From Longimicrobiales bacterium (GTDB lineage: Bacteria > Gemmatimonadota > Gemmatimonadetes > Longimicrobiales > Gaopeijiaceae), in assembly GCA_965204735.1 (NCBI GenBank), contig OZ242008.1, positions 4,032,001 to 4,096,000 on the forward strand: a stretch of 64,000 nucleotides of DNA, read 5' to 3'. The notes under the pieces were generated by a model. The model made no database searches, was not told the origin of the DNA, and saw only the letters and a list, made by a program, of their open reading frames with translations. Positions 1 to 64,000 of the stretch are shown one piece after another. How positions within the stretch are numbered: position 1 is the first letter of the stretch; each line of letters begins with the position of its first letter. The translations under genes and the position numbers were made by a program.

Positions 1-83
1 CGCCGCCCTTCCCGGCGGACGCGCCCCCGCCGGCGCTCGAGCCCGCGGCGCCTCCGCTCACCGTGTCTTCCGGGTCTTCCGGC

Positions 84-893
84 CTAGCAGTCGCCGACGA
101 AGAGCCGGTTGCGCGCGCCCCGCACCCGCTCCATTGCCTCTCGGTCGGGAGCGCCGGGGCCCCGCCGCCGCTTCGAGTCCCACTCTCCCGTCATGGGGAT
201 GACGTGGTCCAGTCGAACGTCCACCAACGCCAGCAGGTCGGCGACCCGCTCCTCGTACCTGGCGCGCACCCGGTCCTCCCGCCACACCATCAGGCTGTGG
301 GCAAAGATCCCGTAGAGCTTGTCGCCGGGCAGCAGCCAGCCGAGGGTGGTGGAAAGCATCTCCCTGGTCGCCGTCTGCAGCCGCACCGCACCCTCGCCTC
401 CCGCCCCCGCCAGCCGCCGGAACCAAGCTTCGCCGAACTGCCAGTGGTACTCCTCCTCGGCCAGCATCTTGGGAATGCGCGCGTTCGCCCGATCGAACAT
501 GCCGCCGCCGAACGCCTCCAGGGCCGTCGACAGGGCGCCGTCCACGACCACGACGGCCGCCGCGAACGCCGCCCAGTCGGCAAAGGGGCGGTCCAGCGCC
601 GGCACCGAGCAGAAGTCGGCGTCGCGGCGCATGTTCTCGACCTCGTAGGCCATCATGTCGAAGTGCTTCAGCATCGAGTAGAGCAGGCGCGAGTGGCCCC
701 ACTCGTCCTGGGCCATTGAGGACGCCGCGATTCCCGTCTCGATGGAGGGGCTTCCCAGCAGCCAGTCGCTGTAGCGGATTCCCAGCATCCGCTTCGTGTC
801 GGCCAAGGTGACGATGTGGCGTGGCAGGAACCTTGCCGCCGGACGGGTCATCCACGTGTCGGCGATCTTCTTGAAGTCGCTGCCGGCGCTCAC
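84..893 (-). CDS. PaaC-like ferritin-fold subunit of an aryl-CoA epoxidase
   Basis: C-terminal part of ORF 84..1292; GTG at 893 overlaps the upstream TGA; QDEWGH and EEEYH motifs. Confidence 0.8.
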   Translation of the reverse strand: MSAGSDFKKIADTWMTRPAARFLPRHIVTLADTKRMLGIRYSDWLLGSPSIETGIAASSMAQDEWGHSRLLYSMLKHFDMMAYEVENMRRDADFCSVPALDRPFADWAAFAAAVVVVDGALSTALEAFGGGMFDRANARIPKMLAEEEYHWQFGEAWFRRLAGAGGEGAVRLQTATREMLSTTLGWLLPGDKLYGIFAHSLMVWREDRVRARYEERVADLLALVDVRLDHVIPMTGEWDSKRRRGPGAPDREAMERVRGARNRLFVGDC

Positions 894-1279
894 TGCTCTC
901 CCTCCGAACCGCTCGCGCCCAGGCCGTGGGTGCCGGAGCCGTCGCGCCCAGGGGTGTCCGTGGGGCCTTGGAGGTCCGCGGTCTCCTCCCGCAGGAACTC
1001 TCTCCCCGAACCTCGGCTTCCCCAGGGGCCGTCGTCCCGGTTGACGGGAAGGATCGCGCTTCTTGGAACCACGCACATCTCGAACCAGGTCTCCTCGTCG
1101 TAGGTCTTCCAGGCGTAGACTCTGGCCAGCGCGTCCCCCGGGGCGTCCACGTAGCCGACGTGGCGCAAGGGCTCGCCTCGCTTCTTGCGGGCGAAGACGT
1201 CGTACACGCCCTCGCCCAGAGCCGACCGGTCGGGCTGGTCGGGCCGATCCGCGCCCGCCCGCGCCGGCAGTGCGCTCAC
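890..1279 (-). CDS. PaaB-like small subunit
   Basis: VYDVFARKKRGEPLRHVGYVDAP...ARVYA motif; GTG 1279 overlaps the paaD-like TGA. Confidence 0.75.
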   Translation of the reverse strand: MSALPARAGADRPDQPDRSALGEGVYDVFARKKRGEPLRHVGYVDAPGDALARVYAWKTYDEETWFEMCVVPRSAILPVNRDDGPWGSRGSGREFLREETADLQGPTDTPGRDGSGTHGLGASGSEGEQ

Positions 1280-1707
1280 GCTCCCACTCCAAAGCCCTGG
1301 AGCTGCGCCCTTCCCCGCTCCGTGATCCTGCTCGTCGTCCAGGGCGGGTCCCACACCTCCCGGATCTCCACGGAGCGGACCCACGGCTCCTGCGAGACCC
1401 GGTCCCGCACGTCTTCCTTGATGAAGTCCATGCACGGACACGCGGTGGCGGTGAAGGTCAGGTCGATCCGGGCCGTTCCCCCCTCGAACTCCACCCCGTA
1501 GACCAGCCCCAGGTCCACCAGCGAGATCGGCAGCTCCGGGTCCAAGACCTCGCAAAGCGCCGCGCGCACGGCGCCGGCCCCGTCCAGCGGCGCCTCGTCC
1601 AGCGGCGCCGACCACTGGTCCCGTCCCCCCGACGCCCTGGGCCAAGCCCCCGGGTGCTCGGCGCGAAGGGCCGTGAGGGAGCGTCGGCCGGCGGCTAGCC
1701 CAGCCAC
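1276..1707 (-). CDS. PaaD-like / DUF59 metal-sulfur cluster assembly factor (start uncertain)
   Basis: VLDPELPISLVDLGLVY...TFTATACPC...WDPPWT. Confidence 0.8.
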   Translation of the reverse strand: MAGLAAGRRSLTALRAEHPGAWPRASGGRDQWSAPLDEAPLDGAGAVRAALCEVLDPELPISLVDLGLVYGVEFEGGTARIDLTFTATACPCMDFIKEDVRDRVSQEPWVRSVEIREVWDPPWTTSRITERGRAQLQGFGVGA

Positions 1708-2687
1708 GACTCCACCGTCCCCCGGGAACGCCGAATCGACTCCACGTAGACCTCGTTCATCGGTCCGCGGCCCTTCCACCGCTCGAAGACCTGGTTCCAG
1801 CTGATCTCGCCGTCGGCGAAGAGCCACTGCTTGGCGTCGGGGTCGTACTCGCAGGGGAAGGGGTAGTCCAGCACGTATTCGTCGAGCCGCTCGGAGTAGC
1901 GGGCGGGGACGGACAGCCCCAGCTCCTCGCAGAGGGGGACCGTGGACGACATCCACACCTGCCGCAGCTCGTCGTTGGTCAGCCCCTTGAGCCGGTACTC
2001 CAGCTGCCCGCTGTGCCGCTTCATGTGGTCCGGCAGACCGAACCACTCGACGGTCATGGGGAACATCCAGTCCACGCACCGCTGGAGGAGCTCGGTGGCC
2101 ACTCCTCCGGCCTTGGAGATCCGGCGCATCCAGACTTCGCCGTGGCGCAGGTGAAAGGTCTCCTCCATGTCCACCTTCGCCAGGGCCCGCTTCAGGGGGC
2201 CGTAGGACGTGTTCCGGTGCACGTCTCCCAGCAGCGTGATCCCCGCCCGGTCGAAGAAGCCGTTGGCCACCACGAGCTCGGCCCAGTTGTCCAGCGGCTG
2301 GTCGAAGCCGTAGGGGTGCTTGAACTCGTGGGGCTCCCGTCCGTAGACCAGCTGCGACTTGGACTCGCCCAGGTCCTCCAGCAGCCGGTAGGCGATGTTG
2401 GCGTGCGCCAGCTCGTCCTGAATGATGGCGTGGGCGCTCACCTGGGTGTTCGTGGACGGCGCGTGGCGGGCTGCGCGCCAGTAGGCCGGGGCGCTCATCA
2501 GCTCCGTGTCCGCCTGGACGGTGAGCTGCACCTTCAGGGCCTTCAGGTACCCCGGCGTCATCTCGTCGGGCGACTCGACGATGTGGCCGTCCTGGACCTT
2601 GGCCTTCAGGGCTTGGTCGGCCTTGAGCGCCTTGGCCCTCCGCTCCTCTTCGCTCCAGCCGTCGGATTCCACGTACATGTCTGCCAT
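1695..2687 (-). CDS. PaaA-like diiron oxygenase subunit
   Basis: ADTE, QDELAH, FFDRAG, EETFH diiron ligand pattern; TSYGPL motif; GGAGG before ATG. Confidence 0.85.
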   Translation of the reverse strand: MADMYVESDGWSEEERRAKALKADQALKAKVQDGHIVESPDEMTPGYLKALKVQLTVQADTELMSAPAYWRAARHAPSTNTQVSAHAIIQDELAHANIAYRLLEDLGESKSQLVYGREPHEFKHPYGFDQPLDNWAELVVANGFFDRAGITLLGDVHRNTSYGPLKRALAKVDMEETFHLRHGEVWMRRISKAGGVATELLQRCVDWMFPMTVEWFGLPDHMKRHSGQLEYRLKGLTNDELRQVWMSSTVPLCEELGLSVPARYSERLDEYVLDYPFPCEYDPDAKQWLFADGEISWNQVFERWKGRGPMNEVYVESIRRSRGTVESWLG

Positions 2688-2715
2688 TGGCCTCCCCCTT
2701 CCGGCGCCTGGGCCG

Positions 2716-3015
2716 TCAAATCCCCAGCGACGACCGGATCAGCGGACTGATCCGCTCCGGCGTCCAGGGCGGGTCGAACGTCAGCTCGACCTGGGCGTCC
2801 TCCACTCCATCCACTCCGGCGACCGCCTCCCGAGCCTCCTCCAGAATCTGGCCCGCCGCCGGGCACATGGGCGTGGTCAGGGAGATCGTCACCTTGGCGG
2901 CCGACTCCTCGACCTCGATGTCGTAGACCAGCCCCAGAACCACCAGGTTCAGGTTCAGCTCCGGGTCCTTCACGGCCTTCAGGGCGTCGCGGACGGCTTT
3001 CTCGGTGACTGGCAC
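2716..3015 (-). CDS. DUF59/SufT-like Fe-S cluster assembly protein
   Basis: VKDPELNLNLVVLGLVY...LTTPMCP...FDPPWTPER. Confidence 0.85.
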   Translation of the reverse strand: MPVTEKAVRDALKAVKDPELNLNLVVLGLVYDIEVEESAAKVTISLTTPMCPAAGQILEEAREAVAGVDGVEDAQVELTFDPPWTPERISPLIRSSLGI

Positions 3016-3082
3016 GTGGCGGGGCTCCAGCCGTGGGCCGATCTTGCGTTCTGGTCGTCCCCGAATATAGCGAGACGAGATC

Positions 3083-4162
3083 ATGCGGACAGCGATCAAC
3101 ACGGGCGGCGGCGACGCGCCGGGGCTGAACGCGGTAGTGCGGTCGGCTGTGCTGGCGGCGGAGCGCCGAGGCTGGGACGTGGTGGGAATCCGGCAGGGGT
3201 ACGACGGCCTCTTCATGGAGGGCGGGATCGTGCCTCTGGACGCTGCCGCGGTCAGGGGGATCGCTCACCGGGGCGGGACGATCCTCGGCTCCACCAACCG
3301 GGGCAACCCCTTTTCGTTCCCCGTCGAGGCGGAGGACGGCGCCGTGGCGATGGTGGACCGCTCCGGCGACGTGCTTCAGCGGATGGAAGAGCTCGGAATC
3401 GACTGCCTGATCGCCGTGGGGGGCGACGGCTCGCTGCGGATCGCCGGCGAGCTGGCCGAGAAGGGCATGAACGTGGTCGGCGTTCCCAAGACGATCGACA
3501 ACGACCTGGACGCGACGGCCGTCACCTTCGGCTTCCACACCGCCGTCCAGACCGCCACCGACGCGATCGACAAGCTCCACTCCACCGCCGAGGCCCATCG
3601 CCGGGTCATGGTGGTGGAGCTCATGGGACGCCACGCCGGCTGGATCGCTCTCTTCGCTGGGTTTGCCGCCACCGCCGACGTGATCCTGATCCCCGAGCTT
3701 CCGTACGATCTGGCCAAGGTCGCGGCGAAGATCGAGTCGCGCTGGGCCAGGGGACGGGAGTTCGCCATCGTCGTGGTGGCCGAGGGGGCGGCGCCGAAGG
3801 GCGGCGAGGTCTCCTACCTGGACGAGCCCGGGGCCGGACGGGGGCGAAGGCTGGGCGGTGCCGGGAAGCGCGTCGCCCGGGGGCTGGAGGCCCTGACGGG
3901 GAAGGAGACCCGAAGCTTGGTGCTGGGGCACCTCCAGCGGGGCGGCCGACCGATCGCCTACGACAGGATCCTCTCGTTGCGGTTCGGGGCGGCGGCGGTC
4001 GAGTTCGCGGAGCAGGGACTCTTCGGGCGCGTGGTGGCGCTGGACCCGCCGCACATGCGCGCCGTGCCGCTGGCGGAAGCGGTCCGCAAGCGCAAGACGG
4101 TTCCCACGGACTGGGACATGGTGCGCGCCGCCCGGGCGATGGGCGTGTCGTTCGGGGATTGA
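3083..4162 (+). CDS. pfkA: 6-phosphofructokinase (PfkA family)
   Basis: TGGGDAPGLNA, GGTILGS, GGDGS, PKTIDND, MGRHAGW, LGHLQRGG. Confidence 0.95.
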   Translation: MRTAINTGGGDAPGLNAVVRSAVLAAERRGWDVVGIRQGYDGLFMEGGIVPLDAAAVRGIAHRGGTILGSTNRGNPFSFPVEAEDGAVAMVDRSGDVLQRMEELGIDCLIAVGGDGSLRIAGELAEKGMNVVGVPKTIDNDLDATAVTFGFHTAVQTATDAIDKLHSTAEAHRRVMVVELMGRHAGWIALFAGFAATADVILIPELPYDLAKVAAKIESRWARGREFAIVVVAEGAAPKGGEVSYLDEPGAGRGRRLGGAGKRVARGLEALTGKETRSLVLGHLQRGGRPIAYDRILSLRFGAAAVEFAEQGLFGRVVALDPPHMRAVPLAEAVRKRKTVPTDWDMVRAARAMGVSFGD

Positions 4163-4217
4163 CCGACCGCCCGGCGGGCGACCAAACGGAGGGAACCTTT
4201 TCGACCGACAGCGGGTA

Positions 4218-5084
4218 TTGACCTCCATGAACAAGACTTCGACCGGACGCAGGGCTTGGCAGTCCTGGGCGCGGCTGCCTCTTCTGACGGCCAGTGCGCT
4301 GACGGGCGCGGTGGCGCTGGGGAGCGGCTTGCCTTCGGGGGCGGCGCTGGCGGCTCAGGAGTCGGAGGGCCGGGCGCCTCCCGACACGGCTTCCGCGGCC
4401 GATGCGCGCCCGACGGCCGACACCGCGCTCCATCTCGTGGTGGGGACGGCACTGGACCAGGAGACGGGGGAGCCGGTGTCGGCGGTGGTCGTCGTCCTTC
4501 CCAGCCTGGGTCGGACCACCTTCACCGACGAGCTCGGGCACTTCCGAGTCGAAGGCGTCCCCCCCGGCCGTCATCCGCTGACGATGATTCGGATCGGGTA
4601 CGAGACCTTCGACGGGTCGTTCGTCGTGGACGGCGACGAGTCGTTGGCGGTTCTGATGACGCAGGGCGCCATCCCGCTGGAGGGAATCGAGGTGAAGGTC
4701 AGGAGCCGGGAGGACCTGGAGTGGCGCGCGTCGGGAACCCGGCTGAGCGTGATCGGCCCCGTGGAGATGGAGGAGCTGTCGGAGCGCTACTTCAGCCTGG
4801 GCGACTTGTTGGCCAGTCGCCTCCTCTCCGGCGCCCGCTTCGTCCGGGGAACCGGCGGGCGAGCGGGGTGCATGCAGTCGCGTCGGGGCGTGCGCGCGCG
4901 ATGCTCGGCGGTGGTGCTGGACGGCGTGCTGCTGGCCACCGGCGCCGAGGACTGGGTCTACGACATGAGCGCCTCGAGCGTCTTCGCGATCCGGTTTGTG
5001 CGCGGTCCCGAGGCAGGGTTCCGGTATGGCGCGTCCGGCGGGTCCGGGGTGCTGATCGTGGAGACGCGGTCCGGGCGTCGGTAG
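4218..5084 (+). CDS. Exported protein with carboxypeptidase-regulatory-like domain and TonB-plug-like C-terminus
   Basis: signal peptide; TDELGHFRVEGVPPG..IGYE; YGASGGSGVLIVETR; alternative ATG at 4227. Confidence 0.75.
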   Translation: MTSMNKTSTGRRAWQSWARLPLLTASALTGAVALGSGLPSGAALAAQESEGRAPPDTASAADARPTADTALHLVVGTALDQETGEPVSAVVVVLPSLGRTTFTDELGHFRVEGVPPGRHPLTMIRIGYETFDGSFVVDGDESLAVLMTQGAIPLEGIEVKVRSREDLEWRASGTRLSVIGPVEMEELSERYFSLGDLLASRLLSGARFVRGTGGRAGCMQSRRGVRARCSAVVLDGVLLATGAEDWVYDMSASSVFAIRFVRGPEAGFRYGASGGSGVLIVETRSGRR

Positions 5085-5166
5085 TAGTCCGAGGCGAATC
5101 GTTCGAGACCGCGTTCGGCCGCCATCCGACCATGATCAGAAAGGACTTTCTGCTGCCGGGGCTCGC

Positions 5167-7125
5167 GTGATGGACAACCCGCTGCAAGCGTCTCTTGCCG
5201 AGCTGACCGCCGTGCAACGCCAGGCCGTCGATTGGGAAGATGGTCCGTTGCTCGTGCTGGCGGGACCGGGCTCCGGCAAGACCCGCGTCCTCGCTTGCCG
5301 AATCGCCCGCCTGCTGGACTCGTCGCCGGATCGACGCTTTCGCATCCTTGCCCTGACGTTCACCAACAAGGCGGCGAACGAGATGGCAGGCCGCGTGAGT
5401 GCTCTCGTGCCAGGGCTGGAAGGACGCACCAACATTGGAACCTTCCACGGTTTCTGTGCGCAGGTCCTCCGGCAGCACGGCGTGCACCTGGGGATCAAGT
5501 CGGACTTCGCGATCTATTCGCAGACCAAGGACCGACAGGCGGTGCTGGAAGACGCGCTCGGCCGCGATTCCGCGCAGGATTGGAGCCACGGGTACCCTCG
5601 ACTTCTACCCTTGATCGACTACCTCAAGACTCGGCTTGTGGAGCCCGATTCGGCGGAGCGATACGTTGGAGCGCTGAACGGCTCGGTGGCCGCAAACGCG
5701 AGTCGGATCGCGCGGGCCTACCGTCTATACGAGGAAGAGCTTCGGTACATCAACGCACTCGACTTCAACTCGCTCATTCTGGATGCGTACCGGCTGTTTT
5801 CCTATCCGGCCATGGCCGACCAATACCGGAGGACGTACCGGTACTGGCTGATCGATGAATTTCAAGACACCAACAGCGCTCAATACAAGCTGCTGCGACG
5901 AATGGCCGGTCAGGATTTCCGCGACGTCTTTGCGGTAGCCGACGACGACCAGACGATCTTCGAGTGGAACGGAGCGAACGTCCAGAGGATCAGCAATCTC
6001 GTGGAAGACTTCTCCTGTCACGTTGTGCAACTGCCAACGAACTTCCGCTGTCCACCGCTCATCGTCGAGGCTGCAAACCGCCTGGTCGTGTACAACTCGC
6101 GCCGCATAGCGTCGAAGCAACTCGCCAAGCCAGCCCGGGTGCCGGGCAGATCACTGCCCTCTGGCGAAGACCAGATTCGGTGCCGCGAGTTCGACACGAA
6201 CGAGGACGAGGTTGCCGGCATTGCGGAAGAAATCGCATGCCTGGATGCTGCGGCCCGCAGCGGAACTGCCGTGCTGGCCAGAACCCGATTCCTCCTCGAG
6301 GCGATGTACGAGGCCTTGATTGACAAGGGTGTCTCCGCGACGATCATGATGCGCCGCGACGACTTCCTGTCTCCGCAGATGCGCTGGTTCGTCGCCTGCC
6401 TGAAGCAGATCGCTCGTCCGCTTGACCGACGCAACATGGCCGTGCTGGTCGAGGCGTTCGGCAGGTTCGCGCCTTCGTCCGTGGATTGGGACGAACTCGT
6501 GTCGCGGTCGGAATCCGACAGGGTTGCTTGCTTCAAGGTGTGGACGGATGCGGTGCGCGGAGTCGGCACGCCGGACCCTGTCGCCGACATGGTGAACGCA
6601 GTTGCCGATCTCTCCGCCGGAAAGCTCAAGCTCACTGCCGCGATTGAACAGATCCTCGGCCACTTCGACAACAACGATCTGGACGACGAGCTCAAGGACG
6701 ACATTAGCGCATGGCGCAGGATTCAACGTGATATCAAGGCCGCGCAGGGCTTCGCATCGCTCGATCGGTTCTTGCAGGAACTTCAACTGCGATCCAAGGA
6801 ACCAGCGCCGACCCCGGGAACGGTGTCGCTGACTACTATTCACGGCGCCAAGGGGCTGGAGTTCGAGACGGTGTACCTGATCGGGATGGCAGAAGAGATA
6901 CTGCCGTCCTGGCACAGCTTGAAGAAGGCCAACGGCAGCGCGGCGCTGGAAGAGGAGCGCCGCGGGTGCTTCGTCGCCGTCACGCGCACCGGCAAGCGCC
7001 TTATCTTGTCGCGGGCTCGACACTACCGGGGATGGCCAAAGGAGCCCTCCCGATTCCTCGAGGAGATGGGCTGCCTCGAGAGCGAGGCTGCCGGCAGCAG
7101 CTGGCGAGGGATCGGGCGACAGTAG
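5167..7125 (+). CDS. UvrD/Rep-family ATP-dependent helicase (copy 1)
   Basis: LAGPGSGKT, TFTNKAA, IDEFQD, TIHGAKGLEF, EEERR; visibly lower GC than flanks. Confidence 0.93.
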   Translation: MMDNPLQASLAELTAVQRQAVDWEDGPLLVLAGPGSGKTRVLACRIARLLDSSPDRRFRILALTFTNKAANEMAGRVSALVPGLEGRTNIGTFHGFCAQVLRQHGVHLGIKSDFAIYSQTKDRQAVLEDALGRDSAQDWSHGYPRLLPLIDYLKTRLVEPDSAERYVGALNGSVAANASRIARAYRLYEEELRYINALDFNSLILDAYRLFSYPAMADQYRRTYRYWLIDEFQDTNSAQYKLLRRMAGQDFRDVFAVADDDQTIFEWNGANVQRISNLVEDFSCHVVQLPTNFRCPPLIVEAANRLVVYNSRRIASKQLAKPARVPGRSLPSGEDQIRCREFDTNEDEVAGIAEEIACLDAAARSGTAVLARTRFLLEAMYEALIDKGVSATIMMRRDDFLSPQMRWFVACLKQIARPLDRRNMAVLVEAFGRFAPSSVDWDELVSRSESDRVACFKVWTDAVRGVGTPDPVADMVNAVADLSAGKLKLTAAIEQILGHFDNNDLDDELKDDISAWRRIQRDIKAAQGFASLDRFLQELQLRSKEPAPTPGTVSLTTIHGAKGLEFETVYLIGMAEEILPSWHSLKKANGSAALEEERRGCFVAVTRTGKRLILSRARHYRGWPKEPSRFLEEMGCLESEAAGSSWRGIGRQ

Positions 7126-7156
7126 CCACGAGGCGTCTGGCCAGCCTCCGTTCGGC

Positions 7157-9937
7157 CTACGGAGCCATTGCCCGGTGCCACTCCTCGGGCTTGAGCGAGA
7201 CCAGGTTCGCGAACAGGCGGTAGGCCCCGGGCACGCCGGCGGGGAACTGCCGGAAGAACGCGATCCCGGTGTAGACGTAGAGCCCGTCGCCCACGGGCGC
7301 GACGAGAAGGCCTCCGCGCTTGGGCGCTTCTCCGGGGTCGGCGGTCTCGAGGAGGGGCACGAAGCGGTCGTCCCACTCCGACAGGAAGTAGAGGCCCCGC
7401 TCCTGCACCCAGCCGTCGAAGTCGGAAGGACCGATCGCGTTGGGCGTGGTGAACACCGGCGCGCCGGGCATGGCAATGGACACGGGGGCCGTCTCGTCGG
7501 TGACTCGATCGTGGGGACGGTCGATCCGCACCGGATAGGGCGCGAACCCGCCCTGGGAGTAGCCGTATCGGTTGTACTGCACCACGACCGTGCCGCCTTG
7601 CCGGGCGAACTCCAGCAACGACTCGTTGGCAGCGGCCAAGTCGGGCCGGGTCTCGTAGGCGCGGACGCCGAGAACGAGCGCGTCGTACTCGCCGAAGTCG
7701 CCGTCGCGAACCCGCTCGGGGCCCAGGAGGTCCACCATCGCTCCCATCTGGCGGAGCGCTTCGGGGCCTCCGTCTCCCGAGCCCATCACGTAGCCGATCC
7801 GCAACGACGGGTCGGCCACGACCGGAAACGCCGACACGACGCTCCTCGCGGGGCGCAAGAGGGCGGCGCGCCGAACGTGGGGATGGTCCACCACGTCGTA
7901 GTCGTCGTCGAAGAGGGCGCCGTGCTGATCGACCGCCACAGCCCGGAAGTCGTGGCGTCCCTCCTGCACCGGGCCGGTCGGCGCCGCTCGGAAGGCGAAC
8001 GATCCGCGCGTGCCGTCGGGCCCGGCGCCGGGTTCCAGGTCGAAGGGCGCCGACTCCGGCTCGGTCCGCCATCCGTCCGGGGCGACGACCCGCACGGACC
8101 CGAAACGGCGGGTGGACGACGTGTTGGCGATGACGACGGTGATCTCTCGGGCGTCGGCGGCCCCGACCGGCCAGACCATTACCTGCGGATGCGCTTCCAC
8201 GTCGAGGGCCGGGACGACCAGCACGGGTTCCCGGTACTCGCCCGACGCCGGATCGACCCCCACGTAGCCGCCTCCCCGGCGGACCTCGACGCGGCGCTCG
8301 GAGCCGTCGGGCGGCGCAATGGCCAGGCCGACGGCGACCTGCACGGGAGACGGATCGAACGGCCTCGCCCAGCGCGCCGGCTCGTCCGGCCACTCGTAGA
8401 GCCATCCGTTCCGTTCCTGCTCCAAGTAGTACGGCGCGGACGGGCGGGCGTCGGGCGGAATGCTCGCCGTCCAGCTCCATCGGGCGATCCCGCCGGGGGG
8501 CACGCGCCCGTCCGTCGGCGTGTCCGGCACCGTGGGGCGGAAGAAGAAGGAGCGGGACGACTCCATGGCCGATTCGGCCGTGGGCTCGGCGGTCCATCCA
8601 TCCGGCAGCGCCAGTCGGGGCGCGACGCGGCGAAGCGGCAGGGCGCCGCCGTTCCACACGACGACGTCCACCACCGCCGACTCGCCCGGGGTCAGGAAGC
8701 TCCTCCCGACCCGCGCCTCCACCACCACTCCGGCAGCGGCCAGGGCGGTCTCTCGGACGCGGGCCAAGCGCTGCTCGAGCGTTCGGCGGGCTTCGCCGGA
8801 GGGCGCCTCCTCCACCAGCGCCTCCAGGATGCCCGCCGCTTCCAGCAGTCCGGTTGCCGAGTCCTGGGTTCGCAGGGCGGTCAAGCGGCCGCGGGCGCTG
8901 GCCACGGCTTGCCGGTAGGCGTCCAGGCGCGCCTGCGAGTCTCCCGGCCACTCGGGCGGGAGGGGGTTCGGCAGCTGGCCGAACAACGTCGTGTCCACTC
9001 CGGCGAAGACGCCGTCGGCGTCGCCTTCCCCGACTCGCGACGCCAGGAGTTGCAGCGGCGCGTCCCGGGGACCCATGTACTCGGCCGATCCCATGTCCTG
9101 CGAGCGGTGCCGGCTGCGGCTCCGCATCGCCAGCTGGAAGTAGGAACGCCCCAGGACCGGATCGAACGTGCCGGTGGGCACTCGGACGGTGGCGTCGGCG
9201 CGCGAGAAGCGGGCCGAACGGTACAGCTTGGCGGGCGTCCAGGGCGTCACGCCGTGAGCCGCGAGCTCCGGGAAGCGGTTCGGATCGCCGGCCGCCTCGA
9301 ACGCCTCGAGGGCCAAGACGCCCGCCGCTTGATGGTGGCCATGGCCGTCCCGCGACGTCCCGGAAAAGATCGAGACGACCACGTGAGGCCGGAAGGAGCG
9401 CATCACGAACACCACGTCCCGCAGCACTTCGTCCATGGGCCAATGGGACAGCGTCTCCTCCAACGTCTTGGAGTAGCCGAAGTCGAAGGCCCGGCTGAAG
9501 AACTGGGCGCCGCCGTCCAGCGCGCGGGCCGCCTCGAGCTCGCCGGTGCGGATGATCCCCAGCCCCTCGTGCAGGCGGGGACCTATCAGGTTCTGGCCGC
9601 CTTCGCCGCGCGTCAGGGAGAGGTAGGCCGTTTCGGCGCCGGCGCCTCGGGCCAGCGCCGCCAGAAGGCTCGTGTCCTCGTCGTCGGGGTGCGCGGCGAT
9701 CATCAGCAGGCGCTTGACCCCGTCGAGCTGACGGAACTGGAGAGCGACCGCCGCTGCGCCGCGCTCCTCTTGCCCGGCGGCGCCATGGAGCTGCCCGGCG
9801 GCGCCAAGCCACCCTCCCGCCGCCAGCAGGCAGGCAGCGACGGTCGTCCTTCTCGCCTGCCCGCACCCGGCGCGCCTCCGCCCCGGCCTCCGGCCCAGCA
9901 AGCAGGTCGCGACGGTCGTCCTTCTCGCTTGTCTCAT
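7157..9937 (-). CDS. PIG-L/LmbE-family deacetylase with NEW3-like and GATase-like C-terminal domains
   Basis: AAHPDDE, TRGEGGQN, HGHH motifs; signal-like N-terminus; in-frame GTG at 10027 is an alternative start. Confidence 0.88.
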   Translation of the reverse strand: MRQARRTTVATCLLGRRPGRRRAGCGQARRTTVAACLLAAGGWLGAAGQLHGAAGQEERGAAAVALQFRQLDGVKRLLMIAAHPDDEDTSLLAALARGAGAETAYLSLTRGEGGQNLIGPRLHEGLGIIRTGELEAARALDGGAQFFSRAFDFGYSKTLEETLSHWPMDEVLRDVVFVMRSFRPHVVVSIFSGTSRDGHGHHQAAGVLALEAFEAAGDPNRFPELAAHGVTPWTPAKLYRSARFSRADATVRVPTGTFDPVLGRSYFQLAMRSRSRHRSQDMGSAEYMGPRDAPLQLLASRVGEGDADGVFAGVDTTLFGQLPNPLPPEWPGDSQARLDAYRQAVASARGRLTALRTQDSATGLLEAAGILEALVEEAPSGEARRTLEQRLARVRETALAAAGVVVEARVGRSFLTPGESAVVDVVVWNGGALPLRRVAPRLALPDGWTAEPTAESAMESSRSFFFRPTVPDTPTDGRVPPGGIARWSWTASIPPDARPSAPYYLEQERNGWLYEWPDEPARWARPFDPSPVQVAVGLAIAPPDGSERRVEVRRGGGYVGVDPASGEYREPVLVVPALDVEAHPQVMVWPVGAADAREITVVIANTSSTRRFGSVRVVAPDGWRTEPESAPFDLEPGAGPDGTRGSFAFRAAPTGPVQEGRHDFRAVAVDQHGALFDDDYDVVDHPHVRRAALLRPARSVVSAFPVVADPSLRIGYVMGSGDGGPEALRQMGAMVDLLGPERVRDGDFGEYDALVLGVRAYETRPDLAAANESLLEFARQGGTVVVQYNRYGYSQGGFAPYPVRIDRPHDRVTDETAPVSIAMPGAPVFTTPNAIGPSDFDGWVQERGLYFLSEWDDRFVPLLETADPGEAPKRGGLLVAPVGDGLYVYTGIAFFRQFPAGVPGAYRLFANLVSLKPEEWHRAMAP

Positions 9938-10005
9938 CTCGTCACCGCCTTTGGCCGCTTGGGCCAATGAGGTCGTGGGCCCCCCGAGTCCGGCGTCTCG
10001 CCTTG

Positions 10006-10935
10006 CTACCCTCGCCGCTTGGGCCACGCCAGGGCAAGGGCGGCGGGCGCCCGGGAGCGACCGAAACCACCCGCCAGGGCGACCAACGCCAGAGCGTAGG
10101 GGAGCGCCAGCAGCAGAGGGTAGGGCAGCTCCACGTCCATGGCCTGGAGGGCGAACTGAAGGGCTTCGGCGCATCCGAAGAAGAGGGCTGCCGCCAGAAC
10201 GCCCCTGGGGTCCCACCTGCCCAGCGCCACGATCGCGATCGCGACGAACCCCTTCCCCGCCGACATGCCCTCGCTGAACGTCCCCGTGTGCACCAAGCTC
10301 AAGTGGGCGCCGGCGAGGCCGCCCAGCAACCCGCCGAAGAGGACGGCCATGGTGCGGACCGCCTTCACCGGAACCCCGGCCGCATGGGCGGCGTCCGGTG
10401 CCTCGCCGACGGCCCGAAGCACCAGCCCCCACCGAGTTCGGAAGAGGAACCACCACAGCGCCGGCGCCAGCACATAGACTAGGTAGATGGTTGCGGCCTG
10501 GTCGAAGAGGACGGGCCCCGCAATGGGGATGCGGGACAAGATCGGCGCCTCCCATGCAGGGACCGTCGGCAGCTCCAGGGCCACGCCGGTAGCGCCGAAG
10601 CGGCTCTGGAAGACGGCTCCCGTGAACCCCAGGCTGCCAAGGGCGACGGCGGCGCCGGTGATGATCTGATTGGTGTTCATGAGGACGGCGAAGAGCGCGA
10701 AGACCAGTGCGGCGGCGCACCCGGCCATTGCCCCGCCCGCCAGTCCCCAGTAAGGCCCGGCCGCCAGCGAGCCCAGCGCGGCTCCCAGCGCGCCCCAGAT
10801 CACCGAGCCCTCCATGCCGATGTTGACGACGCCGGCTCGCTCGGAGGCCGTCTCGCCCAGCGCGGCGAGAGCGAGGGGCGCGGCCAAGCCGGTTGCCGCG
10901 GCGAGGACCGACGCGAACGCTGCCGTCTCACCCAT
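10006..10935 (-). CDS. ABC transporter permease (nucleoside/BMP-associated)
   Basis: ERAGVVNIGMEG, LRAVGEAP, GKGFVAIAIV. Confidence 0.92.
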   Translation of the reverse strand: MGETAAFASVLAAATGLAAPLALAALGETASERAGVVNIGMEGSVIWGALGAALGSLAAGPYWGLAGGAMAGCAAALVFALFAVLMNTNQIITGAAVALGSLGFTGAVFQSRFGATGVALELPTVPAWEAPILSRIPIAGPVLFDQAATIYLVYVLAPALWWFLFRTRWGLVLRAVGEAPDAAHAAGVPVKAVRTMAVLFGGLLGGLAGAHLSLVHTGTFSEGMSAGKGFVAIAIVALGRWDPRGVLAAALFFGCAEALQFALQAMDVELPYPLLLALPYALALVALAGGFGRSRAPAALALAWPKRRG

Positions 10936-12031
10936 CGGGCGTCCGTCCCGGTCGTCGCCGCTGGCCCCGTCGACCCTGGCGCGCCCCCGCTGCGCTCAAG
11001 CCCCGGTCCACGGCCAGGAGGGCCAGGATCAGGAGGGCTTCCGTGCCCCGCACCCACGCCTCCGGGACTCCGGCGTCCCGCTGCATGGCGCCGCCCCCGG
11101 CGCTCAGGGCGCCGAAGACGACGGCGGCAAGCACGACGGCGGCGGGGTTGAGTCGGGCCAGCAGCGCCACGGCGATCGCCGTGTAGCCCCAGCCCGGCGA
11201 CAGCCCTTCGTACATCCGGCCCGTCACCCCGGCGACCTGCACCCAACCGGCCAAGCCCGCCAGCGCGCCGGAGACGAGGAACGCCAGCCAGATCGTGGGC
11301 TCGACGGCCATGCGGCCGCTGGCCTCGGCGGCCCGTGGCGCCGCGCCCACGGCTCGAAGCCGAAAGCCGCCCGCCGCGCGGGTCAGGTAGAGCCACGCCG
11401 CCCCCGCCAGTACGACGCCGAGCAGAAAGCCCACGTGGAGGCGGCTGCCGGGAAGGAGCGGCGGCAACGCGGCGGCGGCGGGGATCTCGTCGGTCTGGTT
11501 GAAGACCCGCCGGGCTTCCTGCAGCGGTCCCTGCACCAAGTACTGGGCAAGGAAGAGGGCGACGAAGTTCATGAGGAGCGTGGTGATCACTTCGCCCACG
11601 CCCAGGCGCGTCTTCATTGCCGCCGGAACCGCGGCCCACAGGGCTCCCGCCGTCGCTGCCGCGAGGAGCGCGACGGGAAGCAGCCACAGCCACGATCCTC
11701 CGTCCGCCCCGGGGAACGAGACGGCCACGGCCGCGCCCGCCAGGGCTCCGGCGTGCAGCTGGCCTTCCGCGCCGATGTTCCACACCCCGGCCTTGAACGC
11801 GAGGGCCACGGCCAAGCCCGTCAGGAGCAGAGGCGTGGCCTGCACCAGCGTGAACGACGTGAAGCGGTTCCACGACCCGAACGCGCCCTGCCAGAGCGCG
11901 CGGGAGGCTTCGACCGGCGAGTGCCCGCCAAGCGCCAGAAGGGCGGCGGCCACGACGAGGGTCGCCAAGAGCGCGGCCCCGGCTTGCGCAGCCGGCCGAA
12001 GTGCCGTCCCGACGCCCGCGCCGCCAGTCAC
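10928..12031 (-). CDS. ABC transporter permease (nucleoside/BMP-associated)
   Basis: WNIGAEGQ, EVITTLLMN, GYTAIAVALL; GTG 12031 (or 12040). Confidence 0.92.
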   Translation of the reverse strand: MTGGAGVGTALRPAAQAGAALLATLVVAAALLALGGHSPVEASRALWQGAFGSWNRFTSFTLVQATPLLLTGLAVALAFKAGVWNIGAEGQLHAGALAGAAVAVSFPGADGGSWLWLLPVALLAAATAGALWAAVPAAMKTRLGVGEVITTLLMNFVALFLAQYLVQGPLQEARRVFNQTDEIPAAAALPPLLPGSRLHVGFLLGVVLAGAAWLYLTRAAGGFRLRAVGAAPRAAEASGRMAVEPTIWLAFLVSGALAGLAGWVQVAGVTGRMYEGLSPGWGYTAIAVALLARLNPAAVVLAAVVFGALSAGGGAMQRDAGVPEAWVRGTEALLILALLAVDRGLSAAGARQGRRGQRRRPGRTPDG

Positions 12032-12178
12032 GGCGCGCACCCTGCAAGTGCCTTCGGCGTGCGCGACGCGCCGGAAGTCCCGACCTCCGCGCCGTCAATC
12101 ACGGTGCGCGCACCCGCGCGCGGACGGCAGCCGCCAACCGGCCCCGGCCCCGACCCAGCGTGCCGCCTGCGCCGTCGA

Positions 12179-13720
12179 TCACGGCCCGACCACGCCGACG
12201 GCGCCCAGCATGATTTCGCCGATGGCGGCCGCGGAGCGCCGGTGCGGTGGCACGGGCGCCAACCGGCCTCGGACCATGACCACGATCCGGTCCGCCAACT
12301 CGAGGATCTCGTCCAGGTCCGGGGAGATCAGGACGACGCCCGGCGGCGGCTTCTCCGATGCCTTGGGACCGACGGGCCGCGCAACTCGCCGCAACCGGCT
12401 CCGAACCGCCTGGGACGCCCGGATGTCGAGTCCGCGTGTCGGCGATTCGGCGACCAGCAGGTCTCCCGACCGAAGGAACTCCCGGCCCGCCAGCAACTTC
12501 TGCTGGTTTCCGCCCGAAAGCTCGGCCGCCGGCTTCGACGGCCCCTCCCGGGCCAGCACGTCCATCTCGTCCAGAAGCCGCGCGGTTCGGCCCTCGACGT
12601 TGCGCCACTTGAGCCATGGCCCGGTCCTGCAGGCCGGGTCGTCGTGCACCGCCAGGGCGATGTTCTCGACGAGCGAGAATCCGCCGACAAGCCCCTCCTC
12701 GGTTCGGTCCTGCGGGATCCACCCCACCACGTCCGGCCGGCGGACCCGGCCCGAATCGGGCTTGGCGACCCCCGCCAACACGGCCGCCAGTTCCCGTTGG
12801 CCGTTGCCTTCCACGCCGGCGACCCCGACGATCTCTCCTCGCCGCACCTCGAAGCTGACCTTCCGCAGTCCGCAACGACTCCTGCCGCGAGAGGTCACGT
12901 CCCTCAGGGAAGCCACGACTTGGCTCGCCTCGACGCTGGCGACACCGTTGCGCAGGACGTCCGAGGGTCCGTCCGAGACCCTGCCCGGGCCCAGGGCCGA
13001 TCCCAACATTGCCTGGGCCAGCTCGGCGGCGGAAGTGGCGGACGCGTCCCTCGCGAGCACCCTCTTTCCATTGCGAAGCACGGTCACGCGATCGGCCACC
13101 GCCAGGACCTCGTCCAGCTTGTGGGCCACCAGCACGATCGCCGCGCCAGAGCGAGCCAGCCGCCGCAGCGCCGCGAAGAGCCCCTCCACTTCCTGGGGCG
13201 CCAGCACGGCCGTCGGCTCGTCCAGAAGCAGAACGCGGGCGGCGCCGATCAACGCCTTGAGGATCTCGACCCGCTGGCGCTCGCCGACGCTCATCTCCCG
13301 GCAGGGCATGTCCAGCTCCACCTCCAGCCCCAACTCCCGGGCGCGGGCCTCCACCCGCTCCCGACGCCCGGGCGCCGCCGTGCCCCGCCGAGTCCACCCG
13401 TCCCGATCGAAGAGCGCCACGTTCTCGAAGCCGGTGAAGCGGGGGACCAGCGAAAAGTGCTGATGGACCATGGACACGCCCAAGGACCGAGAGGCTGCGG
13501 CGTTCCCGAAGGCGACCTCCCGTCCGCCGATCTCCATTTCGCCGGCGTCCACCGACAGGAGGCCCGCCACGGCCCGGGCCAGAGTCGTCTTCCCGGCGCC
13601 GTTCTCCCCCAGAAGCCCGTGAACCTCGCCGGGCGCCAAGTCGAAGCGGACTCCATCCAGGGCCACGACCCGGCCGAACCGCTTGGAGACCCCTCGGAGC
13701 CGTGCCGCGGGAACCGTCAT
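12179..13720 (-). CDS. ABC transporter ATP-binding protein (two NBDs, sugar/nucleoside type)
   Basis: GENGAGKTT, LLDEPT, LSGGNQQK, SPTRGLD. Confidence 0.93.
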   Translation of the reverse strand: MTVPAARLRGVSKRFGRVVALDGVRFDLAPGEVHGLLGENGAGKTTLARAVAGLLSVDAGEMEIGGREVAFGNAAASRSLGVSMVHQHFSLVPRFTGFENVALFDRDGWTRRGTAAPGRRERVEARARELGLEVELDMPCREMSVGERQRVEILKALIGAARVLLLDEPTAVLAPQEVEGLFAALRRLARSGAAIVLVAHKLDEVLAVADRVTVLRNGKRVLARDASATSAAELAQAMLGSALGPGRVSDGPSDVLRNGVASVEASQVVASLRDVTSRGRSRCGLRKVSFEVRRGEIVGVAGVEGNGQRELAAVLAGVAKPDSGRVRRPDVVGWIPQDRTEEGLVGGFSLVENIALAVHDDPACRTGPWLKWRNVEGRTARLLDEMDVLAREGPSKPAAELSGGNQQKLLAGREFLRSGDLLVAESPTRGLDIRASQAVRSRLRRVARPVGPKASEKPPPGVVLISPDLDEILELADRIVVMVRGRLAPVPPHRRSAAAIGEIMLGAVGVVGP

Positions 13721-13810
13721 GCGAATGGTCTCGCCGGAGTCGACCGGGCGGCAGGCCTCGATGCGCGACGGCGCGCGGCGCGCCAAGTCATGCGAAGGTC
13801 CCGGCGAGAG

Positions 13811-14869
13811 TCAACCAGGCGGCTGGGCCTCGTCGTCCGTCCCCGCCTCCGTCTCCAGGTAGCGGACTCGAGGAACCTCCAGCCGCCCGTCGGCGATCTC
13901 CCGCCGCGCGGCCCCGATCCGCTCCATCGCAGCGGCAGGTACGACGCCGGGAAGCAACGGATTGGGCACGAAATCCACGGCGCCCGACGCCAAGCCCGAG
14001 TGGAGCGGCCCCGCCAGAGTCCCGTTCCGCCATTGACGCGCCGTCCGAAGAAAGATCGTCGGGATGTCGATCACCGCGCTCCCCACGATCACGTCGGGCG
14101 CCACGCTGTTCTGATCCCGGTTCATGCCGAACGCCCAAGCCTCTCGTCCCTCCGCCCTCGCCTCCCGCACGGCCTGGAAGACGCCGAAGCTGGCGGCGTC
14201 CACGTTGTGGATCAGCACGTCGGCCCCCCGGCGGAGCTGGGCCGCCGCCGCTTCCTTGGCCGCCGACACGTCGTCCCAGCTTCCCGTGAAGGTCTCCAGC
14301 ACCGCGGTTGCGGGCCGCACCGCCTTCACCCCTGCCGAGAAGGCCATGAAGGTCCCCCTCACCGGCGGAATCTCGACTCCGCCCACCATCCCCACCATCC
14401 CCGCCTGCGTGACGCTCCCTGCCGCGATCCCCGCCAGGTAGGCCGCCTCGTTCAGGTGGAAGATCAGCGGCACCACGTTGTCCGAATGCCGGGAGCCCGA
14501 GGACACCACGAAGATCGCATCCGGGTATTGCTGCGCCGCGCGCTCGGCGGCGTCCTGGTACTCGAACCCGTGGCCGAAGATCAGTCCGAAGCCGGACTCC
14601 GCGTAGGAGAGGAACGCTTCGTCGAAGTCGGCGGGCGTCCGGGTCTGCTGGTGAGAGACCCGCACGCCCAGCGAGTCGTCGATCCTTTGGAGCCCTTCGT
14701 AGGCGCCCGCGTGCCACCCCGCGTCGCTGACCGGTCCCGAGGTGAGGAGCGCCACCGCCGACGCGGAACGGACGTCGCCGGAGCCGGCCTTCTCGGCGTC
14801 GCCGCAACCCCCGGTCGCCAAGAGGAGAGCCGAGGACGCGACCCCAAGCCTTCCGATGCCCCGCATCAT
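13811..14869 (-). CDS. BMP-family substrate-binding lipoprotein
   Basis: lipobox-like TGGC, GPVSDAGW, FGHGFEY, YLAGIAA. Confidence 0.92.
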   Translation of the reverse strand: MMRGIGRLGVASSALLLATGGCGDAEKAGSGDVRSASAVALLTSGPVSDAGWHAGAYEGLQRIDDSLGVRVSHQQTRTPADFDEAFLSYAESGFGLIFGHGFEYQDAAERAAQQYPDAIFVVSSGSRHSDNVVPLIFHLNEAAYLAGIAAGSVTQAGMVGMVGGVEIPPVRGTFMAFSAGVKAVRPATAVLETFTGSWDDVSAAKEAAAAQLRRGADVLIHNVDAASFGVFQAVREARAEGREAWAFGMNRDQNSVAPDVIVGSAVIDIPTIFLRTARQWRNGTLAGPLHSGLASGAVDFVPNPLLPGVVPAAAMERIGAARREIADGRLEVPRVRYLETEAGTDDEAQPPG

Positions 14870-14907
14870 CTTGCGCCTCCTGCTGGCCCGACCGGGAATC
14901 CGACAGT

Positions 14908-14916
14908 ATTATACCA
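14908..14916 (-). promoter_or_regulatory. Extended -10 promoter (TGgTATAAT) for the BMP/ABC operon
   Basis: perfect TATAAT with TG extension ~40 nt upstream of the start. Confidence 0.6.
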
Positions 14917-15015
14917 CATCTGGCCGCGCTCTCCCTCGACTGGCAGCGTTCTCGCTCGACACCAAGCCCAGGCCAAGCCCAGCCCGACTCCTTACTCTAC
15001 CGCAAGGACCATTCG

Positions 15016-16434
15016 ATGAACGGAAACGCCGGAACCAACGACTCCCGCGGCCACTGGAGCTCCAACGTCGGCTTCGTGCTGGCGGCCACCGGCAGCGCGA
15101 TCGGGCTGGGCAACCTGTGGAAGTTCCCCTTCATCACTTGGGAGAACGAGGGCGGCGCCTTCGTCCTGGTCTACCTGATCTGCATCGCCGCGGTGGGACT
15201 GCCGATCATGATGGCCGAGCTGCTCATCGGGCGGCGCAGCCAAAGGAGCGCGGTCGGGGCGCTGAAGGAGGCGGCGGGTCCTCTCTGGGGGATCGTCGGG
15301 GGCTGGGGGGTGCTGGCCGCCTTCATCCTCCTCAGCTACTACACCGTCATCGCGGGCTGGTCGCTGTACTACTTCGCGAAGTCGGTCGGCTGGTCGATGG
15401 GGGGGTTCCCGGAGGGCATCAACACGGGCGACGTGTTCGACGCGCAAGTGGGCAACGCCGGCTTGCAGCTGGCCCTCTCCCTGGGGTTCAGCGTGGCCAC
15501 GATCGCGGTGGTGTACTTCGGAGTGCAGCGCGGGATCGAACGGATCGCCCGCATATTCCTGCCGATCCTCTTCGGCATTTTGGTGCTCATGCTGTTCAGT
15601 GCTCTAGGCATGAACGGGTCCGGCGAGGCGCTGGGCTTCATCTTCCGACCCAACTTCGCGGCGCTGGACGGCGGGTCGGTGCTGGAGGCCCTCGGTCACT
15701 CGTTCTTCACGCTGTCGCTGGGGATGGGCGCGATGATCACGTACGGTTCGTACCTCGCCCGGAATCAGTCCGTGGTGAAGGCTTCCGGAATGATCGTGCT
15801 GCTCGACACGCTGATCGCGCTGATCGCAACGGTCATCATGTTCTCGGTGATCTTCTCGGTGGCGGGGATGTCCGAGCAGGTGTCGGGTACCGGCACCGTG
15901 GGAATGCTCTTCATCTCGCTGCCGCAGCTCTTCTTCACGGAAGTGCCGTTCGGCTCGATACTGGGCCCGCTCTTCTATGTTCTCGTGGCGCTGGCCGCAC
16001 TCACCTCCACGATGTCGCTGCTGGAGGTCGTCACCAGCTACATGATCGACGAGCGCGGCATCGCTCGCCACAAAGCCACGGTCGTCTCCGGTACGGCGAT
16101 CTTCGTCTTCACGATCTTTGCGGCGCTGTCGTTCACGGGCACGCGCTGGCTGTCTACCCTTTCCTTCGGGTACCTCGGCGGTGACAAGGAAGGCTGGTTC
16201 AGCAACGCCGACCACTTCGTGTCGAACTGGATGCTGCCGACCGGCGGCTTGCTCATCGCCTTGGCCGCGGGCTGGTTCATGACCCGCAAGGCGACTAAGG
16301 ACGAGCTGGTCGACGGAACCGAACCGCGCTGGTTCCACTACGGCGCTTGGCGCTTCTTCATCCGCTGGGTGGCGCCGGCGGCCGTGCTGGCGATCATCAT
16401 TGCCGTGATCTTCTTCGACCAGGACTTCAGCTAA
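15016..16434 (+). CDS. Sodium-dependent transporter, NSS/SNF family
   Basis: GSAIGLGNLWKFP, GGAFVLVYL, FFTLSLGMG. Confidence 0.95.
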   Translation: MNGNAGTNDSRGHWSSNVGFVLAATGSAIGLGNLWKFPFITWENEGGAFVLVYLICIAAVGLPIMMAELLIGRRSQRSAVGALKEAAGPLWGIVGGWGVLAAFILLSYYTVIAGWSLYYFAKSVGWSMGGFPEGINTGDVFDAQVGNAGLQLALSLGFSVATIAVVYFGVQRGIERIARIFLPILFGILVLMLFSALGMNGSGEALGFIFRPNFAALDGGSVLEALGHSFFTLSLGMGAMITYGSYLARNQSVVKASGMIVLLDTLIALIATVIMFSVIFSVAGMSEQVSGTGTVGMLFISLPQLFFTEVPFGSILGPLFYVLVALAALTSTMSLLEVVTSYMIDERGIARHKATVVSGTAIFVFTIFAALSFTGTRWLSTLSFGYLGGDKEGWFSNADHFVSNWMLPTGGLLIALAAGWFMTRKATKDELVDGTEPRWFHYGAWRFFIRWVAPAAVLAIIIAVIFFDQDFS

Positions 16435-16444
16435 AGCTAGGCGA

Positions 16445-18622
16445 TTGGCGGAGGTGCGCGACGGAGCGGACGACAAGCCAGCCGGCCAAGAGACCAACGG
16501 CGAACTCCGCGCCGGCAGCGGCGCCGGCGTCCTAGCGGCCGTCCGCGTCGAAAAGCGGCCAGAGGCGCTGCGGTTCCCGGGGCGGGTTCTGTACTTGGTC
16601 GACGACGCGCAGCTGTTGCGCCGCCAGCTTCACGACGGCTTGGACCTGACGACCGACGAGGCGCTTCGGGCGGGCCTGCGAGACCAGATCAGCACCGACG
16701 AGATCACGCCCGCGTACATCTGCTTCTTCTTCGACGAGACCCTGGGCGAGTTCCCCTACCTGGGGCTTCAGGCCAAGGGCGCGGACGGACCGGAAGCGCC
16801 GGTGAAGCGCGGCGGCGTGCGCGCCGGAGGCTTCGTCTGCTCCGTGGCAGGGAAGCGGCGGGGGAAGGGGTCGAGCCGAGAGCAGAGCCCCTACGCCGAG
16901 CTGATGGCCGGGATCAAGGTGGTCGTGGGCGAGAGCATCGAGCGGATCTACGGCGAGAACTGCCAGAACCTGGGAATGCTGGTCACCACCGACTTCGGCG
17001 TGGTGGAGCGCATTCGGGCTGGCGAAGCGATCCCGCTCTCGGAGTTCACCAGCGGGGCGGACGAGATCACCCGGCAAGTCGTCGAGCACGGCGGCCTCTT
17101 CGAGTTCAACGTGGCCCGGATGCAGGGCAAGGTGTCGCTGCCGCGGCCCAAGGCGCTGAAGGAGGCAAGGTCGGCGTCCGAACTTCCCGCGACGCCTGGC
17201 GATCCGCCTCCGACGCCGGCCGCGCCCCCGGCGGCGCGCCGTCCCATGACCCTGGGCGAGAAGATCTTCTCTCGGAAGTGGGTTGTGGACGCCTCGGCGG
17301 ATCACGTGGGCGTGCCGTGGGCGGAGCCGGGAGAGGCGGGCTTCTTCCGCGCCGACCTGCGCTTCTCGCACGAATACGTGACGCCGATGGCGGCGATCTT
17401 CTTCGAGAAGGCGCTGGGGGCGGACGCCAAGGTGCACGACGCCGACTCCATCCTCTTCTTCAGGGACCACCTCACCTTCCTCCACAAGGCGATGAGCCAG
17501 GAGCGGATCGAGGAGGGCCTCCTCGACGTGGCCAACCAGCTGGAGATCAAGCAGCGGGAGTTCGCCGAGCGCCAGGGCATACGCCTCTACGGGGAGCAGA
17601 TGGGCCACGCAATGGGCTCGGAGGCGATCTGCCACTCGAAGGTGCTCGAAGAGTACGCCGAGCCGGGGATGCTGGTGATCGGCACCGACTCCCACACGCC
17701 CCACGCCGGAGCGGTGGGCGCGCTGGCGTTCGGCGTGGGCACCACGGCGATCTTCAACTCTTGGATCACCAAGGACGTGCGTGCGCGCATCCCGCCCTCG
17801 TTCAAGGTCGTGGTCGCGGGCGCGCCCCCTCGCAACGTGACCGCCAAGGACTACATGCTGGAGATCCTCCGCCACCCGTACGTGCGCGACGGCGACGCGA
17901 TCGGCCAGATCGTCGAGTACGCGGGGCCGGCCGTGGAGGCCCTCTCGGTGGACGAGCGCGCCACGATGACCAACATGGCGGCCGAGGTCGGCGCCTTCAC
18001 AGGAATCGTGGCCGCCGACGAGCGCACCGTGGAGTTCCTGGTGGAGGAAAGGGGAATGGACCCGGAGCTCGCCCGCGCCTTGGCGGATGGGATGCAGAGC
18101 GACCCGGACGCCGAGTACGTGAAGGTCATCGAGATCGACGCTTCTCAGGTGCGGCCGATGGTGGCGCTTCCCGGCGACCCCGGAAACGGCGTGCGAATCG
18201 ACGAGCTGGCCCGGCCCGTTCCCATCGAGATCGCCTACGCCGGCTCGTGCACCGCCGGGAAGAAGGAGGACATGGACATGTACGCCCGCGTCTTTCGAGA
18301 GGCCCGCGAGCGTCACGGGCGGGGGGTTCATCCCGGGGTGAAGTGCTACATCCAGTGCGGCTCGGTGGAGGTGCGGGAGTACGCCAGGGCCAAGGGCTAC
18401 CTGGACCTCTTTCGCGCGATCGGCGCCGAGTTCGTCGAGCCGGGGTGCGGCGCCTGCATCGCGGCCGGCCCGGGCGTCACGGTCCGCCCCGACCAAGTCT
18501 CGGTGTCGTCCCAGAACCGCAACTTTCCCGGACGCTCCGGCCCCGGCCAGCTGTACTTGGTGTCGCCGTACTCGGTGGCCGCGTCGGCAGTGGCGGGACG
18601 AGTGGCGGGCTGGCAGGGCTGA
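16445..18622 (+). CDS. Aconitase-superfamily hydro-lyase; swivel (LeuD-like) domain fused N-terminal to a LeuC-like domain
   Basis: ISTDEITP, GKGSSREQSP, then DSHT, GSCT, PGCGACI, NRNFPGR. Confidence 0.88.
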   Translation: MAEVRDGADDKPAGQETNGELRAGSGAGVLAAVRVEKRPEALRFPGRVLYLVDDAQLLRRQLHDGLDLTTDEALRAGLRDQISTDEITPAYICFFFDETLGEFPYLGLQAKGADGPEAPVKRGGVRAGGFVCSVAGKRRGKGSSREQSPYAELMAGIKVVVGESIERIYGENCQNLGMLVTTDFGVVERIRAGEAIPLSEFTSGADEITRQVVEHGGLFEFNVARMQGKVSLPRPKALKEARSASELPATPGDPPPTPAAPPAARRPMTLGEKIFSRKWVVDASADHVGVPWAEPGEAGFFRADLRFSHEYVTPMAAIFFEKALGADAKVHDADSILFFRDHLTFLHKAMSQERIEEGLLDVANQLEIKQREFAERQGIRLYGEQMGHAMGSEAICHSKVLEEYAEPGMLVIGTDSHTPHAGAVGALAFGVGTTAIFNSWITKDVRARIPPSFKVVVAGAPPRNVTAKDYMLEILRHPYVRDGDAIGQIVEYAGPAVEALSVDERATMTNMAAEVGAFTGIVAADERTVEFLVEERGMDPELARALADGMQSDPDAEYVKVIEIDASQVRPMVALPGDPGNGVRIDELARPVPIEIAYAGSCTAGKKEDMDMYARVFREARERHGRGVHPGVKCYIQCGSVEVREYARAKGYLDLFRAIGAEFVEPGCGACIAAGPGVTVRPDQVSVSSQNRNFPGRSGPGQLYLVSPYSVAASAVAGRVAGWQG

Positions 18623-18681
18623 AGGCGGGCCCGCCGGGCCGAAGACGAGATGCAAGAGCGCGAAGATCCGGCAAAGTTCTC

Positions 18682-18710
18682 TTGCACGCCCTACTTGCCT
18701 TGGCTATCGT
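18682..18710 (+). promoter_or_regulatory. Sigma70-like promoter TTGCAC-N17-TATCGT
   Basis: 17-nt spacer; -35 overlaps the right arm of inverted repeat TGCAAGAG/CTCTTGCA (18651-18686). Confidence 0.55.
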
Positions 18711-18757
18711 TCGCCGTTCCCACTTCTTCCAACGCTACCTGCATAGGTTGATTTGTC

Positions 18758-19468
18758 ATGGCAATTCACCAAGAGAGCCTGGGTTCCCTGGGCGTCCCTC
18801 CCGCCGACGCCGCCACCCCGGTCGCCGCTCGCTACCTGGAAATGCTCTTCGAAAAGGTGGCGTCTCAGCACGATCCGAACCCGGAGCTGCTGGAACGGAT
18901 CGAGAAGTCGCTGGACGTCGGCTACGGACTGGGCGACGGCCGGGGACTCAAGGCTCGGTACGTCGGCATTCTCATCGACAAGGCGGGTTCGCAGGAGGAA
19001 CCGACCGGCGACCTCCTGGACCGGATCGAGAAGTTTCTGGAGGCGGGCGACCTGGACCGGCAGCCGACGGCGTCGCCGGTCGCGCCGCGCAGACGGCAGA
19101 TACGGCGCAAGCGCCGGAGCAAAGCAGGCGCCGGACACCCGGAGGTCGCCAGCGACGAGTTCAAGGGGATGGGTCCCACCGACGCGTACAGGAAGTTTAT
19201 CCGGACCTACGGCGACAGGTACACGGTACCCCAGATCCGCGACGCGCTCCTCATGGGCGGCGTCAGCTCCGCGACCCGCACGTCTCTTCTCACCGGCCTG
19301 CACTCGGTGCGTCGCCGCGACCGGCTCAAGGCCGAGGCGGAGCAGAAGAAGGCGGACGAGACGGCGGCCCGGAAAGCCAGCGCGCGGGCCGCAGCCGAGC
19401 GCGCCGCGGCGGACATGGAATCCAGCGGGACGCTCATGCGGAGGTCGGTCCCCGGCGCATCCGACTAG
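18758..19468 (+). CDS. Hypothetical protein: duplicated helical N-terminal unit, basic linker, putative winged-helix domain
   Basis: coherent 236-aa ORF with its own promoter; internal repeat visible. Confidence 0.75.
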   Translation: MAIHQESLGSLGVPPADAATPVAARYLEMLFEKVASQHDPNPELLERIEKSLDVGYGLGDGRGLKARYVGILIDKAGSQEEPTGDLLDRIEKFLEAGDLDRQPTASPVAPRRRQIRRKRRSKAGAGHPEVASDEFKGMGPTDAYRKFIRTYGDRYTVPQIRDALLMGGVSSATRTSLLTGLHSVRRRDRLKAEAEQKKADETAARKASARAAAERAAADMESSGTLMRRSVPGASD

Positions 19469-19556
19469 GACCGACTGCGGGGCTGGAGTTCGCCGGGCGG
19501 GCGCGAGGCGTCTCCCTTAGGTCTCCCTGCCTTCCCACCTCCCCACCTTCGGACCA

Positions 19557-19629
19557 TGGTCGCTGCTGGACTCGAACCAGCGACCCCTACGATGTGAGCG
19601 TAGTGCTCTACCGACTGAGCTAAGCGACC
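19557..19629 (-). tRNA. tRNA-Val(CAC), CCA not encoded
   Basis: GGTCGCT acceptor stem, CTACG-CTCACAT-CGTAG anticodon arm, GGTTCGAGTCC T arm. Confidence 0.96.
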
Positions 19630-19663
19630 GTACCACTTCTTTGCACCGCTGGCGCTGTCAAAG

Positions 19664-19736
19664 TACCCCCACGGGGAATCGAACCCCGGTCTCCTGGCTG
19701 AGAACCAGGTATCCTAGGCCACTAGACGATGGGGGC
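19664..19736 (-). tRNA. tRNA-Glu(CTC), CCA not encoded
   Basis: GCCCCCA acceptor stem, CCTGG-TTCTCAG-CCAGG anticodon arm, GGTTCGATTCC T arm. Confidence 0.96.
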
Positions 19737-19791
19737 GTCGGACCAGAGTCGTGCCCAGGACCAAGACGATCCTGAACGACGACGGACGAAA

Positions 19792-19819
19792 AAGGTAAGG
19801 CTTGCCCCGGAGAGGTCAA
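19792..19819 (-). promoter_or_regulatory. tRNA operon promoter TTGACC-N16-TACCTT
   Basis: 16-nt spacer, ~55 nt upstream of tRNA-Glu. Confidence 0.65.
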
Positions 19820-19910
19820 GTCCCCAGGCCTGGCTTGTGCGCGCGCCGGGCCCGGCCCAACGTCCCCCATCGTGCAAATGTGAAGTCCCGCTGCCGATTG
19901 TCATGACAAA

Positions 19911-20638
19911 ATGAAGCCGACCTTCCAGCGAGCCCTCTCCCTTCCGCCGGCCGGCGACGAGACCTTCTTCCTGTGGGGGCCTCGCCAGACGGGCAAGAGC
20001 ACCCTCTTGCGGAAGTCCTACCCCGACGCTCGCTGGATCGACTTGCTCAAGGCCGACGACTTCCGCCGCTACGCCGCTCGCCCGGAGCTGCTTCGCCAGG
20101 AAATGGAGGCGGAGCGGACTCGACGCGGCGGGCAAGCCGGCGCATCGAGGTCCTGGAGGACACGCTGCTGGGCAGGTGGCTGCCCGCATACAGAAAGCGA
20201 GCCAAGCGCCGGGTCGTTCAGGCGTCCAAGTTCTACTTCTTCGACGTGGGCGTGGTGAACAGGCTGGCGCGGCGCGGGCAGGTCCTTTCCGGCTCGGCCG
20301 ACTACGGCAAGGCGTTCGAGAACTGGGTGTTCCACGAGCTGGCGACTTACCTGGGCTACCAGGAAGTGGACGCGGAGCTCTCCTACTGGCGACTGGCCGG
20401 CGGCACCGAAGTGGACTTCGTCGTGGGCGACATGGAGGTGGCGCTGGAGGCCAAGTCCAGCCGGAACGTCACCCGAGACCACCTCAAGGGGCTTCGGAGC
20501 TTGGTGCGGGACCATCCGTCGGTCCGGCGGCGAGTCGTGGTGTGCCGGGAGCCTCGTCGTCGGCGAACGAGCGACGGGATCGAGATCGTGCCGGCAAGGG
20601 AGTTCGCCTTCGGGCTCTGGGAGCGGGAGTGGATCTGA
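19911..20638 (+). pseudogene. AAA_14/DUF4143 ATPase with large internal deletion and frameshift
   Basis: N-terminal GPRQTGKST in one frame; KFYFFDVG, FENWV, EVDFV, LEAK in another; Walker B region absent. Confidence 0.85.
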
Positions 20639-22173
20639 CGGCCGAGCCCGACGTGCTGGTGCTGGGAGGGGGGCCGTCCGGGTGCGCGGCCGCCCGCCTC
20701 CTGGCGATGTGGGGACTGGACGTGATCGTCGTCGAGCGTTCGCTGGGGTCCGGCGATTCCGGCCAGGCGCTGGCCGAGTCCCTTCCCCCAAGCGCTCGCA
20801 AGGCGCTGGCAGCCGCCGGGCTTCTCGGCGTCGTCGAAGCGGCGGGGTTCCACCCCAACACGGGGAACACGGCCCTTTGGAACGGCGAGCGGCGGAGCGA
20901 CGGATTCGGCCGAGGGAGCGCCGGCTTCCATCTTCTGCGCTCGCGGTTCGACAACCTGCTGCGGGAATCGGCTGCGGCGGCCGGCGCTGCGCTGGTTACC
21001 GCCACGGCCCGCCGTCCCGTGCGGACCGAAGGCCGCGGCTGGGTCGTGCCCGTGGACCGGGGACGAGGGGCGGAGCTGGACGAGCTGCGGCCCAAGTGGG
21101 TGCTGGACTGCACGGGCAGGGCCGGAGTGCTGGCCCGTCGGCATCGGGTTCCGGAGCGGGAAGCGCCGACGCTGGCGGTGCTGCGCCGCTACGCCGCTCC
21201 GTCGAGGGCCGGCGGCTGGCCTGGCATCGATCCCGGCCACGCGCTGGCGGAGAGCTTCGAGCGCGGCTGGGCCTGGTCGGTCCCCACGTCGGAGGACGAG
21301 CGGCACGTCGCGCTGATGCTGGACCCCGAGCTCCACCGCGTCTCGGCCGACGCGCCGGGGCTGTCGGCGACCTTCGAGGCCGAAGTTGGGGCGACTCGCC
21401 TGATCCGCCGCGTGACCGGAAGAGGGCGCCCGATCGGCGGCGCGTGGGCGGCGGCCGCCTCCATGTACTCGTCGTCGGCTGCTGCCGACGGCCGGGCGCT
21501 CTTCGTCGGAGACGCCTCGTCGTTCGTCGATCCCATGTCCTCCTACGGCGTCAAGAAGGCGCTGGCGTCGGCATGGCTGGCCGCGGTGGCGGTGCATACC
21601 GCGATCCGCGACGCGGCGATGGAGGGCGTCGCAACGGCGTTCTACGGCCAGCGGGAGCGCGCAATGTACCTGGCCATGCGGGACGGGCTGGCCGAGCAAG
21701 TGCCCGCGAAGGCGGACGCGGCGTCCAGGTCGCCGTTCTGGGAAAGACGGGCCGCTTGGCTCGCGGATCGCGACGTTCCCTTGGTCGGGTCCGGGTCCGT
21801 CGCCGGCGGATCGCCGGCAGCCCGGCTTCGAAACGACCCCGGGGTCGCGGCCGCCTTTCGGGACCTTCGTTCCGGCTCGGGCCTCCTGCGCGCGGGCAGC
21901 CTGCGGACGGTGGAACGGCCGATGGTGGTCGGAAATCGGCTCGTCATGGCGCCGGCGGTGGTCACTCGCCGCTTTCCCGAAGGCGTCCGCCACCTGCGGG
22001 ACGTGGACGTGCTCCGGGTGGCCCGAATGGCGCCGAGCGGCGGCGACCCGGGACTCCTCTTCGAGCAGTACTCGGCGTGGGCGGCTCGCGAGGACGCTCC
22101 GCCGGTGGAGCTGGCCGACTTCCTGGGCGTGCTGGCCGTCCTCGTGGCCGACGGCGTGCTGGCCCCGCCTTGA
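20629..22173 (+). CDS. qhpG: FAD-dependent monooxygenase, QhpG-like (Trp-halogenase fold)
   Basis: VLGGGPSG, DCTGRAG, VGDASSFVDPMSSYGV; directly upstream of qhpA. Confidence 0.8.
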   Translation: MDLTAEPDVLVLGGGPSGCAAARLLAMWGLDVIVVERSLGSGDSGQALAESLPPSARKALAAAGLLGVVEAAGFHPNTGNTALWNGERRSDGFGRGSAGFHLLRSRFDNLLRESAAAAGAALVTATARRPVRTEGRGWVVPVDRGRGAELDELRPKWVLDCTGRAGVLARRHRVPEREAPTLAVLRRYAAPSRAGGWPGIDPGHALAESFERGWAWSVPTSEDERHVALMLDPELHRVSADAPGLSATFEAEVGATRLIRRVTGRGRPIGGAWAAAASMYSSSAAADGRALFVGDASSFVDPMSSYGVKKALASAWLAAVAVHTAIRDAAMEGVATAFYGQRERAMYLAMRDGLAEQVPAKADAASRSPFWERRAAWLADRDVPLVGSGSVAGGSPAARLRNDPGVAAAFRDLRSGSGLLRAGSLRTVERPMVVGNRLVMAPAVVTRRFPEGVRHLRDVDVLRVARMAPSGGDPGLLFEQYSAWAAREDAPPVELADFLGVLAVLVADGVLAPP

Positions 22174-22215
22174 CGGCCGAGCGACCGGCCTTCGCCGCCC
22201 GGTGGGGCCGCCCCG

Positions 22216-22323
22216 CCTCCGCGTTGACGACGAGCAAGTGTCCGTGGTGGCGGTGGCGCGCCCCAACGGCCCAGGTCGTTCCACGCCCGCCCTCCGCTTT
22301 GACGGCGAGCGAGTGTCCGTGGT
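22216..22323 (+). repeat. 33-bp direct repeat (30/33 identical, 75-bp period); second copy runs into TTGACG-N18-TATATC
   Basis: 22216-22248 versus 22291-22323. Confidence 0.85.
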
Positions 22324-22372
22324 ATATCAGTCGGGCTGTCGGAGGAACCCAAAGATCGCCTGGACCGACCTC

Positions 22373-24112
22373 ATGACCTCTTCTGCCCGCGCGACGCTCC
22401 CCTTGCTTGCGCTTCCGCTCCTGGCCAGCGGTTCGGGCGCTCCTCCGGCGGGCACGCCGTCCCCGGCGTCCGGGACGCTCGCGCCCGTCCCCGCCGACAC
22501 CGCCGGCATCCCGGTGCTGGACGAGACCGTCGTCGACGCTTGCGAACGCTGCCACGCGGTGGACGACGACGGCATGATGACTCGCGTCTCCTACATGCGG
22601 AAGACCCCCGAGGGGTGGCAGCAGTCGATCCGGCGGATGGTCATGCTGAACGAAGTCGAGCTGCAGCCCGAGACGGCTCGGCGGATCGTCCGCTACTTGG
22701 CCGACAACCACGGCGTCGCCCCGGAGGAGCTTCGCCCCGGACGCTTCGAGGTCGAGCGCCGGCTGATCGAGTGGCGCTACGAAGCCGACCGCGACGTGGC
22801 GTACACCTGCAGCCGGTGCCACTCCATGGGGCGCGTGATCACCCAACGTCGCAGCGCCGAGGAGTGGGAGCTGCTGATGGCCACGCACCGGGGCTACTAC
22901 CCCCTCTCCGACACGCAGGGCTTCCGGCGGATCGGGCCGCCGGACCCGGACGCGACCGACGCCCGTCACCCGATGGAGAAGGCCGTGGCCCACCTCTCCA
23001 AGGCGTTCCCGCTGACCACGCCCGAGTGGACGGCTTGGTCGGCCACGATGCGGCCGCCTCGCCTGGCCGGCACGTGGGCGCTTCGGGGACGCGACCCGGG
23101 GAACGGCCCGATCTACGGGACCCTCGAGATCGCGCCGGGCGCCGACGACGCCAGCTTCACGACCCGCGCCAGCTACGTGAACGCGCGCACGGGCCGGCGC
23201 TTCGAGCGGAGCGGGCGCGCCGTCGTCTACACGGGCCATCAGTGGCGCGGACGGTCGTTCGAGGACGGCGCCCCGGACGGCGCCCTTCGCGAAGTGATGA
23301 CGGTGGAGCGGGGATGGAACCGGATCGACGGGCGCTGGTTCGCCGGCGACTACGACGAGTTCGGCCCCGACGTGACGCTGCTGCGGGTGGACGGTCCCGT
23401 GCCGCTGGGCGTGCATCCGGTCTCCCTGAGGGCGGGAAGCGAGGGCGCCCGAGTGCGGGTCTACGGCGCCGACCTGCCGACGGGGCTGGTCGCCGAGGAC
23501 GTGGACTTCGGCCCCGGCGTGGACGTCGCAGGCGTCGTCGAGAGCCGGCCGCACGTGCTGGAGGTGGACGTGCGGGTAGAGCCGGAAGCGGCGCCGGGGG
23601 CCAGAGACGTCTACGTGGCCGGACGGGCCGTGCCCGGCAGCTTGACGGTGTACGAGAGCGTGGACCGGATCGCGGTGAGCCCCCGCGCGGGGATGGCCAG
23701 GCTGGGGGGAGGCGCCTTCCCCAAGGGCTACGCCCAGTTCGAGGCCACGGCCTTCAGCGACGGACCCGACGGCGAGGCGGAGACGGAGGACGACCTGGAG
23801 CTGGGCCAGGTGGACGTGACCTGGTCGCTGGAAGAGTACGCCGCCGTGTTCGACGACGACGACATCGAGTACGTGGGCGTCCTGGACGAGAACGGCCGCT
23901 TCGAGCCGGCGATCGACGGTCCCAACCCGGCCCGCACCGGCAGCCGCAACAACGTGGGCGACGTCTGGGTGGTGGCGACGTACGCGGGGCCCGACGGCGA
24001 GGAGGTGCGAGGGCGCGCCCACCTGATCGTCACCGTGCCCCTGTACATGCGTTGGGAGCCGTGGCGGGTGGAGGAAGGCCCCCCGCGCCCGCCGAGGAGG
24101 ACGGGAGGATGA
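22373..24112 (+). CDS. qhpA: Quinohemoprotein amine dehydrogenase alpha subunit
   Basis: two CxxCH (CERCH, CSRCH), RKTPEGW, GPNP..NNVGD. Confidence 0.93.
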   Translation: MTSSARATLPLLALPLLASGSGAPPAGTPSPASGTLAPVPADTAGIPVLDETVVDACERCHAVDDDGMMTRVSYMRKTPEGWQQSIRRMVMLNEVELQPETARRIVRYLADNHGVAPEELRPGRFEVERRLIEWRYEADRDVAYTCSRCHSMGRVITQRRSAEEWELLMATHRGYYPLSDTQGFRRIGPPDPDATDARHPMEKAVAHLSKAFPLTTPEWTAWSATMRPPRLAGTWALRGRDPGNGPIYGTLEIAPGADDASFTTRASYVNARTGRRFERSGRAVVYTGHQWRGRSFEDGAPDGALREVMTVERGWNRIDGRWFAGDYDEFGPDVTLLRVDGPVPLGVHPVSLRAGSEGARVRVYGADLPTGLVAEDVDFGPGVDVAGVVESRPHVLEVDVRVEPEAAPGARDVYVAGRAVPGSLTVYESVDRIAVSPRAGMARLGGGAFPKGYAQFEATAFSDGPDGEAETEDDLELGQVDVTWSLEEYAAVFDDDDIEYVGVLDENGRFEPAIDGPNPARTGSRNNVGDVWVVATYAGPDGEEVRGRAHLIVTVPLYMRWEPWRVEEGPPRPPRRTGG

Positions 24113-25563
24113 AGGCGGCGAACGGCGTCGAGCCGTCCTCTCTGCTGGCGCAGCGGGAGTTCCATCCCTTCGAGGCGGGCGGGGAGACCTTCGTCTACTT
24201 GGTTCCGTCGGCCGCCGTCTTCCACTTGGACGAACCGTCGCGGGCGGTTCTGCAAGCCCTCGACGCCGGCCCCGCCGACGAGCGCGGCTTGGTGGCGTCG
24301 CTGGACGGGTCGCACGGCGCCGAGGCGGTGCGGAGCAGCATCGCCGAGCTCTTGCGCGTGCAGGCGATCGGTCCGGCTTCGGCGCCCCGGGAAGCGGTCC
24401 CCCGGGTGCTGCCCCAGGTCGGCTTCCCCCTCACGACGATGGTCCTCAACGTCACGAACAAGTGCAACTTGGCGTGCACGTACTGCTACGAGTACGGCGA
24501 GGACAAGATCGTGGACACCGGGTGCGATCCGGCCCCGGCCTACATGAGCGAGGAGACGGCGCGCAAGAGCGTGGACTTCATGTTCGACCAGTCCGGCGCC
24601 CTTCCAACGGCCCACCTGACGTTCTTCGGCGGCGAAACCCTCCTCAACTTCAAGGTGCTCAAGAAGACGCTGGCGTACGCCCGGGAGAGGGCCAACTCCC
24701 TGGGCAAGGAGCTGGACGTTTCGCTGACCACCAACGCCACTCTCCTGCGCGACGAAGTGATCGAGTGGCTGGCCGACAACCACGTGGGCGTCACGATCAG
24801 CATCGACGGGCCGAAGGAAGCCCAGGACAAGTTCCGCGTCTTCAAGAACGGGAAGGGCACCTACGACTACGTGCTGCCCAAGATCAAACGGCTGCTGGAG
24901 CGCCACCGGAGCCGGCCCGTCGGCGCCCGCGTGACGCTGACTCGGCAGACCCTGGACGCGACTCGAATCTTCCACCACCTGCGCAACGAAGTCGGGTTCT
25001 GGGAGGTGGGGTTCGCGCCGGTCACCACCGCCGACGGACGGGGCTACGCAATAGAGGACTCGGGCTTCGACCGGATGCTGGCGCACTTCGAGGAGCTCGC
25101 GCAGGAGTTCGTGGAACACGCCGTCGAGGACCGGCATCACGGCTTTTCCAACGTGCGCGACACGCTGGAGGAGATACACAAGGGCGTCAGCAAGGCGTTT
25201 CCGTGCGGCGCGGGCCTAGGGCTGATGGGCGTCGCGACCGACGGCGACGTGGCCCTGTGCCACCGCTTCGCCGGCTCCGACGAGCACTCCGTCGGCTCCG
25301 TCGAGCGCGGAGTGGACCGGGAGCGCCAGTTCGAGTTCCTGGGCAAGCACCACGTGGCCAACAAGACCGACTGCAGTCGCTGCTGGGCTCGCCCGCTCTG
25401 CGCCGGCGGCTGCTACCACGAGGCCCATGTCCGCTACGGAGACACGGGCAAGGCCAACTTGCACTACTGCGACTGGATCCGGAGCTGGACGGACACCTGC
25501 CTGAAGGTGTACGGCGAGATCGCGGTTCGGAACCCGGCGTTTCTGAAGAGGTTCGAGGCATGA
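24109..25563 (+). CDS. qhpD: Radical SAM/SPASM QHNDH maturase
   Basis: CNLACTYC, FFGGETLLN, CGAG, CHRF, CSRCWARPLCAGGC; ATGA-coupled to qhpA. Confidence 0.93.
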   Translation: MKAANGVEPSSLLAQREFHPFEAGGETFVYLVPSAAVFHLDEPSRAVLQALDAGPADERGLVASLDGSHGAEAVRSSIAELLRVQAIGPASAPREAVPRVLPQVGFPLTTMVLNVTNKCNLACTYCYEYGEDKIVDTGCDPAPAYMSEETARKSVDFMFDQSGALPTAHLTFFGGETLLNFKVLKKTLAYARERANSLGKELDVSLTTNATLLRDEVIEWLADNHVGVTISIDGPKEAQDKFRVFKNGKGTYDYVLPKIKRLLERHRSRPVGARVTLTRQTLDATRIFHHLRNEVGFWEVGFAPVTTADGRGYAIEDSGFDRMLAHFEELAQEFVEHAVEDRHHGFSNVRDTLEEIHKGVSKAFPCGAGLGLMGVATDGDVALCHRFAGSDEHSVGSVERGVDRERQFEFLGKHHVANKTDCSRCWARPLCAGGCYHEAHVRYGDTGKANLHYCDWIRSWTDTCLKVYGEIAVRNPAFLKRFEA

Positions 25564-25648
25564 CGGGGCCCTCGGCGGGCGCTTTGACGGGCTTGAACGC
25601 CGCTCCGGCGCAGCCCAGCCCCCGGCGGGGCGGAAAGGAAGACGAGAG

Positions 25649-26068
25649 ATGGAGCACCTGAGAGCCGTCAACCAGAAAGCGGTCCGGGTTCGGGCGTACA
25701 CGGAGGAACTGCCGCCGGCAGGGCCCCCGCCGGAGAGGCGGCCGCCGCCGGGCGCCGTGGCGGAAGAAGCGTCCGCGGCGCTGGACGCTCTCGACGTGGA
25801 GGGGCTGGAGAGCCGTCCGCCCGAACCGCCTCCGGGGCCCCACATCCCGCTGGGCTGCTCGCTTGTCTTCGCCCCCGGCTGGGAGGTGGACTCCAGCGGA
25901 GGCACCGCAGGGCTCTGCCAGCCCGTGGAGCGGGACCTCTTCGACTGCCACCTGGCGTGCTTCTGGCCGGCCCAGGTGCCCGACCAGCTGAACCACGCGC
26001 CGGACTGGACCGGCAAGTGCGCGTCGGCCCAGAAGGACTGGCGCAAGATCGACCTGGTCTTCCCGTGA
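25649..26068 (+). CDS. qhpC: QHNDH gamma subunit (CTQ precursor) with long leader
   Basis: MEHLRAVNQKA leader; C-x8-E, CQPVERD, C-x3-C-F-W-PAQVPD spacing. Confidence 0.93.
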   Translation: MEHLRAVNQKAVRVRAYTEELPPAGPPPERRPPPGAVAEEASAALDALDVEGLESRPPEPPPGPHIPLGCSLVFAPGWEVDSSGGTAGLCQPVERDLFDCHLACFWPAQVPDQLNHAPDWTGKCASAQKDWRKIDLVFP

Positions 26069-27240
26069 TCCCGGGTCTCTTCCGTCGCCGGTTGCTCGTC
26101 GCCGGCAGGCGCGGCTCGTTTGCGAGCGGGCGCGACGGCCGGCCGCGCCCGGCGGGCTGCGTCGCGGCCGGATTGCTCGCCTTGACGCTCGCCCCGGCCG
26201 GCGTGTGGGCCCAGAGCGGAGGAGACGGGGTCATTTACTGGGCCGGGTACGATCACGCAATCCACGTGATCGACGAGGCCACACTGGAGATCGTGGAGAA
26301 GATTCCCGTCACGACGGGGATCCCCATCACCTTGACCCTGTCGAAGAACCACGAGCGGCTCTACGTGCTCGACGCCGAGTTCGAGGAGATCGAGACGGTC
26401 GATCTGGGCGCCCGCAAGTCCGTGGACAGCTTCACCCTCAGCCGAGGACGCTCCACCGTGCGGATCTGGGGCTTCACGGTGCACCCCGACGAAGAGTACG
26501 CGATCCTCAACACGATGAGGTACACCAAGCGCATCGACCGCTGGGAGATCGACGACCCTGTGCTCGTCAAGTACGACCTGCAGGCGGGCGAAGTCGTCGA
26601 CACGGTTCCGTGGCCGAACGGAGAGAAGCGGGAACGCGTCCGCCTGATGTTCTCGCCCGAAGGCGACTACCTGTACTTCTTCGGCAACGACGTCCTTGTC
26701 CTGGAAACGGAGAACTTCACCGAGACCGACCGATGGGAGCTTTCCCAGCCGCCGGAGGAGGGACTGGGGCGCTTCAGGTTCAACTTTCCACTCAGCCCCT
26801 ACGACGAGCCGGGGTTTCACACGGGCCTTTTCTCGTTCACCGACCCGGTGCAGAACCGCCGCATGATGGGGGTGGCCAAGGTGGACTTGGCGGCCAAGGA
26901 GTTCGACTTCTACACGCTGGGTCCCCGAGAACCGGTGAGCTTCCGGCTGGCGCCCGGCGGGAAGAAGGCCTACGGCCTGGTCCAGCAGATTGGGAACTAC
27001 GAGTTCTGGACCTTCGACCTGGAGGGCCGCCGGGTGGAGAGCCGCCACCGCTTCGCTGGACGGCCCCGCATGGGCTTGGCGGTCAGCTCCAACGGCGAGC
27101 TGCTCTACGTCTACAACGCGGGCGCGACAATAGACGTCTACGACGCCGGCACCTACGAGAAGCTTCGGACCGTCGCGTACGACGCGGACATGACCGAGTT
27201 CCTGATGATCCCGGAGGGCGTGGGGCCCGGAAGGGGCTGA
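26065..27240 (+). CDS. qhpB: QHNDH beta-subunit-like beta-propeller
   Basis: GTGA-coupled to qhpC; signal peptide; YVTN-like blades. Confidence 0.75.
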   Translation: MIPGLFRRRLLVAGRRGSFASGRDGRPRPAGCVAAGLLALTLAPAGVWAQSGGDGVIYWAGYDHAIHVIDEATLEIVEKIPVTTGIPITLTLSKNHERLYVLDAEFEEIETVDLGARKSVDSFTLSRGRSTVRIWGFTVHPDEEYAILNTMRYTKRIDRWEIDDPVLVKYDLQAGEVVDTVPWPNGEKRERVRLMFSPEGDYLYFFGNDVLVLETENFTETDRWELSQPPEEGLGRFRFNFPLSPYDEPGFHTGLFSFTDPVQNRRMMGVAKVDLAAKEFDFYTLGPREPVSFRLAPGGKKAYGLVQQIGNYEFWTFDLEGRRVESRHRFAGRPRMGLAVSSNGELLYVYNAGATIDVYDAGTYEKLRTVAYDADMTEFLMIPEGVGPGRG

Positions 27241-27251
27241 GCCGGGCAGCC

Positions 27252-29015
27252 TTGGCGACCGATCGACGGCCGGACGGCGGACGAGGGACGGGCCCGCGTC
27301 TCCGGGCTCGCAGGAACGGCGCGCGTCGGGCGCTTCTGGACCCGGACCTTCGCCGGGGAATCGCCTACGTCGTTCCCTACCGGCGCCGGCTCGGGGTCGT
27401 GCTGGCGCTCAACTTGGTGGGAACCGGCCTCTCCCTGTGCGTTCCCTACCTTTCCAAGACGCTCGTGGACGACGCCTTGCTGGGAGGCGACCTGGGAGCG
27501 CTTGCCCGCGTGGTGGGGCTCTTCGCCTTCGCGACGGCCGCAAGCTTTGGCCTGAACGTGGCAAGCGGGCTGCGGTACACGAAGGCGTCGGCGGAGATCC
27601 TCTTCGACATGCGGCTGGACGTGTACCGACACCTTCAGCGGCTGTCGCCCCGGTACTATGCGAGAACCTCGCTGGGCGACATCATGTCGCGCCTCAACAA
27701 CGACGTGGGCGAGATCCAGCGGGTTCTCTCCGACGCGGCCCTCTCCTGGGTCGGGAACGTGGCTTTTCTGGCCGGCACGGTCGGGATGCTGCTCTGGCTG
27801 GACTGGAGGCTCTTCCTGGCGGCGGCCGCCCTCCTCCCTCCGGCCGCTTGGGCGATGGTGCGCTACCGGCGGCGACTGGAAGATCGGGTCCGGGTCATGC
27901 GGGAAAGGAGCGCCGAGATCGGGGCCTTCCTGATTGAGACCCTGCGCGGCGCAAGGCTCGTGGCGGCGTCCAACGCCCAGGAAAGGGAGGCCGCGCGCTT
28001 TCGCCGCCGCAACGACGGCTTCGTGAGGGCGCTGCTGGCGATGCAGCGGCTGCGGTACCTGGCGGGTGGGTTGCCCGGAGCGCTGCTGTCGGCCAGCACC
28101 GCCGTCGTCTTCCTCTATGGCGGAGCCCGGGTCGTCGCGGGAGACGTGACGCTGGGAACGTTCACGGCCTTCATGGCGTACCAGATGCGGCTGATCGGGC
28201 CGGTCCAGGGCTTGATGGGCCTCTACGCGGGGCTGGCGGCGGCGCGCGTCTCGCTGCGGCGAGTCCACGAGCTGCTCGACGAGCCGGTGGAGGTGGTGGA
28301 GGCCGAGCGGCCCGTTCCGTTGACGCGAGTGCGGGGCGAGGTCGTCTTCGAGGACGTGTCGTTCGGCCACGGCCGAGGCGGTCCGGTGCTGGAGGGGTTC
28401 CGGCTGACGGTCGCGCCGGGCGAGGTCGTCGCGCTGGCGGGACCGTCGGGAAGCGGCAAGTCCACCGTCGCGGGCCTGCTGGCGCGCCACGTCGATCCGG
28501 ATCGTGGGAGAGTGCTGCTGGACGGCGTGGACGTTCGGACGGTGCGCTTGGCCGACCTTCGGGCGCAGGTCGCCGTCGTGGAGCAGGACCCGTTCCTCTT
28601 CAACGCCACGATTCTCGACAACGTCCGCTACGCCAGGCCCGGCGCGGCCGAGAGCGCGGTTGCGGAAGCGCTGGAACGCGCCGGGCTGGCCGACTTCGTC
28701 GATTCCCTGCCCGAGGGCGCGAGCACGGAAGTCGGCGAACACGGCCACGCCCTCTCCGCCGGCGAGCGGCAGCGCGTCGCAATCGCCAGGGCGTTGGTGG
28801 CCGACCCGGTGGTGCTGGTGCTGGACGAGGCCACCGGCCACCTGGACCCGGCGACGGAGGCCCACGTGATCCGCGCCTACGCCGAGGCGATGCGGGGGCG
28901 CACCACGATCTTGGTGTCCCACCGACGGGCTCCGCTGCGGGCGGCGAGCCGGGTGGTGGCGCTGCGGAACGGCCGGATCCAGCATGAAGCCCCCGTCGGA
29001 AAGACGTCTTCGTGA
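27252..29015 (+). CDS. qhpF: ABC exporter (TMD+NBD), QhpF-like
   Basis: GPSGSGKST, LSAGERQR, LDEAT; position in qhp cluster; in-frame CTG 27237 is an alternative start. Confidence 0.8.
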   Translation: MATDRRPDGGRGTGPRLRARRNGARRALLDPDLRRGIAYVVPYRRRLGVVLALNLVGTGLSLCVPYLSKTLVDDALLGGDLGALARVVGLFAFATAASFGLNVASGLRYTKASAEILFDMRLDVYRHLQRLSPRYYARTSLGDIMSRLNNDVGEIQRVLSDAALSWVGNVAFLAGTVGMLLWLDWRLFLAAAALLPPAAWAMVRYRRRLEDRVRVMRERSAEIGAFLIETLRGARLVAASNAQEREAARFRRRNDGFVRALLAMQRLRYLAGGLPGALLSASTAVVFLYGGARVVAGDVTLGTFTAFMAYQMRLIGPVQGLMGLYAGLAAARVSLRRVHELLDEPVEVVEAERPVPLTRVRGEVVFEDVSFGHGRGGPVLEGFRLTVAPGEVVALAGPSGSGKSTVAGLLARHVDPDRGRVLLDGVDVRTVRLADLRAQVAVVEQDPFLFNATILDNVRYARPGAAESAVAEALERAGLADFVDSLPEGASTEVGEHGHALSAGERQRVAIARALVADPVVLVLDEATGHLDPATEAHVIRAYAEAMRGRTTILVSHRRAPLRAASRVVALRNGRIQHEAPVGKTSS

Positions 29016-29851
29016 CGCGGAGCGCCGAGGCAGGTCGTCGGCGTGGACGGCTGTTCGGGCTCGCGTCCATGCCGGCCGTTCGCAGGGACGTGGCCGGGGC
29101 GCTGGCCCGCGGAAGGGTTGCCGCGGCGCTCCGGATGGCCCGCACGGCGACCCGGCGGCCCGACCTGGGCGCGGAAAAGATCGTCTCCCGTCGGTATCGC
29201 TACGTGTGGATCTGCAACCCCAAGGTCGCTTCGCGGAGCATAAAGGCGACGCTCTGCCGGGTCACGCCCGACGCCGAAGTCTTCAGCGGGATGAGCATCG
29301 GCGAGGTCTTTGCGGCCCGCCCCGAGGCCCGTCGCTACTACGCCTTCGCCTTCACGAGGCATCCCTACGCCAGGGCGCTGTCGTTCCACGCCGAGCTGCA
29401 CTGCTCGCCGGGGCGGTACTCGGAAGCGGACCAGGCACGGCACAAGAGAGCCAAGGCAAGCCAGTTCTTCCGGGAGTATCACGGGCTGGCCGACACGACC
29501 CGCTTTGACGAGTACTGCCGCTGGCTGATCACGCCCTACGGCGCGGACGCCGGCGCCGACCGTCATTACCTTTCGCAGCACCTTCAGGTGAAGCTGGACG
29601 ACGGGCGGCTGCCGGCGTTCCTGGGCCGCCTCGAGACGTTGGACGAGGACTTTCGGCGGGTCGCGCGGCGCCTGGGACTTCCCGGCAAGCCGGAGTTGCC
29701 CCTGCTCAACACCATGGCGGGCTGGCAGGCGGACCCGGTCGCCCTCGAGGCCGCTCGGTCCACCATGAACGGCGCCCTTGCCGAGAGCAGCAAGGCGCTC
29801 CTGCGGGCGCGGTACGCGACAGACTTCGAATTGGGTGGCTACGTCGGATGA
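29012..29851 (+). CDS. Sulfotransferase family 2 protein
   Basis: NPKVASRSI, FTRHPYARALS, GRLETLDEDF, YATDFELGGY. Confidence 0.85.
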   Translation: MTRSAEAGRRRGRLFGLASMPAVRRDVAGALARGRVAAALRMARTATRRPDLGAEKIVSRRYRYVWICNPKVASRSIKATLCRVTPDAEVFSGMSIGEVFAARPEARRYYAFAFTRHPYARALSFHAELHCSPGRYSEADQARHKRAKASQFFREYHGLADTTRFDEYCRWLITPYGADAGADRHYLSQHLQVKLDDGRLPAFLGRLETLDEDFRRVARRLGLPGKPELPLLNTMAGWQADPVALEAARSTMNGALAESSKALLRARYATDFELGGYVG

Positions 29852-31533
29852 TCCGAGAGGCCTTGATCGCAGCCCTGATCGCCGCTCCGGCGTCGGCGAC
29901 GACGCGCGCCCAGGCGCCCTCGGAGACGGGCTGGCCGCGCCACGGCTTCGACGCCGAAGAGACCCGGTACAGCCCCCTCGACCAGATTCGCGCCGACAAC
30001 GTGCACCGCCTGAAGGCGGCGTGGAGCTGGGAAATCCCCAAGCCGGGCGAGCGGGTCGAGACCACGCCGCTGGTCGTCGACGGCGTGCTCTACGGCACCG
30101 GCCCGTGGAGCTACGTCTTCGCGCTGGACGCGGCAACGGGCAAGACGCTCTGGACCTGGGACCCGGGGATCCCCACCAGGGACGAGGGCGGACCGAGGAC
30201 GTGCTGCGGAGACGTGAACCGAGGAGCGGCAATCAGCGGCGACCGCCTCTTCGTAGGGCTGCTGGACGGGCGCTTGGCCGCGCTGGACCGGGCCGACGGC
30301 TCGCTTCTGTGGATCGCCCGGACCACGCCGGCCGGGTCCGACTACTCGATCACCGGCGCCCCCCGCGTCGTGGGCGACAAGGTCGTCGTAGGCAACGCCG
30401 GCGCCGAGTTCGGCGTGCGCGGCTACGTCGGCGCCTACGAGGCGGAGACGGGCCTCCCGGCGTGGCGCACCTACACCGTCCCCGGCAATCCGGCCCTGGG
30501 CCACGAGGACGAGTCAATGGCGGAAGCGGCCAAGACGTGGACGGGCGAGTGGTGGAGGGCCGGCGGCGGGGGAACCGTCTGGGACGGCGTCGCCCACGAC
30601 GAAGAGGCCGGGCTCGTCTACGTGGGGACCGGCAACGGATCGCCCTGGAGCCGGGATCATCGCAGCCCCGATGGGGGCGACAACCTCTACCTGTCGTCGA
30701 TCCTCGCCCTGGACGCCGAGGACGGGAAGATCGTCTGGCACTACCAGACCACTCCCGGCGACGACTGGGACTACACGGCGACCCAGCACCTGATGCTCCT
30801 GGACATCGAGCTGGACGGGAAGCTCCGCAGGACGATCGTGCAGGCCCCCAAGAACGGCTTCTTCTATGTGCTGGACAGGATCACCGGCGAACTGCTCTCG
30901 GCCGAACCCTTCGCCGACGACTTGACCTGGGCGACGCGGGTCGACATGACCACGGGCCGCCCGGTCGAAACGCCCGCCGCGCGCTACGGGCGCTCGGCCA
31001 GGGGCGCCTACCTCGCGCCGGGCACGATGGGCGCCCACAACTGGCAGTCCATGTCGTGGAACCCGTCCACCGGGCTTGTGTACGTGCCGGCCCAGAACAA
31101 CTACCACTACTACAAGAAGGCGCGCAGCTTCCGCTATCGGCCTCGACGCTGGAACACCGGAACCGAATCGGGCGTCCGACTCCTCCGGCCGCCCCGCCCG
31201 GAGCCCCGGGGTCCGTCGCGACTCCTCCTTGCCTGGGATCCCGCCGCAAACCGCGAGGCTTGGCGGCTTCCGGGAGAAGGCGGCCACGGCGGCACGGCGT
31301 CGACCGCCGGAAACTTGGTCTTCTGGACGATCGGCGGTCTCCTGATCGCCGTGAACGCGGGCAGCGGCGAGAAGCTGTGGTCTTTTGATGTCGGACGGGA
31401 CGCGGGCGCGCCCGTGACGTACATGGTCGCCGGTCGCCAGTACGTGGCCACGGCCAGCGGACATTGGGCGAGCGACCAGCCGTCCCGAGTTTGGGCCTTT
31501 GCACTCGGCGCGGACGGCGGCGGACCTCGATGA
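29848..31533 (+). CDS. PQQ-dependent alcohol/aldehyde dehydrogenase without cytochrome c domain
   Basis: RYSPLDQI, vicinal CC (TCCGDVNRG), GAEFGVRG, WDYTATQ, GAHNW. Confidence 0.9.
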   Translation: MIREALIAALIAAPASATTRAQAPSETGWPRHGFDAEETRYSPLDQIRADNVHRLKAAWSWEIPKPGERVETTPLVVDGVLYGTGPWSYVFALDAATGKTLWTWDPGIPTRDEGGPRTCCGDVNRGAAISGDRLFVGLLDGRLAALDRADGSLLWIARTTPAGSDYSITGAPRVVGDKVVVGNAGAEFGVRGYVGAYEAETGLPAWRTYTVPGNPALGHEDESMAEAAKTWTGEWWRAGGGGTVWDGVAHDEEAGLVYVGTGNGSPWSRDHRSPDGGDNLYLSSILALDAEDGKIVWHYQTTPGDDWDYTATQHLMLLDIELDGKLRRTIVQAPKNGFFYVLDRITGELLSAEPFADDLTWATRVDMTTGRPVETPAARYGRSARGAYLAPGTMGAHNWQSMSWNPSTGLVYVPAQNNYHYYKKARSFRYRPRRWNTGTESGVRLLRPPRPEPRGPSRLLLAWDPAANREAWRLPGEGGHGGTASTAGNLVFWTIGGLLIAVNAGSGEKLWSFDVGRDAGAPVTYMVAGRQYVATASGHWASDQPSRVWAFALGADGGGPR

Positions 31534-33236
31534 GCAACGGGACGGCCAGTCGTTGCGAGGCCGCCGTCTTCGTCGCTGTGGTCGCCGCGGGCGTCGGACT
31601 CGCCGCCGCAAGGCTGGACGACCCGCTGCGGGGAGACGAGGCCGTCACCGCGGCGGGGTACGCCTTCGAGTCCTTCGGGTTCGCGGCGACCAAGATCGAT
31701 CGGCTGAACAACCACGTCTTCCACACCCTCTTGGTATGGGTCGCCGACCGGGCGGCCGGCCCCAGCATCGCGGCGCTGCGGATACCCGCCTTCCTGGCTT
31801 GGTGCCTCCTTCTTCCCGCGGTGTGGTGGTTCGTGCGAGGGGAATCCGGCTGGCTCGTCGCGGCGTTCGCGACCACGTTCGTGGCCACGTCCAGGTTTCT
31901 CTTGGAGCACGCCGCCGTCGCCAGGGGCTACACGATCGTCCTGCTGCTCTTCGTGCTGGCGCTGCGGGCCGGGCGGGGGCTGCTGCGCGCGCCCGACAAC
32001 CACCTGCTCTGGGCAGCCTGGGCCGGCGTGCTCTCGCTGGGCTTCTTCACCGTGCGCCTGATGGTGTTTCCCGCGGCGATCGTGGCGGCATGGATGCTGT
32101 TGACGCGATGGCAGGAGCGCGGGACCGCCGGCCTGGGGTCGTTTGCGGCCAGAACGGGCGCTTGGTCGGCGGTCGCCCTCGCCGCAGGGCTGGCGCTCTA
32201 CTTGCCGGCCATGGCGTCCGAAGGTCCCGGCGCTTTCTTCGCCCACCACTCCTTCGACGAACACGCAGTCGGCCGAAACGCGCCCGTCCTCTACGTGCAG
32301 AGGCACCTCTGGCAGCAGTGGCACGTGGCCACGCCGCACTGGGCGCAGGCGATCCTTGTCGCCTTGGTGCTGACAGGAGCGGCCGCGCGTTCCCGCGCCG
32401 GCCGCCGACCGAGCGCCCCGAAGCCGACGAGGCCCGGGGGAATCCTCTTGTCGGCGACGTACGTCGGCACGATGGCCGTGCTGCTGGCGTTCCCGGTGTC
32501 GCTGCAAGGGCGGTTCGCGGTCTGGGCCCTCCTCGCCCTCCTGCTCGTTGCCGGCCACGGCGCCGCGTCCGTCGTGGACGCCCTGCGCGTCGGGCTGGCC
32601 GGCAGACGCGGGGCTGTCGCGAGAGCGCCTTCGCTGCGCGCAAGCGTCGCGCAGGGGGGCGCGGTCGTTCTGGTTCTTCTCGCCTTCGCGTCGGTGGCCG
32701 GCCTCGCCGTGCCGGCCGGCCCCGCGCCGGTGTGGCCGCTTCGCAGCTTTCCGGCGGCGCCGAAGATTGCCCAGTCGTTGGCGGGAGAGCTGCGGTCGGG
32801 CGACTGCCTGGCCTTGCCCCTGAACGCCGACATCTTGCAGTGGTACGTGATGGCGGAGACGAGCCGGGTGTACCTAAGGGCCGACGGAGTCGAGGTGTCC
32901 GCGTCGCCCCGAAGCTGTCCGCCGTTCGGCGGCGAGGCGTCGCGGTCGTGCGAGTCCTTCGAGCCGGGCTGGTCTTGGTCGCGCGGAGGCCTTGTCACGA
33001 AGTGCCAGTGGCTGACTCGGCAGGTCGTGGCCGCCTCCGCGCCACCGCCCACGTCCCGCCGACCGCAAGCGGGGGCCCTCGTCGTGCTCGATGCGGGCTT
33101 CAGGTCCAGGGACCGCAACAAGGTGGGCGACTTGGGGGTTCGGGGGTACCTGGAGACGAGCGGCCTGCGCCACTACGAAGTCGTGGTGGACCTTGCCGGC
33201 GGGCGCGCCTATCGACTCCCGGAGTGGACGCACTGA
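31530..33236 (+). CDS. GT-C fold membrane glycosyltransferase (GT39/GT83-like), paralogue 1
   Basis: GDEA, NNHVFHTLL, LRIPA, ARGY; many TM segments. Confidence 0.75.
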   Translation: MSNGTASRCEAAVFVAVVAAGVGLAAARLDDPLRGDEAVTAAGYAFESFGFAATKIDRLNNHVFHTLLVWVADRAAGPSIAALRIPAFLAWCLLLPAVWWFVRGESGWLVAAFATTFVATSRFLLEHAAVARGYTIVLLLFVLALRAGRGLLRAPDNHLLWAAWAGVLSLGFFTVRLMVFPAAIVAAWMLLTRWQERGTAGLGSFAARTGAWSAVALAAGLALYLPAMASEGPGAFFAHHSFDEHAVGRNAPVLYVQRHLWQQWHVATPHWAQAILVALVLTGAAARSRAGRRPSAPKPTRPGGILLSATYVGTMAVLLAFPVSLQGRFAVWALLALLLVAGHGAASVVDALRVGLAGRRGAVARAPSLRASVAQGGAVVLVLLAFASVAGLAVPAGPAPVWPLRSFPAAPKIAQSLAGELRSGDCLALPLNADILQWYVMAETSRVYLRADGVEVSASPRSCPPFGGEASRSCESFEPGWSWSRGGLVTKCQWLTRQVVAASAPPPTSRRPQAGALVVLDAGFRSRDRNKVGDLGVRGYLETSGLRHYEVVVDLAGGRAYRLPEWTH

Positions 33237-34954
33237 GTCTCGGTCGGCGCGCGCCGGCCAAGTCGAGCGCGGCGCTCGGCCGTCGAGAGGCCCTGTGCTG
33301 GGAGGGAGCGCTCTTCGCGGTCGTCGCGTCGACGGGCGCCGTTCTTGCCGGCGCCAAGCTCGCCGACCCCCTGGGAGTGGACGAGGCGTGGACGGCGGGA
33401 CAGTACGTCCTCGAATCTCTTTGGACCGCCCTTGCGAAGTACGACGAGCCCAACAACCACGTGCTGCACACGCTGTTGGCGTGGGGGTCGCATCGGACGG
33501 CCGGGCCGAGCGTCGTCGCGCTTCGGCTGCCGGCGTTTCTCAGCTGGTGCCTTCTCCTTCCGGCGGTGTGGTGGTTCGTCCGACAAGAAGCCGGCTGGCT
33601 GGCGGCGGCGTTCGCGACGACCTTGACTGCCACGTCGCGGTACTTGATGGAGTACGGATCGAGCGCCCGCGGGTACGCCCAGCTTCTGCTGTTGTTCGTG
33701 GCGGCGCTCCTCTTGGGCCGGAGCCTGGTCGCGGCGCCGCGGAACCACGGACGCTGGGCGTTTTGGGCCCTTGCGGTGGCACTGGGCATCTTCACCGTGC
33801 CCGTCATGGCGTTTCCCGCCGCCATCGTCGTCGCTTGGATGCTGCTGACGCGACGGCAGAGGCATGGCGCGCGCGGGACGGTCTCGTTTGCGGCCAGAAC
33901 CGCCGCTTGGTCGGGAGCGGCCGTCGTCGTCGGGCTGGGACTCTACCTGCCGGCCGTCGCGTCGGAGGGAGCGCAGGCTCTCTTCGGCAACGAGTTCGTG
34001 GAAACCGTGCCCCAAGCGCCGATGCTGTACGTCCAGAGACACCTCTGGCCGCGATGGCACCAGAGCATTCCGGTCTGGGGACAGGCCGTTCTGCTGGCGC
34101 TCGTGGCCGTCGGCGCGGTTGCGGCCCGCCCGTCGACGGGAGACGGCCCGGCGCCGCGTCGACGGCCCGGCGGGCGCCTTCTGCTTGCCGCGGGATCGGG
34201 CTCGGCCGCCGTCATGCTGGCGTGGCCGGTGGTTCTCTCCGCCCGGGCCGGGATATGGCTGCTGCTCTGCCTCCTGATCGTCGCCGGAACAGGTGCCGCG
34301 TCGGTCGTGGAGAAAGCGCTGGGCGGCGTGAGCGAACGGGCTGGGAGAGCGGCGCGCGCCGCGGTCGTCCTGCTCTTTCTGGGCGTGTTCGCTTGGCTGT
34401 CCACCCTGCCCGTGCCGAGAGGCGTCTTCCCGCAATGGGACCCCATGCGCTTCCCCGAGACCCCCGCGATGGTCGAAGCAGTCGCCGCCGACGTGCGGTC
34501 GGGGGACTGCATAGCCGTTTCGATGAACGCCGACATAGGGTTCTCGTACATCAACGCCCTGGCCGTCAGGACCTACTTCAAGGCCGCCGGGGTTCGTCTG
34601 TCCAAGAACTACGAAGCGCTGGCCGCGCGCAAGACGAGAACGCCGGCGTACTTCAAGGCCGCTGCGAGACGCGACCTGCGCCGTCGTCCAACCAGCTGCC
34701 CGCCGTTTGCGGCGACGAGCCTCGATTGGATCACGAGCCCGGCGTCCGGCACGTGGCGGGCGTCGCCCGGCCCGCCGGGCAAGGCCGCGGGACAACGCCT
34801 CTTCGTGCTTGACGCCGGCTTTCGGCCGAGGGAGCGGAACCGAGTAGGCGACAGGGAAGTGCGCACGTGGCTGGAAGAGAGCCGCCTCGGGTTCGAGGTT
34901 GCCGCCGACTTCTCCGGCGGTCGCGTCTACCGACTTCGGAAGTGGGCGCAGTGA
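33224..34954 (+). CDS. GT-C fold membrane glycosyltransferase, paralogue 2
   Basis: VDEAWT, PNNHVLHTLL, LRLPA, ARGY; C-terminal part of ORF 31499..34954. Confidence 0.75.
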   Translation: MDALSLGRRAPAKSSAALGRREALCWEGALFAVVASTGAVLAGAKLADPLGVDEAWTAGQYVLESLWTALAKYDEPNNHVLHTLLAWGSHRTAGPSVVALRLPAFLSWCLLLPAVWWFVRQEAGWLAAAFATTLTATSRYLMEYGSSARGYAQLLLLFVAALLLGRSLVAAPRNHGRWAFWALAVALGIFTVPVMAFPAAIVVAWMLLTRRQRHGARGTVSFAARTAAWSGAAVVVGLGLYLPAVASEGAQALFGNEFVETVPQAPMLYVQRHLWPRWHQSIPVWGQAVLLALVAVGAVAARPSTGDGPAPRRRPGGRLLLAAGSGSAAVMLAWPVVLSARAGIWLLLCLLIVAGTGAASVVEKALGGVSERAGRAARAAVVLLFLGVFAWLSTLPVPRGVFPQWDPMRFPETPAMVEAVAADVRSGDCIAVSMNADIGFSYINALAVRTYFKAAGVRLSKNYEALAARKTRTPAYFKAAARRDLRRRPTSCPPFAATSLDWITSPASGTWRASPGPPGKAAGQRLFVLDAGFRPRERNRVGDREVRTWLEESRLGFEVAADFSGGRVYRLRKWAQ

Positions 34955-36237
34955 GCGACGGGAGACGAAGTCCTTGGGGCGCCGACGCGCGCGCGTCCGT
35001 CCGAGCGTCGCTGCGGGTCGTCGCGTGGAACGTCCTCCTGCTCGCTGGCGGAGTCGGGACGGCGGCCGCCGCCGGCGAACTCTGGTTGCGGCACCGGGGT
35101 CCGTTCATGACGATCAGCCTGCCCGTCGAGTACGTTCCGAACGTCGGCTACCTCAGGAAGCCGAACACGGAAATGCGCTACACCAATCGGCAGGACTTCT
35201 GGACCGTCGCACGCACCAACGCCCTCGGCTTCGTGGATCGAGAACCCCCGAGCCCCGAGCAAGCCGCGGCCAGCTGCCACGTCGCAGTGATCGGCGACTC
35301 CTTCGTGGAAGCGAACGAGGTTCCGATCGACGCCAAGTTCCATGTCGTGCTCGAGCGGCTGGCGGCAAGCGCGCTGCCTGCTCTGAAGATCACGACTGCG
35401 GCCTACGGGCGAGCCGACACGGGCCAGATGCAGCAGCTGCCGTACTACGACGAATTTGCGCGGCGGCTGCGTCCCAAGCTGCTGGTCTTGGTCTTTGTCG
35501 ACAACGACTTCGTGGACAACGCTCCGGTGTTGCGGGCGCTGGCCGCCGGCCTGGGAGAGAGAGGCTGGGATCCGGAACACCTTCCGGGTGCAAGCGCGGA
35601 GCGGCGCCCCGACGGCACGATGGTTGTGCGCCCTCCGGACCCCGAGCACGAGAAGTTCAGGCTGGCCCGATCCTCCGGTTCCAGGCTGACCCGTGGCGTG
35701 GCCGCCGTCGGCGAAGCTTCGTGGCTAGTGCTGTACCTGCGCGCCAAGGGCTTTCGCCGACTGCTGCGCTTTGATCCGGGGGAAGACTTCCGGAGCTGGG
35801 TGGACGAGCTTCGGCAGCGACCTCGCTACGCTGCGCTGCTCGGGGAGTGGCGCCCGACCAGCTCCCGAGAGCTTGCGCCCACCTTCGGGCAGAGCGAGCT
35901 GCCGCCCGTCTTCGAGGACGCCCTGGAGTACACCGCCTTTGCTCTGGGCGAGTTCAAGGCGCGCGCCGACCGAGACGGCGCGGCGGTCGTCGTTCTGGCG
36001 TCGCACCGGATCAAGAGCTTTGGATCCAGCATGTTCGACAGGACGAGCGAGGTTGCCGCGTCGCTGGGGATCCCCGTCGTCGATCAAGCCGACTACATCG
36101 TTCGCCAGGGGGCGCGGCTCGAGGACGCCCGATGGCCGCGGGACGCCCATTGGAACGTGGACGGCCACCGCTGGGCGGCGGAGGCCTTGCTCGAGTACTT
36201 GACCCAGCACCAGTATCTCTGCGCGCTGGCTGACTGA
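34951..36237 (+). CDS. Membrane-anchored SGNH/GDSL-like hydrolase or acyltransferase, paralogue 1
   Basis: IGDSF, NDF, DAHWN. Confidence 0.8.
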   Translation: MSDGRRSPWGADARASVRASLRVVAWNVLLLAGGVGTAAAAGELWLRHRGPFMTISLPVEYVPNVGYLRKPNTEMRYTNRQDFWTVARTNALGFVDREPPSPEQAAASCHVAVIGDSFVEANEVPIDAKFHVVLERLAASALPALKITTAAYGRADTGQMQQLPYYDEFARRLRPKLLVLVFVDNDFVDNAPVLRALAAGLGERGWDPEHLPGASAERRPDGTMVVRPPDPEHEKFRLARSSGSRLTRGVAAVGEASWLVLYLRAKGFRRLLRFDPGEDFRSWVDELRQRPRYAALLGEWRPTSSRELAPTFGQSELPPVFEDALEYTAFALGEFKARADRDGAAVVVLASHRIKSFGSSMFDRTSEVAASLGIPVVDQADYIVRQGARLEDARWPRDAHWNVDGHRWAAEALLEYLTQHQYLCALAD

Positions 36238-36251
36238 ATTCGGCCCCGCTG

Positions 36252-37565
36252 ATGGACCCTGCTCACCTCAGGCGAACCATGGGCAACGGAGGCGGCATCG
36301 TTGCGTCGCGGAAGATGAGAGCCCCCTCCCGAGCGCTGTTGCGGGTCGTGGCGTGGAACGCTTTCTGGCTCGTTGCGGGAGCTGGGACGGCAGCTGGCGC
36401 CGCCGAACTCTGGCTCCGCGCCAGAGCGCCGTTCATGACGAGCAGCCTGCCCGTCGAGTACGTTCCCAACGTCGGCTACCTCAGGAAGCCGAACACGGAA
36501 ATGCGCCACACCAATCTGCAGGACTTCTGGACCGTCGCGCACACCAACGCCCTCGGCTTCTTGGATCGAGAACCGCCGAGCCCCGAGCGAGCCGCGCGCG
36601 GCTGCCACGTCGCAGTGTTCGGCGACTCCTACGTAGAAGCGAAAGAGGTTCCGATCGACGCCAAGTTCCACGTCGTGCTCGAGCGGCTGGCGGCAAGCGC
36701 GCTGCCTGCTCTGAAGATCACGACTGCGGCCTACGGGCGATCCGGCACGGGCCAGATCCAGCAGTTGCCGTACTACGACGAGTATGCGCGGCGGCTGCGT
36801 CCCAAGCTGCTGGTCTTGGTCTTTGTCCACAACGACTTCGCGAACAACGCTCCGGTGCTGTGGGCACTGAGGCAAGACTGGGATCCGGAGCACCATCCGG
36901 GTGCAAGCGCGGAGCGGCGCCCCGACGGCACGATGGTTGTGCGCCCTCCGGACCCCGATTACAAGGATTTCATGGCGGTTGGACCTCCGGCCGGTCCGCT
37001 GGCCCGTGGCGCGCTCGCCGTCGGCGAAGCTTCGTGGCTGGTGCTGTACCTGCGCGCCAAGGGCTTTCACCGACTGCTGCGCTTCGATCCGGGGGTCGAC
37101 TTCCGGGGCAGGGTGGAAGAAATCCGCCAGCGGCCTCGCTACGGTGCGCTGCTCAAGGGGTGGTACCCGACCAGCAGGTTCGAAATCGTCCCCACCTTTT
37201 GGACGCTTGGCCCGTCTTCGGCCGAGAGCGAGCTGCCCGCCGTCTTCGAGGACGCCCTGGAGTACACCGCCTTTGCTCTGGGCGAGTTCAAGGCGCGCGC
37301 CGACCGAGACGGCGCGGCAGTCGTCGTTCTGGCGTCGCACCGGATCAAGGCTTCTTGGCCGGGCATGTTCGCCAGGGTGGGCGAGGTCGCCGCGTCGCAG
37401 GGAATCCCTGTCGTCGATCAAGCCGACTACATCGTTCGCCAGGGCGCGCGGCCCGAAGACGCCCATTGGCCGGCGGACGCCCACTGGAACCCGGACGGCC
37501 ACCGCTGGGCGGCGGAGGCCTTGCTCGAGTACTTGGCCCAGCGCCCCCACCTGTGCGACGGCTGA
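36252..37565 (+). CDS. Membrane-anchored SGNH/GDSL-like protein, paralogue 2
   Basis: FGDSY, NDF, DAHWN; long near-identical DNA blocks with paralogue 1. Confidence 0.8.
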   Translation: MDPAHLRRTMGNGGGIVASRKMRAPSRALLRVVAWNAFWLVAGAGTAAGAAELWLRARAPFMTSSLPVEYVPNVGYLRKPNTEMRHTNLQDFWTVAHTNALGFLDREPPSPERAARGCHVAVFGDSYVEAKEVPIDAKFHVVLERLAASALPALKITTAAYGRSGTGQIQQLPYYDEYARRLRPKLLVLVFVHNDFANNAPVLWALRQDWDPEHHPGASAERRPDGTMVVRPPDPDYKDFMAVGPPAGPLARGALAVGEASWLVLYLRAKGFHRLLRFDPGVDFRGRVEEIRQRPRYGALLKGWYPTSRFEIVPTFWTLGPSSAESELPAVFEDALEYTAFALGEFKARADRDGAAVVVLASHRIKASWPGMFARVGEVAASQGIPVVDQADYIVRQGARPEDAHWPADAHWNPDGHRWAAEALLEYLAQRPHLCDG

Positions 37566-37641
37566 CCGAACTCCGAACTCGGCGTGCCCCTCGCGTGCCG
37601 CTCCCGTGCCCGGCAGGGAGCGGCCAACGTTGCCGGAGACC

Positions 37642-39228
37642 CTAGCTGTCGCGCCCGGGTCCCGGTCGCCGTGCTCCCTCGTACACCGCAATGCCCCTGA
37701 AAGAGGCGACGAGCCCGACTTCGTAGCGGCTCAAGACCCTTTGCAGCGCTGGCGGGTAGCTCGGCGACCTGTACTCCGGGGCTGCAAGGATCCACAGTCG
37801 GCCATGCATCTGGGAGCCAAGCCCCTGCACGACTTCGCTCCTCAGTCGAAGCCGCCGTCGTAGGGGCTCCTTGCGGCTCCAAATCCATACGCTTTCGGGC
37901 GACGCCGGCTCCCCACGGGCGTAGCGGCGCCAGTAGGCGTCCATGTAGCTCCAGTCGCCCAGCACCGGGCCCCCGTCCAGCAGAACGTGGTCGTCCTTCC
38001 GCGCGTCCTCGGCCACGTATGCGATCGCTTCCCTCCACTGCACATGCTGCGGCGTTCGACGATGGTGGAGCGCCGCCGGGACAGCGAGCGCCAGAACGCA
38101 GACGCACGCCGCGTGGGCTCCAAGGCGCCGGGGGAACCCCAGGTACACGCCCGAAACGCCGACGAGGACGACCGCCGGCAAGGCGGCTACGAAGTACCGA
38201 GGAACGTAGATGTTCGAATACAGCAGCGAGACTAGCCCCGGCAGCAGCACCGTGGCGGCCGCGTACACGCCCGTGGCGGCGAGATGCAACGAAGTTCGGC
38301 TCCGGCTCCTGGTGCTTCGCGCGCGAACAAGGAACAAAGCCAACAGCGCCAAGAACAGCAAGCCGGACGCGGCGGCAGCGATCCTGGACCACAGCGTGGG
38401 CGGTCCGAAGGCGAGCCACGGGAAGAGCCCAAGAACGTCCAAGACTTCGGGATCGGTCCACAGCTGGTTGGCTCCAGGGTCGTGCATGAAGCGAGTCATC
38501 CGAGAGCTGCCCTTGGCAAAGCGGCTCGCCAGCGGCCATGCCAAGCACAGGACCGCAAGCCAGGTCGTCGCGAACGCCACTCTCCGTCCGCGTCCGAAGA
38601 GCGCTACCACGAGCGCGTGGGCCGACGCCACAAAGACGGCGTACGGGTGAGTGGCGCACGCCGCAAGCAGAACCGCTCCGTAGGCTGCGTACTTTCGGCG
38701 TTGCGCTCCCGTCGCTTCGTCCGAGGTCAGGATGGAAATCAGCAAGCGAAGCGAAGCCAGGGACAGCAGGCAGTAGAGCGCATAGGGCCGAGCTTCCTGG
38801 GCGAAGCGGATCGCGACCGGCGAGAAGATGAAGAACTGACAAGCGAACAACCCCGCCCAAGGCCCTGCCGCATCCCTTGCCATCTTGTACAGCAACGGTA
38901 TGCATGCCGTCATGAAAAGGGCGGACGGCAGGCGAAGAAGCGCATCGCTTGTGCCCGACAGGGTTCCCCAGACCCACACGAGGGAGTAATAAAGCGGGGG
39001 GTGATTGTGGTGCTCTATGGCAGTCGCAACCGCGCGGGACCACCAGCCGTCCGTGAACGTGAAGACGAGGGTGGCCATCTCGTCGAACCAGACCCCGTCC
39101 CGACCGATTCCGACAAGGAAGAACGCCAGCGCCTGAGCGGTGAGGCCGACGACGATCCAGGGCTGCAAGCGACTTGGCGGGACGGCGGCCGGCGGCGACT
39201 GCCGGCGACCAAGGTCCTGGACGTTCAT
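37642..39228 (-). CDS. GT39/PMT_2-family membrane glycosyltransferase
   Basis: WFDEM, HPPLYY, LRLPS, QEARPYAL, PRYF. Confidence 0.85.
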   Translation of the reverse strand: MNVQDLGRRQSPPAAVPPSRLQPWIVVGLTAQALAFFLVGIGRDGVWFDEMATLVFTFTDGWWSRAVATAIEHHNHPPLYYSLVWVWGTLSGTSDALLRLPSALFMTACIPLLYKMARDAAGPWAGLFACQFFIFSPVAIRFAQEARPYALYCLLSLASLRLLISILTSDEATGAQRRKYAAYGAVLLAACATHPYAVFVASAHALVVALFGRGRRVAFATTWLAVLCLAWPLASRFAKGSSRMTRFMHDPGANQLWTDPEVLDVLGLFPWLAFGPPTLWSRIAAAASGLLFLALLALFLVRARSTRSRSRTSLHLAATGVYAAATVLLPGLVSLLYSNIYVPRYFVAALPAVVLVGVSGVYLGFPRRLGAHAACVCVLALAVPAALHHRRTPQHVQWREAIAYVAEDARKDDHVLLDGGPVLGDWSYMDAYWRRYARGEPASPESVWIWSRKEPLRRRLRLRSEVVQGLGSQMHGRLWILAAPEYRSPSYPPALQRVLSRYEVGLVASFRGIAVYEGARRPGPGRDS

Positions 39229-39441
39229 GTCGGCCGAGCGTGGATTGGAGGGACCGGACAGCACCTGCGAGGATAGGAAGGGACGGAGCGGACGGCAACT
39301 CGCGGACGGCGAGGCCGGGACGGCCTTCCCGGTCGGCGCCGACTGGCGGAGCGCGCAGCGACGCCCTTACATTGAACGAAGCGTCGCACCAGCGGCCCCG
39401 CTGGAGGACGCCACGCCAAGCAAGGGAACGGAGGCAGCACG

Positions 39442-40590
39442 ATGCGTCGGAGGTCGTTCGTCAAAGCAGGAACCCTTTCCGGTCTCGCGGCGGGAGCCGG
39501 CATGGCCGGAGCCGGCGCCCTCGGCGCCAATCCCCTCGCGGCGCTGGCGGCCGGGCCGGGCCGCAGGACGGTCAGCGGGGCAGTCCGCCTGAACTCCAAC
39601 GAGAACCCCTTGGGGATCTCGCCCGCCGCCAAGGACGCGCTGCTGCAGGCCGTCGATCTGGCCAACCGCTACCCGGGCGACCAGCACGCGGCTCTGGTCT
39701 CCAAGCTGGCTGCCGCCCACGGCGTCGCCGACAGCCAAGTCGTGATCGGCGCCGGGTCCGCCGAGGTGCTGCAGATGGCCGTGCAGGCGTTTGCCGCGCC
39801 CCGGGCTCGCTTGGTGATGGCCGACCCGACCTACGAGGCGGTCACCAACTACCAGCGCACCGAGTCCTACGAGGTGGTGAAGGCGCCCCTCGCCGCCAAC
39901 GGCGAGCACGACCTGGACCGGATGCGCGACGCCGCGGAAGACTCGGGCCGCCCCGCCCTGGTCTACCTCTGCAACCCCAACAACCCGACGGCGACGATCA
40001 CTCCCAGCGCCGAGATCGACGCCTGGATCGCCGACGCGCCCGAGCACGTCTTCTTCCTCTCCGACGAAGCGTACGTCGAGTACGTGGAGGACGACCGCAT
40101 GTGGAGCTCGCTCCCCTGGATCGAGAAGAAGCGCAACGTCCTCGTCGTCAAGACCTTCTCCAAGATATACGGGCTCGCCGGGCTTCGGCTGGGGTACGGG
40201 ATCGCCCACCCCGACACGGCGGCGCGGCTCGCCGACTTCGCCTCTCGGAACAACGCGAACCAGCTGGCCCTGGCCGCCGCCGGCGCGTCGTTCCAGGACG
40301 AGGCGCTCATGACCAAGAGCCGGACCGTCAACAAGGAATCCAAGGCGATGGTCCAAGCCACCCTGGACGAGCTGGGTCTGGAGCACATGCCCACCGAGGC
40401 CAACTTCCTCATCCACCGGATCGGCGGCGACTTGGCCACGTACAGGGGCCGAATGGCGGAGGCCGGCTTCCTGGTGGGCCGGGACTTCCCGCCCATGCTG
40501 GAGTGGAACCGCCTCTCCTTCGGCCTCCCCGAGGACATGGGCCGCTTCTGCGACGCCCTGCGCGAGTTCCGACGGAAGGGGTGGGTGTAG
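39442..40590 (+). CDS. Tat-signal PLP aminotransferase, HisC-like class I/II
   Basis: MRRRSFVK; LNSNENP, CNPNNPT, DEAY, KTFSKIYGLAGLRLGY. Confidence 0.9.
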   Translation: MRRRSFVKAGTLSGLAAGAGMAGAGALGANPLAALAAGPGRRTVSGAVRLNSNENPLGISPAAKDALLQAVDLANRYPGDQHAALVSKLAAAHGVADSQVVIGAGSAEVLQMAVQAFAAPRARLVMADPTYEAVTNYQRTESYEVVKAPLAANGEHDLDRMRDAAEDSGRPALVYLCNPNNPTATITPSAEIDAWIADAPEHVFFLSDEAYVEYVEDDRMWSSLPWIEKKRNVLVVKTFSKIYGLAGLRLGYGIAHPDTAARLADFASRNNANQLALAAAGASFQDEALMTKSRTVNKESKAMVQATLDELGLEHMPTEANFLIHRIGGDLATYRGRMAEAGFLVGRDFPPMLEWNRLSFGLPEDMGRFCDALREFRRKGWV

Positions 40591-40610
40591 GCCCCAAGCC
40601 TTCCCGAGCC

Positions 40611-41255
40611 ATGGCCAGGTACCTCACCGAGTTCATCGGCGCCTTCTTCCTGGTGCTCACCGCGGGCTTGACCACCGTTCACCACCCCGATCTCGCGCCG
40701 CTGGCGGTGGGGTCGGTTCTCATGGTGATGGTCTACATGGGGGCTCACGTCTCGGGGGCCCACTACAACCCCGTCGTGACGATCGCTCTTGTGGCGGTCG
40801 GGAAGCTGGATCGGAAGTACGGAGGAACCTACGCGGCCTGCCAAGTGGCGGGAGCGTTGGTGGCGGCGGCGGCGGTGCGGCTGCTCTCGGGCGAGTTCTT
40901 CCTGGTCGCGCCGGCTGCGGGCGTGCCGTGGTGGATCGCGCTGCTGGCCGAAGCGCTCTTCGCCTTCGCCCTGGTGATCGTCGTGCTGCATGTGGCGGCC
41001 GACCCCCGGACCGAGGGAAACCCCTACTACGGACTCGCCATCGGCTTCACGGTCATGGTGGCCGGCTTCGCCGTGGGCGGCATCTCCGGCGGCGTGCTCA
41101 ACCCGGCCGTCGCCGCCGGTCCGGCGCTGGTCTACCTTGCCGGCGTCGGGTCCCTCGGAGCCATGGCCAGCACGTGGCTCTACTGGGTCGGGCCGGTTGC
41201 GGGAGCCTACTTGGCGCTTGCCGTCTATCGGCGGCAGGGAGAGGAGCGCGGCTAG
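40611..41255 (+). CDS. MIP/aquaporin channel
   Basis: EFIG, SGAHYNPV, GGVLNPAV, YWVGP. Confidence 0.92.
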   Translation: MARYLTEFIGAFFLVLTAGLTTVHHPDLAPLAVGSVLMVMVYMGAHVSGAHYNPVVTIALVAVGKLDRKYGGTYAACQVAGALVAAAAVRLLSGEFFLVAPAAGVPWWIALLAEALFAFALVIVVLHVAADPRTEGNPYYGLAIGFTVMVAGFAVGGISGGVLNPAVAAGPALVYLAGVGSLGAMASTWLYWVGPVAGAYLALAVYRRQGEERG

Positions 41256-42493
41256 CGCGACTGCGCCTCCGGTCCCAACCGGAGCGCGGCCACTTGGGTC
41301 AACGGCAGGGCCGTGATCCTGTCGGCAAGGGCGTACTCGCGGTCGCCGGGGTAGACGACCCAGAGGCGATCGAGCCCCAGGTCGGCGAGAGCCACGTGCA
41401 TGGAGCGGGTGGTTCGGGGCGCGTCGGCGCACTTGAACTCGAAGCCCCAGCGTCGGCCTCGTCGAAGCAGCATCAAGTCCAGTTCGGCCCCGCGCTGAGT
41501 GGCGTAGAAGTAGGCTTCGTGTTCTCCGTGGGCAGCCAAGGTCTGTTCGACGGCGAAGCCCTCCCAGCTGGCACCGTAGCGCGGGTGGGCCGTCAGGTCG
41601 GGCATCGTCTCCACTTCCAGCAGATGATGCAGAATGCCCGAATCGCGGATGTACAGCTTGGGGGACTTGACCAGGCGCTTGCCTACGTTTTCGAACCAAG
41701 GCTGCAGCAGTCGAACCATGAAGGTGCCGGCCAGCAGGTCGCGGTAGCCGGTTGCGGTTCTGGCGGTCGTCCCCATGGAGCGCGCGAGTTCGGTGGCGTT
41801 CCACGTCTGCCCGTGAACATGAGCCAGCATTCGCCAGAACCGGCCGAGCGCGACAGGTGGCACGCGGGAGCCCAGACCAGGGATGTCCCGCTCGAGGAAC
41901 GTGTGGGCGAACGAACGCATCCAGCGTGCCCAAGCGCTAGTGGAGCGCGCCAGGTAGGCGCGGGGGAAGCCGCCGCGCACCCAGAGCTGGTCCAGCTTCT
42001 CCGATCCGACCTCGGCGAGCCCGAAGCCGCCTACGTGCACGAACTGAATCCGTCCAGCCAGGGTCTCCGAAACGCCGCGAATCAAGTCCCAGGACGCGCT
42101 CCCCGTCAGAAGGTAAACGGCCTTTCGGTCCGGTGCGTCGCACAGCGGCCGCAACAGCTCGAACAACGCGGGCATCCGCTGGACCTCGTCGATCACCACC
42201 AGCCCTTCATGCGCGCGAAGCGTCCGCGCCGGCGTCGACGACAGCGCTTGCCGGTCGGCGGGCGCCTCCAGGTCGAAGAATGTGGCCGGACCCGACCACG
42301 CCGCCGTCGCCTGGCGGGCCAGCGTGGTCTTTCCGCTCTGACGTGCTCCGAGAAGCGCGACGACCGGGACTTCTTCCAAACCCCTCAGCGCAGCGGCAAG
42401 GAGACCTTGGCGCGGGATCAGCCCCGTCGTGCTGCCACGCGCGTCCCCATCGTCTTCCAAGCGCTCCCTCATTGCTCCAAGTGCTCCATTCAC
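41252..42493 (-). CDS. AAA_14/DUF4143 ATPase (intact)
   Basis: GARQSGKTT, IDEVQR, LTGSAS, GGFP, SPKLYIRDSG, ELDL, FEFK. Confidence 0.92.
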   Translation of the reverse strand: MNGALGAMRERLEDDGDARGSTTGLIPRQGLLAAALRGLEEVPVVALLGARQSGKTTLARQATAAWSGPATFFDLEAPADRQALSSTPARTLRAHEGLVVIDEVQRMPALFELLRPLCDAPDRKAVYLLTGSASWDLIRGVSETLAGRIQFVHVGGFGLAEVGSEKLDQLWVRGGFPRAYLARSTSAWARWMRSFAHTFLERDIPGLGSRVPPVALGRFWRMLAHVHGQTWNATELARSMGTTARTATGYRDLLAGTFMVRLLQPWFENVGKRLVKSPKLYIRDSGILHHLLEVETMPDLTAHPRYGASWEGFAVEQTLAAHGEHEAYFYATQRGAELDLMLLRRGRRWGFEFKCADAPRTTRSMHVALADLGLDRLWVVYPGDREYALADRITALPLTQVAALRLGPEAQSR

Positions 42494-42514
42494 CGGTCCT
42501 GGTCTTGAGATTTT

Positions 42515-42549
42515 GTTGAATATCGTGATGCAGACTCATGATATTCAAC
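42515..42549. promoter_or_regulatory. 14-bp inverted repeat (13/14) with 7-nt spacer, operator-like
   Basis: GTTGAATATCGTGA-N7-TCATGATATTCAAC just upstream of the AAA_14 gene. Confidence 0.7.
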
Positions 42550-42659
42550 GATATTGAAGCCGCGACACAGTGTCCAGGAGCCCCGACCAGCTTCCGCTCA
42601 GCGATCGAGGGCGAGAGGCGGACCAAGGCGTCTGGTCCTGATCAGCTTCTGGCAGGGTC

Positions 42660-43391
42660 CTACTTCTCGAGCCTCTCCATTGCTTCCCGGGCCTGGACGT
42701 TGCCGGCGGCGGCGGCGCGCATGTACCAGGTCGCCGCGGCTTCGAGGTCGCGGACCACTCCCCGGCCCGCCTCGAAGGCTTGGCCGAGGCGGAGCTGGGT
42801 GATCGCGTCGCCCTCCACGGCCGCCTGGGTCCACCACTTCACGGCCAGCGACGGGTCCTGCGCCACGCCCCGGCCCTCCCAGTAGGCGTTGCCCAGGTTG
42901 TGGGCGCCGAGGACGTGACCCTTCTCCGCTGCGCGCCGGTGCCAGAGGGCGGCGCGGGCCGGGTCTTCCGTCCTGCCCAGCCCTTCGTCGTAGGCCGTGC
43001 CCATGAGGAAGACCGCCTCGAGCACGCCCGATTCGGCGGCGCGCCGGACGGCGCGGATCACCGTGCTGGCCAAGCGCCGAGCCTCTTCCTCGTCGCGCTC
43101 GAACCCCATGCGGCCCCGCGAGCGAACCCGCGCCAGCCACATGACCGAGATCGGGTCGGCGTCCTCGACGGCTCGCTCCAAGAGCCGGCGCGCCCTGGAA
43201 TCGTCCACCCGCCCGGCGACGCCCGTGTACCAGTCGACAGCTTCGAGCAGCGCCGGGTCGGGCTCGGCAGGCATCGCGACGCACGTTGCCACGGCGACTC
43301 CCGCGACGCAGCTCCAGCCAAGGGAGCCGCGCCCGCGCCGAGCCCGGCCGGCCGCGGCGAAGTCTCTCGTCTTCCCCCGCCCCCTCGTCAC
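42660..43391 (-). CDS. Sel1-repeat protein
   Basis: MGTAYDEGLG, LGNAYWEGRGVAQD, LGQAFEAGRGV; GTGA-coupled. Confidence 0.88.
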   Translation of the reverse strand: MTRGRGKTRDFAAAGRARRGRGSLGWSCVAGVAVATCVAMPAEPDPALLEAVDWYTGVAGRVDDSRARRLLERAVEDADPISVMWLARVRSRGRMGFERDEEEARRLASTVIRAVRRAAESGVLEAVFLMGTAYDEGLGRTEDPARAALWHRRAAEKGHVLGAHNLGNAYWEGRGVAQDPSLAVKWWTQAAVEGDAITQLRLGQAFEAGRGVVRDLEAAATWYMRAAAAGNVQAREAMERLEK

Positions 43392-44230
43392 GCCAGGTCG
43401 TCGCCGGAGAGCCCCAGACGCTGAAGCACCTCCGGCGGCGGTCCTTCGAAGCTGGGCAGCGGGACGTTGCCCACGTAGCCCAGGTCGGCCATGCCTTCTT
43501 CGGTGGTCCAGAAGCCCGTGGCGGTCATGTCCCGAAAGAGGTCGAAGAAGCGGGCCTGGACCTTCAGGTCGTCGGGGGCCGCAGCCTCGTAGGCGATCTC
43601 GTCGCAGATCGCCCGGCGCTGGGCGTCGTCGAGTTCCGGGAAGCCGACGGCCCCGAAGCGCTCTCGCGCCGCCCGGTTCAGCCAAGCCAACCCGGCCCGC
43701 ACCAGCAGCAGGTGCTCCTCGTGTCCTGGAGCCGAAACGAACTCGTTCACGTAGGCGGGGACGCCGACGTCGGCGGCGGAAGGGGAGCGTTCGTCCGCCG
43801 GGATGATCACGTCGGCCAGCACTGCCGCCAAGCGCATCTCCTCGTCGGTCAGCGCCATCTCCCAGGGCACGACCGGGGCCAAGAGGTCGGGATCGGCGGG
43901 AGTGCCCGCCGCCAACGGGTTGCTCGGCGGCAGCGGATCGAACCCGGACAACGCCTCGTGAGCCGACCGGGCCGAGTCGTCCGAAGCGCATGAAGGGGCC
44001 GCGCCCAACGCCGCCGCCGACGCGATCACCTTCAACGCGGTCCGGCGCGAAACGGCCTCGGCGCGGGGGGTCGCGTCCGGGCGCGAAACGGTCTCGGCGC
44101 TCGGGACCGCATCCACGCGTGAAGCCGTCTCCAGCGGCGGGGTCGCGTCCGGGCGCGGAGCCGTCTCCAGAGGCGGGACCACCTCCGTGCGTGAAGCCGT
44201 CTCCAGCGGCGGGGCCGCCTCCGGGCTCAT
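43388..44230 (-). CDS. Gluconate 2-dehydrogenase subunit 3 family protein (Tat)
   Basis: SRRTALK, DVIIPAD, GFWTTEEG..LGYVGN. Confidence 0.88.
   Translation of the reverse strand: MSPEAAPPLETASRTEVVPPLETAPRPDATPPLETASRVDAVPSAETVSRPDATPRAEAVSRRTALKVIASAAALGAAPSCASDDSARSAHEALSGFDPLPPSNPLAAGTPADPDLLAPVVPWEMALTDEEMRLAAVLADVIIPADERSPSAADVGVPAYVNEFVSAPGHEEHLLLVRAGLAWLNRAARERFGAVGFPELDDAQRRAICDEIAYEAAAPDDLKVQARFFDLFRDMTATGFWTTEEGMADLGYVGNVPLPSFEGPPPEVLQRLGLSGDDLA
44045..44227 (-). repeat. Five degenerate 36-nt (12-aa) tandem repeats
   Basis: PPLETASRTEVV / PPLETAPRPDAT / PPLETASRVDAV / PSAETVSRPDAT / PRAEAVSRR. Confidence 0.9.
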
Positions 44231-46008
44231 CCGATGCTCCGCCGGGTCAGCTCTTCCACGATGTAGTCGGCGGCGCGCCAAGCGAGCGCCATGATCGAGA
44301 GGGTCGGGTTCTTGTCGGCGTTGGAGACGAAGCAGCCGCCGTCGGTCACGAAGAGGTTGGGCACGTCCCACGACTGGCAGTACTGGTTCAGAGGCGAGTT
44401 CCGGGGAGCGTCGCCCATCCGCGCCCCGCCGACCTCGTGGATGATCTGTCCTCCCTTGGCGATCGCCCTGCGCCCGTCGGCCTGCACCTCGCCCAGGACG
44501 GTCCCGCCCATCTCGTCCACGATCTCGGCGATCGTCTGGTGCATGTGGACGGCTTGCCGCAGCTCGTGGTCCGACCACTTCCAGTGGAAGCGCAGCACCG
44601 GAATGCCGTAGCGGTCCACGCGGTCGGGGTCGATCTCGCACCAGCAATCCTCGTTGGGGATCATCTCCCCTCGTCCGTCGAAGAAGAGGAAGCTCCCGTA
44701 GTAGCGTCGGCAATCCTCCTTGAAGCGTCGGCCGTAGCTCCCGCCGGTCAGGGGCTCGACGCCGGAGAAGGCTCCGAAGCCGGGCATCCGCCGCCCGCCG
44801 CCGAACTCGACGTGGTACCCACGGGGGAAGTCCAGCCGGCCCGCCAGCTGCTCGCCGTAGAGCCACCAGGGCATGTACATGTGCATCGCCGACGCGCCGT
44901 CTTCGTTGTGAGGAGGCAGTCCCTCCAGCGCCGGGACGTGAGCCTGGAGACCCGCGCCCACCGTGTCCATCACGTACTTGCCCACCAGCCCCGAGGAGTT
45001 GGCGAGCCCGTCGGGGAAGAGCCCGCTGGACGAGTTGAGGAGGATGCGGGCCGACTCGCAGGCGCTCGCCGCCAGCACCACGACCCGCGCCCCGACGAAC
45101 TCGTCGGTCAGGGTGGCCTTCTCCACGTAGTGCACGCCGGTGGCCCGGCCCCGACCGTCCACCGCCACTTTCCGCACCATGGCGCCGGTGCGCACCTCCA
45201 GGTTGCCCGTGGCCAGGGCGGGAGGCAGCAGCACCGTGGTGGACTGGAAGTTGGCGCGGATCGAGCAGCCCCGCCCGCACGGGGTCGCCCAGTAGCAGGC
45301 GGCCCGGCCCCGCATCGAGTCGGCCACGACCCTCCGCGCCAGCGCGTTGTCGGGAAAGAGCTCGGCCGGCAGCGCGTCGGCGTCCTGGGTGCGAGTCAGG
45401 ATCGCCAAGTGGGCGGGGACGACCGGGATCCCCAGCCGACGGCAGGCCTTGCGCGTCAGGAGCTCGTAGGCGCGGGGCTTCGGCGGCGGCTGGAGGACGC
45501 CGGGAGAAGAGTCGGGCGTGTTCTCCAGTCCTTCGTTGGAGCCGTAGACGCCGATCAACGCCTCGGTTCTGTCGTAGTACGGCGCCAAGTCCTCGTAGGA
45601 GATGGGCCAGTCGAAGCCGAGTCCGTCGCGGCTCCGCGGCTTGAAGTCGTACTCGCCCATGCGAAGGGAGATGCGGCCCCAGTGGTTGGTCCGCCCCCCG
45701 AGCATCCGCGAGCGCCACCACATGAACTCGGAGCCGTCGGCCACCGAGTAGGGCTCGCCGGGGACCTGCCAGCCCCCGTCCACCGTGGCGTCGTAGAACC
45801 CGAAGGGCTTCTCCGGCGTGCCGGCGCCGCGCAACGGAGCGTCCTTCGGAAGCTGGAACATGGGGGTCTCCCGAAGGGGGTCGTAATGACGGCCCGCCTC
45901 CAGCATGACGACCCGCAGACCGGAGGCAGCAAGAACGAACGCGGCCATTCCGCCGCCGGCGCCCGACCCGACGACGACGGCGTCGTAGCGTTCCTGCCGC
46001 CGCCTCAC
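44227..46008 (-). CDS. GMC-family FAD oxidoreductase
   Basis: VVGSGAGGG, LGGRTNHWGR, CGRGC, IIHEVGGARMG, KNPTLSIMALA. Confidence 0.93.
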   Translation of the reverse strand: MRRRQERYDAVVVGSGAGGGMAAFVLAASGLRVVMLEAGRHYDPLRETPMFQLPKDAPLRGAGTPEKPFGFYDATVDGGWQVPGEPYSVADGSEFMWWRSRMLGGRTNHWGRISLRMGEYDFKPRSRDGLGFDWPISYEDLAPYYDRTEALIGVYGSNEGLENTPDSSPGVLQPPPKPRAYELLTRKACRRLGIPVVPAHLAILTRTQDADALPAELFPDNALARRVVADSMRGRAACYWATPCGRGCSIRANFQSTTVLLPPALATGNLEVRTGAMVRKVAVDGRGRATGVHYVEKATLTDEFVGARVVVLAASACESARILLNSSSGLFPDGLANSSGLVGKYVMDTVGAGLQAHVPALEGLPPHNEDGASAMHMYMPWWLYGEQLAGRLDFPRGYHVEFGGGRRMPGFGAFSGVEPLTGGSYGRRFKEDCRRYYGSFLFFDGRGEMIPNEDCWCEIDPDRVDRYGIPVLRFHWKWSDHELRQAVHMHQTIAEIVDEMGGTVLGEVQADGRRAIAKGGQIIHEVGGARMGDAPRNSPLNQYCQSWDVPNLFVTDGGCFVSNADKNPTLSIMALAWRAADYIVEELTRRSIG

Positions 46009-46014
46009 GCGCTT

Positions 46015-46926
46015 CTAGCCGCCCCCGTCGTCGCCCGGCGGGGCAGGCGCCACCCGGTCGGCCCGGTAGGTGGGCACCTCGAAGACGTATGGGCTGGTGG
46101 GAGCGGCGGCCCGGAAGGCGCCCTCGTGCTCCATCAGGAAGAGAGACGCCACCTCGGCGCCGTCCGCGTCCACGGCCCGCACGCTGCGGTCGGCGCTCCC
46201 GTCGCCCGGCGGCTCCGCGTCTTCCGGCGCGAACCCCGTCGCCCGCAGGCCCGACAGCTCCTGCAGGATGTTGCGCACGGTGGTGGCGTCGGCCTCGTCG
46301 CCGCCCACCGTCCAGGTCGAGTCCTGGCCTTGGCGCTCGTACAGCGTCTCGACGCCGTCCCTGGTCACCCGGATGCCGACGACGACGGCGGTGTCGGCCC
46401 GGATCACGATCTTGTTCCGCCAATCCAGCAGGGAGCGCGTCGCCGCGGAGCGCAAGTCGCCGCGGATCAGGCTCGCCACGTCCTCGCCGGGGAGCCGCGC
46501 GTAGAAGGTGCGAAAGCGGGTGCCGGCCTTCCCCAGCAGCACCCGGAAGTCGTCGCCCACCTGGAGCGTCCAGGCGCTGTCCGCCTCCAGCCCCAGCCGC
46601 CGATGAGTCGCCGGGTTGGCGGCTGCCACCGAAGCGACTTCCACCTCGTCCAGCGCCCGCATCAGCCGCTCGACCGCTCCCGAGTCGGCCTCGAAGCCGT
46701 TGACCGTCCACTCGGTCCCTTCCCGGACGAGGCGGATCGTGTCCTGGGGACCGGCGACCTCCACGTCCGACACCAGCACCGGGTCGATCCCATCCAGTGC
46801 CGCCGCCAGGCCCGGGTCGCCGCCGGACGCGCCGCCGCCCCTGCCGCCCAGCACGACGGACAGCCCGTAGAGGACCGCCACCGACGCCAGGAAGTACAGA
46901 GACATCCTCAAGGTCTTCTCGCTCAC
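46015..46926 (-). CDS. DUF4340-like protein
   Basis: N-terminal anchor, DWRNK motif, follows GldG-like gene. Confidence 0.75.
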   Translation of the reverse strand: MSEKTLRMSLYFLASVAVLYGLSVVLGGRGGGASGGDPGLAAALDGIDPVLVSDVEVAGPQDTIRLVREGTEWTVNGFEADSGAVERLMRALDEVEVASVAAANPATHRRLGLEADSAWTLQVGDDFRVLLGKAGTRFRTFYARLPGEDVASLIRGDLRSAATRSLLDWRNKIVIRADTAVVVGIRVTRDGVETLYERQGQDSTWTVGGDEADATTVRNILQELSGLRATGFAPEDAEPPGDGSADRSVRAVDADGAEVASLFLMEHEGAFRAAAPTSPYVFEVPTYRADRVAPAPPGDDGGG

Positions 46927-49211
46927 GACTCGCCTCCTTCCCGCCACCGACGCTCCGCCCGCGCGCCTCGTCCGGTCACGCGAACGAAGCCGAAGACGAC
47001 GAATGCAAGGGGCACGCCCAGGAGCGAGCCCCACTTCAGGACGCCTTGGCCCAGCTCGGATTGGAAGACCAGGGCCGGAGGCTGCCGGTTCTTGGACCGG
47101 ATCCCGATCAGGGCCTCGTCCTGAGCCAGCCAGTCCACCGCGTTGGCGGCGAAGGCCAAGTTCTGGGGGCTCGACTGGGCAAAGTGGTCCTCCATGAACT
47201 GAGCGTCGCCCACGGCCACGATCCGTCCACCGGGCCTGGGGGCGTCTTCCCCCTCGTCGCCGCCTTCGCCCTCGGCGTCCGCGTTCTCTTCTTCGGCCAA
47301 GCCCGGGTCCACGGCCACCGCCAGGACCTGCACGCCCAGCTCCTCCTCCGTGAAGGGTATCTGAACGCTGGGGTCGATCATCCCTCCGCCAGGGCGCGCT
47401 CCTCCCGCCTCGGTCGTCGTCCACAGGGCGGCGATCGTCGGGTCGTCCTCCTCCCACCGGAAGGGGGCGGCCCACCCCAGCGTCAGGTTCTCAAGGTTTC
47501 GGTTGGTGGCGTGGGGCTCGCCGCGGAACGAGATCGGCCAGAGAGGATATGGCCGGATCACGCTGAACGGTCCCTGCCGTCCCACGGACACGGACTGGGC
47601 CGAGCGCAGGTCGAAGACCATCTGCGACGTGAGCTCGACTCCCCGCGCCGACAGGAGGTCCTCCATGCCCGTCGTCACCGGCACGGCCATCGGACCCTGC
47701 TGCGGGTCGATCGCGTGGCGGTCCAGGAGCATGAACGCCGCTCCCCCCGCGTCCAGGTACTCGCCCACTGCCGCCCCCGCCTCGTCGGAGACCGGCTCGC
47801 TCGGCGCCGCCACCACCAGCACGTCGATCGTGTCCGGCCGCAGGACTCCAGCCGAGTCGTTCTCCACGTCGATCGACGTGACGTGGTACCGGTCCGCGAC
47901 GGCTTGGCGGAACGATCGGAAGTGGAACGACTCCTTGGCGCCGAAGCCCGACATGAACGCCACCGTCGGCGTCCGCTCCGTGGTCATCGCCGCAACCGCC
48001 GACACGAGACGGAACTCCAGGTCGTCGGCCCGGTCCACGACGGGGATCACCTCCTGCTCGTCGGCGTAGGTTACCGCCAGCCCGAAGTACCCCCGCTTGA
48101 CCTGCAGCTCGTCGTCTCGAATGACGTTGAACTCGATCGGCACGATCCCCAGCGACGTGGCTTCCTCGCCTGCCGCCTCGTCGTCGTCGGGGTTGATCTC
48201 CTCGGCAGCCAGCATCCCGTTGGACGCGTTGTCCAGGTCCGCCACCAAGTCCCGCACGTCTCGCAGGATGAGCTGGATCTCCGGCGGCAGGTCGTTGCTG
48301 ACGAAGAGCTTGAGGTTCACCACGTCGTCCAGGGAGCCCATGATCTGCCGGCTGCCGTCGGAGAGGGTGAAGAGGTTGTCTCGGGTCAGGTCCAGCCGGC
48401 CGCGGACGTGGCTCCCCAGAAGGTTCAGGATCAGCACGGCCGCCGTGATCGCCGCCGTGCCCAGCCGCAGCCGCCGGAAGGCGTCGCCCTTGCGGCTCAG
48501 CCGCTCCCGGCCCAGGGCCGCCAAGGCCAGGAGAAGGAAGAGGCCGCAGGTGGAGGCGAAGTAGAGCAGGTCCCGCAGGTCCACCACGCCCCGGGCCACG
48601 TTCTCGAAGTGGCTGATCACCGACAGCTGAACTGCCCACCCGCCGATCAGTCGCGGCAGGCCGATCTGGACGATGGGCGTGCCGATGAGCACCAGCACGA
48701 AGCAGGTGAACGCCCCGAAGATGAAGGCGGTGATCTGGTTGCGGGTCATCGACGACGCCCATATCCCCACGGCGGTCATCTGGGCCGCCAGCAGCAGGGC
48801 GCCGGCGTACTGGGCCGCCATGATCCCGGGGTCGGCCTCGGAGGCCAGGAGAACCCCAATCGCCATGGGAAGGGTCCCGGCCAGGGTGATCGCCACGAAA
48901 GCCAAGTTGCCCAGGAACTTGCCCAGGACGATCTCGACCTCGGTCAGGGGCTGGGCGACCAGCCACTCCAGCGTGCGGCTGCGGCGCTCCTCCGCCAGGC
49001 TCTTCATCGCCACGGCGGGCACGAACACCACGTACAGCCACGGCAGGAGGTCGAAGAAGGGCCGAAGGGTGGCCGCGCTCATGGCGAAGAGCGACCGGAA
49101 CGAGATGTAGAGGCCGAGACCCAGGAAGGCGACGGCCAGGACGTAGGCGGTCGGCTGGTCGAAGAAGCTCCGCACCTCCCGCCGAGCCACGAGAAGGGTC
49201 TGCTTGATCAC
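46923..49211 (-). CDS. Fused GldF-like ABC permease and GldG-like domain
   Basis: AEERRSRTLEWL, NQITAF, DLTRDNLFTLS, NLAFAANAVDWL. Confidence 0.88.
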   Translation of the reverse strand: MIKQTLLVARREVRSFFDQPTAYVLAVAFLGLGLYISFRSLFAMSAATLRPFFDLLPWLYVVFVPAVAMKSLAEERRSRTLEWLVAQPLTEVEIVLGKFLGNLAFVAITLAGTLPMAIGVLLASEADPGIMAAQYAGALLLAAQMTAVGIWASSMTRNQITAFIFGAFTCFVLVLIGTPIVQIGLPRLIGGWAVQLSVISHFENVARGVVDLRDLLYFASTCGLFLLLALAALGRERLSRKGDAFRRLRLGTAAITAAVLILNLLGSHVRGRLDLTRDNLFTLSDGSRQIMGSLDDVVNLKLFVSNDLPPEIQLILRDVRDLVADLDNASNGMLAAEEINPDDDEAAGEEATSLGIVPIEFNVIRDDELQVKRGYFGLAVTYADEQEVIPVVDRADDLEFRLVSAVAAMTTERTPTVAFMSGFGAKESFHFRSFRQAVADRYHVTSIDVENDSAGVLRPDTIDVLVVAAPSEPVSDEAGAAVGEYLDAGGAAFMLLDRHAIDPQQGPMAVPVTTGMEDLLSARGVELTSQMVFDLRSAQSVSVGRQGPFSVIRPYPLWPISFRGEPHATNRNLENLTLGWAAPFRWEEDDPTIAALWTTTEAGGARPGGGMIDPSVQIPFTEEELGVQVLAVAVDPGLAEEENADAEGEGGDEGEDAPRPGGRIVAVGDAQFMEDHFAQSSPQNLAFAANAVDWLAQDEALIGIRSKNRQPPALVFQSELGQGVLKWGSLLGVPLAFVVFGFVRVTGRGARAERRWREGGES

Positions 49212-50281
49212 GATCCGCCCTCCTCTCGGCTGCCGGCCGAGGCCGTCGAGTGCGTGGAGGCGCCCGAGCCGGCCGAGGCCGCCGTCGCGGGAGCCGCCGT
49301 CGAGCCCGACTCCGCTGGGGCCCCGGACGTGGCGGGAGCGCCCGAAGTCGCGGGAGCCTGCGGAGCCGTGGTCAGGTCGCGGAAGAGCTGCTCCAGGTTG
49401 GCCTTCTCGCGGCGCAGCTCCCAGAGCACCCACCCTCTGGCCGACGCCAGCTTGAAGATCTCGGGGCGAAGCTCGCGGTCGGCGGGGGCTTCCAGGCGCA
49501 CTCGCAGCCGACCGTTCACGGCCTCGGCGGAGTGGCCCGCAACCCCCGGCAGTCCCCGCAGTCCCTCCGCCACGCCGTCGCCCTCGGCCTCCACCACGTA
49601 GCGCGCGCCGCCCTTGCCCGCGTCCAGGAGCTCGGCCACGGTTCCGTCGGCGGCGATTGCGCCGTTGGCGATCACCAGAAGGCGGTCGCAGGTGGCTTCC
49701 ACCTCCTGCATGACGTGAGTGCTGAGGATGACGGTGCGCTCGCTGCCCAGCGAACTCACCAGCTTCCGGATCTCGACGCGCTGGTTGGGGTCGAGCCCCT
49801 CGGTCGGCTCGTCCAGGACCAGGATCTCGGGCTGGTGGAGGATCGCCCCCGCCATGCCGGTCCGCTGTCGGTAGCCCTTCGAGAGCTCGCTGACGGGCCG
49901 GAAGAACACGTCCTCCAGTCCCGTTTCCTCCACCGCGGCGCCGATCCCCGCCCGGGACCCGGCCTCGTCCATGCCCCGGAGGCGCGCCACGAACTCCAGG
50001 AACTCGCAGACGAGCATCTCGTCGTAGAGCGGGTTCGCCTCGGGGAGGTACCCGATCCGGGCCTTCGCCGCGATCAGGTCGTCCGAGATCGGTTCGCCGT
50101 CGAAGCGGATCGTGCCTTCGTCGGGCTGGAGCGTGCCCGTCAGCATCCGCATGGTGGTCGTCTTGCCCGCCCCGTTGGGCCCGAGAAAGCCGACGACCTC
50201 GCCCCGGCTCACCTCGAAGCTGGCCTTGTCGACGGCCACGATCGAGTCGTAGCGCTTGGTCACGCCTTCGACCGAGATCAT
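49208..50281 (-). CDS. ABC ATP-binding protein (GldA-like)
   Basis: GPNGAGKTT, LSKGYRQR, LDEPT; Ala/Pro-rich repeat tail. Confidence 0.92.
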   Translation of the reverse strand: MISVEGVTKRYDSIVAVDKASFEVSRGEVVGFLGPNGAGKTTTMRMLTGTLQPDEGTIRFDGEPISDDLIAAKARIGYLPEANPLYDEMLVCEFLEFVARLRGMDEAGSRAGIGAAVEETGLEDVFFRPVSELSKGYRQRTGMAGAILHQPEILVLDEPTEGLDPNQRVEIRKLVSSLGSERTVILSTHVMQEVEATCDRLLVIANGAIAADGTVAELLDAGKGGARYVVEAEGDGVAEGLRGLPGVAGHSAEAVNGRLRVRLEAPADRELRPEIFKLASARGWVLWELRREKANLEQLFRDLTTAPQAPATSGAPATSGAPAESGSTAAPATAASAGSGASTHSTASAGSREEGGS

Positions 50282-50776
50282 ACGTTCCCCTGTTCTCCTT
50301 TCCTGTACCGGCTGTCCCTGTCGTAGGCGCCCCCGAAACGAGGGCGCTCCTGCCAAGACAATGAAACTAATGAACGGAACAAGCTGTCCAGTGGTCAAGC
50401 GGTGTTCCGGGGCCCCACGGACGGAATCCCTGCCCGGCTTCGGCGGCTCGGACGCGGGCGAGCCAGATGGGCGGCGGCGGAGCCCTGGGCCCGAGTCCAC
50501 AAATAGGCGCCGGCAGTCCCGACGGTGAAGTGCTCGTCCAAGATCAGGACCCTGCGCCCTCCAGGACTCGGCTTGCCACCGCCTCCCAGTCGTACGCCCC
50601 AAGTGGCGTCGCGTCCTCTTCGTTCCACCGCGCCTGCCGGTGCCAGTCGGCCCTTGGCCAGAGCCTCGTCACCGTCCGGTCTCGCTCCCCCAGGCTCGCC
50701 TCCATCGCTCCGATGGGGCCCCGAGTAGACACCCAGCACGTTCCATGGTTACCTTGTCGTCCAAGCCTTCCGCTGG

Positions 50777-52828
50777 ATGTCCCTTCTGAACACACTCGCC
50801 GCGATGTCGGCCAAGGAACGACAGCCTGTCGAAACCCTCAATGAGAACCAGCGGAAGGCCGTATCGTGGAACGATGGTCCGCTTCTGGTGCTGGCAGGGC
50901 CGGGCTCCGGCAAGACGCGAGTGCTGACCTGTCGTGTTGCCCGAATACTCGAGGACGATGACGAGTCGTCCGTGCTTGCGCTGACCTTTACAAACAAAGC
51001 CGCGGCGGAAATGCGGAACCGGGTCGAACGGCTTCTCGGTCAGCAGGCAAGTCGTGCTCGTCTGTGCACCTTCCATTCGTTCGCCGCCGACATCCTTCGC
51101 CAGCATGGCAGCCACCTAGGGCTGCGCCCCGACTTCAGCCTGCTCGTTCAGGACGAGGACCGCATAGCCATCCTTGAAGACGTGGCGGCTGACTTGTCCG
51201 GCAACGGCGACCACTTGCCATCGGATCGACGGAACCTCCTCCGTTTCGTCGACCGCCTGTTCGCCGAATCCTACGACGGCGGAGAAATGGCGGCCTCGCT
51301 AGTCCGTTCCCCAACATGGGCGCCCCCACTGTATCGGGGCTACCGCCAAGCTCTCGTTTCCGAAAACCGCCTCGACTTCGGCAGCTTGTTGCACTTTGCC
51401 TGTCGCCTATTGAGGGAGAAGCCGGGGGTTGCCCGCTTGGTGCGGTTGGGCTGGACCCACGTATGCGTCGACGAATTTCAGGACACCAACAAGGCACAGT
51501 ACGACCTTCTTCGGTTGATTGCGCCCCGTAAGATGCACAATCTGTTCGTGGTTGCAGACGACGATCAGGTCATCTACCAGTGGAACGGCGCAAGTCCCGA
51601 ACGACTCGCACATTTGCGGCGCGACTACAGCATGCGTGTCGTTCAGCTCCCGGAGTGCTATCGCTGTCCGCCATCCATCGTCGCAGTCGCCAACCGCCTA
51701 ATCGCCTACAACGTCGAAAGGATGTCGAGCAAGCTGTCCCTGACGGCTTCGGCCAGCATGGAGGACCGCTGCGATGGTGGCATCCGATGTGGGGCGTTCG
51801 AATCACCGGAAGCAGAGGCGGCATTCATTCCAAGAGACATCCGAAGCAGAGGGCTCGCCGCCGCCGAATGTGTCGTGTTGGGGCGTTCTGTAAAGTTGCT
51901 GTCGGACGTCGTCGTTGGTTTGACCAACGAAAGAACCGAAGCCGTCCTGATGCGGCGAAAGGACGATTTCGAGTCGCCTGTGATTCGCGTGTTGGTCGAG
52001 GCGTTGCGCTTGACGAATGCCAGACATGACCGCGAAGTACTGCGGAGACTTTGCGTGGCATGGACGGAGCTGTCCGACCGTGCCCTCGAGTCAGACGCTG
52101 TAGCAGCCGCAGCCGCGCTCTCGGGTGGAGATTTCTTGCGCGCATGGGCGGACGCGGCCTCAGCCTCGGCGACCTTATCCGCCCCTTCCATGGCGATGGT
52201 GGCCCGGATTCGCTCGGAGCTTGTGGATGCTCTGGCGTTTCGTGACATTATCGACTGGTTTCTCGACGAAGGTTGGCGAACTTGGAACGGCAGTGACGGC
52301 CGGGGTGACACGATTGATCAGGAGGCCAATGAGGATCGGGGCGTCGCCGACGAAATGGAAGCGTGGAGGGAGTTGCACGAAGACATGATCCAGGAGTACG
52401 GTGCACGCAAGCTGACTCTGAACGTCTACCTCCAACAGATGGACTTGATGTCCAAGCTGCCCCCTCAGAAACCGGACGCAGTGCGCTGCATGACCGTGCA
52501 TGGCTCGAAGGGACTGGAGTTCAAGCATGTCTACCTGATGGGCATGGCGCAGGAAGTGTTTCCGTCGTTTCAGGCGTTGCGCAACGGATCCCAGAGTCGG
52601 GAAGTGGAGGAGGAGCGCCGGAATTGTTTTGTGGCCATCACTCGCACGGAAGAGACGTTGACCCTTACTCGGTCAAGGATGTACTACGGATACCCGAAGG
52701 AACCATCGCAGTTTCTTGAGGAGATGGGAGTACGCGAACTGCCGCTGGCGGATGTTCGCGGGGGTGACCACAGGCGCCGTTGGTCTCACGAACCGCCGAT
52801 TCCGAGCGACCCGTGCGTCCGCCGATGA
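50777..52828 (+). CDS. UvrD/Rep-family helicase (copy 2)
   Basis: LAGPGSGKT, VDEFQD, TVHGSKGLEF, EEERR; lower GC than flanks. Confidence 0.93.
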   Translation: MSLLNTLAAMSAKERQPVETLNENQRKAVSWNDGPLLVLAGPGSGKTRVLTCRVARILEDDDESSVLALTFTNKAAAEMRNRVERLLGQQASRARLCTFHSFAADILRQHGSHLGLRPDFSLLVQDEDRIAILEDVAADLSGNGDHLPSDRRNLLRFVDRLFAESYDGGEMAASLVRSPTWAPPLYRGYRQALVSENRLDFGSLLHFACRLLREKPGVARLVRLGWTHVCVDEFQDTNKAQYDLLRLIAPRKMHNLFVVADDDQVIYQWNGASPERLAHLRRDYSMRVVQLPECYRCPPSIVAVANRLIAYNVERMSSKLSLTASASMEDRCDGGIRCGAFESPEAEAAFIPRDIRSRGLAAAECVVLGRSVKLLSDVVVGLTNERTEAVLMRRKDDFESPVIRVLVEALRLTNARHDREVLRRLCVAWTELSDRALESDAVAAAAALSGGDFLRAWADAASASATLSAPSMAMVARIRSELVDALAFRDIIDWFLDEGWRTWNGSDGRGDTIDQEANEDRGVADEMEAWRELHEDMIQEYGARKLTLNVYLQQMDLMSKLPPQKPDAVRCMTVHGSKGLEFKHVYLMGMAQEVFPSFQALRNGSQSREVEEERRNCFVAITRTEETLTLTRSRMYYGYPKEPSQFLEEMGVRELPLADVRGGDHRRRWSHEPPIPSDPCVRR

Positions 52829-53072
52829 CGGCCGGCTTGCCCCGCCTCGTGGGCGGGCTGATCTTACTGGCGAGGGGCTCCGGCCCCGACCGCCGCCCAT
52901 TCCTTCTTCCGCCGGGCTCGGCCCCACCGGGACGGACCCGGCGTTGACCGCTTCGTTACGGGGTCGTCGCCGGAGGGCGCTTCCGGCCCTGCTATCGTGC
53001 GGTGCTCAAGCCATCCATCCCAGGGGGCTCCGGCCCCTTCCGAGACGCAAGCAAAGAGGAGGAACACAGGGA

Positions 53073-55820
53073 ATGAAGCCGTTTCGTCTGATCGTCCCGT
53101 CGCTGCTGCTTCTGGCGGCCCCGCTAGGGGCGCAGGAGAACGGGACCGTGACCGGATCCGTGACGGCCGACGGGTCCGGCGCCGAAAGCGCCCAGATCGT
53201 GCTGTCCCAGACCGAGACCGGGGCGCAGTACGGCGGGCTCGCCAACCAGAGCGGACGCTACAACGTCGTCGCCGTGCCCGCGGGCTCCTACGACGTGTCG
53301 GTCCAGCTGATCGGCTTCACCGCCGAACCCCAGCGGATCGTCCTCGAGGCCGGAGCCACGGCGGTGGTGGACTTCGCCATGGTCTCCTCGGCGGTGTCGC
53401 TGGGCGGCATCGAGGTGCTGGCCGAGCGGGCGGAGGAGCGTCGGACGCCCGTCGCCTTCACCGACGTGTCCAAGGCCCAGATCCAGACCCAGCTGGGCTC
53501 GCGCGACCTGCCGCTCGTCCTGAGCATCACGCCCTCGGTCTACTCCACCGCCCAGGGCGGGGGCGCCGGGGACGCCCGCATCAACGTCAGGGGGTTCAGC
53601 CAGCGCAACACGGCGGTGATGATCAACGGCGTGCCCGTCAACGACATGGAGAACGGGTGGGTCTACTGGTCGAACTGGGACGGCCTGGGCGACGCCGCGA
53701 CGAGCATCCAGCTCCAGCGGGGGCTGAGCGCGGTGAACCTGGCCACGCCCTCGATCGGCGGAACCCTCAACGTCATCACGGACCCGAGCCAGCAGCGACC
53801 GGGCTACAACTTCAAGCAGGAGTTCGGCAGCGGGAACTTCCTGAAGACGACGATGACCGCCTCCACCGGCCCCATCGGCAAGTTCGCCCTGACGGCGTCG
53901 GGCGTGCGCAAGACCGGCGACGGCCTGATCGACGGGACGTGGACCGACGCCTGGTCGTACTACGTGGCGTCCCAGTACAGGGTCAGCGACAACAACCGGC
54001 TGGAGCTCTACGCGGTGGGCGCGCCCCAGCGCCACGGCCAGAACCTGTACAAGCTCAACTTGGCCACGCTGAACCGGGAGTTCGCCGCCGGCCTGACCGA
54101 CTACGATCCCCGGGCGCTGGAGCGCTTCTCCACCGAGGCCGGCCGCTACTGGAGCCCGAACGTGGGCGGGGTGAACCCGGCGTACACCGGTCGCCAGTTC
54201 AACAGCACGGGTCCGGGCGCCGGCGTCTCCAGCCGCCACGCCCGGGACTTCATCAACGAGCGGGAGAACTACTTCCACAAGCCCCAGGTCAACCTGAACT
54301 GGTACTCGTACTTCGGGAACGGCCTCACGATGAACACCGTGGCCTACTACTCCGGCGGCAACGGCGGCGGCACGGGCACCTACGGCTCGCTCCGCTGGGA
54401 CTACACCTACGGCCAGCGCTTCGCCGACTGGAACGCCACGATCGAGCGCAACCGGGGCAACGACGACGGCGGGTCGTCGGGCATCCTGCGCAACTCGGTG
54501 AACAACCAGGACACGTGGGGCGCGATCGCCAAGCTCCAAAAGGACTTCTCCAACGGGTTGGTGACCGAGGTGGGGGTGGACTGGCGAACCGCCACGATCG
54601 AGCACTACCGGGAGGTCCGGGACCTGCTTGGCGGCAGCTTCTACAACGACTGCTTCCGAGGCTGCAGCTCCGACTTCTGGAGCGAGGCCGAAGGCGACCG
54701 CGGCCTGGGCGACAAGATACACTACCACAACGAAAACGACGTCAACTGGGTCGGTGCCCACCTGCAGGCGGAGAAGTCTTCGCAAGCCGGGTCGTTCTAT
54801 GGAATGGCCGGCATTTCGCGGATCTCCTACGACTTCACCGACTTCTTCACGCGGGGTCCCGGCGGCGGCTTTCTGGAGCTGAGCAGCGGCGGGATCAGCG
54901 GATTCCAGTTCAAGGGCGGAGCCGTGCGCAATCTGGGTCCCGAGTGGTCCGTCTACGGCAACGCCGGCTACGTGTCGAAGGTGCCGATCTTCGACGGCGT
55001 GATCGACGACAACAACGGAGAGCTCGTCCAGGACCCCAAGAACGAGAAGTTCGTGTCGTTCGAGGCCGGGACCCGCTTCCGGTCGCTGAACCGCCGCTTC
55101 TCCTTCGACGCCAACGTGTACTTCACCCAGTGGAACGACCGAACCCGCATCGAGCGCGACCGGATCACCGAGGACGTGAACGTGCTGGTCAACCTTCTGG
55201 GAGTGGACGCTCGCCACATGGGGGTGGAGATGGAGGGCGCCTTCCAGCCAGCCGACTACCTGCGCTTCGACGCGGCGATGTCGTGGGGCGACTGGAAGCA
55301 CACCAACAACCCTTCGGGCACTTTCAGGCGGGCGGACCGCCAGGGCGAGACCGAGGTCAGGACGTACTACCTGAACGGGTTGTACGTGGGCGACGCACCC
55401 CAGTTCCAGGTCGCCTACGCGCTGTCGCTCTTCCCGTCGGGCGGGCTCTACGTGCGGGCCGTGGGCAAGACCTTCGGCAAGCACTACGCCAACTACGACC
55501 TCTTCGGGCGGTCCAGCAACATCGACGAGGGCGTCCAGTCCTGGCGCGCGCCGGGGTACACCGTCTTCGACATGCACGCCTCGTACCGCCTCTCGTCCGA
55601 GGTGACGGCGGCGATCGGCGGCAACGTCCGCCTCTTCCTGCACGTGTTCAACATCTTGGACACGATCTACGTGCAGGACGCCTCCGACAACTCCCGCTTC
55701 AACGGCTTCCGCGACGACGCCGAGCGCGAGCGGGGCGCACTCAGCCACAAGGCCGACGACGCCGAGGTCTTCCTGGGCTACCCCAGGTCGCTGAACTTCG
55801 GCTTCCAGATCATGCACTAG
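53073..55820 (+). CDS. TonB-dependent receptor with N-terminal carboxypeptidase-regulatory-like domain
   Basis: signal peptide, plug motif INVRGF..INGVPVND, FNILD, strong SD. Confidence 0.93.
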   Translation: MKPFRLIVPSLLLLAAPLGAQENGTVTGSVTADGSGAESAQIVLSQTETGAQYGGLANQSGRYNVVAVPAGSYDVSVQLIGFTAEPQRIVLEAGATAVVDFAMVSSAVSLGGIEVLAERAEERRTPVAFTDVSKAQIQTQLGSRDLPLVLSITPSVYSTAQGGGAGDARINVRGFSQRNTAVMINGVPVNDMENGWVYWSNWDGLGDAATSIQLQRGLSAVNLATPSIGGTLNVITDPSQQRPGYNFKQEFGSGNFLKTTMTASTGPIGKFALTASGVRKTGDGLIDGTWTDAWSYYVASQYRVSDNNRLELYAVGAPQRHGQNLYKLNLATLNREFAAGLTDYDPRALERFSTEAGRYWSPNVGGVNPAYTGRQFNSTGPGAGVSSRHARDFINERENYFHKPQVNLNWYSYFGNGLTMNTVAYYSGGNGGGTGTYGSLRWDYTYGQRFADWNATIERNRGNDDGGSSGILRNSVNNQDTWGAIAKLQKDFSNGLVTEVGVDWRTATIEHYREVRDLLGGSFYNDCFRGCSSDFWSEAEGDRGLGDKIHYHNENDVNWVGAHLQAEKSSQAGSFYGMAGISRISYDFTDFFTRGPGGGFLELSSGGISGFQFKGGAVRNLGPEWSVYGNAGYVSKVPIFDGVIDDNNGELVQDPKNEKFVSFEAGTRFRSLNRRFSFDANVYFTQWNDRTRIERDRITEDVNVLVNLLGVDARHMGVEMEGAFQPADYLRFDAAMSWGDWKHTNNPSGTFRRADRQGETEVRTYYLNGLYVGDAPQFQVAYALSLFPSGGLYVRAVGKTFGKHYANYDLFGRSSNIDEGVQSWRAPGYTVFDMHASYRLSSEVTAAIGGNVRLFLHVFNILDTIYVQDASDNSRFNGFRDDAERERGALSHKADDAEVFLGYPRSLNFGFQIMH

Positions 55821-55828
55821 CGCAGGTT

Positions 55829-55871
55829 CCGGGCGGCGCGGCTCGGCAGGTGGCCGCGCCGCCCGGTTTCT
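55829..55871 (+). terminator. 14-bp GC hairpin with short U tract
   Basis: CCGGGCGGCGCGGC-N10-GCCGCGCCGCCCGG-TTTCT. Confidence 0.65.
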
Positions 55872-55999
55872 GCGGGGCTGGGACTTGTCGCGAGGATTCC
55901 GTGGGTTGGGACTTCCGGCCAGTGCCTTCGCGGGGCGGCCGAGCTCTTTTAGGCTGGTTGCGGCTGGGTCACGGGCACCGCAGGGGCGTTGCGACGACT

Positions 56000-56542
56000 C
56001 TATGGTTGCTCAACACGGAGTCGACCTCGATCAGTTCCTCGAGCGTCACGTCGTACCCCGTTGATCTGGGCCGTGGCGAGTCCCGATTCTCTCAGCGACT
56101 CCAGATGGCCTCGAAACATGCACTGGATGGAGTCGGCCCAGGCAGGCGTCCACTCCGGCCGGGCAAGCTCGGCTTCCATTTCCGCCAGGGCCACCCGAAG
56201 CTCGGCGGCGAACGAGTCTGGGTTGGCGATGTTGGCTCGCACCTGCGGGTCGTTCTCCAGGTCATGGATCTCCTGCCGGTGCATCTCGATACTGGCTCGC
56301 AGCGCTTCCCTCTTCGTCAATGGCGTCGCCCTCCTCCCCATCAGGAAATACAGCGAGTCCAAGCCCGGATGGTCGACATAGATTATCGTCGTGTCCGTCC
56401 ACACCGTCGTCGTGTCCAGCGCAGGCTCCAGATCTGACGAAGACTCGGGACCCCGAAGGTCGCCCTGGGAGCACGCCGCAAGGGCGACGGCGAGCAGCCC
56501 GATCGACGCAGCGACCTGTCGCGTGGTTCGTGGCGTGATCAT
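56000..56542 (-). CDS. Hypothetical lipoprotein
   Basis: LLAVALAA-C lipobox; AAGGA/GGAG upstream. Confidence 0.7.
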   Translation of the reverse strand: MITPRTTRQVAASIGLLAVALAACSQGDLRGPESSSDLEPALDTTTVWTDTTIIYVDHPGLDSLYFLMGRRATPLTKREALRASIEMHRQEIHDLENDPQVRANIANPDSFAAELRVALAEMEAELARPEWTPAWADSIQCMFRGHLESLRESGLATAQINGVRRDARGTDRGRLRVEQP

Positions 56543-56664
56543 GGCTCCATTCCTTGTGCTGACGGTGGGGTTTCGGCCTACAATAGATAAGACGCCGCAC
56601 GCCTCCGGCATGGTATATCAAAATTGAACGCGACCCCTCTCCGCGCTCGGACGAGCTGTCCGTC

Positions 56665-56735
56665 GGGCTGGGGAACGCTCGCCGGGATGGGGGCTGGGGA
56701 ACGCCCGCCATCTGGGACTGGGGAACAGCCCGCCC
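56665..56735. repeat. Three degenerate ~24-nt direct repeats (GGG[A]CTGGGGAAC..CGCC)
   Basis: copies start at 56665, 56691 and 56714. Confidence 0.75.
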
Positions 56736-56752
56736 GCCCACGGACCGGGCCG

Positions 56753-57499
56753 CTACGCCCGGACGGCGGCTCCCGGCTTCAGCCCCACGACCCCGATCCG
56801 GCGACGCAGCAGGGGGACGAACCGCTGGCACAGCCGCTCGACCACGCGGAGGCCGGGCAGGTGGGACTCGGCGAAGCGGGCGGTCTCGATCTCGAAGCCG
56901 GCGTCCGTCAGGAGGCCCTTCATGCGGGCCATGGACTTGTAGTCCACGTGGCTGGGGTCCCGCTTGAGCAGGATGTCGTTGTTCTTGAGGACCTCGAGGA
57001 TGTGACTCCGGCAAGGCGTCCACACAACCACCCGGCCCCCGGGCTTCAGCACCCGGAACGCTTCCGCGGCCACGGCTTCGGAGTCGGCCGGGTAGAGGTG
57101 CTCGAAGAGGTCGGCCGCGACGACCACGTCGAAGCTTGCCGCCTCCAGGCCGGTGTCCCGGGCGTCGGCCACCCGAAACGCCACGTTGTCGAACTCGGTC
57201 TGGGCCAAGTGGGCGTTGCACTCGGCGACGGCCCGCTCGGCGAAGTCCACTCCCACGACTTCCTTGGCCAGGGGGGCGAGGGCGCAGCTGATCGTCCCCC
57301 AGCCGCACCCCAGATCGAGCGCTCGGTCCGCCGGGCCGGGCGAGTGAAGCGCGAGCACCATGCGAACCCGGTAGCGCTGGAAAGGGCTCTGGAAGTCCCG
57401 AAGGTGGGCCGCCCCCTCGAAGTACGTCGTCTCGTCGTAGTACGACTTGTCGATTCGTTCGGCGGCCGCCTCTGGTTCGGCGGCCGCTTCTCCTACCAA
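56753..57499 (-). CDS. Class I SAM-dependent methyltransferase
   Basis: [24 protein letters not shown]; start overlaps the rpsN stop. Confidence 0.9.
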
Positions 57500-57798
57500 G
57501 ACGACTTGCGGACGCCGGGGATCAGGCCGTGGAGCGACATGTCCCGGAACGCGATCCTGGAGAGCCCGAACTTGCCGATGAACCCCCTGGGGCGACCGGT
57601 CATCTGACACCGATTGCGGTGACGCACGGCGGACGAATCCCGGGGAAGGGACTGGAGCTCGGCCATCGCCTTCCGCTTCTCGCCGGGAGTGGCGTCCGGG
57701 TTCTTCACGACGGCGGTGAGCTTCTGGCGGCGCTCGGCGTACTTGGCGACGAGCCGCGCGCGTTGGTCGTTCCTCTGGAGCTTGCCCTTCTTGGCCAT
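57493..57798 (-). CDS. rpsN: 30S ribosomal protein S14, long zinc-independent type
   Basis: [36 protein letters not shown]; 101 aa, single Cys. Confidence 0.96.
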
Positions 57799-57860
57799 GC
57801 TGGATGCTTCTCTCGGGGGGTGGTTCGGGGTCGGGACGGCCGGAGGAGTCCGGGGACGGA

Positions 57861-57888
57861 AAGATAGGAAGAAAGGCGGTTCGGTCAA
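57861..57888 (-). promoter_or_regulatory. rpsN promoter TTGACC-N16-TATCTT
   Basis: same architecture as the tRNA promoter. Confidence 0.6.
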
Positions 57889-58323
57889 TGGGGGGCAGCG
57901 CCTGGTGCCGATTTTGATATACCATGACCCCGGCCCAATGGCGTCTACCTAATAGAGCCGCAGGTGGGGGTCCCACGGAACGGCTCCGTGAGCCGACCCA
58001 CCACTGGAAGGGAGAAGCTTCATGAAGATGTTCGAAGGAGCCATCCTGTTCATCTGTCGCATCGCGCCTGACGGAGTCGAGTTCTGATGCCGCTCTGGCT
58101 GTGGCTCGTTCTTCCGCCGTTGCTGGCGTGCTTCGTGGCGGTCATGGCGTTCTTGGCCTGGGGTTGGGGAGAGATCGACCGCATCTGGGACGAGACGTCG
58201 GAGTGGGACGAGAGTCGGTCAGGCTGTCGCTGTTCAGCATGTGGTTGCTCGGAGTCGCCGTCACAAGACGGTCGACCTTCGCCCCCTACAGCTCCGAAAG
58301 TCCGGCGGCGGTGACGCCTGGGC

Positions 58324-58458
58324 TCAGCGGCAGCCGGCCCAGCGCTTGAGAAGCGTGGTCTTGCCCGACTGCCGGGGTCCGGTGAGAACGACCGCCGGGA
58401 ACTCCGAGGCCGCCCGGGCCAGCGTGTGCTCAAGGGCTCGCGTGATGTACTTGGTCAT
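58324..58458 (-). pseudogene. N-terminal remnant of an AAA_14 ATPase
   Basis: MTKYITRALE..PAVVLTGPRQSGKTTLL then stop. Confidence 0.8.
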
Positions 58459-58510
58459 GGTTGGCCTGGAAGAAACGCGCAGATCGGCATTCGGAATGCA
58501 AATATACATG

Positions 58511-59338
58511 TTATCCCCAGAAGAGGTCGCGCTGGCGCCGATGCTTCTTGGCGGGACGGTACTTCTTGAGGGACCGCAGGTCGCCGATGCCCATCTGTCC
58601 CGCCAGGTCCAGGAGCCGCAGGAAGATCCGCGCCGTGGCAAGCGCGTCGCCGTAGGCTCGGTGCCGCTGGTGGACGGGAATGCGGAAGACTTGCGACAGG
58701 GTGCTCAGGTCGTGGCGGGCTACTTCGGGGAAGAGGCGTCGCGACAGGTCCACGGTGCAGAGCCGCTCCACCTTCGGCACGTCCCCCAGCGCGTCGCCCA
58801 GCTGGGCGGCGATCCACCCCCAGTCGAAGGCGGCGCTGTGGGCCACGAACACCCGTCCGTCGAGCCGGCGGAACACCTCTTGGGCGACCTCGTCGAAGGC
58901 CGGCGCGGAGGCGACCATCTCGTCGGTGATGCCGGTCATTCGGACGACTGCCGGATGCAGGCGGCGACCGGGGTTCACAAGGGTGCGGAAGCGGCCGGCG
59001 ACCGCGCCGTCCCGGACCTCCACCACCGCCACGTCGGTGATCCTGTGGCCGTGTTCGTGGCGTCCTCCCGTCGTCTCGACGTCCACCACGGCGTAGGAGA
59101 GGCGGGCGAGGGGCGTGCCGGGGCGAGGCTTGCGGGGCCGGATGCTCCACAGGCCGTCGGCGTCGGCGCGGAAGCGGTCGTCGGGACCCAGCAGCGCGAA
59201 GACGGCGGCGGCCGCCGCGCCGGGGTGGCCGGTGATGCCCATGACCTGCCGGGCGAGGTCGGTCGCGTGCAGGGGGCCGCCTTCCAGCGCGGCCCAGGCC
59301 CGCTGGAGGAGGGAGTCGTCCGCCGCCCGGGGCGTCAT
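58511..59338 (-). CDS. DnaQ/DEDDh 3'-5' exonuclease
   Basis: VVDVETTG, FVAHSAAFD, HRAYGDALATA. Confidence 0.92.
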   Translation of the reverse strand: MTPRAADDSLLQRAWAALEGGPLHATDLARQVMGITGHPGAAAAAVFALLGPDDRFRADADGLWSIRPRKPRPGTPLARLSYAVVDVETTGGRHEHGHRITDVAVVEVRDGAVAGRFRTLVNPGRRLHPAVVRMTGITDEMVASAPAFDEVAQEVFRRLDGRVFVAHSAAFDWGWIAAQLGDALGDVPKVERLCTVDLSRRLFPEVARHDLSTLSQVFRIPVHQRHRAYGDALATARIFLRLLDLAGQMGIGDLRSLKKYRPAKKHRRQRDLFWG

Positions 59339-59972
59339 CCGCTTCGTCCTCGGGCCAGGGCGTAGGAGAGACCTTCCAGCTCCATCAGCATGCTGACGTT
59401 GCCCAGGGTCACGTCCGGCGGCACCCGCAGCTGGACCGGCGCGAAGTTGAGGATCGCCTTCACGCCCGCCGACACCGCCCGGTCGGCCACCTCCTGCGCG
59501 ACCCGCGCCGGCACCGCCAGGATCACCAGCTCGATCCCGTCTTCCCGCAACGCCTCCTCCATCTCGTCGCCGCTGCGGACCACCACGTCGCCCATCCGAG
59601 CCCCCGCCTTGGCCGGGTCGCTGTCCACCACCGTCGTGATGGCGAAGCCCCGCTTGCGGAACGGCTCGTACTCGAAGAGCGCGGTCCCGATCCGCCCGGC
59701 GCCCACCAGCGCGACCCGCCAAGTGGAGTCGAGCCCCAGCACCCGGCGCAGGACCCGCGTCAGCTCGGGCACGGAGTAGCCCAGTCCCCGCTTCCCGAAC
59801 GACCCCAGGTAGGAGAGGTCCTTCCGCACCTGGGCTGCCGTGGTCCCGCCCCGCTCGGCCAGGGCGGCGCTGGAGACGGTCGCCAGCCCCAGGCGCCCGA
59901 ACTCCTCCAGGAAGCGCAGGTAGAGCGAGAAGCGCCGGACCGTGCCGGCCGGTATCCGCTGGTTCGCCGAGC

Positions 59973-59976
<4 letters not shown>
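59335..59976 (-). CDS. rex: Redox-sensing repressor Rex (probable CTG start)
   Basis: [42 protein letters not shown]. Confidence 0.95.
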
Positions 59977-61592
<1,616 letters not shown>

Positions 61593-61745
61593 CGGTGTTG
61601 GTCCTGGTTGGTCCTGTGTCCGCTGACCGGGTGGTTGGCCAAGGCGGCGCTGGGGCTTCAGGGACACCTGTAAGGTAGCGAGGCCGGGGACGGGCGGGGA
61701 CGGGTGGCAGCCGGAGCTCCAGCCGGCAAATCGGCTCAGCTGGGC

Positions 61746-61920
61746 CTACAGGCGCGCCTTGATCCTCTGCGCCAGTGCATCGAAATCGTCCGGGCATTTC
61801 TGCGGATCACCTGGATGTTTCTCGCAGCTTCTCTGCCCAGGAGCTTGCGCCCGCCCCCTGGGTAGTCGGTCAATGTCGTTCGCGCACCAACGGTACAAAG
61901 TATCTCTCCTTGACGTGGAC
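61746..61920 (-). pseudogene. Twice-frameshifted C-terminal remnant of the ATPase's partner gene
   Basis: EVHVKERYFVPLVRER / LTDYPGGGRKLLGREAARNIQVIR / KCPDDFDALAQRIKARL* across three frames. Confidence 0.6.
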
Positions 61921-63228
61921 TTCTGTCCCCGCTTCCCGCTCGCTTGCACCTTCCCCCAAGAAGACTGCGTCTTCCATCCATCCAGAAGCGTGTAGCGTGC
62001 CCAGTCCTTGCGATTCTCGAAGCTCTCTTGCGTTGGAAAGCTCTGCGACTTGACGGATGACTGCATCGCCCGTGTCCGGTCGCCGACACACGACGGCAGT
62101 GTTCTTGAACGTCTGATTGTTGACCATGGCCAGCAACTCCGGCGAGTGCGTCGTGGTCACGACCTGGGATTCACTCTCGGCAGTCCAGGTTTCGATGAGC
62201 TCCAGCAGAAGACGCAAGCGGGACGGGTGAACGCCGTTGTCGATCTCCTCAAAGAAATACAGGTCCGCCTGATCCCTCCCGAACAAGGCGGCCAGGATGG
62301 CCAGAAAGCGCAACATCCCGTCTGACGCGGAGTAGGCAGAGATGTGTCGGCCGCTTCGCTCCGTTATGCGCAACTGCACCTTGCCGCTCACGGGGTCCCT
62401 CGGGAACTCGAAGTCAGCCACGTCCATCGGCGTCAATTCTCTGCTCCAGTCGACCAATGCGCCTCGGCGATCGGAGTCGTCGCAGATATCCTTCAGCACA
62501 GTCGGCAAGTTGTCGCCCCGGTCTCCGAGCGTCGTCTGTCCAGGCAAGGATGGTATGCGCATACGAGTCGGCGACGGGTCGAGGAAGCGCATGCTGGCGA
62601 ACGAGTCGGCGACCACTTGCGCTTGTGTCTTGTGCAAGCGCAATGCCTTCTTGTGTTCGTGCATCTGCGTCAAGGCCGGTTGATCCGGCCTGGCTTCGAT
62701 TCGATGCCCATATTTCCTCTGCTTCGCAGTCTTTGCCATGCGCAACAGCAAGTGCATCTCGTCGTCTTGCTTCCGTACCGGGTCGGGAGGGGGCGGATGA
62801 CTGTTGTAGACGAAACGCTTCCTGTGCTGGAGAGATTCCTCTGTGACGCGAAACGACCCGGAAGCCTCTTTGCTGCGTATCTTGTACGTGACCTTGCTCT
62901 GCGTCGAGTTCGCGATGCCTGTCGGCAACTGCATCTCCACTTCGAGGGCGAATCCGTTCTCTCCGGCCTCTCCGTCTTGTTCGATCCGCACGACCTCGCC
63001 TAGCGCGCCTCGAATCCCGTCCCACTGGACTTCGCCGCCAGGACCGTACTTGCCGCCAAGAATCTCCGCCAGCGTGTAGCCCCGTCCGAGGCCGTGGAGG
63101 AAACGCAGTGCTTCGCGGATGTTGCTCTTTCCGCTGCCGTTGGTGCCGGCGATGACGGTGAACGGACCCATGCGCAGCCGCTCGTCGGCAAAGCTCTTGA
63201 AGTCCAACAGCCTGATGGACGTGATCAT
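61870..63228 (-). CDS. AAA_21/AAA_15-type (ABC-like) ATPase
   Basis: FKSF, GTNGSGKS, ASDGMLR, FEEIDNGVHP, TTHS; lower GC. Confidence 0.9.
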   Translation of the reverse strand: MITSIRLLDFKSFADERLRMGPFTVIAGTNGSGKSNIREALRFLHGLGRGYTLAEILGGKYGPGGEVQWDGIRGALGEVVRIEQDGEAGENGFALEVEMQLPTGIANSTQSKVTYKIRSKEASGSFRVTEESLQHRKRFVYNSHPPPPDPVRKQDDEMHLLLRMAKTAKQRKYGHRIEARPDQPALTQMHEHKKALRLHKTQAQVVADSFASMRFLDPSPTRMRIPSLPGQTTLGDRGDNLPTVLKDICDDSDRRGALVDWSRELTPMDVADFEFPRDPVSGKVQLRITERSGRHISAYSASDGMLRFLAILAALFGRDQADLYFFEEIDNGVHPSRLRLLLELIETWTAESESQVVTTTHSPELLAMVNNQTFKNTAVVCRRPDTGDAVIRQVAELSNARELRESQGLGTLHASGWMEDAVFLGEGASEREAGTEVHVKERYFVPLVRERH

Positions 63229-63653
63229 GGGGGTGCCGTCTCTGTGCCGATGGACGTCACGTGATCACGGGGCATCTGGGTCCGGGGCCGGATGCCGGGC
63301 CAACGTGGCAAACACCCAGCAGGGACCAGGGCTTGGGCGCAGCAAGTCGTCCATCGGGAGCGGTAGTCATGATGCTCAACAGTAATTGAGCAGTTGCGGG
63401 AAGGCCACCGCCAAGGTTGCCGGCGTCTCCGCGATCGGCGGCGTCTCTGCGATCGGCAGGGGGGAACTTCGGTCAGCTGGCACTGCCCAGTCACCCCAAC
63501 CGGGCCAGTTGCAGCCTCGTCCGGGTCGAACCCTGAAGCCCGAATCGACTGTTGTTCTGGCGACTCGAGGAGTGCGGTGTCCAGGCTCTTGACTTGACAG
63601 GACTTGACATTCTGTCGCTGTCCTGCGATACATTAGTATTATGCTCCTTCCTG

Positions 63654-63673
63654 CCCCCCCCCCCCCCCCCCCC
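63654..63673 (+). repeat. C20 homopolymer tract
   Basis: 20 consecutive C. Confidence 0.9.
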
Positions 63674-63674
63674 G

Positions 63675-64000
63675 AGAATTGAGGGAGGCCGTCTTCCGGC
63701 CATAGGGCGTCCGCCCTCCGGTAGCCAAACGGCTGCCCGCAACGAGGTCGGCGTTCGGGAGATATCCGCTCGCGCCGAGGAGCACGAACACCTTCCCCAC
63801 ATCGTCAAGTTCTCCGGGGGACGGTCGTCGGCCGCACTGGCGTTTCTGCTGGCCGAGTCGGGGCTGCTACGGCCCGAGCGGGGCGACGCGATTCTTTTCG
63901 CGAACACGTCAGCGGAGCACCCGGCCACCTACGAGTTCGCCCGGGAGTGCAAGCGCAGCCTCGAGCACGACTTCGGCATCCCGTTCTTCTGGTTCGAGTT
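63675..64000 (+). CDS. PAPS-reductase / adenine-nucleotide alpha-hydrolase family protein (5' part; start unresolved, runs off the window)
   Basis: read by hand: PHIVKFSGGRSSAAL...ILFANTSAEHPATYEF...GIPFFWFE (PP-loop SGG.SS). Confidence 0.8.

What the first reader, a model, noticed from the sequence alone, without database searches (positions are those of the whole stretch)
12028..13814. Translational relay: chains of stop-start-coupled mini-ORFs span the gaps of an ABC operon
Seen on the - strand: the BMP stop (TTGA) starts an 8-aa ORF 13814-13788. Its ATGA starts a 24-aa ORF 13791-13717, whose ATGA starts the ATPase. The ATPase stop (GTGA) starts a 27-aa ORF 12182-12099, whose GTGA starts a 24-aa ORF 12102-12028, whose GTGA starts the permease. 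The junctions are duplicated sequences (CCGTGA.(T/C)G.CGGCGC three times; GACC[A]TTCGCATGAC twice). Termination-reinitiation at NTGA is established. Inference: junction duplications persist only if the ribosome can still hop through mini-ORFs to SD-poor genes. Caveat: GC-rich DNA has few stops, mostly TGA, so part of this can arise by chance.
Basis: partly seen in the sequence, partly recalled or inferred. Interest (0 to 1): 0.78.

Follow-up and report, generated by a model that had tools for sequence, protein, structure and literature searches.

The report
CRISPR misfire scars preserving translational coupling
The tiny reading frames between these transporter genes are by-products of the bacterium's own CRISPR integrase pasting spacer-sized DNA into stop/start gene junctions by mistake, and across the genome such insertions survive at those junctions almost only when ribosomes can still be handed on to the next gene.

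Summary
All four mini-ORFs and six NTGA overlaps are real. The repeats are not simple junction duplications: each unit is about 37 duplicated bases around a roughly 35-base unique insert, the geometry of this genome's type I-G CRISPR array. The chromosome holds about 120 such scars in two size classes matching its I-E and I-G arrays; some inserts copy distant chromosomal DNA; congeners have the sites empty, with a plain NTGA overlap. Frame is filtered: 30 of 30 scars inside genes are multiples of 3, and 12 of 12 single-insert NTGA junctions keep an unbroken stop-start path (4.9-6.3 expected). So selection for frame is supported. Translation of the mini-ORFs is inferred, not shown; 'SD-poor' fails as a rule; avoiding out-of-frame read-over is an unresolved rival; one unit in each gap fits the geometry only loosely. 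The relay logic is known from mycobacterial MIRUs and off-target integration from laboratory E. coli. This scan noted each separately on other DNA; their combination was not found.

The parts
13811..14869 (-). BMP-family (PnrA-like) substrate-binding lipoprotein, 352 aa, strong SD (-10.3 kcal/mol); stop TTGA
   Evidence: PF02608 E 1.4e-49; SD
13788..13814 (-). mini-ORF 1, 8 aa, TTG start on the BMP stop; older than the scar (congener G003 has a 9-aa version bridging BMP to ATPase)
13787..13823 (-). gap 1 repeat copy 1, 37-nt core holding BMP stop, mini-ORF 1 and the first ATGA; similarity may reach 9 nt further upstream (to 13832)
13753..13786 (-). gap 1 unique insert, 34 nt (26 nt if the longer repeat is right); begins with a TTG in the ATPase frame; no source found in the genome
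13716..13752 (-). gap 1 repeat copy 2, ends in the ATPase ATGA; the copied BMP stop has mutated
13717..13791 (-). mini-ORF 2, 24 aa, from ATGA of copy 1 to ATGA of copy 2 (period 71 = 2 mod 3)
12179..13720 (-). two-domain ABC ATPase, 513 aa; stop GTGA
   Evidence: PF00005, two stretches
12160..12193 (-). gap 2 repeat copy 1 (oldest, most decayed; limits approximate), holds the ATPase stop; start region in a strong hairpin (-28.6 kcal/mol)
12114..12159 (-). gap 2 first unique insert (limits approximate; contains a 6-nt tandem copy, period now 80)
12099..12182 (-). mini-ORF 3, 27 aa: permease-like first residues, insert, ATPase-like last residues
12077..12113 (-). gap 2 repeat copy 2, 37 nt
   Evidence: genome-wide scar scan, 30 of 37 identical to copy 3
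12043..12076 (-). gap 2 second unique insert, 34 nt (36 nt under a gapped reading); unrelated to the first insert; no source found
12028..12102 (-). mini-ORF 4, 24 aa (period 71 = 2 mod 3)
12006..12042 (-). gap 2 repeat copy 3, 37 nt, holds the permease GTG start, buried in a hairpin (-26.4 kcal/mol; 1.7% of 2389 called starts are this stable)
10928..12031 (-). ABC permease 1, 367 aa
   Evidence: PF02653 E 2.3e-39
10006..10935 (-). ABC permease 2, 309 aa, 8-nt overlap with permease 1
   Evidence: PF02653 E 9e-32
9823..9931 (-). another scar of the same class: 37-nt repeat, 35-nt insert, 37-nt repeat (period 72, in frame) at the 5' end of the PIG-L-family gene
22209..22320 (+). another scar of the same class: 37 + 38 + 37 nt (period 75) inside a 199-nt gap that is itself crossed by one NTGA-to-NTGA ORF

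Best explanation
An ordinary nucleoside/BMP-type ABC operon of a Longimicrobiales (Gemmatimonadota) bacterium whose stop/start overlaps were hit by off-target spacer integration. Cas1-Cas2 of a type I-G system nicks both strands 37 bp apart, inserts a 34-38 bp fragment, and repair duplicates the 37-bp target. When the target spans an NTGA overlap, the upstream gene now stops in copy 1 and the downstream gene starts in copy 2. If the added length is 2 mod 3, the start codon in copy 1 opens a mini-ORF that ends exactly on the start in copy 2; if 0 mod 3 the downstream protein gains an N-terminal extension; if 1 mod 3 coupling is lost and the ribosome runs out of frame over the next start. Selection removes the last class unless an internal NTGA or a later small indel restores the path. 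Gap 2 took two such insertions, gap 1 took one on top of an older 8-aa bridge. The mini-peptides are junk; the open frame is what is kept. Shown: geometry, cognate cas genes, empty sites, frame bias. Inferred: that Cas1-Cas2 made these particular inserts (about 0.9 for 12006-12113, about 0.7 for the other two), and that ribosomes re-initiate through each mini-ORF (about 0.65).
For: Arrays: I-E repeat 28 nt, period 61 in 54 of 56 intervals; I-G repeat 37 nt, spacers 33-42 nt in 36 of 38; Cas1g (Cas4-Cas1), Cas2g, Cas3g, Cas7g, Cas8g and Cas3e, Cas8e, Cas7e, Cas2e matched, a 296-aa Cas1-like frame in the I-E locus. Outside the arrays, 37-nt island repeats number 6, 42, 10, 12, 17 at lags 71-75 and 0-1 at every non-multiple of 3 from 76 to 130; 28-nt islands number 23 and 19 at lags 60 and 61. 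The 44 short-class targets resemble the I-E repeat (14.43 vs 12.99 of 28 matches, p 5e-9). 7 of 121 inserts match a distant chromosomal site with homology ending at the insert borders, against 19 of 2000 random 33-mers (p 4e-4); 0 of 91 array spacers do. Empty sites: ATPase-permease is a direct NTGA overlap in 19 of 24 orthologous loci, including all 3 congeners; 8 of 8 other scarred junctions tested are direct overlaps without insert in at least one congener (16 of 24 comparisons). Frame: 30 of 30 scars inside called genes are 0 mod 3; 1 mod 3 in 17 of 29 scars in convergent/divergent gaps but 12 of 62 in co-directional gaps (p 3e-4); all 6 period-71 scars lie in co-directional gaps though the array has no 71. 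12 of 12 single-insert junctions keep a path, against 4.9 (array spacers, P 2e-7) or 6.3 (neutral scar spacers, P 2e-4) simulated; I-G class alone 8 of 8, P 0.012 and 0.029. The three gap-2 starts sit in hairpins in the top 0.5-3.7% of called starts. Coupling is lost over gaps of about 20 nt in E. coli and H. volcanii (PMC10666635, abstract).
Against: The 77 I-G-class targets do not resemble the I-G repeat overall (16.18 vs 16.32 of 37, p 0.87), only a slight excess of hairpin stability. No source and no PAM found for the three inserts of this operon, and no consistent PAM at the self-matching inserts (read by eye). Gap 1 similarity may run 45-46 nt with only 26 unique, and gap 2 unit 1 has period 80, outside the array's 72-79. 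Copies are 75-85% alike, so the present Cas1 need not be the one that acted. Bridged starts genome-wide have neither weaker SD nor more structure than uncoupled starts (-13.1 vs -13.5; direct overlaps -17.1). At gaps of 40 nt or more the excess over CTGA controls is marginal (47 of 100 vs 33 of 98, p 0.06). 21 of 29 relatives have no NTGA path at BMP-ATPase. All genome-wide counts rest on a home-made gene finder. The review PMC12548453 (passages) cites studies in which coupling decays only gradually with distance.
Confidence: 0.62

Rival explanations
1. Same scar origin, but selection acts against read-over rather than for relay: ribosomes do re-initiate at the copy-1 start, and what is purged is a long out-of-frame run across the downstream start; the downstream gene initiates afresh from its own SD. 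Mini-ORFs are translated but dispensable.
For: Conditioned on no read-over, the all-intact result has P 0.28 with neutral scar spacers. The permease has a usable SD (-6.2) and bridged starts look like uncoupled starts.
Against: The same conditional test gives P 0.009 with array spacers; the five junction rows of 1 mod 3 all restart on an internal NTGA rather than simply stopping; the permease start is in an unusually stable hairpin.
Confidence: 0.2
2. Ordinary replication-slippage or microhomology duplications of gene junctions, decayed in the middle, with no CRISPR involvement at this locus; frame kept by selection or by codon-phase microhomology.
For: Short duplications (17-26 nt) are common in this genome and congener G003 has a 17-nt triplication of the same junction. 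In-phase microhomology across direct overlaps favours 2 mod 3 over 1 mod 3 by 1.4-2.0 fold. Gap 1 and the first unit of gap 2 fit the 37-nt geometry loosely.
Against: Slippage does not predict half-repeat/half-unique units peaked at the two array periods, inserts copied from distant loci or two unrelated inserts between three copies. 49:11 exceeds a 2:1 mutational bias (p 0.008).
Confidence: 0.12
3. The chains are neutral leftovers: any duplication of an NTGA overlap puts NTGA at both ends, GC-rich DNA has few stops, and the genes initiate independently.
For: Pretend-start controls are 'bridged' in 29% of cases (135 of 468); simulated insertions keep a path in 40-50% of cases, so two intact gaps in one operon are not improbable alone; alternative in-frame starts exist at 13786 and 12040.
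Against: Genome-wide frame bias by context and 20 of 22 scar-bearing NTGA junctions coupled against 5 of 12 pretend controls.
Confidence: 0.06

Closest known systems
Off-target (non-canonical) spacer integration and 'neo-CRISPR arrays' (Nivala, Shipman and Church 2018, Nat Microbiol 3:310; paper not held; seen only as described in PMC7054753, bioRxiv 10.1101/148544 and PMC6698737, passages)
   Same: Repeat-length target duplication around a spacer-length insert at non-CRISPR sites; I-E-class targets resemble the repeat; repeated hits at one site.
   Different: Natural, fixed in the species and about 120 per genome, from two co-resident systems (I-E and I-G); the cited work used over-produced I-E Cas1-Cas2 in E. 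coli with only circumstantial natural cases. I-G-class targets show no overall repeat likeness.
MIRUs of mycobacteria (Supply et al. 1997, seen only as summarised in PMC12548453 section 11)
   Same: An insertion at a start codon carries a short ORF coupled at -4 so that the downstream gene keeps being translated.
   Different: MIRUs are one dispersed repeat family that brings its own ORF; here every unit has a different sequence, the ORF is assembled from the duplicated junction plus a random insert, and the frame is set by selection after the fact.
Termination-reinitiation at NTGA overlaps (Huber et al. 2023, PMC10666635, abstract and outline; PMC12548453, passages and section 11)
   Same: Same junction motif, genes for subunits of one complex, short ORF proposed to 'deliver' a ribosome.
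   Different: Two consecutive hops through junk ORFs; and a natural insertion series that reports on whether the overlap is under selection.
BMP/PnrA-type (nucleoside-family) ABC importers
   Same: Binding protein, two-domain ATPase and two permeases in the usual order.
   Different: Nothing unusual in the proteins; best NCBIfam matches (putative B6 transporter models) are far below their cut-offs, so the substrate is not assigned.

Membership tests
Off-target Cas1-Cas2 integration scar | Direct repeat as long as the cognate CRISPR repeat | tested here: met
   37 nt for 12006-12042/12077-12113 and 9823-9931; array repeat 37 nt. Gap 1 core 37 nt but possibly 45-46; gap 2 copy 1 decayed.
Off-target Cas1-Cas2 integration scar | Unique insert of spacer length | tested here: met
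   34 nt (or 36) in gap 2 unit 2 and 34 in gap 1 against array spacers of 33-42 nt; about 46 nt in gap 2 unit 1, too long unless later indels are allowed.
Off-target Cas1-Cas2 integration scar | Cognate cas1-cas2 in the same genome | tested here: met
   Cas1g E 9e-183, Cas2g, Cas2e; I-E Cas1 frame.
Off-target Cas1-Cas2 integration scar | Empty single-copy site in relatives | tested here: met
   3 of 3 congeners at ATPase-permease, G001 and G003 at BMP-ATPase; 8 of 8 other junctions.
Off-target Cas1-Cas2 integration scar | Target resembles the CRISPR repeat | tested here: inconclusive
   Met for the I-E class (p 5e-9), not met for the I-G class to which this locus belongs (p 0.87); only whole-repeat identity was scored.
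Off-target Cas1-Cas2 integration scar | Insert is captured DNA with a PAM at its source | tested here: inconclusive
   7 of 121 inserts have a sharp chromosomal source; none for this operon; no consistent PAM seen.
Off-target Cas1-Cas2 integration scar | Integration by the purified or expressed enzyme at this site | not testable with these tools
   Needs an integration assay.
MIRU-type dispersed repeat | Homologous copies at many loci | tested here: not met
   Gap sequences match nothing else in the genome beyond 22 nt.
MIRU-type dispersed repeat | [quoted passage not shown] | tested here: met
   (sequence only)
Functional CRISPR array | Repeats of the cognate consensus next to a leader, processed to crRNA | tested here: not met
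   No copy of either consensus within 5 mismatches outside the two arrays; copies here are 75-85% alike and lie inside an operon.
Termination-reinitiation coupling | Downstream translation depends on upstream termination at the overlap | not testable with these tools
   Only indirect support from frame selection.

The most novel reading that the evidence does not exclude
CRISPR integrase misfires are a main source of 60-75-nt insertions in this lineage, and at overlapping gene junctions they build obligatory multi-hop ribosome relays out of random captured DNA; the scars are a natural, sized mutagenesis screen showing that NTGA overlaps are kept for coupling itself, with later 1-2-nt indels (periods 71 and 60, absent from the arrays) selected to restore the path.
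Probability: 0.45. Interest if true: 0.8.

Novelty: new variant of a known kind. Interest (0 to 1): 0.62.

Why it matters
Whether -4 overlaps are selected for translational coupling or are just easy to evolve is still argued (PMC12548453, passages). Scars of known size distribution landing on such overlaps give a ready null, and here the null is rejected. It also shows off-target spacer integration, described mainly from over-expression, acting in nature as a mutagen that lengthens proteins in frame and creates new small ORFs, which matters for small-ORF annotation and for judging the cost of carrying CRISPR adaptation modules.

Tried and rejected
SD strength as a marker of relay: no class difference. 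Start-region structure genome-wide: bridged starts resemble uncoupled ones. Two nulls (random indel, unconditioned swap) were dropped because they were not conditioned on 'not direct' and understate chance; the conditioned swap (69 of 137 vs 37.1 +/- 5.0) replaces them. Miscalled long overlaps as the cause: removing pairs with an in-frame ATG/GTG near the upstream stop leaves 57 of 121 vs 98 of 336. A first count of junction duplications of any length (14, 6, 13 by frame) was uninformative until the length peaks were seen. Whole-repeat likeness of I-G-class targets: negative. Source of this operon's inserts: none in the genome; one 22-nt exact scan of viral contigs for the second gap-2 insert, 0 matches; the other two inserts were not scanned. 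No RNA holder listed. One run (X3) breaks at 12117-12149 and X13 is fragmentary; neither was used. Programmed frameshift fusion was considered and set aside: BMP, ATPase and permease share one frame, are separated by in-frame stops and are separate genes in relatives. Literature searches (titles and abstract starts) showed no paper on genome-wide natural scars or on scars at coupled junctions; subscription papers are not in the library and no supplements were read. Rows dropped before the 12-of-12 count: of 26 junction rows, 11 whose second copy is not in the downstream frame (9 still chain, 2 do not), 2 whose second copy lacks NTGA, and 1 plain 36-nt tandem. Four of 12 fetched junction regions were not searched in congeners.
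Full report
Observation. The minus strand carries a BMP-type ABC operon: binding protein 14869-13811, ATPase 13720-12179, permeases 12031-10928 and 10935-10006. Each NTGA hop shifts the frame by -1, so three hops return to the starting frame, and BMP, ATPase and permease 1 share one frame. The closest relatives by protein are labelled Longimicrobiales or Gemmatimonadota MAGs; runs that hold the region include sponge and marine metagenomes. Contigs from two other studies cross both gaps at about 98.5-99% identity with no 71-nt loss, so the inserts are shared by strains and are not assembly errors.

Is bridging more than chance? I called 2712 genes with a self-trained dicodon model. Of 1461 co-directional pairs with gaps up to 300 nt, 536 are in direct NTGA frame and 94 of the remaining 200 NTGA-ended pairs are bridged (82 by one ORF, 12 by two or three). 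Shuffled gaps give 64.3 +/- 3.4 against 86 of 176, conditioned swaps 37.1 +/- 5.0 against 69 of 137, and real gaps after CTGA or TAG/TAA stops with a pretended start 135 of 468 against 73 of 145. The excess survives removal of possible long overlaps and of all detectable junction duplications (53 of 122 vs 129 of 444, p 0.003), but is marginal against CTGA alone for gaps of 40 nt or more (p 0.06). More than half of the bridges are therefore chance, and a real excess sits on top. Bridged genes do not have weaker SD sites or more structured starts.

Ancestral state. ATPase-permease is a direct NTGA overlap in 19 of 24 orthologous loci and overlaps in another way in 3 more; BMP-ATPase is direct in 7 of 29, bridged by one 9-aa ORF in congener G003, and without an NTGA path in 21. 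So gap 2 replaced a conserved overlap, whereas gap 1 is a looser junction in which the 8-aa ORF predates the insert. Mini-ORFs 3 and 4 are mosaics: they begin like the permease and end like the ATPase, as a copied junction must.

What made the repeats. Junction duplications clustered at 60-61 and 71-75 nt. A genome-wide lag scan showed isolated repeats of about 37 nt at lags 71-75 and about 28 nt at lags 60-61, each pair separated by unique sequence. These are the dimensions of the genome's two CRISPR arrays: I-E, 28-nt repeat, period 61; I-G, 37-nt repeat, spacers mostly 35-39 nt, each beside matching cas genes. After removing low-complexity cases 44 and 77 scars remain; a few of these are still repeat-protein units (two seen). 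The short class resembles the I-E repeat; the long class does not resemble the I-G repeat. Seven of 121 inserts are near-exact copies of distant chromosomal sites with homology ending at the insert borders (19 of 2000 random); one insert elsewhere in the genome matches window 17813-17845 over 33 of 33 bases. No array spacer has such a self match (0 of 91), as expected from established knowledge if self spacers are lethal in an array but harmless in a scar. Eight scarred junctions checked in three congeners are direct overlaps without insert in 16 of 24 comparisons and in at least one congener each; two comparisons show short relays of their own, two a TAG with a small gap, one is unclear and three are not adjacent or missing. 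In vitro, Cas1-Cas2 of P. furiosus makes full-site insertions one repeat length apart at a site only 43% identical to its repeat (PMC6698737, passages).

This locus. The blind scan picked 12006-12113 as a scar (37 + 34 + 37; 30 of 37 identical), with two more in the window at 9823-9931 and 22209-22320. A gapped alignment allows an original period of 73 shortened to 71 by a 2-nt loss, which would be a repair of frame (inference). The first unit of gap 2 (period 80) and gap 1 (37 + 34 + 37, but similarity may extend 9 nt further) are older and fit less tightly. The two gap-2 inserts are unrelated, so two events hit the same target. No source was found for these inserts.

Selection on frame. Array periods are evenly split by frame for I-G (12, 12, 12) and 1 mod 3 for I-E (54 of 55). 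Scars inside called genes are all 0 mod 3 (30 of 30). Scars in convergent or divergent gaps are 1 mod 3 in 17 of 29, those in co-directional gaps in 12 of 62 (p 3e-4), and 2 mod 3 in 3 of 29 against 20 of 62 (p 0.04). Of 26 NTGA junctions with a 57-82-nt repeat, 24 keep a path to the next gene. Among the 12 cleanest, all 12 do, against 4.9-6.3 simulated; for the I-G class alone 8 of 8, P 0.012-0.029. The rows of 1 mod 3 are rescued by an NTGA inside the unit. Codon-phase microhomology favours 2 mod 3 by at most 2-fold, less than the 49:11 seen (p 0.008), and does not apply to integrase insertions. Whether the selected thing is hand-over or only avoidance of out-of-frame read-over is unresolved (P 0.009 or 0.28 by spacer pool). 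At gap 2 the permease start lies in a hairpin more stable than 98% of called starts, which favours dependence on an arriving ribosome; at gap 1 the ATPase start is weak in SD but ordinary in structure, and a TTG one base after the stop of mini-ORF 1 offers a bypass.

Relation to what is known. Off-target integration is known from over-expressed I-E Cas1-Cas2 in E. coli, with circumstantial natural cases (as described in PMC7054753 and bioRxiv 10.1101/148544, passages; the original was not held). Short ORFs that deliver ribosomes, and MIRUs that insert at starts with a -4-coupled ORF, are reviewed in PMC12548453 (section 11 read). It works like a MIRU but is not one, since the units share no sequence. 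Earlier notes of this scan report genome-wide scars in other genomes and relay mini-ORFs in others; they were read after I had reached both readings, are unchecked, and none combined the two. Seven literature searches showed no paper on the combination (listings only).

Verdict. A real feature and a new variant of two known kinds: CRISPR-integrase scars filtered into translational relays. Scar origin is well supported genome-wide and likely here; selection on frame is supported; ribosome hand-over through the mini-ORFs remains an inference.

Noticed in passing
G000:C1:2066887-2101952 (L194, L195): Adjacent type I-E and type I-G CRISPR-Cas loci; the I-G region has two sets of Cas7g/Cas5-6g/Cas8g genes; the I-G array has truncated units near the leader and the I-E array one 229-nt interval.
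   Followed up: partly
window 17813-17845: 33 bases of the aconitase-family gene recur exactly as the insert of a scar at G000 about 3577240, a self-derived spacer outside any array.
   Followed up: partly
L003 (G003) ATPase-permease junction: Independent 17-nt triplication of the same junction; the ATPase reads through two copies and stops in the third, so direct coupling is kept (a 1-nt difference would make it a two-hop relay).
   Followed up: partly
L213, L214 (G001, G003), orthologue of G000 2149644: Each congener has its own short NTGA relay (one and two mini-ORFs) where G002 has a direct overlap and G000 a 74-nt scar relay.
   Followed up: no
G000 genome-wide: Period-60 scars (21) are as common as period-61 (19) although the I-E array is 61 in 54 of 56 intervals; period 60 is concentrated in genes and co-directional gaps, suggesting short spacers or later 1-nt deletions selected for frame.
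   Followed up: partly
G000 genome-wide: A separate class of short duplications (lags 18-26) is frequent, including non-multiples of 3 in gaps; mechanism not examined.
   Followed up: no
window 9954-10026: 13-nt repeat at spacing 60 copying the end of permease 2; possibly a decayed short-class scar.
   Followed up: no
window 19911-20638: An ATPase-like reading is split over two frames (ORFs 19911-20258 and 19973-20638), and one strain contig carries 33 extra letters at 19857-19831 with a step back of about 27 nt, which has the shape of a short-class scar absent from this genome.
   Followed up: no
window 16445-18622: Aconitase-family protein with the C-terminal swivel domain placed before the catalytic domain (PF00694 at 134-179, PF00330 at 301-718).
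   Followed up: no
L032-L047, L111, L112: In several 60-63% relatives the BMP gene ends in CTGA with the ATPase frame open from that CTG; genome-wide in G000 CTGA ends show no clear excess of open frames (76 of 242).
   Followed up: partly
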